The notes beneath the pieces were generated by a model that did not search any database, had not been told where the DNA came from, and was given only the letters and a program-made list of their open reading frames with translations. A stretch of DNA of 63,642 bases, counting the filler, from Reticulomyxa filosa (lineage: Eukaryota > Protista > Foraminifera): the NCBI GenBank assembly GCA_000512085.1. It is 19 parts of 19 records of this genome, joined end to end, with 100 filler letters (N's around TTAATTAATTAA, not from the genome) between each part and the next. Parts side by side here need not be neighbours in the genome. Positions count along the whole stretch, not along the records: positions 1 to 3,734 come from ASPP01004116.1; 18 more parts are not named here. One strand, given 5' to 3'. Numbering within the stretch: the stretch's first letter is position 1; each line of letters opens with the position of its first letter. Below, in pieces: positions 1-63,642 of this stretch. A program made the translations under genes and the position numbers.

Positions 1-2
1 TT

Positions 3-3000
3 GGAACTAAAATATCAAAATCACAAGTTTATGAAGCATTCAATCAACAATGGATTGATATTCACGTGAAAGATGTTTCGAATAAATTATCAGAATTGAG
101 AATTCAAACAAACCCCAAAAAAATTAAATTTGCGTTTCAACAATATTGTCAAGACTTGGGATTTGAAATGTTTATTCAAGGAAATCAAGTTGCAACAGAA
201 AATGATGAAATTACAAATATTGTAAACATAAAAACAGATTTAAAGAAGAAAATTGAAGTAAATGAAAATACAGAAATAAAAATAAAGGAAGGTGATAACT
301 CACTCACAAAAAAAAAAGGCATTTGGGAAAAATACTTTACTGGTGATAATATAAGCAAACACGTATCGAAAAAAGATGGAAATGATAAACAACAAAGTGC
401 GAGTGAAGATATGGAAATAAAAACAATGAATGAAATTGTCAATACTTCAGTCGTAAAAAAGCAAGATGTTTGGGCAATGTATTTCAAAGGTGATAGTATT
501 GCTAAATATGTATTGAGAAGAGTTGGTGATAATAAATATCAATTTTTACATAAATCATGTCAAGAATATTATGCAGCACAAAAAATTATATTTGATGTCA
601 TTTCATGGAAACCTGAGATTGATATGACTAATCAACAATTTCAAATACATGCTCAACGATTATCTATCAATCGCAAATTATTAAATGAAGAATTGGGAAT
701 TATTCAGTTTATTGCAGAAAGAATTCATGAAAATAATCCAACATTTGTGAATTTAAAGTCACGATTATTTACTATTATTGAGGCGTCTAAAACAACTGAA
801 CAAGTTAGTATTGCAGCAGCAAATGCAATTACTATTTTAAATTCAGCAAATGTGAATATGCACAATCAAGAATGGAATAATATCAAAATTCCTCATGCAA
901 TTTTAGATCATGCATTTCTTGAAGGAACCAAATTTAATAATGCCAATTTAAATGGTGTTAGCTTTTATCAATCTTGTTTGAACAAAGTCAACTTCACAAA
1001 TGCATCTGTTAATGGGATTTACTTTGGAGAATATGCATATTTGGATGGACACTCAGATCAGATAAAAGGCGTTCAATTTTCACCTGATGGAACAATATTT
1101 ATGTCATTTTCATCTGATACTACTATCCGAATTTGGGATATATCATTAAGAAAACAACTTCAATTATTACGAGGACATACAAATGTTGTACACGCAGCAC
1201 AATTTTCATCAGATGGTTGTAAAATTGTGTCAGGTTCAGGAGATAACACCATTCGAATTTGGGATGTACTATCAGGTCGACAAATAAAAATATTAGAGGG
1301 ACATTCTGATTGCGTAAATACAGTAGAATTTTCACACGATAATTTCAAGATTATATCAGGCTCGTCAGATCAAACTATTCGAATTTGGGATGTAAATTCT
1401 GGAAAGCAAGTTCAAAAGTTGACAGGACATTCAGCATGTGTACATATAGTGATGTTGTTAGACAATTCTAAAATTCTGTCATGTTCACACGATAAAACAA
1501 TTCGAATATGGGATATGCTATCTGGAAAACAAATTCAGACGTTAATACACAGTTCTCGGGCGGTAGGAGTAAGAATTTTATCAAATAAGTCAAAAATTAT
1601 ATCATATGTAAACGATGCAATCATTTATATATGGGATGTATCTTCGGGTGAACAAACTCAAATATTAAAAGGACATTCACAAGTTGTAAATGGAATTGAA
1701 TTGTCATCAGATGATTCAAAAATTGTGTCATGTTCATATGATAATACCATCCGAATATGGGATATATTATCTGGTAAACAAATACAAATTCTGGAAGGAC
1801 ATTCAAATATAGTGACAGCAAAATTTTCACCAGATAATTTAAAAATTGTATCTGGTGCAGATGATACTACAATTCGAATATGGGATGTATTATCCGGAAA
1901 ACAATTACAAGTATTAGAAGGACATTCACATGGTGTAAGATGTGTGGAATTCTTTCCAAATGAGTCGAAAATTTTATCATATTCGTTTGATAAAACAATT
2001 CGAATATGGGATATATCTTTAGAAAAAAAAATTCAGTTAGAACAAGGACATTCAGATATTGTTACTGGGGCACAATTTTCACCAGATGGTTTTAAAATTG
2101 TATCATGTTCACAGGATAGAACAGTTCGATTGTGGGACATACAATCTGGAAGACAAATTCAAGTGTTTGAAGGCCATTCACATTATGTACTTGGAGTATT
2201 ATTTTCATTTGATAGTCACAAAATTGTGTCATATTCAGCAGATAGTACAATCCGAATATGGGATGTATTGTCAGGAAAACAACTTCAAGTATTAGAAGGA
2301 CATTCCAATGGTATAACAGACGTCCAATTTTCACCGGATGGTTCAAAACTGGTCTCAGGTTCAAAGGATAGAACCATTCGAATATGGGATGCATCTTTAG
2401 GAAAAGAGTTGCAATTATTAAAAGGGCATACTTTTTGGGTATTACATGTTCAATTTTCACCAGATGGCTCCAAAATTTTATCTTGCTCTGTTGATAATAT
2501 TCGATTATGGGATGTGTCTTCTGGCACAGAACTTCAAATATTTCAAGGGCATTTTAGTCAGATAAGTGGAATACACTTTTCACCTAATGGATCTAAAATT
2601 GCATCATATTCATGGGACAAAACACTTCGATTATGGGATATATCTTCCGGAGAACAACTCCAATTAGAAGGACATTTACAATTAGTAAAGGGAGCACAAT
2701 TTTCGCCAGATAGTTCTAAACTTGTATCCTGTTCGGACGATAATACCCTTCGATTGTGGAATGTTTCCTCTGGAAAGCAAATTCGAGTATTGGAAGGACA
2801 TTCAGATGGAGTAGAAAGAGTTCAATTTTCACCGGATGGATCTAAAATCATTTCATGTTCAAGTGATAAATCTGTTCGAATATGGAATGCATCTTCAGGA
2901 AAGCAAATTCAATTGTTAGAAGGACATAATGGAAGAATATTAGGAATACATTTATCATCAAACGGTTCCAAAATTTTGTCATTCTCAGAGGATAAAACGA

Positions 3001-3185
3001 TTCGATTATGGGGCAGTGATAATGCCAAAATAATTGATGTAACTGAGACAAATTTGATGAAGTGTATTTGGCAAATGGGCATTCAAGGTTCTGGTCTGTC
3101 AATAAAAGATAGTATTTGGAAAAATACAAGCGGTTTGACTCCTCAGCAAAAATTACTTGTGAAACAACGTGGTGGCACGTTTTGA
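3..3185 (+). CDS. NACHT-associated NLR-like protein, C-terminal part: winged-helix region + pentapeptide repeats + 16 WD40 repeats (5' truncated, intronless)
   Basis: The frame is open from base 3 (GTKISKSQVYEAFNQQWIDIH). It aligns with the NACHT ORF at 11490-13547 (YQFLHKSCQEYYAAQK, IIQFIAERIH, SIAAANA). It has an A-x-L-x-x-A pentapeptide stretch and 16 GH...D.TIRIWD units. Confidence 0.92.
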   Translation, partial: GTKISKSQVYEAFNQQWIDIHVKDVSNKLSELRIQTNPKKIKFAFQQYCQDLGFEMFIQGNQVATENDEITNIVNIKTDLKKKIEVNENTEIKIKEGDNSLTKKKGIWEKYFTGDNISKHVSKKDGNDKQQSASEDMEIKTMNEIVNTSVVKKQDVWAMYFKGDSIAKYVLRRVGDNKYQFLHKSCQEYYAAQKIIFDVISWKPEIDMTNQQFQIHAQRLSINRKLLNEELGIIQFIAERIHENNPTFVNLKSRLFTIIEASKTTEQVSIAAANAITILNSANVNMHNQEWNNIKIPHAILDHAFLEGTKFNNANLNGVSFYQSCLNKVNFTNASVNGIYFGEYAYLDGHSDQIKGVQFSPDGTIFMSFSSDTTIRIWDISLRKQLQLLRGHTNVVHAAQFSSDGCKIVSGSGDNTIRIWDVLSGRQIKILEGHSDCVNTVEFSHDNFKIISGSSDQTIRIWDVNSGKQVQKLTGHSACVHIVMLLDNSKILSCSHDKTIRIWDMLSGKQIQTLIHSSRAVGVRILSNKSKIISYVNDAIIYIWDVSSGEQTQILKGHSQVVNGIELSSDDSKIVSCSYDNTIRIWDILSGKQIQILEGHSNIVTAKFSPDNLKIVSGADDTTIRIWDVLSGKQLQVLEGHSHGVRCVEFFPNESKILSYSFDKTIRIWDISLEKKIQLEQGHSDIVTGAQFSPDGFKIVSCSQDRTVRLWDIQSGRQIQVFEGHSHYVLGVLFSFDSHKIVSYSADSTIRIWDVLSGKQLQVLEGHSNGITDVQFSPDGSKLVSGSKDRTIRIWDASLGKELQLLKGHTFWVLHVQFSPDGSKILSCSVDNIRLWDVSSGTELQIFQGHFSQISGIHFSPNGSKIASYSWDKTLRLWDISSGEQLQLEGHLQLVKGAQFSPDSSKLVSCSDDNTLRLWNVSSGKQIRVLEGHSDGVERVQFSPDGSKIISCSSDKSVRIWNASSGKQIQLLEGHNGRILGIHLSSNGSKILSFSEDKTIRLWGSDNAKIIDVTETNLMKCIWQMGIQGSGLSIKDSIWKNTSGLTPQQKLLVKQRGGTF

Positions 3186-3734
3186 TGTTTGTCTATGAAT
3201 GAAATCAGTTTTAAGCATGTGCATATTTTTTTCTTGAAAGTGTAAAATGATTTTTGAATGACAATTATTCAAACGTTTACAATATTAAGCTCATTATTGA
3301 GTCAATAAGTTGGGAGATTTAAATTTCAATAAAAAAAAATTAAATGAACAAAAATTGGAGACAATCTTGTATAAATATATAATGTTGCAAGTTTTTGTCA
3401 CAACATATTTCTCTTTATCTACATTTGAATTTTGGAAATTGCACAATTTTCAATGTTTCGATACTGAGTCAACAAGTCGAATGGCTCAGTTTTTGTTCAT
3501 GACTTTGTTACAAAAACGTTTCAAAAAATTACAATCATTAATTCAAATTCATTGGCACAAAAAAACATATTTTCTTTAAAAAACGTTAAAGTAAATTTGT
3601 TTGTATTATTGTCAAATTTGATCGTTTTCAGCTATAGTTCTTTTGTATTATTGTTATATTATATTTTTTCACAAACCACTAATAATTTTTTGAACGATGT
3701 AGAACAATACAGTAAGTTGCAAAGAAAACTGAAC

Positions 3735-3834
3735 NNNNNNNNNNNNNNNNNNNNNNNNNNNNNNNNNNNNNNNNNNNNTTAATTAATTAANNNNNNNNNN
3801 NNNNNNNNNNNNNNNNNNNNNNNNNNNNNNNNNN
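3735..3834. other. Artificial contig linker N44-TTAATTAATTAA-N44 (first of 18; others start at 8778, 11390, 13548, 15883, 17253, 18370, 21278, 28333, 34233, 35823, 41978, 43317, 48486, 51862, 53605, 60027, 61912)
   Basis: An identical 100-bp spacer with a six-frame stop core recurs 18 times, and genes are truncated at the linkers. Confidence 0.98.
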
Positions 3835-4208
3835 TAATTAAGTGGATATTTTTTTTAATTTGTTCCATTCAATACAACTCTTCCAAGGCAAGAACCCTGA
3901 AGGCCTGGAAAACAAAGAAAAAGGTTATGAAGTCGGAAATCAAAGGAAAGGCCCCCCGAGGCGAAAAACAACTGGAAAGGTCCGATACAAGCAAGGATCA
4001 AAGAAGGAGTCAAATAAAAAATGCTTCAACCTTTTGTTGACTTTTGTTTTGTTTTAAGCTTTAGCAATTTTGTTTAAAGTTGTTTGTTAATTACATTTGT
4101 AACATATTGTAATACTTAGTACTGTATTCAAGTGTGAGTGTGTGCTTGTTTTGCAATGTTTTCTTTCTGTGAATTCAACTTATAACATTCCATCTCTAAA
4201 AAAAAAGT

Positions 4209-5010
4209 CTATAATTCTTGCACTGTCTATGATCTCTGTCAGGCTTAGTAATATGCATAATGTTTGTCTTTTTCCATGCAATTAGCATATATCCCATTTG
4301 GAAACTCCATCCAAATAGGAATAACAATGATTCAATTACTGCATTGCCACCATTCTTAACATTTGATTATGGATGTTATCATTGCCTTGTACGTAGACAA
4401 ATGTTTTAATGCCTCAATAACTTCACATCTTGTGATACGGAATAACATATCTTGTTGGTGTTTAATGCCTTAAATTTCATGAATAAGTTTCTTGTGTTCC
4501 CTTCATGCAAGGAATCAATTCTTTTAATCATATGTTGATGCTTTTCTAATTGTGATTTCCTTCTCAATTGCTTGTCAGCTTTTTTATATAGCACCAGGTT
4601 CCTTGTTGTTTTTTGTTTACGAAAGCGATTCTTTAATTTCTGAACTCTCTTTCTTAATCGACTTAAACTGTCACTCCACTATAGTTTTTTGCCTTTACAT
4701 ATCGTCCTGATACCAATTAGTTGCCTCTCCATCATCAACAACACATTTGGTCCAAGATTCAACTGCTTTGTCTAATGTCTATTTGTTATCCAATACAATA
4801 TAATCAATAGATTGCATTCAATTGTCAATATTTCTTTTAATCTAAATCTAAATTTTTTCCATTTGTTAATCCTCAGATTCCAAATATCAATTTTTTGTTG
4901 TTCAATTCGTAGTGAAGACCAACTCAGTATCATCTGTCCTCCAATTGCTAACAAATGGAAGAATATAAGATTTACATAATGTGATATCGATGCTTGATTT
5001 GACAAATTGT
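4209..5010 (-). mobile_element. Degenerate non-LTR (LINE) retrotransposon ORF2 fragment: endonuclease end, linker, start of reverse transcriptase
   Basis: Frameshifted minus-strand motifs: SSIDITLC, WNLRINKWKKF, LYKKADKQLRR...LFMKFKALN, VIEALKHLSTYKA, DNIHNQML, WKKTNIMHITKPDRDHRQCKNYR. Confidence 0.8.
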
Positions 5011-5760
5011 TGCTGTACAAGTGATGAAAAATGGCGAATGTATCCAGGAGTATCATATTAAACCGGACTGTATTTAAAAATTGTTACAATTGAGTTGGTA
5101 TATTAAATTCCATTTTGTATAATAGTGGCCCAATGTTGTCTAGTACACTCCATTAACTGTATCTTGCAAATACTATTTTTTGCTTACTTCGATTGTTAAG
5201 TATATCAAGCTTTATCTGTCAGTCATTGCTTTGGTCAAGTCGTTCCTTATTTATTTCCATTGTCATCTAGTTGTGGAAGATTTGAACTTGCAATAATCAC
5301 ACGGTATTCATGCCATCATTTCAATATTGCGCGTCTATCAGCAAACCTTATGATTTTTCGCTGGTGTCATTTGCTCCGTTATTGAATTTTTATTCTTATA
5401 TCAAGTCCTACCTGACCCCATATTTGGACAGAAACTAAGCCAACAATCTACAGATATGTAGTACCTCTTGCTTTTATTTTGGGATTTGAAAAAAGGTTTA
5501 TAAAAATACTTAAACAAAAAAATTAATTGAACAAAAATAAATACTTTCCTAAATATCATACCTAACATAAAGTTCAGCATTGTCCATTGTCAATGCAACA
5601 TAAATTGCCAACACATTTGTTAGTCATGCATTACTACCATCAAATATACTCAATAATTGACCTCTTTTTTACATTAGATTCTTCAATTTTTCATTTATGT
5701 TCTTCCAAACAGATAAAATTTATTTTCATCTGACCATATTACTTTATTATCATCCAAGCT

Positions 5761-6142
5761 ACAATTGACAGCTAAAAAAAAGATCCCCCTAAAATGAATC
5801 CATATGAATATTCATGTATTTCTTCATGAAAAGTCAACATTTATTCAAAATTTTTTTAAAAATAATATCTACATCTTTTGAAGATTATTAAAAACATAAA
5901 ATAAAATGTGTAATGTTTTTTTCTTTAATACCAAAACAAAATATTGATTTTTCTAATAATTTTTAAAAATGAAAAAAACATTGATTTTTGTATGGTTTTA
6001 TACACTTTTATTAAAAACCAAAACATTTTTGGATTCTATACTATGCGTAGATATTATTTAAAAAAAGTTTGAATAGATATTGATTTTTTATGAAGAAACA
6101 TGAATGTTAATATACACTGTGATTTTTTTAGCTGTTGGTTGT
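5761..6142. repeat. MITE-like element with imperfect ~100-110 bp inverted arms (5761-5872 / 6047-6142)
   Basis: The reverse complement of 5761-5872 aligns with 6047-6142. Related sequence occurs at 48320-48485 and 59677-60026. Confidence 0.6.
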
Positions 6143-6648
6143 AAATGTAACATAGAACTTTGCATGAAACTTCAAAAAAAGAAACATTGACAGATTATTC
6201 AACGATCATTGATAGATTAAGCAACTTGAAAAAAATACTATTTCTTTTTTAATTTTATTTTCGATATTCAGGAAGGCATCATTTTCAAATAATTATTAGT
6301 TTTTTTCCTATTTTTTATTCTTAGATTGTATATGTATTAATTTGATAGATTTGAACATACAAGCTTGATTCCTGATATTTGATTACTTCCTTGTTTTTGC
6401 AGTGATGTATAAATTGCATCAAAAAAAAGTCGGGAGAAAAAAAACCCACTACTCATTCACAACTTGTCAAGAGAAAACATTTCAAAATACACACAAGAAA
6501 ATATTGTAAGTAAAAAAAAATCTTTTACAGTGTCTTTGACAATTGAAACCATTTTATAAAGGCTCCTTTCCACAAGATTGCAGGGAGTAATGGCAATCCA
6601 AACAACTGAAGACCAGGAAAAAAAAAACAAGTGATGTTGGCTGTATTT

Positions 6649-8720
6649 TCAGATATTAGTAGTGCGTACTTGATCATTTTGTTTTGTAGCAGGAGGTAAA
6701 GGTCGCGAATGAATATCGTCACTGGCCTTTATTTGTTTATCGCTAAAATTACGTTTTTTTGGGCCAAAGCCTACTTCCAACATTTTAGAAAGGAAGCGCT
6801 TGCGATACATCGTTGGTTCCATACATGACAATCCATCACCATCATCACAACACAAGTGAACTTTGTAGAAGCGCTCAAACCTCTTAAAGTGATTCCAATC
6901 CTGCAAAATGTCGATTATTCCAATGCAGTAAAATCCAGGTCCTTCTATCAACTCTGCTTTCATTGTGCTTTTGTGATCTTGGACTATGCGCATGTCTTCA
7001 TTTCCTTGGAGTAGAGCATCAGCTCGTTTCTTTGTATCTTTTCCTTTGGCTATTTGCATTTTTAAAATGCATTATATACATAATAAATTGATATTGCAAA
7101 AAATAAAAGAATGTCCCTTTTTAAAAAAAAAGTGGACACGTAACCGGCAGTTTTGACTTGACGAAAAGTCTGTTCATCTTCGAATTCTTCAGGAAGAGTA
7201 CCTTGTTGAGGTACACCCAAATCTTTGAGTTTGAGATCACTGCTCGGTTTCCACATTGGAGCCAGGGCGGGATGCAATCCTTCCGGAACAGTGCTGGACG
7301 AGGACGACACCACAGAGTTGGCCTCTTTCGGACGAGAAGCTCCAGGTTTAGCATCGAGTCTTAGTCGGCTTGCTGTTTGCAATTTGGGCGCTTGATATGA
7401 TTGATATCGATTTGTCTTGAACGAGTCTTATTTATGATTTGATAATATTGTTATCATTATTATGTATCATATGTACATATACATATGTGTATATATTGCA
7501 CACCGTATAAAGGTGCAAATACCCAATCGCTGGAATAAATGTGTGAAGAATCCAGTCCGACATTATAAATGCCGAGCATGAGAGAGTAGTCCATGACTTG
7601 GGATTGCTCCAAGAACTTGGTGTCGGCTTTGAGCTGATTCCACACCCGAATGGATACATCTTCAGGCAACAGCACATTTTTATGGAAATCGCGATCCTTC
7701 ATCACTTTCTATGCGCGTTTGTATTGCAATGTGAAGCATTGGAAGGCAAATTTTTTATTTTTTATTATTTTTGCAGAGACATAAATGATCAACCTTTCGA
7801 TGGAAATGTGTGATCTCAAACATTCTGTTAAACAAATAAACAAAAAAAAAGCACTCAACTCCGAGTTCCGTGTGATGACGAGTCACCCTACGCACAAAGG
7901 ATCCTTTCAAGTCATATCGCTCGTGTGGAGTGTATCCCGGAACAAATATGTTATTCATCACCACAAAATACAATTTTGTGCCGTGGATGTGTATACAATG
8001 CAACCTACAATACGTAATGCAAAAAAAAAAATAACAACATGCCAATCACACACACAAGTCTATTTATATTGAAAAAACTATTGACATTGGACTATATGCA
8101 CATTACCCAAAGTATTTATTAATAAGGGAAGATTGATAGGTCTTAAAATGCTGCACGTAGGACTGCAGCATCCGTACGCATGTAGGCACTTCATCAAACT
8201 CCCTCAGCGATTTAATAAAATATTTGGAGTCTGGTGTCAAAAAAAAGAATGCCCTAAGAGGGAGAAAAGGGGGGGGGGGGGCCAACCAGTCAATAAATAA
8301 ATAAAAAAACATTGTTTGCAATTGTGCGATTTGAAAAAAATGAAATAGAAATAGAGGTAGAAATGATGTAACATACCCAGACTTGCCTTCAGAAAAATTA
8401 CACTGAGACAACCAATCATTTTCGTCTTCCAATTTAATGCTTTGCAAGTACTCCTCGTCCGTAATCTGGTAAAGTTCTCTTCGCATTGCCCCAAACACGA
8501 AAGGCGCGTAGTCCGTGAACTCCACGTGCAAGCCCTTGGTGGATTGGTTTCCGGTTGTCAGTTTATTTTCCAGTACCACTGCAAATTTATTTACACCTTT
8601 GGTATCGCTGATTGACTTTGGAAAGTGTTCGTCTCCGACCATTTCCAGTTTCAGTCCCTTGGCTTCATTCGACTCCAACTTGGTTGCTTGGCGGATGCCA
8701 TTGATCATATGCACCACAAT
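6649..8720 (-). CDS. PIP5K: Phosphatidylinositol phosphate kinase (PIP5K family), multi-exon, 5' truncated
   Basis: FTDYAPFVF, SEGKSG/AFFFLTPDSKYFIKS, YDLKGS, DTKFLEQSQVMDYSLMLGI and GIIDILQDW occur in order across GT-AG introns. Confidence 0.92.
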
Positions 8721-10979
8721 CTATCCACGTATACATAACTTTTTCTTACTTATTGATACAGACAAGGAGGGGGGAAANNNNNNNNNNNNNNNNNNNNNNN
8801 NNNNNNNNNNNNNNNNNNNNNTTAATTAATTAANNNNNNNNNNNNNNNNNNNNNNNNNNNNNNNNNNNNNNNNNNNNACATTGGCCATTTATTTATAATC
8901 ATTATTTTCTCAACTTTATAGAAGATGGTATATTGCTTTATCGATGGATGAGATAGTTTAAATCCGAAACTTAAAAATGGAATAAATGTAATTTTGATAA
9001 TATTTATTGTTGTTCATCGATAACACTTTTTTTTAAATGACAATATTTATAATTTTATAAATTTTTTAATTTTTTAAAAGTGTAAATATTTCATAATCAA
9101 AATTTGCATTAACGAAAATATCAATCAAAATGTTCATATTGCGTGAAATATTTATTAAAATAACATAATTATAGAAGGGGTCATTTCCAGATTCTTCATA
9201 TGAGTACTTTTGTACAAGTAGACGTGGTGATTATACGTTTGGAAAAGGGAAAATAATATATTACAAGCCAAGTAAAGTTACACACAATTTTTATCCTTCT
9301 GAGTGTGCAAAAACGAAGTTTCTATCCACCAACCAAAAATCCTTTGAAAAACGTTTCCAGAGTTACTCCAATTAATAATAACAATTTGTTTAATTTCACA
9401 CTGTACTATATATGTATATACTGGAAATTAAACAAAGAAAGAGATACATAAACAAACACTCAAATGAAAACAAACTAAGTTAATGTTCAGTAAAAGTTGT
9501 ACATGCTTATGCAAGGATTTTATTTTTAGAAATATCCACAAATATTGCATGTCAGACAACTCTTTTTTTCATTGTTTCAATTAATTTAAAACACGTGATA
9601 ATAAGGATCATTCTTTATACGCTTTTTTATTCAGTCTAAATCAAATATACTGTTTTTTTATATTTTCCTGAATAAAGAAGCATAGAGATGAAGTATATCA
9701 ATGTTCGTACATCTCTTGATGTACTGTGAAAAGCTTGCTTTGTCTTATCCCAGTTTTTTTTACTACCCCTTTTCGATTGTACTTTTTTATGTTATGATAT
9801 TTCGCACAATTCAAAAAATTTTTTTGTATGAGAAATATGTTTTCAAGACATAGTAATAACACAGTATATCACGACAAAACAAAATAATCTTTGTATTCAT
9901 GACAACGAATGTTTGAGATATTTTGTTATATTTTTAAAAAATGAAAACATTCTATTCGCATCAAGTTTTTTTTTGGAGTATGTTTGGGATGATATTTTTT
10001 TGTTTTGAGATAGTAGGTTTGTTTTCACTTTTCTCTAAGCCAATTTTGGCTGCTTTGTTCAAAAAAGCGAAAGAGTTTCGTTGTAACACTAGTTTTTATA
10101 TTATTTGATTGAAAAAAACTACCTTGACTCCTAGATCACTTTTGAACATTTAATTTTGGTTGCAATGGAATTCATTTTAAACCTGGATTGATGTTGTTTC
10201 ATTTTGAAAATCAATAATGAAAAGTGCATGGATTCAAACAAAATAAAAAAGAAATTTAGCAGAGATTCATAATTGACAGTTTATTTTTGTTTCACAGGTG
10301 AAGACACTTTGCATAAGAATGACAGAGTATTTATCTCTATCTTTTGTTTTTTTGAAAATGTGATTGAGTCTATACTGTTCCAATCATGATATTATCTCTT
10401 TTTTTATTAAATCTTTTTCAAAATAAAAACTACTTTGTTGAAACATTTTTTTTGTTTTTAGTTGCTTGACTATCTTGAGGAGTATGTCCTTTTTTTCCCC
10501 CTCTTTAAAGTGTATAAAAAAACAAAAAATCCATTTGAATTTACTATACTGTAATGAAAACAATCCACACAAAACAAAAAGAAATCTAACCATATATGCA
10601 CAGACACGCAATATTTTTCCTTTGTTAACTCAAGCAAAATCTCAAAAATAACAAATAAACTCATTATACTATTCAGTATTCTTCACTTTTCAAAATAATC
10701 TTCTCAATGTGTGCTACACAAACACGAATTGTAGAGATAATTATACAAAGACATACATTGGTGATGAAATATGTAAGCATTTGGTGTAATGACAATAAAT
10801 CAAAAATACCAAACAAATACAATCAATGGGTCACTTTACAAACAATCACAATCATCCAATTCACATTGCAAGATATAATCATGATTATAGATTAGTGTGT
10901 GCATTGATTTGTTATTTATATAGGAATATTAGTGTTTGATTTAAATACATTTCAATTTATTAAACATTTTTTTTAAGCT

Positions 10980-11389
10980 TTTGCACAGGAAGGCATGAAG
11001 GACTACTCATTGCTTCGTCATTCAACCATCACTGATATTCACCTTAACTCCTCTACCCGAAAGTGCAAACAAAAGCAAGTTAAAGTACCTGGACCAAACT
11101 AGGTCATTGCACAATATAAAAGAAAAACGTAGTTATCCAAACACGATCTGGTCTCCGAACAACTCAGGTTCAGCTTTAAATCTTGCTCTCTTTGCCACAA
11201 TATAAACTCTTTCACAGGAATATCATAGGTCCTTTAATCCAATAAATCTCAGGAATTCCTTTCTATCCCAAGTCCTTCATTAATCTTTGGCACTCAGTAA
11301 TTGGATAGTTATATGTTTCTTAGTTGTACTTGTTGTGAATCGCATTCTTCCAGATATCAATGTATTGTCCCTGTCGATGAAATATTTCA
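10980..11389 (-). mobile_element. Degenerate retroelement RNase H fragment
   Basis: Minus-strand PEIYWIKG..IP....VAKRAR resembles the W-x-K-G-H..GNE.AD.LAK RNase H motif, with many indels. Confidence 0.55.
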
Positions 11390-11489
11390 NNNNNNNNNNN
11401 NNNNNNNNNNNNNNNNNNNNNNNNNNNNNNNNNTTAATTAATTAANNNNNNNNNNNNNNNNNNNNNNNNNNNNNNNNNNNNNNNNNNNN

Positions 11490-13547
11490 TGCATTTGCTG
11501 CTGCAATACTAACATTTTCACTATTCTTTGATGCTTCAATGATCCGAAACAATCTTGATTTCAAATTTACATATATTGGGTTGTTGTCATGAATTCTTTC
11601 GGCAATGAATTGAATAATTCCCAATTCGTCATTTAATAATTTATAATTGATGGATAATTGTTGGACACATGTTTCAAATTGTTGTTGAAATTGTTGATTA
11701 TTAACATCAATCACACTTGGCTTCCATGAAATAATATCAAATATCATTTTTTGTGCTGCATAATATTCTTGACATGATTTGTGTAAAAATTGATATTTAT
11801 TGTCACTAACCCTTCTTAATACATATTTTGCAACGCTATCACCATTGAAATACTTTTCCCATGTATCTGACGTTTTTGTAGCTGATATTTTAATATCATT
11901 TATTTTTGTTATTTTTGATACATTTTTAGCCACATTGCTACCACCAAAGTATTTTTTCCAAAAAGTACTTTTATTTTCATTTTCCATTTCTGGATCGAGT
12001 TTACTCCAAATTTCACCGTCATTATTTTCATATTGGGATTCTAGTTCAACAGCAACTTGATTTCCTTGATAAAACATGTCAAATCCTAAATTAAGACAAT
12101 ATTGTCTCAATGTAGATTTTACTTTGTTGAAATTCATTTGTATTCTTAATTCTGCCAATTTAGAAACAATATTTTGGCTATGAATATCAATCCATTGATC
12201 ATTGAATACTTCATATACTTGTGCTTTTGAGATTCTGCTTCCTGTACCATATTGTTTCACTAATAATGGCAATACAGTTAAAATAAGCTGAAGAAGAAAT
12301 GGTTCTTCTATCATTTTCTGTAAATTTGGATAATTGTTCAGTGTTTCTTCATAAGTTTTAGATGTCCAATCATTATTATTCTTATTTTTGGATTTCATTG
12401 TCGCAAATTTTTCAATATAATTATAAATTTGTTGTTTTGTAAATGGCCACAAAAACATCATTGACGTTTTTATATCTTGATCTTGATTTTGATTTACACC
12501 AATTAAAGTGTTTTTAATATCTTTATCACTTAATACTTTACTTCTACAAGTGACAATCACTTTTGCATTCCATTGATTTAAATTGAAACGATCATAGAAA
12601 TATTTATCATTGTTATCACTTTGATTATATTTATCAAAAACTTCATCAAAACCATCCATAATAAATACAAATGATACTTTTTCACGAATCGCATCCATAC
12701 TTTCTTTGCTGATATGCTTGCCTTGTAAAGCTTGTAAAATGATATCTTTTTCATTTTTTGAATTATAAATTTTTGAAAAAGAGATATACACAGGAACAGA
12801 TTGTTTTGGATTATTTTTATAATTGTTCCATAATATTTCTTCCAAATGACGACAAAATATGCTTTTTCCTGATCCTGATTTTCCTTGTATTATCATTACT
12901 TTTCCTTGTTGTCGTTCACTTTTTTTTTCTTCTCCTTCTAAAAATTCAATGATATGTTGATGACAATCAAATGTATCATTTTTTTCATTATTGTCACCGT
13001 CATATGGATATGTATTTGCTTGTAATGGAATGTATGTTTCCAATGCTTGTGATATTGCAATATCTTCATCCATTTCTTGTTTTCTTGATTCTTGTAATAA
13101 TAATGCAAAGTCGGCACAACTTGCTGGATTCTTGTCTCCAATGATATATTTTTTATAGTATTCATATAAAATCATATAAATAGCTTTTCCTTTTATTTTC
13201 TCTGGAGTGAATTTACATAATTGTTCATATACAAATTGTGCTATTTTCAATGATACATCACTATTAATTTCCAATTCATTTTTAGATAGTTGTGGTGGCT
13301 TCAATATTCCAATATCCAAATGTGATCTATAACGATTTGCTATTTTTTGTATTCCTTTGTCATCAATCCACTCACAAATGATGTCATTAATTTTTGTCAA
13401 AGTGTCATCACTTGCTTGTTTTAAGTCTTCTTCTGAATTCTTTGGTTTCCATGCCCTGATGTGCTCATAAAACAAATGACTTAATTTTGGATTCTCAATT
13501 ACTGTGTATCCTTCCAATGTTGTAAAATTTTTCAATGTTGCTTGCAT
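11490..13547 (-). CDS. NACHT NTPase (STAND) NLR-like protein, N-terminal/central part (spans the entire contig)
   Basis: Walker A GKSGSGKS, Walker B FIMDGFDE, VIVTCR, PFLL and FLHKSCQEYY. Paralogous to 3-3185. Confidence 0.93.
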
Positions 13548-13647
13548 NNNNNNNNNNNNNNNNNNNNNNNNNNNNNNNNNNNNNNNNNNNNTTAATTAAT
13601 TAANNNNNNNNNNNNNNNNNNNNNNNNNNNNNNNNNNNNNNNNNNNN

Positions 13648-15774
13648 AGGACATTAATTCGAGACACTTTGGAAGCAAAGAAGATAAAGAATTTACAGCA
13701 GAGTATGCGCAATTGCGAAAAGTTGAATTTTTTTTTTTTTTTTTTTGAAAATAATCTTTTTTTCTTTAATTGCTTGCTTGTGTGTGTGTTGGTAGAAACA
13801 AAGCGAAATCGCATTTATGTACAAATCGTTTCATACCAAAGTTCGAAAAATCTTAGATTTGACAAAGCATCAAAGCAGCGGTGCCATTCCCGAGTATTTG
13901 GAACGGCTGCTCGTGCAAATAGACTTCAACGACTATCATTTGAATAGCAACAACAACGGCGCCGTCCAAGAGTTGCCCATTCAACCGCCGTTGTTTGTGT
14001 CGGTCGTCAATGAGATCAAAAATAAGGGAAAACACAAAGATACTTCGCTATATCAATTCGATGGTCGACGCAAGCAAAGTCTTGCCACGTCGTCTGTCGA
14101 CGGCGCAGATGAAAAAGAAAAGGGCAATCCTTTGTTGAAGAAACGCTTTTCGAATTCGATGGCATTACCTCGAAAAAAAATTGAGGTATTTTTCGATTTA
14201 ACACATATATGTACATAAGTGTATATGTACATAAATATATATGTACATAAATGTATATGTACATATATGTATGTGTACATATATGTATGTATAATATACC
14301 ATATGTATATAGATGTGCATATATGCAATGTATTTTAAACTTGTTTTGCAGGCAAATATAAACACAAAATGCAATGAAATAGGACAAAGTCTCGGGGATA
14401 TCTCTGAGTTCGAGTAACAACAATAGTCGACCGTCCAGCCGTGGTTCGTCTTGCAATGAGAAAGACAAGCCGTTTGACAAGCAAAGCAATGGCAATGTCA
14501 ACAGCAATGCGAATGGTAACGCAAATGGCAATGCGAATATGCCGCAGTTTACATTCGACTCAGCGACGCTGTTGATAAACAAGACCATGTCGAATACCGA
14601 CAACAATGCGAAACGGACTTTCTCGACAACGTCAAAGTTGACAAGCGATATCAACTCGACGTCACATGACCGATTGACCAATGAAACGCTGTCCAAATTG
14701 GACAACGTGTTGAATTCGATGAATTCCCTTTCAGTTGTGTTCATTTTTTTATTATTATTTTTTTTTTTTTATATTTTTAAAAATAAATATAAAAAAAAAG
14801 AATATACCCGGTCGTCGAGAAATGGACAAGGATCGCAAGAAAAATCCGTCGAGCAGTGGACGCAATTTGATGGAAACGCCAATAGGCCCTTCCTCGATGG
14901 AACTGCTACTAAAACAAGCCAAAGAGTTGTCGCAGCAAACGCAGACCAAGCGCGATATCCAAAGCAATCAGGGGGCCAGAGATACCATTGAGCAAAAAAA
15001 AGACGAGACCAAATGGGAACGAAACCAGTCTGTTGACATTGGAAAATTATTGAATAATCAATTTCCCGCATCTAAAGTGTTTTTTTTTTTTTTTTTTTGC
15101 TTACACTTCAAATGTACCCCCCCTTTTTTTTTTTATATATGCATATATAAAGTTGGACACGACAAATATCCCGACGTCTCTTTTGCCGACCCCATTGGTT
15201 TCCAATCGAACCGCTTCGAAGACTGGACTTGCACCGGTTCATTCGACCAACGCACATGACGACTCCACGCTGGAGTCGGCACGGTCTCGGAAGCCGTTGT
15301 CATGGATTGACACAACTCACGCCAAAAAAGTTGGGTTTGTTTGAGTGTCCAAGTGAAAAGAAAAAAGGTGGTTTGCATGTTCAATTGTTGTTTGTTTGTT
15401 TTGGTGGGCTTGACTTGATTTGTTGCGAACAGAAACGCAGTCGCAGCTCATCCCCTCCGGCACTGTTTCATCCGAATTTGGTGACCTTTGACATGAATGC
15501 TGACAAGGCCGCTGCAAATGATCCCAACGCTTTCAAAAAAGAATTTGATGCTGCTATGAAAGACTTGTCGCCTATCACGTATCCCGCTGGAAATCCTGTC
15601 CTCGTTGACAATGCAAAGATGGCGCCGTTGAGTCTTCACGATAATCGTGGGCTGGTGACTGATTTTAAAACTAACCCTGCTTCCGGCTCAGACGGTAATG
15701 TGTGGCCAAATAAGTTCACTCCGACACCTTTGTTGAATCTTCAAAACAAAGCGAAACCCTTCTTGGATAAGTGA
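13648..15774 (+). CDS. Multi-exon gene fragment; possible gamma-tubulin complex (GCP/Spc97-98) C-terminus followed by a long Ser/Asn-rich tail
   Basis: YLERLLVQIDFNDYH resembles the GCP terminal L..LL.R(L/I)DFN.YY motif. GC-richer exons are separated by poly-T and (TA)n introns, with a stop at 15774. Confidence 0.45.
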
Positions 15775-17352
15775 ATGCAGAAACTTGCTTGACACATTCA
15801 CTCAATACAAAGTAAGACTGAAACGTAGCAAAAATAAATGGAGCTTTCCTTGCTTCAAAAAATGTTTATTTAAAAAAAAAAANNNNNNNNNNNNNNNNNN
15901 NNNNNNNNNNNNNNNNNNNNNNNNNNTTAATTAATTAANNNNNNNNNNNNNNNNNNNNNNNNNNNNNNNNNNNNNNNNNNNNAAAAAAAGTACACATTAG
16001 AATAATTTTAGTTTAGCACCACAGAAAAAACAAACAGGTTAAAAAATAGAACTTTGCGTGCTCTTCCCCTTGACAACTCTGAGAAATAATGTCAACAAAC
16101 AATGCTCAATTATTTTTTCAGTATAAGCTTTCATCTTTGATAGTTTTGTCGCTTTTGACCCACTTCCAAAGACGAACAGATAAGTCTCCATCACCAAAGC
16201 TGGACACTTGCGACTTTGTGATTGGAGCAAAAGAAAAATCATGTGTTTGTGTCACATCCAGTTTCCCCTTTTGTGTCTATCAAACGAAAAAGGTGAATCC
16301 AATGAAAATAATTGTGTACACATATATACATATATATATTTGATTATTACTACGATTACATGTCACATACACATATATCTATTAATCTAGGACGCTCTAA
16401 CATTGCCACCAGATCAAATAATTGAAGTAATGGAACTACACTCCCAAGGCTACTCAAAAGACGATAAATTGGTAGGTTGGTACAAGACAGACACGATACC
16501 AGAGTCATCAATGTACAAGTTGTTGCAAGGCGAAGAGGTGAAGATTGCGAGTTTGGAAATTTGAATCCGTGGTCATTGAGTACTCACTCGATGGAAAAAA
16601 GCGGAAGAGATTGTGAACACGAGAATACAAATGAAAAGACGAATTGGACAGAGTTGTTGACATATTGAATGATGGCTGAAAATAATTCAACAAGCCTAAG
16701 TGAAATGGAAAAGCAAAGTTTGTATGGCATTGATGGGACAAGATATCAACGAATATGTTGGAGCGGTATAATCGAAGATATACTTGCATTAACTGGGCAG
16801 ACAATTGAACAAGTGAACGGACAACGAATGAGGATCGTATTGATGTTCTATGTGCAATATGGACCAACGAACTGACGAAGAAAGTGTTTGGATATCATTT
16901 TGTCTATTTCAAACAAAAAAAGACCACAAGGACAAGGACAAGGAATAATCAAAATAGTAATTATTTACTTCAAGTATTGGTCCAATTGATGATTGTTCAG
17001 AAAGTGGGAGAAAAAAAAAATAAAATAAAAACAATGATCTGATCAAGATGGAGACAAGTCTATGGCAAATGCAAATAAATAAAATATTTGAATTGGAGAT
17101 GTAAAAATAATGTTGAAACCAAAGTATGAAAAGTATTGGCGGAATATGTTTGTATTGTGCAAGCAGATTAAACATATTGTGATTGAGCTATGCGAGTTGC
17201 GATGTATGTAGCAGAGCAATGCCGTATGGACACACACACACACACACACACANNNNNNNNNNNNNNNNNNNNNNNNNNNNNNNNNNNNNNNNNNNNTTAA
17301 TTAATTAANNNNNNNNNNNNNNNNNNNNNNNNNNNNNNNNNNNNNNNNNNNN

Positions 17353-18057
17353 ATGATATCTCGAGCGGCTATCCACAAACGCGTTCGCAAGTCCGTCGAC
17401 GCCTCAATCGATGATGGGTTGCAAGTCCCAAGAAAAAAAAAGTGGTCGATGAATGGGTTAGTCGTATTGTCAATGCCTGGACTATTATGGGCTGTGTCTA
17501 TCAACAGCACATCGCACAAGCCCCAATATCAACAAGCACCATCAACTACTTCCAACAACAAACAAGCCACTACTATCCACCAACATATCTACCAACATCA
17601 TTTACCAACATCATCCACCAACATCATCACCAACATCATCCACCAACATCATCACCAACATCATCCAATACAGACAGCAGCTACATCAAAAAATTTTGCT
17701 GCAACTGTCTGTCTAAACATAAGTCGCCGAATTGAACGCACAAGGCGCACAACCACAAAGGTATAAGTAATTTTTTTTCTTATATATACGTTACCTATTT
17801 TTGGAAGATGTATAAATAAAAAACAAGTACATGTACATGTTTTTTATTTATACATCTTCCAAAAAAATAATGTGACATTATGCTTATGTAAATTGTATGT
17901 TATGTATATAATAAAAAATATTTAATAGAACGATACTCGGGAGCTTCATAACGTGCTAACACAACAGCACCGACGATGGTGGCGATGACAATAACGTGGA
18001 GTGGCTTTTGATGTTGTGGAAATTGTAATTGCAGTGGCCACGACCACAAGACAAAGG
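17353..18057 (+). pseudogene. Possibly frameshifted PTSS-repeat (mucin-like) protein fragment
   Basis: Imperfect 12-bp tandem CACCAACATCAT units at ~17575-17665 shift frame. Putative intron ~17761-17928. Confidence 0.3.
17798..17865. repeat. 68-bp near-perfect palindrome (34-bp arms, 1 mismatch)
   Basis: TTTTTGGAAGATGTATAAATAAAAAACAAGTACA | TGTACATGTTTTTTATTTATACATCTTCCAAAAA. Confidence 0.95.
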
Positions 18058-21000
18058 TAAGAAGTTCTTTAACCAAATCTATTTATTTTTTGTATTGTGT
18101 AAACAATAAACAATGTTTGTTTGTGTATTTTGTTCATATAGTGCAAGCAGAAACAAGAAGAAAAAGAAGATAAGGGGTAGAATCCACCCCGTCTCCGAAA
18201 GGAGAAAAATTGGTTTGTCTTTCTCTTTTTTTTTTTAAACAAATATATTAACTTGCTGTATGTTGTTTGATATAGGCATTCCCCCGTCGACAAAGATTTG
18301 CCCTGCCCCAGTTTTTCCCCCACCTCACACACAAACAAAAAAAAAGACAGGGGTTGAACTCCATCCCGCNNNNNNNNNNNNNNNNNNNNNNNNNNNNNNN
18401 NNNNNNNNNNNNNTTAATTAATTAANNNNNNNNNNNNNNNNNNNNNNNNNNNNNNNNNNNNNNNNNNNNAAAAAACATATACATATATACATATTTTTTT
18501 ATACTTATCCTCCATACATCAAAACAAAACTTATTGTTAGTGTGCTATCAAAGGAAAAAAAAGATTACATTGGATATTCGTGTGCAGCAAAGGTCCGGCA
18601 AAATAAGTATGTTTTTCCACAATGGGGAGGAGGGGAAAAGGTTGTTAATAATAGAGTGGAAAAAAGGGATAATAAGAAAAAAAAATGACAGAAAAAGATA
18701 AAAAAGATAAAAAAAAAGTATAAAAAAAAGTAAATAAAAAAGAAAAAGATAGTGTAAAAAGAAAAAAAAGATCATAGTGAAAGAAAAAAAAGACTAAGAA
18801 TAAAAAGAAAAAAAAAGAACAATAGTAAAAAAGATATTAATTAAAATTTTATTTTTTTTAATTTATATTTTGTATGGGAGCTATGACTCCAAAAATTATT
18901 ATTGTTATCACATGCTGATAACAAATATCAGTTAAGTATTTTTTATTTTATTTTATATGTTCGTTTGAAAAAAAATATCTTTGATTTTCCAGTCAAAGCT
19001 ATTGTATGTTATCACATAAACGCTAATTGTTGTTTTTTGGTGTATTGTGGCTTCCTTGCGTCGTGATAGAATTAGTGATGTTTTGAGGCCAAGTGTATTA
19101 TTCGTCGACATATAAATGGCAAATCAAGTGTCAACAAATTTACCAGCAAATTAATATTCTTATCTATCAACTTAAATCCAACAGTATCCACATCAATGTC
19201 GCTGACAAGACTTACGACAATGCAACTCACACTCACTATTTGTAATTGTAGCGATAAAGAAAGAGGATGTCCTTTCTCAAAATTGCCTCTAACTTTATGA
19301 CCGACATCATCAAAAGTGGGCTGCAAGTCAATGAGAGAATGATCCAAGCATATGATATTTAGTGGTTGAGTCTGTTCGATATATGCTGATTGCCAGGATT
19401 CATCAACAATTGAAGGTTATATCCGCAATCAAGTGAACTGCGCTATGTACGGACTGTAAAGATCATAACGTAGCTGACAGTGTCACAATTTTTTTTAGTA
19501 TACGTCCAATCTAACTGCCGTTCAATGGGCTTCCACTTTTTTGCCGACGTGAATGCATGGAATACACGTATTGCGATTTAATCTCAAATTGTTTTTCTTT
19601 GTTAGAATCTGATGGACACAGTTTTATGAATGTACCTGTGGTTCCATGTGCTTGAATACCACGTTATGCAAAATCCCACCAACAATATCTGCGACAAACT
19701 CTCCAGTACACATGCATTTCCTGAAATTAATCACGACACCACAAAGCCAGAACGGTTACTAGTAACAACAGCAGCACACCGTCCAGTTCAATTGGTTCAA
19801 GCATTAATTGAAGAAAGATCGCACTCCGAACAAATTGCACTTCCATGCTATTCGCAACCATCAACTTGCAGCTCTATTACGTCCATAATTACCGATAGAA
19901 TATGAACACTGGTCATACTTCTGAGATTATCTTCAATTTCAACGAAGCAGGATATCAATTGTTGCAACATCAGAACATTTTCACAAATTGAACATTGCCT
20001 TCAATATGTCATATCGATACTCGAATGGACAATCCTCACTCCAAGCAAGCAATCCTCTAAACAAAAGTGGATATCAATGGAGTAGCGAAAGTGGTTGCAG
20101 TTATTGTGACACGCACGAAAAGCCAATCATGTTCATATAAGCGATCGAAATTAATCCGAGCACTTCCTCTTTTCTCAACATCACCGATCCCTCCACAATA
20201 ATCTCCAATTTGTGGTTATTATTTGTCTCGTTTCGTGTGTGCTATAGATTGAAGTAATCCAAAAAATTTATGTGTCAAGGATTATATCCACATGAAACAT
20301 TGGGCCAAGTGAAAGCGCTAGGGATGATCAACAAGTTGTCCAAAGCAGCGTTGACATAATACACAGCCATTTGCAGACTATATCTTGGTTGTTGCTTGCA
20401 AGCACTGAATTCTTGGATGTGTTGAAAAGCAGCAAACATCGTATCAGATAGTATTTGTACTATTGTAGATACTTGTGTAAGTATTCTCGACAATAACTCT
20501 ACTCATTACTTCTGCTGCCCAAATTATCTCCTCTCCAAATTGTGTCGCCACAGAAAGTCAAACATTGAACGTACTAGCATGTCAATTCATTGATATCGTC
20601 GTCGAATATCATGTTATTAGACGAAGGCATCACAAGGAAAAACGATTTGAGCAAAGTCAGCAATGTAATGAACAATTTTGCATGTGGAAACGTGGCAAAC
20701 AAATAAGATGGAGATCAAGATCGGCAATCTTGGAAACTGCTCAATAAATTGATCAAGCACCATCTGAGGAGCAAGCTACAACCACATTGCTGGTCATAAA
20801 TATAATCGCAGCGAAGATGAAGGAAACAATGTGAATTTATATATCCGTCGCAACGCTGTTAGTATCCAGCCTTCTCGGAATATCGCAATTACCACTCAAA
20901 GACAGGTTGCTTCATGGTTAGGTCCACACACCAACACATGCAACCCAAGAAAAAAACGAGAAGACAAAAAAAAAAATACGAACATCGATTTAAAGAATAG

Positions 21001-21392
21001 CAGCCACTATTTAAAAAGGTCAGTGTGAATATATGTTGTTTGTGTCATATTTTCAGTTATTACAATATGCATCAATCAAGGCAATGTAAACATATGTCCC
21101 TTTCTTGTGAAGCACTTTAGTGTTGGTTTGGGTGAGAAGAAGAGGAACAAGAGATTAATGGAAAAAAAAAATAGAAGAAAGAGTAAATACGAAAATGTGG
21201 ACCAATAATTTTAGGATGGCATCGACTACTTCAAACAATATGACAAGTGGCAATGGATCGCGTGTAAGAGGAACGACNNNNNNNNNNNNNNNNNNNNNNN
21301 NNNNNNNNNNNNNNNNNNNNNTTAATTAATTAANNNNNNNNNNNNNNNNNNNNNNNNNNNNNNNNNNNNNNNNNNNNTGTGTGTGTATGTAG

Positions 21393-22046
21393 GGAGGGGA
21401 GAACAAAACTCTAACGACGAAAAGCGAGGCAAATGAAAGCAAGCAACAATGGAGCGGGACGAGCGGACATGTGCCATGCCTCAGCATTCCCATGAGACAG
21501 GCAGTGAAGAGACCATATTCTCAAATGATTAAAGGCGCGCATGAAAACAGCGAAAGTAAGAGCGAAGCGGGAATGCACGTCGACATGCAAGTACAAATGG
21601 AGCAAGCAAATGACATTGAAAACAAAAGAATGAAAACAAGTGTGGAAAAAGAAAGAGAAAAAACGGGAATAAAAAGCGAGATCGAGACAAATAAACAAAG
21701 CAATGATAATAATAATAATAATATTAATAATAATAATAATAAATATTCAAGAAAAGTAGAAAAGAGAATGGATGAAGACAATAAGAGGAAACGACAAGCA
21801 ATTATAAATATATTGAGTGATGATGAATTTGGTCGAATCAACGAAAATGGTAATGGCAATAGCAATGACAATGACAATGACAATGACAATGACAATAATA
21901 GCATGTCTTCCAGTCCGTCCCCTGCAATTACGTATACAAAATACAACTCCAAAAAAGATCCGACGAAGCATGGACACGATGATGAAAATGAAGAAAGAGC
22001 ATGCACGAATCGTCTCTCAACTCAAATTGAAGTGTCTCACAATGAC

Positions 22047-22102
<56 letters not shown>

Positions 22103-22976
22103 TGGAAATGAGAATGAGAATGAGAATGATAAAGATGACAATGATGGAAGTGAAAAAGCAAAGAAGAAAAGTAAATGGACAAACAAGCAACTGACTCCAA
22201 AGCAAAGACAAAGACATGAGAGCGTGTGCAAGAGCAAAGCCAAAGGTGCGCCGCACCACCTTCACGAAGACGAAACAAAAGCGAGCAGTGATGGCATGAT
22301 AGATAGGGTAGAAGATATGATGGATAGAATGGGGACTGAGGAAAAGAAAGCAGAGCAACGTAATGGTCATTGTGTTGTTGTCCATGACAAGCATATTATT
22401 GCCTCCACCCTTTCCAATTTAAATTTAAATTCAAATTCAAATGCAAATGCAATTGCAAAGATACAAATGGATTCGAATGAATCGATTGATGGAAAAAGTG
22501 TAAGCATTGGCGTGAACACGGACCATTTCAAATCATTCCTGAGCAAGTCCATTGTCGGAATGGTTGACCGAGGTTGTCAATGTGCGTTTGATCACAACGC
22601 CGACGATTCCGTTTCTTGTCAAAAAGAATATCAACATGAACACGAACATGCACATGAACATGAAATAAAAAAAGAGGAAATAACAACATACTCTTCTGTT
22701 TTGCCATCCAATCCGTTTGAAGTTAAGACAACTGATCTTCATTATTGTCAACTCATGGAACATATGAAAAGGGCCCAACAATCGTTACAAAAAGTTCGAA
22801 CTTTTATTCGAATCCTCCCAACACAATTGACGCCCCTCTTCCCCCTCCCACTACTTCTGACACACATCTGCAACTTCAAAACATTTTTCAAAGTCACACT
22901 CCCAATGAACCGTGTCATGATATGGAAACCCACATGCGACTGTGGGGAACTTTCATCAATGTTATACAAACTATGA
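21393..22976 (+). CDS. Low-complexity Asn/Asp/Glu-rich hypothetical protein, 3' part
   Basis: Long open frame after an AG acceptor at 21391-21392, with poly-Asn (AAT)n and ND, NE and HE repeats. Confidence 0.6.
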
Positions 22977-23745
22977 AAAGTCAGTAACTCTTTTTTTTTT
23001 TTTTTTTTTTTTTGGATCCATTTTTAAAATAAAAATAAAAAATAAAAAAAAAAGTCAGCCACTCTTCTTGCAAATGCATCTGTTGGACCACATTGTCTTT
23101 TTTTTTGTTTAGTTGGTTTTGATTTGTAAGAAATCATTCTTCTCTCAACAAATCATTCTTTTAACATTGGAAAAAAAATAAATAAACACGACACTTTTTA
23201 GATATATATCGATTGCCAAGCCATTTTTTTTTTTCCTTCTCGTTGCATTCTCTGCTACTCTTTCATACTACTGTCTTATTCAAAACAGCTCTGGCGTTCT
23301 TTTTTTTTTTTTGTTTTCAAAATTCTTTTGTTATTTAACTTGACAGAAATTCTGCACTTTTCTCTTCGTCATTAATTTATTTCTTTTTTTTGATAAGAAA
23401 GGAGAACATTGCTTTCATGTTTTTTACTTGTAAATTCATTTGCTTTCTCTTTCAAATCGATTATTTAGGTTTATTGTAAATTTCTTTTTGTATTTGTTTG
23501 TTATTTACGTTTTTGCTTTCTTTTGTATTGTGCTATTTTTCACTAGATTATTTAGCTTATCTTTATGCAACTTCATTGACAATAGCACGTGTTTTTTTAA
23601 AAGGAAGGTCCGTTTTTCAAAAAAAAAAGTTTCTCGGCTTAATAAAAAAAAAAAGAACTGCACTCGTTGAAACTTTGTGACTCCTTGTGAAGACAGTACA
23701 TCTTCAGGTTATGAACTTACAGCAATGACAATAAAAGCAAATTAG

Positions 23746-24093
23746 GAACAAAAAAAAAGAATTGAATATAATCGATCAATATCTCCTCATTTAACAACTT
23801 ATAAATGGCCAATTGCTGGAATAGCTTCAGGTGTTGAACGTATTACCACAAGTATTTTAACAATAGCATTTATTATAACAACATTACCAATTATTATTAA
23901 ATCAATTAAAAATGTTACAATTATTCATTCCATTGTTAAAGGTGGTTTAGCATTTTCATTTACATATCATGCTATTAAAGGTAGTATTCTCCACCAAATT
24001 AAAGTTTTATCTATACCATCAGTAAATAGATTAGCAATCATTTCTTTTGGAAGTGGAATTTTAGCTTCTTTTTTTACTTTTTTTATTTTATAA
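23746..24093 (+). CDS. SDHC: Divergent succinate dehydrogenase cytochrome b subunit (SdhC/Sdh3); 5' end unresolved (in-frame TAG or splice acceptor at 23743-23745)
   Basis: Translation EQKKRIEYNRSISPHLTTYKWPIAGIASGVERITTSIL...FTYHAIKG...: carries the R..SPHL..Y, S...R.T and heme-ligand YH..G motifs plus three hydrophobic helices. Not in the ORF track. Confidence 0.75.
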   Translation, partial: EQKKRIEYNRSISPHLTTYKWPIAGIASGVERITTSILTIAFIITTLPIIIKSIKNVTIIHSIVKGGLAFSFTYHAIKGSILHQIKVLSIPSVNRLAIISFGSGILASFFTFFIL

Positions 24094-24731
24094 TTATTTA
24101 TAATTTATTCTTCATCTTATTTAGAGATTCATTTCAATTTTTTTTTCAATTTAAATTTAGCATTTTTTAATAGACATTCCTTTTCAAATTTCAATCACAA
24201 ATACAGAAAAAACAAAGCAATTTAACTCTAATATTGGATGAAAATTAAACGAAAAATAAAAAAATCACTTCAAGTGAATTCCGAAATTGCAATCACAATA
24301 AGCATCTGTAATGGGAATTTATTTACTGTTGACTGTACTGAATTCAAAAATCATATAAAAAAAAGTACACGATTTGTAGAATAAAAAAAATTGAAACATA
24401 AGCCCATCAAAAGCTTCAAAACAGAGTAATAATATGCTATTTATTTGTGTATCTGAAAGTAAATATATATATTATTTGAAAAATAGCGTATCATATCTTA
24501 ATATTTCAAATCCTATGTCTAGCTTTTATAGACTTTGCTGATAAATTATAATATGCAAAGCTTTTTTACTGTTTTTATAATGGACTCTTGTGAGAATAAA
24601 AACGTATAATTTTCAAGAACACTAAATCAACTTTAATAAAAGATTTTTCATTTATCTTATCAAAGTAAGGTAAAAAAGTTGTCAAAACAAACTTTTGTTC
24701 AGTCATTTCTTAAAAAACTCATACATATGTT

Positions 24732-24935
24732 TCATCCCCAAACGCAAATGATACAGTTATCATTTTGTTTTTGTCCAATATTCTTTCCTTTTTCCTTTAA
24801 TGATGGCATATTATTTCTGTGTCCCTAATCACATACAACTCCTTCCTATTTGATCGAATATCATTTGATCCAGAGCATAACATATTTGAACTACTACCAA
24901 CTTCATATTATTTACTAAGTGATAAATATTCAGCG
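24732..24935 (-). pseudogene. Decayed 3' remnant of the WD40 gene family
   Basis: Matches 58760-59020 with deletions (…GATATTCGATCAAATAGGAAGGAGTTGTATGT…, ending ICVWG*). Confidence 0.65.
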
Positions 24936-25529
24936 TAAAAATGTTACAGAGCTTGAATGTTTATTTCTGAGATGGTCTTTTTGCTTTCTTTATCGTTTTT
25001 ATGCTTTCATTAATTGCAAGCCGTTCGTTAAGAATATTGTGTAAAAATGTTTTCTAGACAATAATCAAGAGGTTGCCGATTACAGAAATAGAAACACGTT
25101 TATTATACTCTAAAAAAATTGGATCACTTTTAAAATTTCAATCAAAATCAGAGTGAAAAAATCCGCAAAAAAAAATCATATTCATACTTTTGAACACAAG
25201 TAAAGAAAATGTCGTAAGTTGCGACTTCTAATAAATTATACGTTTTTCAAAAGATGATACTTTTGGAATTTTTGATACTATGGCAGAGCACAAAAAAACA
25301 AAAATACAAAATATTTTACCAACCAAATAAAAGAAAAATGATATTTCAACCATTTGACAAGTGCAGTTTAGCCTTTGAAGCAAAGATGTAGAATAAAATA
25401 TATAAATTTCCATCAAAAGAAAGCAACAGGTAGACATTAAATTTTATCTTATGACATCATCGCACTTGGAGAAATTCATAGTCGTCTTGACTCGTACAAT
25501 AAATCACATACAACAAGAGAAACGAAAAA

Positions 25530-27234
25530 ATGACAAAAGATTTACACGGTGCTACATTTCTCACTGAAGAGTAAGTATATTACATCAGAACAAAAATTGG
25601 AATTCTTGCACAGCATATAAACTAGTAAAAACGCTTGTTTTTGCACAGCAAACAGAATGATGTAAATCAAGCTTTGGAAAGCTATCGCGATGTAATTTTC
25701 GTGTATTTGTTTACTTTTGTCAATTTCTTTAGTAAATATCAAATAATTACAATAAGAGAAAAAGAAATCAATAAAACCATAGATTACAACACTCGAAAAT
25801 GTTAGTCAAGCTACCATCCTTCAAAGAAAGAGGGAGGAGATGAAACTAGTTAAGTAAGATTATTTACAACTTGTCTTTTACAACGAAACAGTTCAAAAAT
25901 TTCTTTGCAGCTGGACGAACAATTATTAGAGATGAAATGCAAAACTGATCAAACAATTGATGCTCTAAAAAAAAGAGAACATGATTTCAAACAAAAAGTT
26001 ATTATCATCCACTTAAAAAAAAATTACGAACCTCCTCTAAAAGATAACCATAAAATTCTAGCAAGAACAATTTCACCGACAAGTTCAACAATTTCAAAAA
26101 TATGTGCTGGAATCAGAACAAAAAAGACAGCTCAAAAATCAGCAAATTGATGAAGAAAAAAAACAACTCCATGCAAAAGTTACATTCAACATCTCTTTCA
26201 AGGGTTAGAGATGTTTTATGACTTCTAAATAGTGAAATCATTTTTTTTGACAAAAGCAAAAAATGATAGAAGAGAAACAAAAAGAGCAAGAAGATATCAA
26301 AACACAAAGTAAAACATTAGTTGAAGAGCTAAGTTTGGAATATTGCCAAAGGATTTAATTGTAATATTTTTGTAATATTATAATTCTGTCTTCATAAAAA
26401 TAAAACAGAAAGTCTTCGCCAGTATCAAAATTATCTTACTGAAGTTGCTCAATCTACTGAAAGTCAGTACTCGACTGTAGATGATGTATTGCAAAGATAT
26501 TGCATTTTGCAAGAAACACGTAGCTCATTGATAGAAAGCAATAACAAAAAACAAGAACACGTCGAAATATATTCAAAGAAATTTCACAAGTTTCTAAAAG
26601 ACAAGCAAAATGTTAATAAAACATACATGTAATTGTTTTAAACTCCAATTTAAAAGTGGCATGTTTTTGCTGTTCACGAAATACTATGGCAGGAATTGTT
26701 GGTAAAAAACATTACCCTGGCACAATGTCTGAAAAGTTTTGACGAAATCACGAAAGAGAGTCATACAATTGAGGAAAATCTTCACAAATTTCAAAATGAA
26801 AATAACGAAACGGTAGATTTCTCTTTTTTGTTGCTTAAGATTTTTTTAAAAAATGAATCTTGGATCCTCTAGGTTAGAACAGCAAACCAGCTACAGCTAG
26901 CGATTGAAAATCTGTACGAGCGAGTTTATCAATCTTTCATGATTAAAAAACCCACATATCGCAATAAGTCCAACGCGGAGTTGTTGAAAATGCCCAATAG
27001 TCACCTTTTACCACATTTTGAAATGCTACTTGATGAAATTGGTAAAAGAATATCAGATCTAATAGGTGTGCTAAATAAGTTTATATTAAATAAGGACCAT
27101 ATTTTATTTTGAATTATTTCTAAAAAAGGCTTTTTTTTAATTTGGAAATAGAAATGACTGGAGCTTCAGAAAAAAGGAAGAGTTTGAGTTTACACGAAGA
27201 CGACTTAAAAAAGGATGTGTTTACTGGATTTTAA
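25530..27234 (+). CDS. CFAP73: CFAP73/CCDC42-family (DUF4200) ciliary coiled-coil protein, about 10 exons
   Basis: Spliced reading: ATILQRKREEMK..., QFQKYVLESEQKR, QYQNYLTEV, VDDVLQRYCILQET, QLQLAIENLYERV. Regular short GT-AG introns. Confidence 0.65.
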
Positions 27235-27732
27235 GTAAAAAAAACAAACAAAGCAACATTGTGACAACACTTTCAATCTTTTCAAGTTTTAAAGAAATTT
27301 AATATTTTAACTATTTATCATTGTTTTCTGAATTTTTTTCTCCCATAATGATGATAACGATTTATCAGTACAGTTCAAGAGACAAACAAGATAAATTAAA
27401 TTTGCAATTAAAGTAGGTTTACAGAAGCCAGCAGAAGTTTTTGCTTGATTTTTTTCCGACAATGGACTTTTGGACACGTTAAAATTGCCAACGACACAAG
27501 TGTTTGAAATACTTAAAATTTTTGTGGTGAAAAATTTTGTGCAAGAAATTTCTTTGCAGAAAGGGGGGGGGGGATAGAGAAATTTTGTTCCGCAATGAAT
27601 GAAAAAAGAAGGAAATTTTTTTGTGTTTTTTTTTTTTAATATAATTTTTTGACAAAAATGACAACAATAAAAAAAGATGTTACTTTGTGGTCTCCATCTA
27701 TTTCGTTTGGAGCCAAGAAATGCAAAAGAAAA

Positions 27733-28270
27733 TCAACCTGGTAAAGTTGATGTGGAAGATTGGCTAATGACATCTTGGTCACTTTTGTCATCGTGACTGT
27801 TTTCATTCTCTTTCTCGCCAATTAATTTTTTTTCCAAAGTTTTGGTGGCTAGAACAATGCAACGTTTTTCCAGACGGCGATGGCACGACTTACAAAACTT
27901 TTCATAACAAAAGAAGTTGAACTGTAGCCAAATGCAGACGACGTTGACGACACCGTCGATGGGGATCATGATCACGTCGTCGAGCAAGTTGAGAGTGGCC
28001 CCGAGCCAACGATGGTTGCCGCGAGGCGGATTCGTGGTCGAGGTCATCCCACTACTATCATCGTGATGCGTCGGTTTATACATTTGATAGATTTCCGTCG
28101 AGAAGCTCGCCAAGTTCACAGACAGCAATAGCAACGTGACGCTCAGAGAGAGCACAGATAAAAGAGTGTGTCTAGTCACCAGCACGACCAACTTCAGCTG
28201 GCCCTCGGTCAAGTCAAGTTGATATTCGGTCAGTTCCTTCCGAAGTCCGTTTACCATTCCAATATAAAAA
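27733..28270 (-). CDS. Multi-pass (GPCR-like) membrane protein, last two TM helices and tail; 5' truncated
   Basis: Hydrophobic TRHTLLSVLSLSVTLLLLSV and IDGVVNVVCIWLQF, followed by CYEKFCKSCH. Confidence 0.5.
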
Positions 28271-28295
28271 TTTCTTGACCCTGAATGTGCCCCTT

Positions 28296-28328
<33 letters not shown>

Positions 28329-28432
28329 TATANNNNNNNNNNNNNNNNNNNNNNNNNNNNNNNNNNNNNNNNNNNNTTAATTAATTAANNNNNNNNNNNN
28401 NNNNNNNNNNNNNNNNNNNNNNNNNNNNNNNN

Positions 28433-28725
28433 AAAGATAAAGACAAAGACAAAGACAAAGACAAAGATAAAAACAAAGACAAAGGCCAATCGGAAGATAG
28501 TAAACACAATGAAAATGAACAATCCCGTTCCATTGAACATGAAAGCGAAACTACAACACACAACAATACAAGTACAAAAGTAAGTCCAATTCAAAAACAA
28601 ATGGACTCTGCTTTAATGAGAGTTGCACAAGTTTTCCAAAATTGTGCCAATTCTTCTGACAGAAACGACTCAAAAAACACAAACGGAGTTAAAGACGAAA
28701 ATTCAGAGAAACAAAAGTTTTCATA
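28433..28725 (+). CDS. 3' end of a hypothetical gene with (DK)n repeat
   Basis: An (AAAGAC/T)n repeat continues in an open frame to TAG near 28725. Confidence 0.35.
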
Positions 28726-29318
28726 GGGATCATCATCAGATCTGCTATTGAAAGATAAATTAGACTTATCGTCGTTGCTTTGTTGTTGTTTTTTTTTTTT
28801 TTCGATACTTTTTTTTTTTTTTTGGTGTTGTTGGTGTTGTTGTTTTTTTCGGCCTCGCCAACAAGCGAAAGAGGGAAAATTTATACATATCTTTTTTGTT
28901 TTATTTGTGTGTTTTACATTTTGTCAGACGCTCGCATTTTATCATCTCAACATGTTAGCAAAGTTGTTCTGTGCTAAGAGTGCCTTATTCAAAAAAAAAA
29001 TTTTTCTTGATGAATTCCATATTTGTCCTAGATTAACAGAAAAAACATTTACAACTTTGAATGTTTAAGTACAACGCTCAGGATCAGTTTCCATCAAAAA
29101 TGCAATTTCTGTCAGTCAAAATCCAATCTGATAGTCGAAAAAATTAGATTCTCTGCTTTTGATGTTGATGTGACTAGCTAGATACTCTCCACAATCATTT
29201 TTTTTTAAACGTGGAGCAACATTTTTATACTGTTTGAAAATACCACTTTGTACCGAGTTTCAACAAGGTTCCTTTATGAATTTTGCCAAAAAATTTGGTA
29301 ACACAATCAATTGTTTTT

Positions 29319-30107
29319 ATGTATGTCGCTCTTTTTCAAATATTCCTCATTATTTTTTGTTCAATTGGAGTTAAGGAGTATTTGATAATTTCCAATAAAG
29401 AAAAAAGAGAAAAATTAATAACCTACGTTAACACAGTGCTACAGCGTAATCAACGACACATGGTTTCAGTATCATCCAATATTCATGATCATCGGCTTTC
29501 TTGGGTTAATGGGTAACGCAGTGTCATTTGTAAGATTTGGACATGACCATTGGAAGCATACATTTTGCCAACTTCTCGCAGCAGTTTGTTATAACTTTGG
29601 ATGGTATGTTATTTGGACTCACAAAAGCTCACGTAACAAACCCCATAACACCAGTTGGCATTCGTGGGTTGCTTTACCCGTGCTTTTGATGGCCAACACT
29701 TCAGTTTGGTCCAATGTATCAGCTTGACTGACGGATAGAAATTTCTATCAACTGTGAATATTATTTACTCTTTTTTTTTTTTGTGCAGGAAAAAGTTTTA
29801 CTATGCGAAAAAATTTGTGTATCATTATTTTCTTCGGGCAAACATAATTGACTCATTTTACCACTTGTTGCATTCATATTCTTTATAGATACTATTGGCC
29901 TTAAAAGATATGTGGCCAGGAAATTCTCCTGCCAAAAGAGCAGAGGGACGCAATTTGCATATTAAATCCGGACGCATTTTGGTATTCGGAGGTTTGTTAT
30001 CTTGTGCTATGGGATGGTACAAAATGAAAATGTTTGGGATGTCCGACATGATATGGTTTTGGAGCGGTTTATTGTTGATCGGTTTAGTTTTGCTTCGATA
30101 TCTTTGA
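29319..30107 (+). CDS. Cytochrome b561 family transmembrane protein (3 exons)
   Basis: WFQYHPIFMIIGF, HTFCQ, KPHNTSWHSW and HIKSGR give the four heme-ligand His pattern. In-frame intron at ~29370-29436. Confidence 0.8.
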
Positions 30108-31417
30108 GATTTAAACACTGCATTCTAAGATGATTGAACGATGTTTTTCATATGTTTGCTGTGTTATTCAAATAAACTTTCCAAGAATTTTATTTTCTCA
30201 CAAAAATGTTTACTTCTTTGAAAATAATTCAGAACAGCTTATGTGAAATTTTCTTCTATTTATTTGCTTATAGAAATCAGCATGCAAGTATTCATATTAA
30301 TATGCATAATCATTTTCTTTAGTGTCTAACTCATACATAAATATAATGCTTCTGCATATATACAAAAAGGTTTTCGTTTTGAAAGCTTTTTCAAATGTAC
30401 AAAGGAATTTTAGCGAACACATATGAAGTTCAACATTGTATTCATTCTGGATTGAAATAAAACAATATGAAATTATTTATTTGATCTGAATGTAACATAA
30501 GTCACATAATCAAAAAGATCAAATAGCATTGTCATTGTAACGAACACATAAAATACATGCAGTGACAAGAGTACTGTGTCAGTAATTTTGTCACTATATG
30601 TAAACAAGATGAAATGCAGTTGAAAATGAAATTGATGCAGTAGAAACAAAATATCTAATTAGATATATCCAATCACTGGAAGAAGAAACACAATACAATA
30701 GTTTTCTCAATAATTCGAAAAAGATATCATAATATGAAATATTGTAAAGACAGACTAAGAAAAAAACATATTTATTTGTAATTGTTTGTAAACATACAGA
30801 ATCATACTATTCTGAAAAAATGAAAGAACATTTAGTGATTGAAATAAAAACAGATGAATAAATGAATTGTAACGCTTTACATAATGAAGTTCATCAAGTA
30901 GATATCACACAAGATGAGATATATGTCATCACCTGATGATATGCTCAACAATATTATTAAAAATAGATTACAAAAAATGTTTAGTTTATTTGTGTTATTA
31001 TTCAATTGGAGTTTCAAAATTGTATATGTTCCAAGATTATTGAATATAGCAAATGATGTTCCAATTCAAAAACCAGATATATATCACAGTATATGCAAGA
31101 ATTACATAATAATATAATTGTTTTATTGAGTTAGGAAATTATTGTAAAGAATTAGATAATGTACTTATTGTTATATAGCTTCCTTAAAGACAAATTGTGC
31201 AATTGCAAAAACAGTATAAAATCCAGTATCAATTTATACAAGTGATAAAAAAGAAATGAAAAAATAATTGGATTTTGTTCAAACAAGTTTGGAAATGTGT
31301 CAAAAAAACATCAAGAAGTATGGCAATAAATAAATTGACAAAAAAAAAAAGAATATATTTATCAACAAAAAGATCTGATTCAAATTATACATACATTCTA
31401 TCAAAATCTCTTTTCTT

Positions 31418-34175
31418 TCAATTGATTATATCTTTCGCTGATTCAATACTCACTAGCTCTGTTTCTCCTTTTTTTTTGATATGTAATGAAAAAGCAATTG
31501 TTAAAAAAGATATAGAAATTAAATAAAGTTAAACTTTTTTTGTTTTCACGATTGAAATTGCAAAAGGAATATTGCGAAATAATGATAGCCAATATAAAAC
31601 AGATATCTATTGCAATAAATCCAACACAAAAAAAGATCATGACAGCATGTGGATTATAGTACATTTCATCACCAAATGCAGCAGATAACACCCAAATGAC
31701 TTGTTGAAATACAAAAGGTCCAACCAACATGGATAATGGAAATGCAGGAGTTTCTTTAGATAATTTGTAATAGAGTATATTATTATCTTTATCATTATTC
31801 AATAGATGTACTGCCAATAAATCATGTTGTTTATTAGTTTTGTTTTTATTTAATAAATACTGAAATTTCAAAATATTAGATATAATTACCATTGCACATA
31901 ATGGTACAATAAGAGGACAAAATAATCCTACTAATATTACTAATTCTACATTTGCAAACAAACTTACAGTTTGAAAATTTAATTTTGTAGGAGGACCACT
32001 GATTAATGGACAACTTTGACATTGAATTCGAGAAATAAGATCATTTAGTAATACTGGAATCCATGGTGTAAATATATTAATTACCATTTTGACTACCATA
32101 ACATTTCCCCATTTTTCAAGAATTTCACGAATACATCCACCTTTTTTTTTATTATTTGATAAATTTAAATAAATATACTATATATACACATATATACATA
32201 TATATTTAAACTAGGTTGAAAAGTTGGAACTTTACACAAATCACCCCAGTCCAACACTACATCATTTTCGTCTATGAACCATTCAATGGATTGATTGTAA
32301 TGCCATCGATAAGTAAGAATAGTCTCCTCCATATTTTGTTGATTACAAGTATCCCAATAATGTATCCATTTTCCACCACAATTATTGTAAAAATATAAAG
32401 CAAGAATAAGAGGAATTGGAATACATACTAAAGTCCGTAATAATAATGCCAGATAACCTCGAGCTTTTCGAACCAATATACGATTTTTAATTCCTGCAAA
32501 ATAAACAATAAATTCAATTATATAAAAAGCAAGATTTGGTGAAATAAAAGAATTATGTATTGATAATACCAAAGACATAATAATTTGAATAAAATAAAGT
32601 AATGAAGATGATATATGTAATGTATTATTATCTGGAAATGATTCAAATGCAAAATACATTATCACACATGTTATTGCTAAACACCATTCTAAAAATGTAA
32701 TTATAAACATCATTCCTTTTTGACAAGTAAATGGATGTAATTTGTAATTTAATGATGTATTATCAATTATATTAGTTGTAAGGAATGAAGATTGTATTAT
32801 CCATCGAAATGTATAAATTAAAATTATACCATTAGATAATAAAATAATTAATACTAATATAATTGTTATTGATAAAGACGAATTTTCAAAATATGCTAAT
32901 GATACATGTGATAATGGATATCCTTTTTCATAATATGTAGCATGTAATACATAAATTATTACCAAAGTAATTATTATTATTGTTTCAAGCCAATTATTTA
33001 ATAATCTCAATAATACTTTCATTTGTTTGAATCCAGGATGAATTGGAAGTTTTGCTCGCATTGAACCACAAAAACGTCTATCTCCACATCGTTGTTTAAT
33101 AAATGAAATTTTTTTAAATTGACGCAAAAATAATATTAATGTAGTTACAATAACAGCTCCAATTAACATCATTTCCACAAATACACTACTATTTGCAACA
33201 TATAAATTTTTTGCATTTCTTTCATCACTTGATACATAATCTGGTAATGATTGATCTTCATATACTTTATACCATGTTTTTCCTTGTGAAAATCGATTAC
33301 CTGATAAATATAATCCATTCTTTAATTTCATTGAAACATTAAATGATAATCTTAATTCTATTTATAATTTATTTTTTTTTTTTGTTATTGATATATATTC
33401 AAATAAAACAAACTAAAAACCTGAATCGGTGAAATCAACAATAATATTATTTCGAGTACTGAAATCACCAGCCTGCAATAATCCATTAGGCATTGGACCA
33501 GATAAACGATTTTTTAATAAAGTGGAAAATGCAATATTTCCTTGAATATCACTCCAAGGCAATAATCCATTTATTCCGCAATCATGCGCAAGAAGCATTG
33601 TTACACTTGAATTATATAAATATTTTGGAAGTTGTCCTGTGAGTTGTTGATTACCATATATCGATAATATTTGCAATATTGATGTTTTTGAAATTAATTC
33701 AGTCAACCTTTTAATATACATATATATATATCTTATTTTAATTATCAAAAAAAAAATATATATATATATATTTATATATATTAACCATTCATGTAAATTA
33801 TGATCTGAAAATTGATTTCTATGTAATGTAAAAATAAATGTTGTATTCATTTGATTAGGCAATTTAGGTAATCTACCATTAAAATTGTTATTTTCAATTG
33901 ATAAAATTCTCAAATAATTCCAATTGAAACTTCCATTAAATGGAATTGTTCCACTTAGCATATTATCATTAACAGAAACAATAATCAATGAAGGCAATTT
34001 GTGTAATGCTGGCAACTCACCACTTAATTTGTTATGACTCAATACCAAATATTGTAACATAGATAAATTTTCAATTCCTTTTGGTATAGTTCCACTCAAT
34101 TGATTTTGACTTAATACAATATGAGTTAAATTTTTCAAAGTTCCAATTTCTTCTGGTATAGTTCCCTTCAATCTG
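31418..34175 (-). CDS. Extracellular-type LRR protein fused to a ~10-11 TM domain; 5' truncated, multi-exon
   Basis: Plant-type LxxLxLSxNxLSGxIP repeats at 33413-34171 continue (LYLSGNRFS) into many hydrophobic helices at 31443-33331. Confidence 0.75.
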
Positions 34176-34187
34176 TTTTAAAAAATT

Positions 34188-34232
<45 letters not shown>

Positions 34233-34332
34233 NNNNNNNNNNNNNNNNNNNNNNNNNNNNNNNNNNNNNNNNNNNNTTAATTAATTAANNNNNNNNNNNN
34301 NNNNNNNNNNNNNNNNNNNNNNNNNNNNNNNN

Positions 34333-34374
<42 letters not shown>

Positions 34375-34443
34375 TTCGTTTCATTTGAACTTTTTTCGTT
34401 TGTTTTTTTTTAATTGTTTTGTTTTTTTTTTTTTTACTTGCCT

Positions 34444-34878
34444 CGTTAGTGTTCTAAATCTATCTTGTCCGGCTGTGTCCCACATCGCCAATTTGATCCG
34501 TTTGTTTCGAACTGTTACCACTTTCACTTTCAAGTCCACTCCAACTGTGGACATTACTTTGTCGTCAAATGGCTCTGATATGAAGGACAACTATTGAAAT
34601 TGTTAAAGGGAAACGAGGAAGCGTTTTTATTTACTTCAACGCTTTTGTACACTCTTTTTTTTTACTCTCTTTTCTTTAGCCTCTCTTTTTCTCCCTCAAA
34701 AAAATTTCTGTTTTCTCACAGTACCAAGAGACATGTTTTTCCAACACCAGAGTCGCCAACCTAAAAAAAAACAAAATAATATACATTATACATTTATTTT
34801 CAAAATGTCTCATCTGAAGGGAAAAACACCAACCAATAAAAGCTTCAGAAAATAATCTTCAGTGCTTGGGGCTGCCAT
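34444..34878 (-). CDS. RAB18: Rab GTPase, Rab18-like, first three exons (3' truncated)
   Basis: FLKLLL|VGDSGVGKTCLL|...STVGVDLKVK...IKLAMWDTAGQDRFRTLT. Confidence 0.85.
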
Positions 34879-35227
34879 TATATACTTTTATCTTTTGATG
34901 GAGGAAAAATCCACAAGGGAAGTTCAGTTTTACCCTTTTTTTCTAAAGTGAAAGTGTTTTGGAATTTGTAATCATTTTTCTCTTTTTTCGTCTCTTTGCA
35001 AAGCATCATCCACAATAAAATTTTTCAAGCTTAAGCAAAATGCCTAATGTTTCCTGCAAAGAGAAAACATCACTTTAACTGTGGCTCGGAAGTGATTGAA
35101 GATAACAAAAAAAAAGCAAACGACTAGCACAAAATCAAGCTTTCACAAATAGTGCGGCCATTTGTTTAAATGAGCACTGTCACGTTTTTTTTTTTTTGCG
35201 GATTTACTTTGCAATTATTAATTGATC

Positions 35228-35765
35228 ATGTCTCAAGTATCAGAAAATTCGGCGCTTCGCAAAGTGGTACAATCGAAATACTTTTGGATGTCATTGGGCT
35301 TGATGACAGCATCATCAATGATATTCTATGATTGGTACCGAGACCGCTACGCCAAGCCAGAAGTGAGATACGAGCGAATACAAGTAGACTGGCAACTGAG
35401 TACAATGCGCATGTTCAAGATTCGCAAGGCATTCCTGGAAGAAATGGAACAGGGATTGGAGGACAAGACAGCCTCGAACTTAGTGAAGAAATCGTCGTTG
35501 AAAATGATTCCATCAAACGTGGTGAAGGTACCGAACGGTACAGAGACAGGAGTATTTTACACATTAGATTGGGGTGGAAGTAACTACCGTGTATTGAAGA
35601 TCGAGTTCAAAGGTAAAAACCAAAAGACCATCTCAAAAGAAACCCGAATCAAGATAAGCGAAGAGTTCCAAAAGACAGACAATAAAGACAAACTATTTAA
35701 GCATTTGGTGTTGGTTTTGAAAGATCATATCCAACAGTGTGACCCTGACAGACTAAAAAAGTTCA
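35228..35765 (+). CDS. HXK: Hexokinase, first exon (3' truncated), with N-terminal hydrophobic anchor
   Basis: SSLKMIPSNV..PNGTETGVFYTLDWGGSNYRV, the hexokinase phosphate-1 motif. Confidence 0.9.
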
Positions 35766-35979
35766 GTTGAGATGTATTTTTTTTTTTTTTTTTAAAAAGT
35801 TGAACTTAAAAAAAAAAAAAAANNNNNNNNNNNNNNNNNNNNNNNNNNNNNNNNNNNNNNNNNNNNTTAATTAATTAANNNNNNNNNNNNNNNNNNNNNN
35901 NNNNNNNNNNNNNNNNNNNNNNTTTTTTTTTTTTTTTTTTTTTTTGAGAATTTAAAAAAAAAAAAATGGAGTGAGTTGT

Positions 35980-37759
35980 ACCTGAAATCTACTGTTTCAG
36001 ACCACATTGCCGCTGCAAAAAAAGAGACGTCCATGACGTTTAAAATTAACACAAAACGCATATTTATTAAAGTTAAAAAGCGCAATTAGTAAGGAGTTGT
36101 TTTAATATAAATAAATGTGTACCTTCTCCACCCAGGACGTGGTGGGCATCTTTGTCTTGCACATTGTTGCCAGTAATCGGATCCAATAAATACATTTCTT
36201 TCCAATTGGTCCACGTCCAATCTAAATACCAAATGTGAGACAAAATGACATCGAAACCCTCACTCACTATTGTCGGAATGTTTTGCTTCTTGTGCGGCTG
36301 CCAGAAGTGGATCACGGTATCTTTGGCTTTTAAAAGTTTGTTTATTGATACATGTATGCATATATGCATATATGTATATGTGCACATGGACAACAACAAC
36401 AACAAATAACAACAATACATTGAATGTTGTCACACAAACGCAATCTAAACGTAAAGAATGATGAAAATTGTCGTACACTTCGTTCCACACCACTGGCCTG
36501 CGACCGTGTTTGATAGATAATTCACGCGCTTTGAATACAAAATATTTGTACACATCTTTCCCCACTCGAACATTATTATGTTGCATCCATTGTCGCACAT
36601 GTTTATCATTTTCATAACATTCATACGTCACTTCATCTGCTCCAAGGTGTAACAACTCATCTTTATTTATTTATATATAAAAAATATTGTCCGGCCCCTT
36701 TTTTTTTTTTTTGCAAACACAAATACAATCTTACCAGGAAAACGTTCCGAGGCTTCTTTAAATAGTGCTTTAAATATATTTTTTGTTTTGCTTTTTTTTT
36801 TAAAAAAAAGAGAATTTTAAAAACAGCACAGCAAAATAGATTAACTAATAACCATCAATGATGTTCCATGTTAATTCTTTGGAAGGATCGAGTAAGTGAG
36901 GCTGGTAGGGCAGCAAGCAATAGAATGTAGCAGGAGTGATAAAACAAAAATCAAAAATCATAGAATCAATGATAACAACAACAACAACAAAGAGATAAGA
37001 AGGGAATTGGAGTGAGTGAAAAAAAAGAGTGAAGGAAAAAAAAAGCAAAACTGAGGGCTTGGGACATGACACGTTGATGCACAATTGCGGGTAACCGACA
37101 CACCAAGACCCGGCATGTCCTGGCGTATCGAACTCTGGAATGACGCGAATACCTCGAATACGAGCATACTCGATGATATCCAAAATATCACTTTCGGAAT
37201 AGCGCTCATTCGCAGAGTACGCACCTTTCCACAACTCACTATTGACTCTACTCTGATAAGGGAATGCCTCTTCATCTACCACATGCCAATGGAAGACACT
37301 TTTCGCAGTTATTATTGTTGTTGTTGTTGTTGTTGTTGTTTCAAGGTTGGTTATTTTCAATCTCATTTAAAACCCTCCAAACCAAACAGACAAAAAAAAA
37401 AAAAAAAAAAGGTGGAGTCTGTCTCACTTAAGTTTTACAAAGGTCATTGCATCCAATAAGTGCTTGATGACTGGAACTGGATGAAAATGTCTATTTACCA
37501 GATTAATACAATTTGAGGACATTTGCCTCTAAACTTTCTCCCCTCACTCTTTTTTTTTTTTTAAAAATATAAGGTTTGTTTGATCTGTGACTGAACCGAG
37601 AGCAATCGAGCAATAACCCCCGGTGAGAGAATCTTGGAAAGTCGTCGATATACGCACTCATTGACTCATATCGCTCCAGGTCGAAGTTGTAATGTACCAT
37701 TTGTGCAAAAGTCTCCATGCCTTTAAGTGAAAAGAAACACATACATATACATATATATG

Positions 37760-37796
<37 letters not shown>

Positions 37797-38615
37797 TACT
37801 TTTAATATAATACATATTACATATTTATTATATTAAAAGTATCCCAAATGATGAGAAAAAACACATACACACCTCGCATAATGCCAAAGACGGTGTTTGC
37901 TTTTAGTATGACGGTGCTGTTGCAAAGTGCATTCAGTGACGGACAAGGGACAAACAATTGGTAAGATTCATCCATGTTGAAGTGTGGAATGATATGCTCA
38001 TTGCTTACATTCGTAGGCTTCAGAGTCAACAGCAAAAGCATTTTGGTAACTACCATTTGTGAAAACGATGATGACAATGATGATGATGATGATGATGATG
38101 ATGATATCCGATGGGAAAAGAGGATTTTTTCGTAGCGATTGACAGTTGCGTTCAATTGTTCCCATATTGCCTCTTTCTTGTCCTCCGGAGCCGATGTTAT
38201 ATGGTAATGGTACTCAAACTCGGGAGGGGGCTTTATTGTCATTTTTACTCGATCCCATAAGGCTATCTTTTGAGGATGTGGCCATATTTGAATTGGATCT
38301 CCTTCTTTTTTTTTAAAAAAAAAAAATAAATTAATACTGACATATGCATTTATATAATTTTTTCTTGCCTGAAAAAGTAGATGGTCCACATTGCTGCATT
38401 TTATTCAGACACTCACGCAACAGTGTTGCTACCAACTCATCTGCTGTCATGTCCACGTTTAGAATTGCACTTTCGAGTTTTGGAGGCTTTACGTAAACTT
38501 GCTCTCTTTTTATTAGAGTCGAAGGCACCTCGAGGTCGTTTGACCTCAGTATAACGTAGACAATTATACTAAGAAAAGAAACAATAATAGATAACCAAAA
38601 TTGTGATACTAGCAT
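35980..38615 (-). CDS. Beta-N-acetylhexosaminidase (GH20), multi-exon, 3' truncated
   Basis: DFPRFSHRGLLLDCSR, FHWHVVD, RGIRVIPEFDTPGH, LHLGADEV, WYLD and GGE/AAMWSE, plus an N-terminal signal anchor. Confidence 0.92.
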
Positions 38616-38945
38616 CTGTTAGCTTTTATTACTTTAATTTTGGAGATGGAAGCAAGGAGGAAAACAAATATTGTTCAGCTTTTTTTTTTTCTCTTTCGTT
38701 GATCTGGTGGACACCCTGGCTCGTCGTTTTTAGTATCTTCAATGTATGTGTCGATTCCCAAGTTATTTTGGAAATTTTTTTTGTTTGCAAATCTTTTTTT
38801 TTGGGAGAAGATAGTCAATTATGTATAAAAAATATTGAATTTGAATTATCCTTTGCGTACACCAATATGTTAGACGTTCGCAAAGGCGTAACAGTGCAAA
38901 GGTTTTTTTTTAAAATAATAAAAAAATAAAGCCGTCAGTGGAGTA

Positions 38946-40277
38946 ATGTGTAGGTCATGTTGCAATCCCCCAGAACAAAAACTCCCAATGGCGTTACAAG
39001 TGAGTGGGAATACGCTTTGGGACAGGACTTGGCCCAATAGGAGTTGGTTGGCGGTCAGACAAACGTTTTTACTTGTGGGTTTGGGAATGTGTGTTGCGAC
39101 AATTGCGGAGAACATAATAGTGAACGGATTGAAATCATTGTATTGGATTTGGGCTTCTCATTTCATCTTATTTAGCAGTTTTTTGTACTTGCTGTTGTCA
39201 ATGATTGCAACTGTCAAGGTATTTCGGTATATCGGCGATTGGAACCCATCCAACGACGGCACCACTTCAATACCAATGCCAACCTCACAAGAGGTCGGCA
39301 TTCGCTTTCTGTCGTGGAGTATACGGGCATTAATATCCTTTGTGGTTTCTGGGCAAATTGTTGTGTGTATTACTTTTGTTATACGTTAAGTCGTCGTTTC
39401 AGCAGCTTTTTTTTTTTAAAAAAAAAAGGGCACAAAGGGCAAGACAAAAAAAAAAAAGAGATTTGAAGGAGGAGACTTTTCTTAATTTTAGGTTCATTTT
39501 TGCTGACAAAAAAAAAATTTCTAAGTGTATTTTTTTTTATTAAAAAAAAAAAAAAGAAAAGTAAAGAAATTGTTAACTTTTTCAAAAACATAAAAATAAT
39601 AATAACAAAAAAATACCGAAAATGCGTATCATGTGTTGTGATTGGGAGAGAACATTTTGTATACTTTTAAAAATAATATCATATGTATACACGTTTTTTG
39701 CTGTCCGATAGTATATAACAATATAAATAAAAAATTAACTTGTTTATTTTTTTTTTAATTCATATAAATTAATCTACATTACAAACTAAGCTTTTTTTTT
39801 TTTGAATGACATATGCGGGGGGAACACACAGTAATAATGAGCGATAGATATGACGACTTCTGGGATGTAATTGACAGCTTAGTGCTGCATGGCGTAATGA
39901 CATTGATGGTAGCGATCGATTTTCTAGTGAGCTGTCATGATCTCCCCTATCAAAGCTCAATCGTAACTCTAGTGTGGATATGTTTTTATCTGGTGTGGTC
40001 ATTGATATTTAATTTGGCAAAGCTAGACGCTAACAAAGGGAACGACTACGTGTATGACTTGTTGAAGTGGAAAAATGGCGGAGATGATTTCAGGTACGCG
40101 ATTACGATAAGCTTGTTCATGTTGGTGTCCTCGATTTTTTTTCAATTGTTGCTAGTATTTATGAAAAAACGTATACTGTCATGGAAAGTCAGACATGAAC
40201 TGTGGATTGACTTTGACGACAAAGAGCATATTGACGACTCTGAATTGGCTCCTTTGCATGATACTTACAACTACTAA
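38946..40277 (+). CDS. Multi-pass membrane protein, rolling stone / FAR-17a-AIG1-like
   Basis: About 6 hydrophobic helices with LHGVMTLMVAIDF, FYLVWSLIF and YVYDLLKW motifs, interrupted by an intronic AT-rich region. Confidence 0.55.
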
Positions 40278-42077
40278 TTTCCATTTATAAATCCCTTCTC
40301 CCTCCTCCACTTACACACAATTTTATTCTTTGTTCTTTGTCTTTTTTTTTTTTTTATCATTATTATTATTCATTTTGTTTATTTGTTTGTTTTGCTTACT
40401 TTTTGCCACCTCTCCATTTCTTGGAATATTTTCTTTGTTCAAAGCTAAATGTATTTGTGTACCATGGTGCGTAACTCGGAAGGAGGGGGGGGGGGGGGAA
40501 GAGAGAGAAAAAGAAAGTTTTACATGTAATGTTAATCCACTGTCTGACCGTTTGTTGAAATTGGATGGGTTTGCTGGTGGAAGGGGGAGGGGTTGGCAGC
40601 ATTGTGTCTTTAACAAGTAACGGAGTGAGAAAGAGTGGGGAGGGGAAGAGATTTAAAAAGTGCGACGAGAGGGTAGGAAGAAAAATCAAAGGGAAAAAAA
40701 AAGTAATAAAACCGATAAACAAAATAAAAACAGCAAACAAATATAGCAAATGTGGGGTCATTCAAACTAATCTTTGATTTTAACAATAAACCAATTTTAA
40801 ACAAAACAAAAAAAAAGCTGATCTTTTTTAACCGTACATGCACTAATTTAATCCTCTCTTTTCAAAAAAAAAATTTTTTTAGATGTGCAAATAATAATTT
40901 AAAAACTCTTAAGAAATTTCGTCATATGCTGCATGTCCTTTTCGAAAATAAAACAAAAAATTCTTTCGAGCTTCGATGACGAATCAAAATTCCAACATGG
41001 ACATGTTTTTTTTGTTTTTGCCAATCGTTTGTCCATAAGCAATGATCGTGGCATTGTGCCCCTCCAAAAATGAATTCACTAGTGGTCGGACAGCAATAGC
41101 AGTGAGTAGTGTAATTAGTTAATACTATTTGTAAACAAATGAGAACTAGCAAAATAATTTAATGAACATATTAATTTCCTCAACTGTAAAAAATTGAAAA
41201 ATCCTTGCCAGTAGTAGGTAAGGAGTTGCTTTTTAACATAGCTTAGCTCAAAGGCAGCAAGAATGAAAAAACAGATAATTCAACAAATTTTTGTAAAGTT
41301 TAAGCATGGGCAAATGAAAATGCTTATGGCCAAAAAAAGAAAAAACACAATGCCTGAGGCACTTCACTCTTTTCGTTGCACGACCATTTGGGGTTTGTCG
41401 TATGAAGATTGTCGGTCAAAAGCAGTTTTTGCGTGCACTGCGATTGTATTTCTCAATGCTTTGTGAGATGTTCGACAACGGTTTGCTTACTTTTGAGTTC
41501 AATTTTATTATTATTATTTAAAAAAAACTTGTAGTTTTTAAAAAAAGTTTGTTTTATTTGAAATGATAACAAATGAGTCCAATGCAAAATAAAAATAAAA
41601 AACAAACTCAAAAACTATTTTCAAAAAAAAAAGCGCCAGATTGGAATATATGGATGAAGAACCTTTAAAATTACTATCTTAAATTTGAAGATATTAAAAA
41701 AAAATAAATACAACGACTGTCAACAAAAAAAAAAAGAAGTTTAATCAATATTAATCTTCGTAAGGTCTGCATTATTGTTCTATTTGAAAATTTTCATTTT
41801 TATATTTATTAATTTCACATATAGTGTTTTTATCATTTGAAAAAAATGACACAGTGGATGCAATATAGCAATAACGAAAATTTGAAGTCATTATTTCAAA
41901 AGATTAAACATCGTAACCTCAAAATAATATTATCGTCTTGTTAGTAGTTTTTTTTTTGACAAAAAATCATTTTTTTTNNNNNNNNNNNNNNNNNNNNNNN
42001 NNNNNNNNNNNNNNNNNNNNNTTAATTAATTAANNNNNNNNNNNNNNNNNNNNNNNNNNNNNNNNNNNNNNNNNNNN

Positions 42078-42118
<41 letters not shown>

Positions 42119-42221
42119 AACGAGTAAACAAACAACAAACGATTCAGGTGCAATTGAGATCAGTCTATTGAAACGACGTCATCTCCTGATTCAGATGTGT
42201 CCTTTTCCTGAAGCGGGTCAG

Positions 42222-43170
42222 TTAACGGGAGAGTCCTTCTCTGAGGAAGCCGTGTGCTGTGTCCATAATCGACCAACTTCGAAGGCTATATACAATTTGG
42301 ACAAAGAAACAAACAGAGCAATGAATAAGAGTAATGAATAAGAGTAATGAATAAGAGTAATGAATAAGAGTAATGAATAAGAGCAATGAATAAGAGGCAA
42401 TGAAAAACATATAGAGACTCCTTAACGATTTTAGCATACAATTCGGGGGATTGCTCATGAATCCATAGAAGCAAGTCAGTTGTTTTTTCTTTGAATAACT
42501 GCACTTGCTCTAGAATGCGCTCCCACTGTTGATGTTCAATTTCGTGTTCTTTGATCTCATTGACCTGTTTCCATCGTTGCCACTTTGCGCGGAGTTCCTT
42601 CCACCAAACATCTCCATTGTCCGTAAGTAATTCATCTCCAGACCGAATGTCCTATATATGTGTATATATGTATTTGTTTATTTATTTTTTGCAACACAAA
42701 TGAAATAAATATTGTTTGAAAAATATTTACAAAGCTAATTCCATTGCATTTGAAGAAGAAAATAAAGAACTCGGGTTGTGACGGCAAACACTCGAGGCCA
42801 ACCATCTATTAAGACCTCGTAGTTGAGGACATTGGGCATTCTCACTTTTTTAGGGACTCGTTTTCCCAATTCGTCGGTGACGTATTTCACCACAGCGCTT
42901 TTTTTATAGGCCAATGCGACTGTTTTTGCTTTTCCTTTTTTGGACGATGCTTTTTCTTTTTTAGGCACTTTTCTTTTTTTAGATGCTGCTTTCTCTTTTT
43001 TGGACTCGCTTTTCGAGGACACTCCTCTGTGAACTTTCGGGGCCCTCAGGCCAGAGACTCCCGACTTGTTGCCGTCGGCTGTGTCGTTGCCATCGTCCAT
43101 GTCGTTGCTATAATCGGACTTGTTGTCATCGACCTCGTCGTCCGGATCTGCATCCAAGTTGTCATGATAG
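42222..43170 (-). CDS. SET-domain protein, C-terminal fragment
   Basis: PNV..EVLIDGWPRVFAVTTR|DIRSGDELLTDNGDVWW matches the SET A.RDI..GEEL..DYG..W motif. Confidence 0.6.
42317..42403 (+). repeat. 13-bp minisatellite (AATGAATAAGAGT) x ~6.5, probably intronic
   Basis: Direct tandem units are visible in the sequence. Confidence 0.9.
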
Positions 43171-43437
43171 TCATTTAAGTAAATGCATCTGTTGTTATTT
43201 TGTGCATAGCATTTCTTTGTTATTATTGTAATGATAGTTATTATTAGTTATTAAATATTAATTATTAATTATTATTTATTATTTATCACTTATTATTTAT
43301 TAATTATTATTTATTANNNNNNNNNNNNNNNNNNNNNNNNNNNNNNNNNNNNNNNNNNNNTTAATTAATTAANNNNNNNNNNNNNNNNNNNNNNNNNNNN
43401 NNNNNNNNNNNNNNNNAAAAAAAAAAAAAAAAAAAAA

Positions 43438-44539
43438 GAAAATTTGGGTGTATTCTATGAAATCGAGTGTTATCAGTACATGATCATTGACGACTTACGT
43501 AACGAAGAGTTTGTCGATATCCGAGGATGCTGCTTAGTGGGCTTTAGCAAGAGTTTACCTAAGTCATGGATTATTCGTAGACCTCTTTGGATTGATGTTG
43601 TGTACCAAAATGGCCGTCGAAAATTCAATGTCTTGGAGTTGACCGAAGAAGAATATGCGGCAAAACTACAACAACAAAAACAAAAGGAACACGACAAAGA
43701 AGAGTCTTTGAATGACGAAAATGCTGTTGTCGAAATGTACGTACTTTTTTTGTGTACGTTTTTTTGATTTTTTTTGAACTGTTTGTATATCTGTGTACAT
43801 ACATATATACGTACTGGCGAACATTATTTGAAGGGGGAGGGGAAAAAGAGAGAAAAAGAAATGGAGGGAGAAGGGGGAGGAGGCAGAAAATATATTTCCA
43901 AGTCGCTCCATTTTTTTTTTTTTTTTATATGTAAGTGCATGCACACATTTGCTTACTGTTCGATTTTTCTTCAACAGAAAACCCAGTAGTCCAAAACGAG
44001 TGCTTCAAATGGTGGAAATAGGAGTGGATCACTTACTCAGCCTTGGAAATGCGTCCAAAATGGAAGAGAAAAGGGTAGATAGTGACGAGGAAGACGGGGA
44101 ACATGACTTCAGAAAGAATAAGGATGATGACGACGATGACGACGATGACGACAATAACAACGACGATGATGACAATGAAGATGAACTCAAACTCGAGCAA
44201 CAGCAATTGAATGAAGCTCAAATCGAATATGAAAAGAAAGTAATCGAATATAAAACAAGGGCTTACTATTTGTTTGAAAAATATATTCGCTTATCCGCAT
44301 CACATGAAATTAATATAAGTGGTCCATCTAGGGAAGAATACACCAAATTACTTGATAATCGTGAAGCTTGGATCAACAATCGCAAGTATCATACTAAAAA
44401 TAAACTTCTTCACGTCTTTGACAAAGTCAAAGTCGAAATCGGCCGACTTTTACGTTTTGGATTCCAACAATTTCGAGGCTCTTCTAGATATGGTAAGTTT
44501 GTGTCCAAAGTTTATGAAAATCAAAATAGAAATTTGTAG
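43438..44539 (+). CDS. RGS-domain protein, C-terminal part with acidic insertion (5' truncated)
   Basis: ENLGVFYEIE...LFEKYIRLSASHEINIS...VFDKVKVEIGRLL..FQQF. Confidence 0.85.
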
Positions 44540-45004
44540 CTATTCCTTTTTTTTTTTCCAATTTGCTTTGAGTTCCTTTGCACATCAACTTTGTTTGAGG
44601 GAATCACGAGGAGGGAGATTGACAATGCAAAGGACCAAAAGTTGTTTGTTTTTTTTTCATTGTTCTCTTTTTGTCTTTTTTTTAGGGGGAGGACTGGGAA
44701 AAACATATTTTTTTGTGTTGGTCTCAATTCACAAATGACTCAAAAAATAAAATTTTTCTGATACATTGTGATACACCAAAAAAAATGCTTTGGCTCGACT
44801 TAACACTTTCTTTTCGTGAACAGTAATTGCCAAAAGAGATTGCTTTTTCTACTTCAGTAATAATAACTTTTAATGCAGATATTCGTTTTGGTAAATTCAG
44901 ATAACTTGTGGCTTGTTGAGATGGGCTGCCGTTACGATGTGAAGATAAGCATAAAAATTTTAAGTACTGTGAACAAAGAGTTTTTTTTAATTAAATATGG
45001 AATA

Positions 45005-47683
45005 ATGTACAGCACAACTATTCCATTAGTTCTTTCATTTGTAACCATTGGCTTAAACTTACTTTTGGGAGTGCCTATATTGATATACTATACTTCAGTA
45101 TTCTACAAATATCAAGAAATCGATGCAATTCGAAAAAGATTTCCACAGATAACCCTAGTGTTATCAGCGAACTCAATTCTTTTTTCAGTGGGTAAACTAA
45201 GCCTTCACATACTGCAAGTATATTGACTTGTGTTTGTTACATGGCGTCAATCCGACAAACATAAGCAATGGAACAATCTTTTTTTTTTTTTTTTTGTGTG
45301 TGGTTAAAATGATTTATGTTTGTGTGGGATGGCAAAAAGTGACATGTACGTACCGCTATTGTGTGTCGTTGGGCTTGATATCCGGAGATTTGGCGTCCCA
45401 TTATTTAATGGGGCTTCACTTGTTAGGATCGGTAGCAATATTCTTGTGGCGAAGCGTAAACATTTACTATTGCCTGCAATGGAACGAAAAGTACGCAGAT
45501 CAGTCGTGGCTGTTGCTACTGACAGTGGACTATGATAAAGCGATAATGATCGAACGCGACCTGGCAATGACAACGAATAGTAATTCTGGACTCAATAACA
45601 GTCAGAACAATGGTATTGAGATGCAACGTCCACGTCACAACACAGAAGTGTGGAGAGACTACAACATAGAACAAGACACTATACGTTATATCAAAAATCA
45701 AAGCTGTTTTATTAAATACGATAAGTCTTTGGGAAATTGGAAATGCAATGGGGTGTTGTGCTTGTTGTTATTCCTGTTGTGTGCTGCTGCCTACATGTAT
45801 CGTTACCTTCTCTAATTGCCAAAGGAACAGTTGGAGAGAAGGGGGGGGGGGAGGGGGAGCACAAGAAGAGGGGAGAGAAAAAGGGAAGAAAGGAAAGGTT
45901 TCGATTAGAAAAAAAAAAAAAAAAAAAAAAAAAAGCGTTGCGTTAATAATCGAAGGATATCAAGGACTTATACATTTGTGTATTGCGATGATATTGCCCA
46001 TAATCGTCACTATTATCCTTTGCGCAATGTATGTGACATTGCCGAAGGTTACCGATTTATACTTCACAAAAAGAGAATATCTGCGAATGACCGTCGTTTG
46101 TATAGTTCATGCTGTTGCCGCCATTGTTATTATTTTTCTTGGCGAAAGGGCCAATAGCAATAACGTTTCCGCTTATCTTCTGTTTTGTCTCTTTTTTTTT
46201 CTCTAAACTATGTCTCGGCCCCCTTGTTCTCTTTTAGCCCTATTTCCCGTACGTATACTACATTTGATATACATTTCAAAAATATGTGTCGTTTGTTATT
46301 TATTTGCATTTGAACTTCAATATTTGAGCAAATGTGTGCATGTATATATGTTGGATGGGGGTGGGGGTGGAAACTAATGTAAATTAGTGTGACAGTGTTG
46401 TTATCATGGAACATGTTGACGGCATATTTTTGCACGGGCTGGGTCTGTCAACAATTATCTAATATGTTTCGTGCTGAAAAACGCAAAAGACTAAAACAAG
46501 AGAGTGGTAGCAATGTAGAGACGACAGTGAATCGGAATCTATGTCTCAATATTTGTTGCAACTTTGGATTATTGCCATCGTCCATAGAATCGCTGAACAC
46601 TCCAAGCACTGCCAGTTCCTCTGGAGAATATCTTAAATCGCCTACGATCACTTCTACTCGCTGCTCACGCATTATTGACAGTTGTGGGAGATGGGTCGGT
46701 CTGAAATCGCAACGTTTGACTCAGTCATCGCTTACGTTGCGGCAATTGCTTGATGTCATCCTACTAAATCGAGAAGCCATACATTTGTTTATGCAACATT
46801 TACAAAAGCTTCGTTTTTCTTTTCTTTCTCTTTGTAACTACTTCTCCTTCCTCCTTTGCTTAGAATTTCCATCCACAGCTGTCATCCCTTTTCTTTGTGA
46901 TCTTTTTTTTTTTTTTTTTTAAATAGAGAACGAGCCATTGAAAATTTATTGGCATTGGTCGAGTTTCGACAATGCTTGGGATTGATCGTGCTGACCCCTG
47001 AATACAATGAGTTTTCGAATTAAAACAATTGACATACACGACTTATACAGTACATATATATGTACATATGTATTGCTTACACTGTCTGCTAATATGTGTG
47101 TATTTGACACGGTTTTCAAAGATTGGAAAGTTCCCAACGAGAACGATTTAAAGCATATAGTGGCATTGCATTTGCTTCGAATGTGCCAATGTCAGGAATT
47201 TGTCGTGAACCCAAGTGGTTTGTCACGACAAAACTGCGATTGTTGTATTTCAAGTACATCACAAATAATGCTCAATTGCAAATAAATTTGTCTTTTGCTT
47301 TAAAAAAAAGATGGGATGCTGTGTTTTTGCAAACAACCAAAACGGACACTGACTCGAAAACTGACGAAGCGCAAAAAACAAATAATCCTGTGACCACATC
47401 TGAGTCTAAAAATTTACAACCAACATCAATACCATTACGTACGGATGAAAAAAAGACTAAACCTGTGGAAAAGGAGTTTCGAGATATTTATATTCAGAGA
47501 AGTCGCACAGAGGATCACTTTACTTTGGAAGAAAAAGGTATTGAAGTTATGAGTATTTTGGTCATGGATACTTTAGACACGCTTGTACAACTGCTTCAAC
47601 AATCGGTGCAACGATGGACAGAAACTTCACAATTTGATACTGTGAAAAATGCACTGATGATTGGTCACATTAAAGGAGACTAA
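45005..47683 (+). CDS. 7TM-RGS protein (multi-pass membrane domain + C-terminal RGS domain), multi-exon
   Basis: TM1 followed by IRKRFP, further TMs, DLYFTKREY, then LFMQHLQK|ERAIENLLALVEF and FKYITNNAQLQINLS. Confidence 0.8.
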
Positions 47684-48319
47684 TAAAGACGAAGAGTATA
47701 ACGAAGGGAAGATAGAGGGAAAGAGATACATTGCTAATAGGATCATAAAATTGTGATTGAGAAAGAGGCCGAAAGAAACTTCACCGAGTGATTTTAGATT
47801 TGGGAGTTTTTTTCTCTTTTTCTCTTTCACTGTTGAATAGGAGTATTACTTGAATTTCTTGTTGTATTGGTTGCTAGCTCAATACATTTGATTGCCACAA
47901 CGTCGTGGTTCTTTTTTTTTTCTGTAATTGTAAAAAGCTTCTTGTACGGCGAAATAAATTCATCCAATTAAATCTTTAATATTTATCCTACACCACTTGA
48001 TATTTATAGGTCAGGTCTTTTTGTAGGAGTGGCCATACATCTATCAAAACGTATTTGTTTTATAGTCAATTTTAAGCACAACAAAGATTTCAATCCTGCG
48101 TTGTTCTTACTGAAAAAAAGGATAACTATTGTTAATATAATCAGATATATCACAATGCATCTTTGATTTTCTATTGAAATAGTTTGGCTTAATATCAAAA
48201 TCAACTTTTTGCTTTTTAGGAATGCAAATACATAAACATGATTTAACAGCTACTGATATAATTTCACGAGGTGATTGATATAATCTAATTTATATATGCA
48301 ATATAATGCTTGTTAGCAT

Positions 48320-48485
48320 TTCATCAGATAATATAGTAGGATAAAAAAAAAGTTGACACCTAAAATGCCACATTATATAGATGATTGTGTTTTCTCCATG
48401 AAAAAACAACATTAAATCAAAATTTTTTTAAAAATATCTACATCGTGTAGTTTTTAAATATCATTTTGGTTTTTTATTAAGTTTT
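48320..48485 (+). repeat. Dispersed non-coding repeat, copy of MITE-like family
   Basis: AAGTTGACAC...TAGATGATTG...CATGAAAAAAC...AAATATC.ACA..GTGTA...AAATATCATTTTG is shared with 59715-59855. Confidence 0.7.
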
Positions 48486-48585
48486 NNNNNNNNNNNNNNN
48501 NNNNNNNNNNNNNNNNNNNNNNNNNNNNNTTAATTAATTAANNNNNNNNNNNNNNNNNNNNNNNNNNNNNNNNNNNNNNNNNNNN

Positions 48586-51500
48586 AAGGAACAATTCCAG
48601 GATTTGAAATGTTTAAAAATGAAAGTTCAATCCAATCAATTGGAACTAACACCAGATTTAGAAAAGCAGTTGTCTCGTTTTGTTGAAAGAACAGACAAAA
48701 AAATAATTCGAAGGATAATGACAGCATGGACACATGTGGCAAAAAAAGAAAACAGAGTTGAAACGCAGCCATCAAAATTGATCAAAGATTATTTGCAAAA
48801 CACATATTTTTTTTCGGATGAATTAAATTTTTTTCCACAGCAGTCATTCAGTTGGGACTATTGTATTAACGGATACAATTTTGTCGTTTCGTGCTATGAG
48901 AATCTCAAAACGATTAAAATTCATTCAACTCCAATTGTCATGATCGACTTTATGGAGATTTTTGAGCATGCCAATTTACAATGGGAAAAAGGAAAAGAAG
49001 TTACTTTTATTTATTTATTTATTTTTTTAAAAGTGAAGGAAAATGTATCCGACATAAACAAATTCAAACAAACAAAAAAAGAAAAAGAAAAATTTTATTT
49101 TGTTGTTTATGATAAATTAAGTCTTCGGAACAATGGGAAGCACAATTCAATAAATTATGGGAACTGCATGATACCTGGCAAAAATTTAAGCAAAGTATAG
49201 AGATGATTCGGAAATATCATCAAAAAAAGAATGAAATAATAAACGATACTGAGTGGAAAACACTTGAAGAAAAGTTAGACATGAGTAAACAATTGCTGGA
49301 AGGCAAAGCTGAAATGTCAATTGAAGATGCAATCCACAATTACGATTGGTGTGTGGAATACTTTGGAGACATTAAGGAGTATGTAAATATTATCGAATTG
49401 ATCATAAGCAATGAGCAAAAAATTCAAACAGTTGCAAGTGATGAAATGTTTGCGGACAACACAATGTTTAACTTTGCATTGGAAAAATTGAAGAATTGTG
49501 ATACTGAAAAATTCCATCAATTGATTGAACCATTGTATAATGTCAATCAACCACTGCAAGAAAAAATATGGAAAACAGATTTCAAAGGAATGTGCGTGCT
49601 TGCCAGGACAGTACTTACAATTATGAAAGAAAATGAAACATTTGTAATGCAATTGGAACAATGTTTGAAAGTAGATCTCCATGCTCTTCTTCGTGTCATG
49701 AAAAAAGGTGATGATGTGATGGTTCAAAAAAAAAAAGATGAGTTTGTACAAGCACATCAACAAGGGGATTGGCTGTTTGATGATTACGATACCATTTATT
49801 CTGCATATTCGCGTTTAAAAAGTGGCAGATATGAGGGATTGTCACTTCAGTTTGGAAGTAACAAATTGACTTGTGAAGAGATAGAACATTCCATAGATCT
49901 ACTAAAACTTGGTTTGACAAGTGAAGAAAAGAAAGATATTGAAACGATCATTTCACAATTTGAAATTTGCAAAGATATTTATGCCATTCGAATGGATTAT
50001 TGGGAAAAAGGAGGCACTTCATCTCAAGATAAGCTGAAGTTAGCAGCAAGTAATCCCATTCCAAACTTTGAGAGCCAAAAAATTATGTGGGTTGAAAAAT
50101 TGAAACAGTGGAATAAGGATTGTATCGAATTGCGACACAAGTATCCATGTTTGGCATACTTTACAATGAATGAAATACAACAATTGGTTAAAGATTTGAA
50201 TCATATCAAAGCACATGAACCCCAATATTGGGATATATTAGCATCCAAGTATATTGTACCCTTTTTACAAAGATTAGATTATCAAATACAGGACGCATCT
50301 CAAGTGTTACATAAATGGAAAAATCAGAATAGCAAAGATATGCGATCATTACAAGAACTTGGATGTATTTTTTCCAAAGTTTGGATGAAATCAAAAAACA
50401 ATCAAAATGCACCCAATTCCATTTCCATATTATCATCATTAAAATCAGGGAGGCCTAACTTGGTCATTGCCAATCAAAACAATAAACTATTTTCGATGTT
50501 AAGTTTGTATGAATCTATTGGATTGATACCTCGAGCTGAACATGTACTTTTGTGCAAGGAGACGACAACAGAAGAGGAAGTGGAATGTTTGATATTGCGA
50601 GCATTACTATATGTGAAAGATATAAATTCCAAGACATCATTGTATTGCTTAGTTTGGCCAGAAAAATTGCAAATTAGAATATTGGAGAAAGTAGTAAATC
50701 TTTTTCAAAAATATTTTTTTGAGCCATCAAGATCGCGACGAATACAATTGTATTTGTTCGCAGTGATATCCTCCAATCATGATAATGCATTATCTTACTT
50801 CTTGCGAGGATTGGAGTGGAACGTCTCTGGTGAACTGAATAACCATCAATTTAATATCAACGAAGCCTTGTATTCACAAAAATTTGACATATTACCTCCA
50901 AATGCACGAGGTCATTCATTTTATAGGGTGAAGCTGTACGAATTCACAAAAGTAGGTTTGGGTAAAAGTTGGAAAATCCAGCGAGATATTCAATGTTTGC
51001 AACAACAAACAAGTAGAGTACAAAGTGTTCGCCTACGCTTCAACAGTGGTAATATTGACTGGGAAGATATTGTCAAGACATTATGGACATATCATCCATG
51101 CCAAGTCAACAGTGCATCCAAAGATAGTATTACTGGCGTAAACAAGAGGATAAAAGATTTTAATTATTTCAAAGATAATTGGATTGTGTATCATATTGAT
51201 GTGTCCTCTTGTGTTAATAAAGATATCAATGATTTCTTTTTCCAATTGTTGTATTTACAACACATTGACGCTATGAATTGTAGCTTCCACGTCAATCCAA
51301 ACATGATCTTTTTCATTGAGATCCCTTGCAAACTCGATATGTTTTCGGACACACCACACAACTTTTTTTATACCTTATTTTTCAACACACGATTCCAAAT
51401 GAAATCAAAACTCCCTGCGTTCAATGTTGGAGACAAAGGCCGGTCCAGCATCGAATGGATGGAAGGATTTTTTGCCGGAAAATTGGAGTTTTGAAAAGTT

Positions 51501-51861
51501 TCCAACACAAGAAGAAACTTTTGAGGTTTGCCGAGATTTTTTTTTTGACAAATGAACAAATAAATAACGATAGGCAATCCAGTTTTATAACACATTTTTT
51601 TCAAAACCTTCTTGCTTCATCTGCAGATATCAGTACCAAAAGATCCAATTTGAGTGTCACAGAAATTAACCAGCTTATGAATGAGCATTTTCCTGATTTG
51701 ACAACAGTCAGTCGGTGGCATATCAAAATGTTCTTCGATTATTTGTTCACACAATTTGAAGTGCTGGCCAACTCATCATTCCTTTTGAACGAATGCATTC
51801 CATTTCGACACGAAGCGACAAAGTGTGCAATTGAATTTGCCAAAGACTTGTGTTTTTATTC
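48586..51861 (+). CDS. RNF213: RNF213 (mysterin)-like giant AAA+ protein, internal fragment (stalk to first AAA modules)
   Basis: GRPNLVI, PRAEHVLLCKETTTEEEVECLILRA, GLGKS, VYHIDVSSCV, FFFQLLYLQHID and FFIEI are collinear with RNF213 (PTYDEVLLC..TT.EEV.LLLRR, GVGKS, FHLDVTSSV, FLFKLLILQYLMD; recalled from memory). Confidence 0.8.
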
Positions 51862-52084
51862 NNNNNNNNNNNNNNNNNNNNNNNNNNNNNNNNNNNNNNN
51901 NNNNNTTAATTAATTAANNNNNNNNNNNNNNNNNNNNNNNNNNNNNNNNNNNNNNNNNNNNTGTTTCGACATCGAAGTTCCTTTTTTGTTTTCAAATATT
52001 CTTCATAAACTACAAAACACTATTTTTAAAGTTTTTGTGATATACACTCATACTCATCAAAAACGATCTTAAGAAAAAAACAAA

Positions 52085-52135
52085 ATGACAACTCTTAGCA
52101 ATGAGAAACAAGCTTGACATAACTGACTTTGGTAA
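52085..52135 (+). pseudogene. Orphan first-exon remnant of the WD40 gene family
   Basis: ATGACAACTCTTAGCAATGAGAAACAAGCTTGA… matches 57631 ATGACAACTCTTGCCGATGAAAAACAAGCTTCA…, with a premature stop and a retained donor. Confidence 0.6.
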
Positions 52136-54305
52136 GCTTTATTACAAGCTTTCAGAAAGCATGTTACCTTTTTTATTGTTTTATTTGTCCTATGTAATTT
52201 GTGATTCAAACATTCCGAAAAAGAAAAGATTTAAGTAATCGTACAGTTGCGACAAAAAAAATTAGCCAACCATAAAATATGAACTTTTTGTGTTTCTAAT
52301 CTAAATTTTAGTAGCAAATTGTGATGATTTTTTCTGGATATACGTTTACACTTTTATAAATAGTTTGTAAAAACAATAAACAAAAATTTGATGAAGACTT
52401 CACAGATAATAATATGTATGGATGCATATATGCAACTGCTGTCGTCGATCTCGCTGCGGAAAAAGGAGAAATTGATTATTTTAAAATGTTTGCTTGTGAG
52501 ATAATAATTATTTGTAAGTACTTTTTTAATTTTGTCTTATTATGAAAGTGAAAGAAAAAAGCTATCTTGTTATTGTGGTTTCTTTTGATGGTTATTATGT
52601 TCATTCCAATTTTTGTCATTATTCTAAAAATTGTATTGATTTTGTTCAATAATCAGTCACTGTCAATACCATATCATTTTTTATAAAAAAGTTGTAAAAG
52701 GAACATTTTTATTTGAATAATTGAATTTGTTGTCTTTTTTAATTTTTTGATAAATAATGTCAATCATGCAAATATTTGTATTTTATGTGTTCAATTGTTG
52801 ACTGACAGTTCCCAAAGGAAACTTTTTCCCCTTTTTTTATTAGCATTTGAATACATATGTGATAAGAGCACAAAATGCTATTCACTCTGGTTTCAAAAGT
52901 GAGTTGAGTGTCCATCGAATTATTTTGACTCATAAAAATAATGGCTCATCTAGCACATGCATAAATCTAACTAACTACTGTTTCATCCACAATTGAACTA
53001 TATATTCAATTCAAAAAAACGAAGACGAAATAGTTACATGAGCTTTATTATATAGGTGGCCTTTAGTGTGTACATCTTAATTGACATTGACTGTTACAAC
53101 GCTAACGGTTGCGGATTATTGTTGATGTAAAGTCGATTTTTTTTTGAACAACAGCATTTGCTGTAAATAAGACGACAGTTTTTTGCTTAGTCTACAACGA
53201 CGCTGCTACGCGTGTTATCAGGAAGCTGTCCTCTTTGTATCTGGGATTGTCAGTTAACAAGCTTTTTTTTTGACTATTTGTTACGCGAATAATCTTTTAT
53301 ATTCGCAATAATTAAGTTTGTGGGTCATTTTATTGAAATTGTGGGTCATTTTTTAGTTTTTTGAACCTGTTTTTCAAAAATGATAGTTTTTTATTCATTC
53401 AACTAGAAAATTAATTTTTTAAATGGCAATTATTATTTAAGTCAGTTATTGTGTTTTTAATATGTTTTATTGAATGAAAATTATGTAAAATTATCAATCA
53501 AAATAATATGTTGCAAGGGGAGCTTGTCCCTTTTTTTTAATTTTATTTCAACGTTATTTGTTTGCTTTTTTATTATTGCCATTATTATCATTTGAAATAA
53601 AATGNNNNNNNNNNNNNNNNNNNNNNNNNNNNNNNNNNNNNNNNNNNNTTAATTAATTAANNNNNNNNNNNNNNNNNNNNNNNNNNNNNNNNNNNNNNNN
53701 NNNNACAACTAGTAACTTTTTTTAACTAATTAAAAAAAAAAAAAAAAAAAAAAACTTTGTTTTTTTTTTTTTTTTTTTTTTCTTTTTGTCTTGTTTTGTG
53801 TTGTTATGACTCAATTGGTGTATAGATGTTTTCTTTGTTTTGTTAATTGTTGGTTTCAATGGATTTTTCTCATTCGTGCGATTTTTTTAAAAAATTGGAA
53901 TAAAAAATTTTTGCCAGAAATCTCAAAGTTAAAAACGCCCCAATAACAAAATTATTTTTCCAAATTTTGATTTTTTTTTGTGATTTGTTCTCTCTCTTGT
54001 TTTGCTTTTGTTTTTCTATTTTTTGTATTGTGTTTTGACTCAGGATGTGGTGTTTTTTTCTCTTTTTTTTGTTATTTTTTTTAATTTTGATTTGATACAC
54101 CAAAACCAGCAACTTTTTGTGGCACTTTGACAATTTGTTTCGCATAAAAAGTACTTGTTTTTTTTTCCTATTTTGAAAACCTGGCCGTTCCCTCGTGTGC
54201 TTGATTGTGAAAAAAAAATCAAGTACTAAAAAAAAAAAGGGGGCAAGAGGTTCACCCTTCCCCAAATATCAAAAAATTGAGACAAAAAAAAAGCTCTCTT
54301 AGACG

Positions 54306-54914
54306 ATGACATTACAGCCAAGCACAACTACTCTCGGTGCAGATGTCCCTCGAGGTGACGACAATTATACAGTGCCTCCCTTGAGTCCCTTTTCGAGTTT
54401 GGACCCACCATTAGCAGAGTTGGGACAGGTACCAGGGGCAGGGGCAGAAGGATCAACAGCAGCAACAGCAACAACAGCAACAACAACAGCAGAAACAGGA
54501 ACAGGAACAGGAACAGGGACAGGGACAGGGGCAATACCGACAATGGAGCGCCGACCAAGTGATGCACGACGACTATCTCGCCAACTATCAAACCAATTTG
54601 TGAGACAGCTGAGCCGTCGACCGAGTGTGACGTCGACGCTGCCCAACTTTGTGCCATCGATCGCGGCGCCATTTTTCAATATGGGAGAAGGGAACACGGG
54701 TACAATGGTCCAAGAGACATATTTTTGTCAAATCTGTTTCATGACCAACGCACAGAAGGATGGTTTCAGGCTGTCCAATTGCAATCACATTTTCTGCACC
54801 GAATGCATCAAAGGGTATTGGAGTAATCGTATCGAAGACGGGACTGTCAATTTCAAATGCTTTCATCTGTTGGCCGAAAAACAGGTTTACCAAAGTATTT
54901 GAGAGGGGAGATAT

Positions 54915-54959
<45 letters not shown>

Positions 54960-56366
54960 TAAAACTCATAGCAATGAACATTGCAGCAAAGCGGTAAACG
55001 AACAAGACATCTTCCAGGTGGTGACTGAAGAGGTGGCGATGAAATTTCGACGGTTTAAAGAGAACTTGGAAAACCCAAACGCGCGACAATGCCCCAAGTG
55101 CCAGAACACGCAGACGGGAGACCCCAATAATCCCGTCATGACTTGCAGCAAGTGTCAGACCAGCTACTGCTTTTACCACAGCATCGCCCATCCCCTCGAC
55201 GAACGCTGCGAAGCCTACGAGTCGAGGATGCTCAAGGAGGACAAACTAAACCGCGAAGTCACAAAAGACGCAAAGGGCTGTCCGAGGTGTAAGTACCTGA
55301 TTGAAAAGAATGGCGGATGTAATCATATGAGAGTTTTGGGATATATGTATATATTGTATACATACATATATAGTATATACATATGCATATATGTATATAT
55401 GTGCATGTATGTGTGACGGATATTTTTTTTTTTCAAAAAAAAAAAAAAAAGAAAAAAAGGGGACTTATTTAAATATATACATATACGTATATGCATATAC
55501 ATATATGTATATGCATAATATATGTATATAACATATATAAATTAGTGCATCAAATGCTCGTGTTCATTTTGCTGGCTATGCCTGCAAGAGATTGAGGATG
55601 TGTCGATTCCAAACCACTTTCAAGAAGGTGCTTGCGCAGGGAAGCAATTCGAAGGGATGGAAGGCGAGGTAGGCGTCCCTCCCCCGCGCTGGCTTCTCGC
55701 CACTTTGATTTGCTTTGCTTGCATCTTCGCAATCCCCTCGCTGGCTATCGCCTTGCCATTGGCTTTGCTCTGCTTCCCTTGCGTGTGGTGCTGTGAAGGC
55801 TTGCTTGTTCCTTCAAGAGGACGCGAATGCACTTTTGTCACCGTTGTCGGTTCGTTTTTTATTTTTTTATTTTATTTTTAAACTTGAACTCCTTTTTTTG
55901 TTTTTTATACAATATAATATTATATGTACATATATGCATATATGTATATACATATATATATATAGGCTATTGCTGGGGTGGCTGGATGATGCTCTTCTTA
56001 GTGATTGTGGTGATCGTACCATTGTCAATAATAATAGGCATAGCGAGGGCATTGTTTGGGATTTGCGGCATTGAAGTATGCGCGGAATTAGACCAGCAAA
56101 ACCAACAGCCACTGAGGAGACTAGAGCCTGTGCCTGTGGCCATACAAAATGATCCACCACAGGCTGCTCCGATCGCTGAACGTGGCTACGACATGGCCAT
56201 TTTGGTTTCTGATGCCGCCTTAGCCGAGGAAGAAAGAGACTTCCAAAGAGCCTTACAAGAGTCAGCCGAAGAAGCTCGTCGCCAAAATATCGAGATCTCT
56301 CCTTCTTATACTACTTATGGGTCAATCCAGACTGGCCAAGTCACTATTGACATGCCTACTTCCTAA
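54306..56366 (+). CDS. RBR (RING1-IBR-RING2) E3 ubiquitin ligase with C-terminal TM segments and UIM, 4 exons
   Basis: CQIC..CNHIFCTEC, CPKC..CSKC..CFYH, CPRC..IEKNGGCNHMR|CIKC..FCWLC, two hydrophobic segments, and EEERDFQRALQES. Confidence 0.9.
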
Positions 56367-57630
56367 TCATTGTCACTTCTTCCTCACTCATACTCACACG
56401 CACATGCACGTTCTCTTTCTATATCTCTCTTATCTATCTCTCTCTCTCTCTTGTCGTATCAACATAACAAAAACGTTCCTTTCCGGACAGTAAATAAAAA
56501 AAATAAGTGCAACATTTTATTGGAAATTCAAATATCTTGTTTTTTTATTTTTTTCCGTTATTTTATTTTATTTTTGCTATGTGTGAAGTTGTTGACAGTC
56601 AACAACAAAACAAAGTGAATACTGTTCTTTTTGTTTGCTTTGTGAATAAAATCCAACTCCTTTGCAATCTTTTTTTTTTTGCAAAGATGTTTGCCCTTTT
56701 TTAATAAGTTTTGTTTTTCGGTGATTAAATTGAACCTAACTAAACTGCAGAAAAGTGAAAATTTTTCTTATATTACAATGCGCAAGTTTTTGTTAAAAAA
56801 AAAAAGAGAACCTTTGGCGGCTGCCAAATTTCAGAGCATATGCTTCTCACTTTCTTCGCCTAATTAATGGGTGACATAGGTTCCTACAAACGTCCTGATT
56901 ACTAATAGTACGCATCAGGGCAATCTTTTTATCTACCTTTTCTTTGGAATACTTTCAAATTAAAACGACATTATTAGGTTTAAATAAAAAAATCAAAATA
57001 CTATATGTATCGGTCTTATAAAACAAAAAGTGATTTTTGATGGATGCAAATTTTCTATTTGCTAGAAAAAAGTACTAAACTAAAAAGAAAACCATCTTTG
57101 GGTTTCCAAGAAAAAGTTAAATACATACATTCATATCCTTAACGAAAATGCAATTGAGTTTTTGATGGATTATTAATAAGTGAATAGTTTGACACTGTTT
57201 CCCTCATGAATGCTGCAAAGAGTGCGATAAATTCTTTAGAAGAGGTAATTGTCGTTTTTTTTGAGTGTAAAGCCCTACTAGGGATTCAGCTTTGATTTTG
57301 TCTCACCGTGTAAAAATTAACAAATTTCGTCATAACGTGCACAATATTTTTTTAAGATGAAAATGCAACTTTTTAAATAAACCTATTTGTTTTCATTCAA
57401 ACTTAAAAAAAATCATAGTTGATCGTTGTCGAGCTTGTTTTTAATTTTCATATTTTTTAAATAGCTTTCAAAAAGATTTTTAAACATAGGACAAATCTGC
57501 AATGTATGTTTAGTATTCATTTCAAAAAATTGTTTTTAAATTCTTTGTTCTTTCATTGATTTTAAAAAAAAACCTGTTCTTCTTACATAATCTAAGACCC
57601 ATCAAGAGAAAAAATAAAAGAAGTTAAAAT

Positions 57631-59020
57631 ATGACAACTCTTGCCGATGAAAAACAAGCTTCAATGCATCCAGCATTGGTAACCTTTATTTAATTTTTCA
57701 GCCCTCTTTGTGTTTGGCTTATTTAATTTTTTATTACATGTGATTTTTAATTAAATTAGTTAGAAGAAGAAAAAATACAAATAATTATCCAAAATTGGGT
57801 CCGAACATTAAACGTTAAATTAGGATGGATTCATGATTTTGACAAGCTTGTTGTTGACTACGTTAGGATTTTTGTTTTTCATTTAATGACGATCAATAAA
57901 ATATTTTTTTTATCACTTCATAACATAGGTTGCAACTATCCTCTTCTTTGATGTATTTCATTCATCATCTAAATTACTCAAGACTTTACATGGACATACA
58001 GATTACGCAAGAAGTGTTGATTATTCAACATTTGATGGTAGTCAACTTATTTGTTCTGGATCAGATGATAAAACAGTTCGATTATGGGATGTTGATAACA
58101 ACAAACAAATTCAGTCATTCAATGGACATCTAGATTCTGTGTATTGCGTGAAATTTTCACCATATCATAATCATAATCATTGTAATGTCATTTGTTCTTC
58201 ATCAAATGACAAAACCATTCGTTTTTGGGATATTAAAAATAATAAACAGTTACAAATATTCAATAAGCATACTGGTGGTGTTGGTGGCATTGAATTTTCA
58301 TCATTTAATAATGGTCGATATTTGTGTTCTGGATCTCGTGACTACACTATTCGTTTATGGGATGTCGAAACATCCAATTTATTACATGTATTCAATGGAC
58401 ATACAGATGGTGTTTGGTGCGTTGATATTTCACCTTTGCAAAACAATAAAAACAATAGTAAAAGCAATAATATTGGCGTGATTGGTGGAAATGGATACAC
58501 AATTTGTTCTGGATCATCGGATACAACTATTCGAATATGGGATATTGAAACAGCCAAACAATCGAATGAATTCAAAGGACATGAAAACGCGATTATGAGT
58601 ATAAAATATGGATCAAATGAATTAGGAAATATTGGTGGTGCAAATACAATATTATCTGGATCGCATGATAAAAGTGTTCGTTTGTGGGATATTCGATCTG
58701 GTCAACAAATTCAAGTGTTCAATGGACATTTGAAGGAAGTGAACGTTGTTAAATATTCGCCATTTGTAATAAATAATATTGAAATTGGTAATATTTCGAA
58801 TGTAATATGTTCTGCGTCAATTGATAGAACAATTCGTTTTTGGGATATTCGATCAAATAAAAAAGAATTGTATGTTCTCGAAGGAGATGAGAGGGATGGT
58901 GGAATATATTGCATTGAATTTCTACAATTGAAAAAGAAAGGAAAACAAATTAACAGCAATGATAATCTTGTCAAGCTGTGTTATGGTTCATTTAGAGGTA
59001 CTATTTACATCTGGGGGTAA
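57631..59020 (+). CDS. WD40-repeat protein of the expanded foraminiferan family (3 exons)
   Basis: MTTLADEKQ | EEEKIQIIIQNWVRTLNVKLGWIHDFDKLV | about 7 WD repeats (ICSGS.DKT.R.WD) ending IYIWG*. Confidence 0.9.
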
Positions 59021-59676
59021 CTCAATTGTTTAAAAATTTTCGTGGCAAGAAATGATGTTTTTTTGAATGAATTAAATAAAATAAATTTTCACTACCAATC
59101 AATTGATTTCTCTTTTTTCATAGAAGATTCTGCTTGTAAATTTGACTGCATTCAAATATGTCCACTTTGAATATTTCATTGTACAAAAAGCATTTCAACA
59201 ATTTATTAATCAAATTGAATTTGACATATTCTGTAGAAAAAGAAGAAAAATATGATTATCCTTTTTATTGAAAGATTACAGTATGATAAAAAAGAAAGTT
59301 GATGATAATATTTTGTTTTTTTATTTGATATTCAACTTTACCAACGTGTTAAATCTACTTTGGCTTTTTTAATGATTGTATTCTCTTTGGCATTGACTTT
59401 ATTAAGGTTTCACAAATGTCTTTTTCTACTTTTTCCAATTCTATTTCGAATTTGTTCCAAAGTTCTTCAGTGGTATTAAATGATCCTTTTTTGTGAATTA
59501 TTGTCTTTACTAGACACAAAAGATTTTCGATTGGATCAAGTCGGGAGAATTGGAGGAAAATCTATTATATTTATTTTTTTTCGTTTTAACTGTTTGATAA
59601 TTTTTTCCGATTTATGGCATGTGCTGAAAAATCCAATAATGTTTGTTTTCTAAGCAGCAATTAATATTTTTATCAT

Positions 59677-60026
59677 TTCATCAGATAAAATTTTTTTATA
59701 CAGTAGAATCAAAGTAAAGTTGACACTAACGCTGCACCTTATAGAGATGATTGATTTTGTACATGAAAAAACACATTCAGACCTAATTTTTTAAAAAAAT
59801 ATCCACAAATCGTGTACTCTTTAAATATCATTTTGAATTTAGTTTTTTATTAAATCTTTACTAATTGTTTAAAAAATTTGAATATTTTATTCATTTTTGA
59901 AAATTTTCGAGAAAAAGTTGACAATCATGCCTACATCGTAACCGTGAAACTTGCCAACTTTTTTTTAAGCATTTTTAGAAAGTCCTTAATGCGTAGATGT
60001 TTGTAAAAAAAAGATTAGTCTTCTAC
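59677..60026 (+). repeat. Dispersed non-coding repeat, copy of MITE-like family
   Basis: Left part matches 48320-48485 and 5725-5872. ATGCGTAGAT…AAAAAAAG near 59990 matches the right arm near 6043. Confidence 0.6.
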
Positions 60027-60559
60027 NNNNNNNNNNNNNNNNNNNNNNNNNNNNNNNNNNNNNNNNNNNNTTAATTAATTAANNNNNNNNNNNNNNNNNN
60101 NNNNNNNNNNNNNNNNNNNNNNNNNNAGAAATTGGACAATTTCTTGCATTTTAATCATTTTGTTAATTTTACCCCTTTTGATCGTTTGTTAAATAGTTTT
60201 TATGCAATAGTGAATATGGTTTGCAACCAAAAAAAATGCAACATGAATTTAGTGCAGGCCGACAAATCATATTTTTTGATAATAGTATTGGCAAAGAAAA
60301 GAAATTTGGTTACTTAACAACTTCATTTGGCCACAACAAAAATAATTTACAAAAAAAAATGATTAAGTTTAGATTTTTTGTATTTCTGTGGAGCTTTTTC
60401 AAATTTTTGTGTAATTGATACGCTGTTTCTAAAGAAATATGCCATAATCAAAAGAAAGTAATTTTATGTCGCTTTCTTTTTTTTTGTTTAAAAAAAAATA
60501 GAAGACACTTAATAAAGAATAAACATACAACTTGCAAATATATATGTGTGTATACATAA

Positions 60560-60892
60560 ATCGTACTAAATACCATATCAGTGATGTGGCAGATATTGCA
60601 AAGAATGATACTGTAAATCCTCGTGAGGCTATTCTCCCCCCCAAATAACAACACCCAAACCCTTGTGGGACGTCTGCTGATAGTATTGATGCATTAACTG
60701 TAATATGAGATGTGTTTACTTAAAAGAGAATAGGAGTTTTGTAAAACGAAAGTAAATTAAATAATAAAACGAAATATCAAAGGAAAGTAAAGAAAAGTAA
60801 CAAAGTAAGAATTAAGTTGTTGATGAAATTTAACCTACTGGGGATTCCTCCGTTTCCTTGACGTTCAGATACTTATAATAGGGACTTGCCAT
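60560..60892 (-). CDS. Hypothetical membrane protein, 5' exons
   Basis: MASPYYKYLNVKETEESPV | NTSHITVNASILSADVPQGFGCCYLGGRIASRGFTVSFFAISATSLIWY joined by a GT-AG intron. Confidence 0.4.
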
Positions 60893-61216
60893 ACACACTA
60901 AAGCTTTTCCTAATATTGTGTTGTTTCTCATCCAAACAGAAAGCTTTTTCTCTTTACAAATTATGCTTTGGAAAAATTTGTGTGATAGGTTGAAGCGCTA
61001 GAAATTAAAGAAATTTCTTTTAAAATACATTATGAGTACGATATATTCATATTCTATTTCAGAACAAGTAGGCTTGGAAAATATCAACAATTTTCAACTT
61101 TAGTTCGCTTTTGCACTGGTCAAAACACATAGTCAATGGAAAAAATTGTGACCATTAGAAGAATTGTTTTTGAACTGCTGTGTTTTTTCTTGCTTGTAGT
61201 AGCGGCAACTAATATA

Positions 61217-61812
61217 ATGAGCGAACAAAGTGCTGCATGCTTGAAACGCAATAGAAGACAGCGTAATTTACGTATGATGGGCCAGATGTACATTTAGCGT
61301 CACTGTGCTCGTGTTCCAAAATACATCGACAATTGCACATGGAAAAGAATGAAGATACAGAAGAAGAGATAATGGAAAGCGAAATGCAAGATAAAATGGA
61401 AAAGAAAGAAAATATAATTGAAAAAAAAGAACAAGGACAAGATAGAAGTACAAAGAAAAAAAGGATTAATCAAAAAAACGGACGAAAGAAGACGAATACA
61501 AAAGAAGAAAATTTAATAGACAAATTAAAGCAAGATATGGAATGTGTGATATTTACACAAATGTACGTAGCGTCAGTGACATTGTGTTGTGGACATTCAT
61601 TTTGTTATATGTGTTTGAAGGAGTACATGGAGCAAAGCAGCAATTTGCAAATAGTCAAATGTCCCATTTGTCGAAGCAAAAACAAAGTTCCCGCGATTGA
61701 TAGAGATATTTCGATTAACTTTGCTTTGCAATCATTGATCGAAAAGGTGAATCCATATTCATTGGACGAGCAAGGCTTGATCGATTACAAACAGATATAT
61801 CAGCAATATCTG
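61217..61812 (+). CDS. C3HC4-type RING finger protein fragment (second Cys replaced by Phe; 5' frame discontinuity)
   Basis: ECVIF...LCCGHSFCYMCL...CPICRS...INFALQSLIEK. Confidence 0.7.
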
Positions 61813-62011
61813 GTATGTTTTGTTTTTATTGTTGTTTATTGTCATTGCTGATAAAATATGTTCGAATTGTTTTATTACGAGTTTTTTTTTCCAAAATAAA
61901 AAAACAAAAAANNNNNNNNNNNNNNNNNNNNNNNNNNNNNNNNNNNNNNNNNNNNTTAATTAATTAANNNNNNNNNNNNNNNNNNNNNNNNNNNNNNNNN
62001 NNNNNNNNNNN

Positions 62012-62195
62012 TCTTCTCAAGGACTGAAATTGTCCCAAGTCACTTTGGACTATGATAATGAGCTGAAAAAAGCTGAGACATCCAACGAACTGGAACAAAA
62101 TTACGAATTGCCTGATGGCCAAGTAACCACCGTTGGTGCTGAACGATTGCGATGCACAGAAATTTTGTTCAAACCAAAGTTCATTGGATTTGAAG
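62012..62195 (+). pseudogene. ACT: Actin fragment
   Basis: LDYDNELKKAETSNELEQNYELPDGQVTTVGAERLRCTEILFKPKFIG. Confidence 0.9.
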
Positions 62196-62815
62196 CCTTG
62201 ATTGCGAGGAAGCCACACAAAAGGGTATGTTTGTGTTAAAAAAAAAAGGAGTAATAATTTTTTTTTATCTTCAAAAAAACAAAAAAAAAATATAGAGAAA
62301 TTCAAGAACAAACCTGACAACATACTCAATTGTGTTAGGAATTGAAAAATTAATAGTATGTGGAATCCTTCAGTCAAGAAAACATTAACAAAGGTCGGGT
62401 ATAAAACGAAAAAAATCCCGTTTATTCCAATGAGTAGATTGAAAGAAGAAAACTTGACAAAAATAAGTGAATGCATGCTATTGGTAGAAAGGATTTTCAG
62501 TCAAATTGAAAAAGATACCATTACTATTGCAACATTGACCGATGCTTTGGAGAAAATCGTAAGTCAACCAAAAAGACCAACAAAGAAACCATTCCGTATG
62601 TCAGTCAGTGCTATCTATAACATCAAAGGAGTGGGTAATATGACTACTGGACGTATTGGACAATGCTCATATCCGAACTACTAAAGCTCCTTGTCAAATG
62701 TTGAAAATCAAATTGAAAATTGGAAAAGCAACAAACAGTGCAAAAGTTGAGGGTGCCACTTTCATTGAGGCAAGTAACTAACCTGAAGTCATATTTGCTC
62801 CAAAAATGCATTAAT
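62186..62815 (+). pseudogene. EFL: Elongation factor-like (EFL, EF-1alpha family) pseudogene fragment with deletions, stops and one intron
   Basis: GFEALIA.GSHTKG|EIQEQT*QH, KVGYKTKKIPFIP, PKRPTKKPFRM..IKGVGNMTTGRIGQ (EFL-type), then a jump to HIRTTKAPCQM..IGKATNSAKVE. Confidence 0.8.
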
Positions 62816-63642
62816 TGTGACCTGTGCAGACTATTGAGTATGTCAAAAAGAATTTCTTATATATATGTATATGATATCACGTATAATATAATACTTTATT
62901 GTATCGTGTTGTTATTATTATAGGGAGAATGGCCCAATGGACACAAGCTCGTCGATTATGTTGGGAAAAGTTCAATTTTAATATTTTCCCGTGTTGATAA
63001 ATACATACGATCACATTTGTGATCAACACATTTGTATTTCTTGCGAATAAAAAAATTGCAAATGTATGATTAAATCCTTTAAAAAAAAGAAAAAAATACG
63101 GGTAGGCCGAGACCGTGGAGGTTATAATTTTTTCTTGGCTACATCCAAAAGTAGATAATTTTGAAGTCTAACTCGTATTTTATTATGGAGTTAGTCTTTT
63201 GCACTTTTTTAATTTCTTTTTTCCATTCCAAAAAAATATGCGTCCGACCAAAGAGAACTATTAAACAGACCAAGTCGAATCGTTTTCGTTGATTGGCTGT
63301 GTTTTCTTTTTTCAGGACTACATCCGCAAAAAGTTATTTTCCCAAGAAATAGGACTTAATGAAAGCAATTTTTTTATTCAAACTTCTAGATAAGAGTATG
63401 TTCAATGAAAGATAACAGTTTCACAATTTAATAATCTGCGCAAAGATAGAAAAAATAATAATTGTGCATATACAAAGCAAAAAAAAAAAAAGAAGATAGA
63501 CTATTATTATTAAATTAATCCTAACACAGTTTCAAGAAAGTTAGTTGCAACTGAGTTCCATTCAAGCGGTCATTTAAAAACAGATGAACAAACAAAGCAA
63601 ACAAGGTGATGCAATGAAAAACGTTGCATTTACCAGGCTCGG

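Follow-up and report, generated by a model that had tools for sequence, protein, structure and literature searches.

NLR-like genes of the foraminiferan Reticulomyxa filosa with hypervariable WD40 repeats and a predicted RelA/SpoT-type synthetase domain

The closest described counterparts of the Reticulomyxa filosa genes analyzed here are the HNWD genes of Podospora (het-d and het-e, as well as het-r), which, according to the available excerpts of their descriptions (PMC1805685; PMC12222747), combine a NACHT domain with a double WD40 propeller of 7+7 blades, built from 126-bp units that are >80% identical. In the excerpted account of HET-E, selection was found at four codons of the repeat, including 7, 9, and 25 (PMC1805685). 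An effector-NOD-sensor order is likewise seen in fungal NLRs of the RelA_SpoT-NACHT-WD40 type, where RelA_SpoT is, in the excerpts at hand, a rare effector (<1% of annotations) and a presumed ppGpp maker (Dyrka et al. 2014, PMC4986451; PMC12258605). A NOD-linker-sensor layout is also found in bacterial-type NACHT-pentapeptide-WD40 proteins, such as P0103, P0057, and P0059. Alarmone-type toxins are known from bacterial competition and phage defense. To our knowledge, intracellular immune receptors in Rhizaria have hardly been described, and our literature searches found no description of the RelA_SpoT-NACHT-WD40 combination, known in fungi, from this group.

The Reticulomyxa family resembles the HNWD proteins in its NACHT domain, its predicted double propeller, and its 126-bp units, with signs of selection at three of the four equivalent top-face codons in the gene studied. 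It differs from them, as far as the excerpted accounts go, in gene number (>60 versus 10), in predicted blade number (8+8, plus a pentapeptide linker), and in its repeats, which are 50% identical and are grouped by blade position; where HNWD proteins have the HET domain, it has a predicted RelA/SpoT-type synthetase. Unlike in the fungal RelA_SpoT NLRs, that domain appears to be the effector of a whole expanded rhizarian family. The bacterial-type proteins vary at the same repeat columns, but their repeats are more homogeneous (mean identity of 82% in P0103) and their N termini differ. The predicted architecture, with a STAND ATPase that would be held by two WD40 propellers clamping a ligand, is also reminiscent of Apaf-1, which, unlike this family, is of the NB-ARC type, has a CARD adaptor, and is a single conserved gene with one ligand.

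The window, i.e., the whole stretch of DNA analyzed here (63,642 nucleotides), consists of 19 R. filosa contig pieces joined by 100-base linkers. Its first gene is cut by the window edge, and the features of its visible part are listed in Table 1.

Table 1. Features of the two NLR-like family members in the window
Feature	Position	Strand	Remarks
Open reading frame	3..3185	+	1060 aa visible; 5' end open, cut by window edge; C-terminal ~60% of an NLR-like gene
Helical and winged-helix domains	3..857	+	Follow NACHT in paralogs; secondary structure of model
Predicted disordered insert	about 201-500	+	pLDDT <50 for aa 67-166
Winged-helix motif FLHKSCQEY	543-569	+	In 56/64 family proteins
Pentapeptide-repeat beta-helix	858..1046	+	Between helical domains and propellers; periodic strands in model
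Predicted first 8-bladed WD40 propeller	1026..2021	+	Units 1-8, aa 342-673; structure model
16 WD40 units	1047..3047	+	Repeat alignment
Hypervariable codons of unit 1 (columns 5, 7, 23)	1059-1061, 1065-1067, 1113-1115		
Predicted second 8-bladed WD40 propeller	2043..3077	+	Units 9-16, aa 681-1008; structure model
C-terminal tail	3048..3185	+	Common to paralogs; final KQRGGTF, then stop
Second family member, cut at both ends	11490..13547	-	Own 2058-base contig piece

The 16 WD40 units reported in the initial annotation are real: they lie in one open frame and are picked up by Pfam (WD40, E 4e-153, 15 stretches), TRF (period 126, score 714), and the unit alignment. Twelve units are 126 bp long, three are 123 bp, and one is 120 bp, and all eight of the hexamers that had been listed as following a GH were found in that position. 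The description of the array as homogeneous, with a near-constant scaffold, did not hold. Mean pairwise identity between units is 50% for protein (range, 29 to 71%) and 65% for DNA (48 to 77%), and is 54% for protein when the three most variable columns are left out, and the only invariant columns are H2, S20, D24, and W30 (numbering from the G of GH as 1). Both values are below the 85% mark for fungal HET-E-type repeats. The double propeller suggested earlier is borne out in the structural model of the window protein, which has two 8-bladed propellers, the second of them probably closed by a strand at aa 1020-1025. The first propeller matches the structures of Tako8 (Z 42.3, rmsd 1.6, 316 aligned) and ODA16 (Z 44.8), and the window model matches Apaf-1 with Z 34.9 and rmsd 6.6. 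The pentapeptide domain PF00805 is precomputed on many paralogs and is absent among the 25 Pfam matches listed for the window protein.

Variation among the units is concentrated in columns 23, 5, 7, and 4. Those just after GH (columns 5, 7, and 4) had been pointed out from the start; the most variable one, column 23, which sits in the b-c turn and holds 13 residue types in 16 units, had been overlooked. Column 6, between two variable columns, is always V, I, or A, and the next most variable columns after 5, 7, and 23 are 4, 8, and 25. The spacing of columns 5, 7, and 23 is that of HET-E codons 7, 9, and 25 given in the excerpted source, so that the expected likeness to HET-E extends to three of the four sites selected there. 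Among the window protein and 28 paralogs, residues of the same blade are identical at these three columns with a frequency of 0.11, within the chance range of 0.07 to 0.12, compared with 0.69 for the propeller core, 0.59 for the bottom loops, and 0.41 for the predicted disordered insert of the same 29 proteins. The low identity is seen in all 16 blades and extends to the 15 closest paralog pairs, where it is 0.07 to 0.29 in genes whose helical domains are 85 to 88% identical.

At the hypervariable columns, dN/dS exceeds 1, with modest support. A random-site codon model places columns 5, 7, and 23 in a class with dN/dS of 3.2 to 3.5 (p 0.027 and 0.034), a statistic reached by 2 of 127 null simulations; these figures come from the 16 units of a single gene, where synonymous changes are close to saturation (about 0.9 per terminal branch). 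The fixed-site test for the three columns holds with free branch lengths, with units 5 and 16 dropped, and with multi-hit changes allowed, and the estimate is about 3 in all variants, against 0.3 for bottom-face control columns. With the four-site HET-E set, dN/dS on the window units is 1.7 to 2.9, with p ranging from 0.004 to 0.14 depending on the model and falling short of significance in several variants (p 0.14; 0.07-0.08).

A further expectation, that the repeats evolve in concert as in HNWD, is contradicted by their relationships. The nearest neighbor of a repeat comes from the same blade position in 182 of 304 cases (18 expected) and from the same gene in only 10 (15 expected). In a larger set of 52 proteins, none of the 16 units of the window gene grouped with each other, their mutual similarity is no higher than that to units of other genes, and mostly self-grouped repeats are confined to two proteins, P0101 and P0102. 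Since the repeats group by blade position and not by gene, the window array is not concerted, and its characterization as concerted and homogeneous was rejected on this ground together with the 50% identity. HET-E-type surface diversification may therefore be possible without concerted repeat evolution. Sensor regions might be exchanged instead: a group of five genes has SH-aLRT support of 98-99 in the trees of both propellers and is split by a branch with 97.5 support in the helical-domain tree. Because AU tests between the partitions' own best trees are by construction biased toward the own tree, only supported conflicting splits were used. Diversity would then arise by gene duplication, point changes at the binding face, and sensor swapping between paralogs, and not by the shuffling of near-identical repeats.

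The view that these genes form a protist family of NLR-like receptors was upheld by 63 paralogs labeled R. filosa (57 of 96 matches in one search and 6 of 13 in another), the 50 best of which are 47 to 68% identical to the window protein over residues 1-345. Mean identity to paralogs in the helical/winged-helix part is 75%. The NLR-like label itself draws on the paralogs, with Walker A in 56 and Walker B in 57 of the 64 family proteins, while the visible part of the window gene contains no NACHT; by homology, the first gene can be expected to have NACHT and synthetase domains beyond the window edge. None of four candidate versions of its window protein was found in the protein collection. Two sequencing runs that were located are synthetic metagenomes from one study, which may go back to the same assembly, and they yielded neither allele nor expression information. 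When PDB sequences were searched with the profile of the entire family, the 60 matches listed were all WD40 proteins, and there were no HET-D/E sequences among the matches of the two family protein searches. A quick NACHT tree, built without HET-D/E and with 16 of the 45 non-Reticulomyxa rows dropped as partial or unmatched, places the 13 R. filosa copies tested in one clade.

In complete paralogs, the NACHT domain is preceded by a domain predicted to have the RelA/SpoT-type synthetase fold, which went unmentioned in the initial annotation because, for the first gene, it lies outside the window. In P0019 it spans about residues 120-315. Its sequence matches are weak (Pfam RelA_SpoT, E 0.002, below the cut-off; Tas1, E 0.46), and an Atlas search gave leads of at most 0.90. 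The model of P0019 residues 1-432 (pLDDT 88.5), a segment in which a Pfam scan detected RelA_SpoT and no HET domain, has Tas1 as its best Foldseek match (E 1e-7), and its top 11 VIA matches (Z 14.1 to 8.6) are all RSH synthetases, including Bacillus subtilis SAS2 (Z 14.1, rmsd 3.6, 164 aligned) and Tas1 (Z 12.7). The synthetase profile matches 57 of the 64 family proteins, and the other 7 begin downstream of the domain's place.

Like Tas1/Apk1, Apk2, toxSAS, and CapRel, the domain appears to combine the synthetase fold with donor-side catalytic residues: K164, R168, K172, D186, R189, E249, and Q251 are kept in 45 to 48 of 49 rows, the basic syn1 residues, the syn2 Asp, and the syn4 Glu among them, with the syn1-syn2 register taken from the Tas1 alignment and that of syn4 from relatives. 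The acceptor-side motifs are atypical (HRFHN versus YRD in relatives; EMQAT versus ExQLH), so that the domain could be inactive and its product is uncertain. Of the Apk signatures, RYT is similar to the RFT found at syn2 (45 of 49) and GxN to the N at syn3 (46 of 49, but with F before it), while EMQAT at syn4, with AT replacing YH, matches neither signature. The domain seems closest to Tas1/Apk-type enzymes, in contrast to the ppGpp maker presumed for fungal RelA_SpoT in the excerpts cited above. What sets it apart from Tas1, Apk, toxSAS, and CapRel is its fusion, in a eukaryote, with a STAND sensor, and no immunity gene was seen.

The best reading of these data, which we consider probable, is that an NLR-like sensor of invaders is linked here with a nucleotide pyrophosphokinase; the family is likely to serve as an intracellular alarm that recognizes invaders. 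Binding of a ligand to the two predicted propellers, at their hypervariable faces, would free the NACHT ATPase and turn on the N-terminal synthetase. This enzyme would transfer pyrophosphate from ATP, most likely yielding (p)ppApp or a related product, and thereby drain ATP or arrest growth. Ligand-triggered activation, enzyme activity, and the immune role are all proposed by analogy with known STAND and RSH families. More tentatively, and with doubts about the scheme as a whole, R. filosa could possess an innate immune repertoire of >60 NLRs in which a NACHT-WD40 sensor of bacterial type has been combined with a (p)ppApp synthetase that is Tas1-like and was acquired from bacterial toxin systems, receptor-gated and ATP-draining, and diversified by selection across all 16 blades and by sensor swapping, not by concerted shuffling of repeats. 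If true, this would extend alarmone-type toxins to eukaryotic immunity. The family, with its soluble effector domain, is a testable candidate and bears on the conjecture that NLRs use their RelA_SpoT domains as active effectors.

Instead of invaders, the propellers might read polymorphic proteins of other Reticulomyxa individuals when pseudopodial networks meet, the effector shutting down the fused region as fungal HET-D/E do. Such allorecognition would be useful to a fusing network cell, and the selected positions are those of HET-E; however, the hypervariability is among >60 paralogs of one assembly, which a broad anti-foreign repertoire fits at least equally well, and the window gene does not share with HNWD genes their concerted repeats of high identity, making this reading unlikely. 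The variable columns could also be surface positions free of constraint, in a family that is redundant and expanding, with no role in recognition, as the modest, site-set-dependent support for dN/dS above 1 and the many partial family records would allow. This is very unlikely, given that columns 5, 7, and 23 outpace even the predicted disordered insert and far outpace the opposite-face loops, and that the three-site dN/dS never departs far from 3.

The synthetase, for its part, might be a decoy, nucleotide-binding, or adaptor module in sensors that signal through other partners, a decidedly unlikely option to which the adjoining four-cysteine domain, whose look-alikes are eukaryotic clusters, lends some weight. 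Its putative donor-ATP and metal-binding residues, however, are nearly invariant, and it is the most conserved of the parts compared (80% identity among 21 paralogs versus 64 to 68% for neighboring domains). It is extremely improbable that the contig comes from a bacterium, either an endosymbiont or a contaminant, and that secreted NACHT-pentapeptide-WD40 effectors of this bacterium ended up in one assembly with the host. P0103 and P0057, which are nearest among the NACHT relatives, are metagenome proteins whose start resembles, by eye, a signal peptide; a GTDB scan yielded no match for P0103 and one 33% match for P0057, in the WD40 part only. The visible part of the gene is intronless, and the nearest distant relatives of the synthetase include bacterial-type eCIS polymorphic-toxin proteins. 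Against a bacterial origin stand the 63 R. filosa-labeled copies on separate contigs and the single clade formed by the 13 tested, the eukaryotic affinities of the four-cysteine domain, the presence of the synthetase in none of 45 sister proteins, and the GC content of the first gene's piece (31%), which is inside the window range of 27 to 40%.

The second family member in the window (P0051) encodes the end of the synthetase domain, NACHT (Pfam E 2e-10), and the helical domains. It was considered as the missing front of the first gene and rejected, because the two overlap in homologous sequence, in which they are 55% identical.

The feature picked out by the initial annotation is real, albeit partly mis-described. 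The window gene does encode 16 WD40 units, including all 8 hexamers quoted from the positions after GH, but these units are not homogeneous, with a mean identity of 50% at the protein level and 65% at the DNA level (maxima, 71% and 77%, respectively). This is far above the 10 to 20% between repeats of ordinary WD40 proteins, as given in the accessible text of PMC1805685, and far below the fungal repeats with high internal conservation, which are >80% identical (PMC12222747) or held to a mark of 85% (PMC4986451) in the available parts of those papers. Counting from the G of GH as column 1, the most variable columns are, in descending order, 23, 5, 7, and 4. A search with the non-repeat part (residues 1-345) returned 96 matches, 57 of them labelled Reticulomyxa filosa, as were 6 of the 13 found among longer proteins. 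Databases list the family proteins as NACHT or WD40, a few with a precomputed RelA_SpoT match.

Features located on the 19 contig pieces, which are separated by 100-base linkers
Feature	Position	Strand	Remarks
Window gene frame	3-3185	+	on first piece (1-3734); 5' end open
WD40 array	1047-3047	+	16 units
PIP5K gene pieces (phosphatidylinositol-phosphate kinase)	6649-8720	-	PIP5K E 5e-9; next contig piece
Frames resembling multi-pass membrane protein	31443-33361	-	
Leucine-rich-repeat frame	33413-34177	-	Pfam; upstream of 31443-33361 frames
792-aa frame	49116-51494	+	open frame
Second, unrelated WD40 gene	57929-59020	+	about 7 units with insertions; Pfam WD40 E 2.5e-48

In an AlphaFold2 model of the window protein (51-row alignment; mean pLDDT, 82.9), the array falls, by structural alignment, into two propellers of 8 blades each (residues 342-673 and 681-1008). 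In the predicted secondary structure, columns 5 and 7 mark the entry to strand a, and the b-c turn holds column 23. These columns fall where the selected codons of HET-E (7, 9, 25, and 27, the top face) sit, and columns 6 and 24 are 18 codons apart, the spacing of the HET-E conserved sites 8 and 26; this correspondence is inferred from the text of PMC1805685 as far as it was accessible.

Variation is indeed concentrated at the same few positions. In a set made up of the window protein plus 28 paralogs that have at least 15 repeats (excluding P0102, P0043, P0025, and P0044, which are likely out of register), same-blade identity at columns 5, 7, and 23 was 0.11 (chance, 0.07 to 0.12), as opposed to 0.69 in the propeller core, 0.59 in the bottom loops, 0.57 in the outer strand, and 0.33 in the adjacent top columns. 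Outside the propellers, it was 0.77 in the helical domains and 0.41 in a predicted disordered insert. Codon models of the 16 units of the window gene gave a background dN/dS of 0.16, and the random-site model put columns 5, 7, and 23 into a class with dN/dS of 3.2 to 3.5 (P = 0.027 and 0.034), an estimate weakened by near saturation of synonymous sites. With these columns fixed, dN/dS was 3.0 to 4.0 under three frequency models, when branch lengths were left free, when units 5 and 16 were dropped, and when multi-hit changes were allowed; the observed statistic was reached in 2 of 127 null simulations. The three columns were picked for their variability among paralogs, by which measure column 4 (0.18) nearly equals column 7 (0.17); adding column 4 lowers dN/dS to about 2 (P = 0.015 to 0.044), and the four HET-E-equivalent columns yield 1.7 to 2.9 (P = 0.004 to 0.14). 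Diversifying selection at the hypervariable columns is thus likely, albeit not proven.

Nearest neighbours were determined for 304 repeats from 19 proteins, each with 16 repeats detected and the window protein among them. For 182 repeats, the closest match sat at the same blade position in another gene (18 expected); for 112, it sat at a different blade of another gene, and for only 10, within their own gene (15 expected). Mean identity was 0.50 within genes and 0.49 between unrelated blades, and the 32 proteins with a complete C terminus had 16 (17 proteins), 15 (8), 14 (5), or fewer (2) detected repeats. The array is thus passed on as a single block. The exceptions, 2 of 52 proteins, are P0101 and P0102, in which 11 of 14 and 14 of 16 repeats, respectively, are nearest to their own gene; together with a 14-repeat subgroup of intermediate pattern, they indicate that homogenisation does occur in some lineages. 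In these two proteins and that subgroup (P0009, P0030, P0032, P0034, and P0099), mean repeat identity is 61 to 76% and the top-face columns are still variable, making them suitable test cases for episodic re-amplification. The helical-part tree and the trees built from either propeller scaffold disagree at well-supported splits, which suggests that sensors have been swapped between paralogs.

Complete paralogs are 1,700 to 1,990 aa long and carry two domains ahead of NACHT. A four-cysteine domain, present in 44 to 45 of 49 alignment rows, resembles eukaryotic clusters (score, 0.94). The other domain weakly matches RelA_SpoT (E = 0.002). The first Foldseek match of a model of paralog P0019 (residues 1-432; pLDDT, 88.5) was Tas1 (E = 1e-7), and when 48,161 chains were searched, its 11 best matches were RSH synthetases without exception. 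Ten NACHT-side fragments, combined into a profile, had only two matches among PDB sequences up to E = 10, the better being Tas1 (E = 0.46). In the synthetase motifs, 45 to 48 of 49 rows retain the basic residues as well as the Asp and the Glu. By the signatures in the available text of PMC12226406, which separate synthetase types, syn2 is Apk-like and syn3 partly so, whereas syn4 matches neither type. A domain profile made from family members matched 57 of 64 family proteins, some only at the domain end, the remaining 7 starting downstream of the domain; none of 45 non-Reticulomyxa NACHT relatives matched it. Given that the window gene clusters with synthetase-bearing paralogs in trees, it probably carries the domain as well, beyond its open 5' end.

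A search across 1.84 billion representative proteins gave 94 matches, the distant ones including eCIS-core proteins with RelA_SpoT tips. Four that were looked up (P0119, P0126, P0136, and P0152) are metagenomic or environmental records with no Reticulomyxa label, so that the module probably occurs beyond Reticulomyxa. In the R. filosa protein P0122 (1,017 aa), labelled "vcbs repeat-containing" by its source, the four-cysteine and synthetase module spans residues 591-972 and follows an unrelated N-terminal stretch; this may be either a distinct fusion protein or an artefact of the gene model.

No literature combining "Reticulomyxa" and "NACHT" was found, and the family was absent among the matches listed in broader searches. 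The 2014 Reticulomyxa genome paper and its supplements may mention the family expansion. Judging by title, no publication naming "Reticulomyxa filosa" and "WD40" treats the family, nor does the accessible part of PMC10959488, and the synthetase-NACHT-WD40 fusion was not found in the accessible parts of PMC12691689 or PMC13581612. The RelA_SpoT-NACHT-WD40 order is listed for a fungus (PMC4986451, in part), and RelA_SpoT is described as a canonical but rare fungal NLR effector (PMC12258605, in part).

Most likely, a ligand would bind between the variable faces of the two predicted propellers and release the NACHT switch; clustering of the released proteins could then activate the synthetase, which would spend ATP to pyrophosphorylate an acceptor. 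The best guess for the product is (p)ppApp, the alternatives being ppGpp, a modified tRNA, or an inactive domain. Such a receptor could serve allorecognition, but the measured diversity lies across many paralogs, which is why sensing of invaders is favoured. The window gene is not a member of the HNWD group, yet its sensor appears to work alike; its mode of diversifying differs, and its effector is unexpected.

The NACHT phylogeny proposed initially was approached with a quick unrooted tree of 42 NACHT-to-pentapeptide regions, which unites all 13 Reticulomyxa rows (support, 100) and places the metagenome proteins P0103 (98) and P0057 (100) as their sisters. By eye, both look like secreted bacterial proteins. 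The P0103 repeats are homogeneous (82%), in contrast to those of the window gene, and vary at the same columns. The N termini of P0057 and P0103 differ; a precomputed PARP-type match (PF00644) in P0057 suggests that effectors are swapped on a common NACHT-WD40 chassis. A plausible candidate origin of this family is an intracellular bacterium that passed the gene on, as the available text of 10.1101/2022.07.19.500537 proposes for other NACHT groups of eukaryotes.

Elsewhere in the window, the second WD40 gene had no NACHT within its frame in the Pfam scan and likely belongs to another expanded Reticulomyxa family. The 792-aa frame had no Pfam match and no clear PDB match; it may resemble RNF213-like large ATPases, a likeness that the searches did not support. 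The leucine-rich-repeat frame and the adjoining membrane-protein-like frames possibly make up an LRR receptor, and the phosphatidylinositol-phosphate kinase gene is an ordinary eukaryotic gene.
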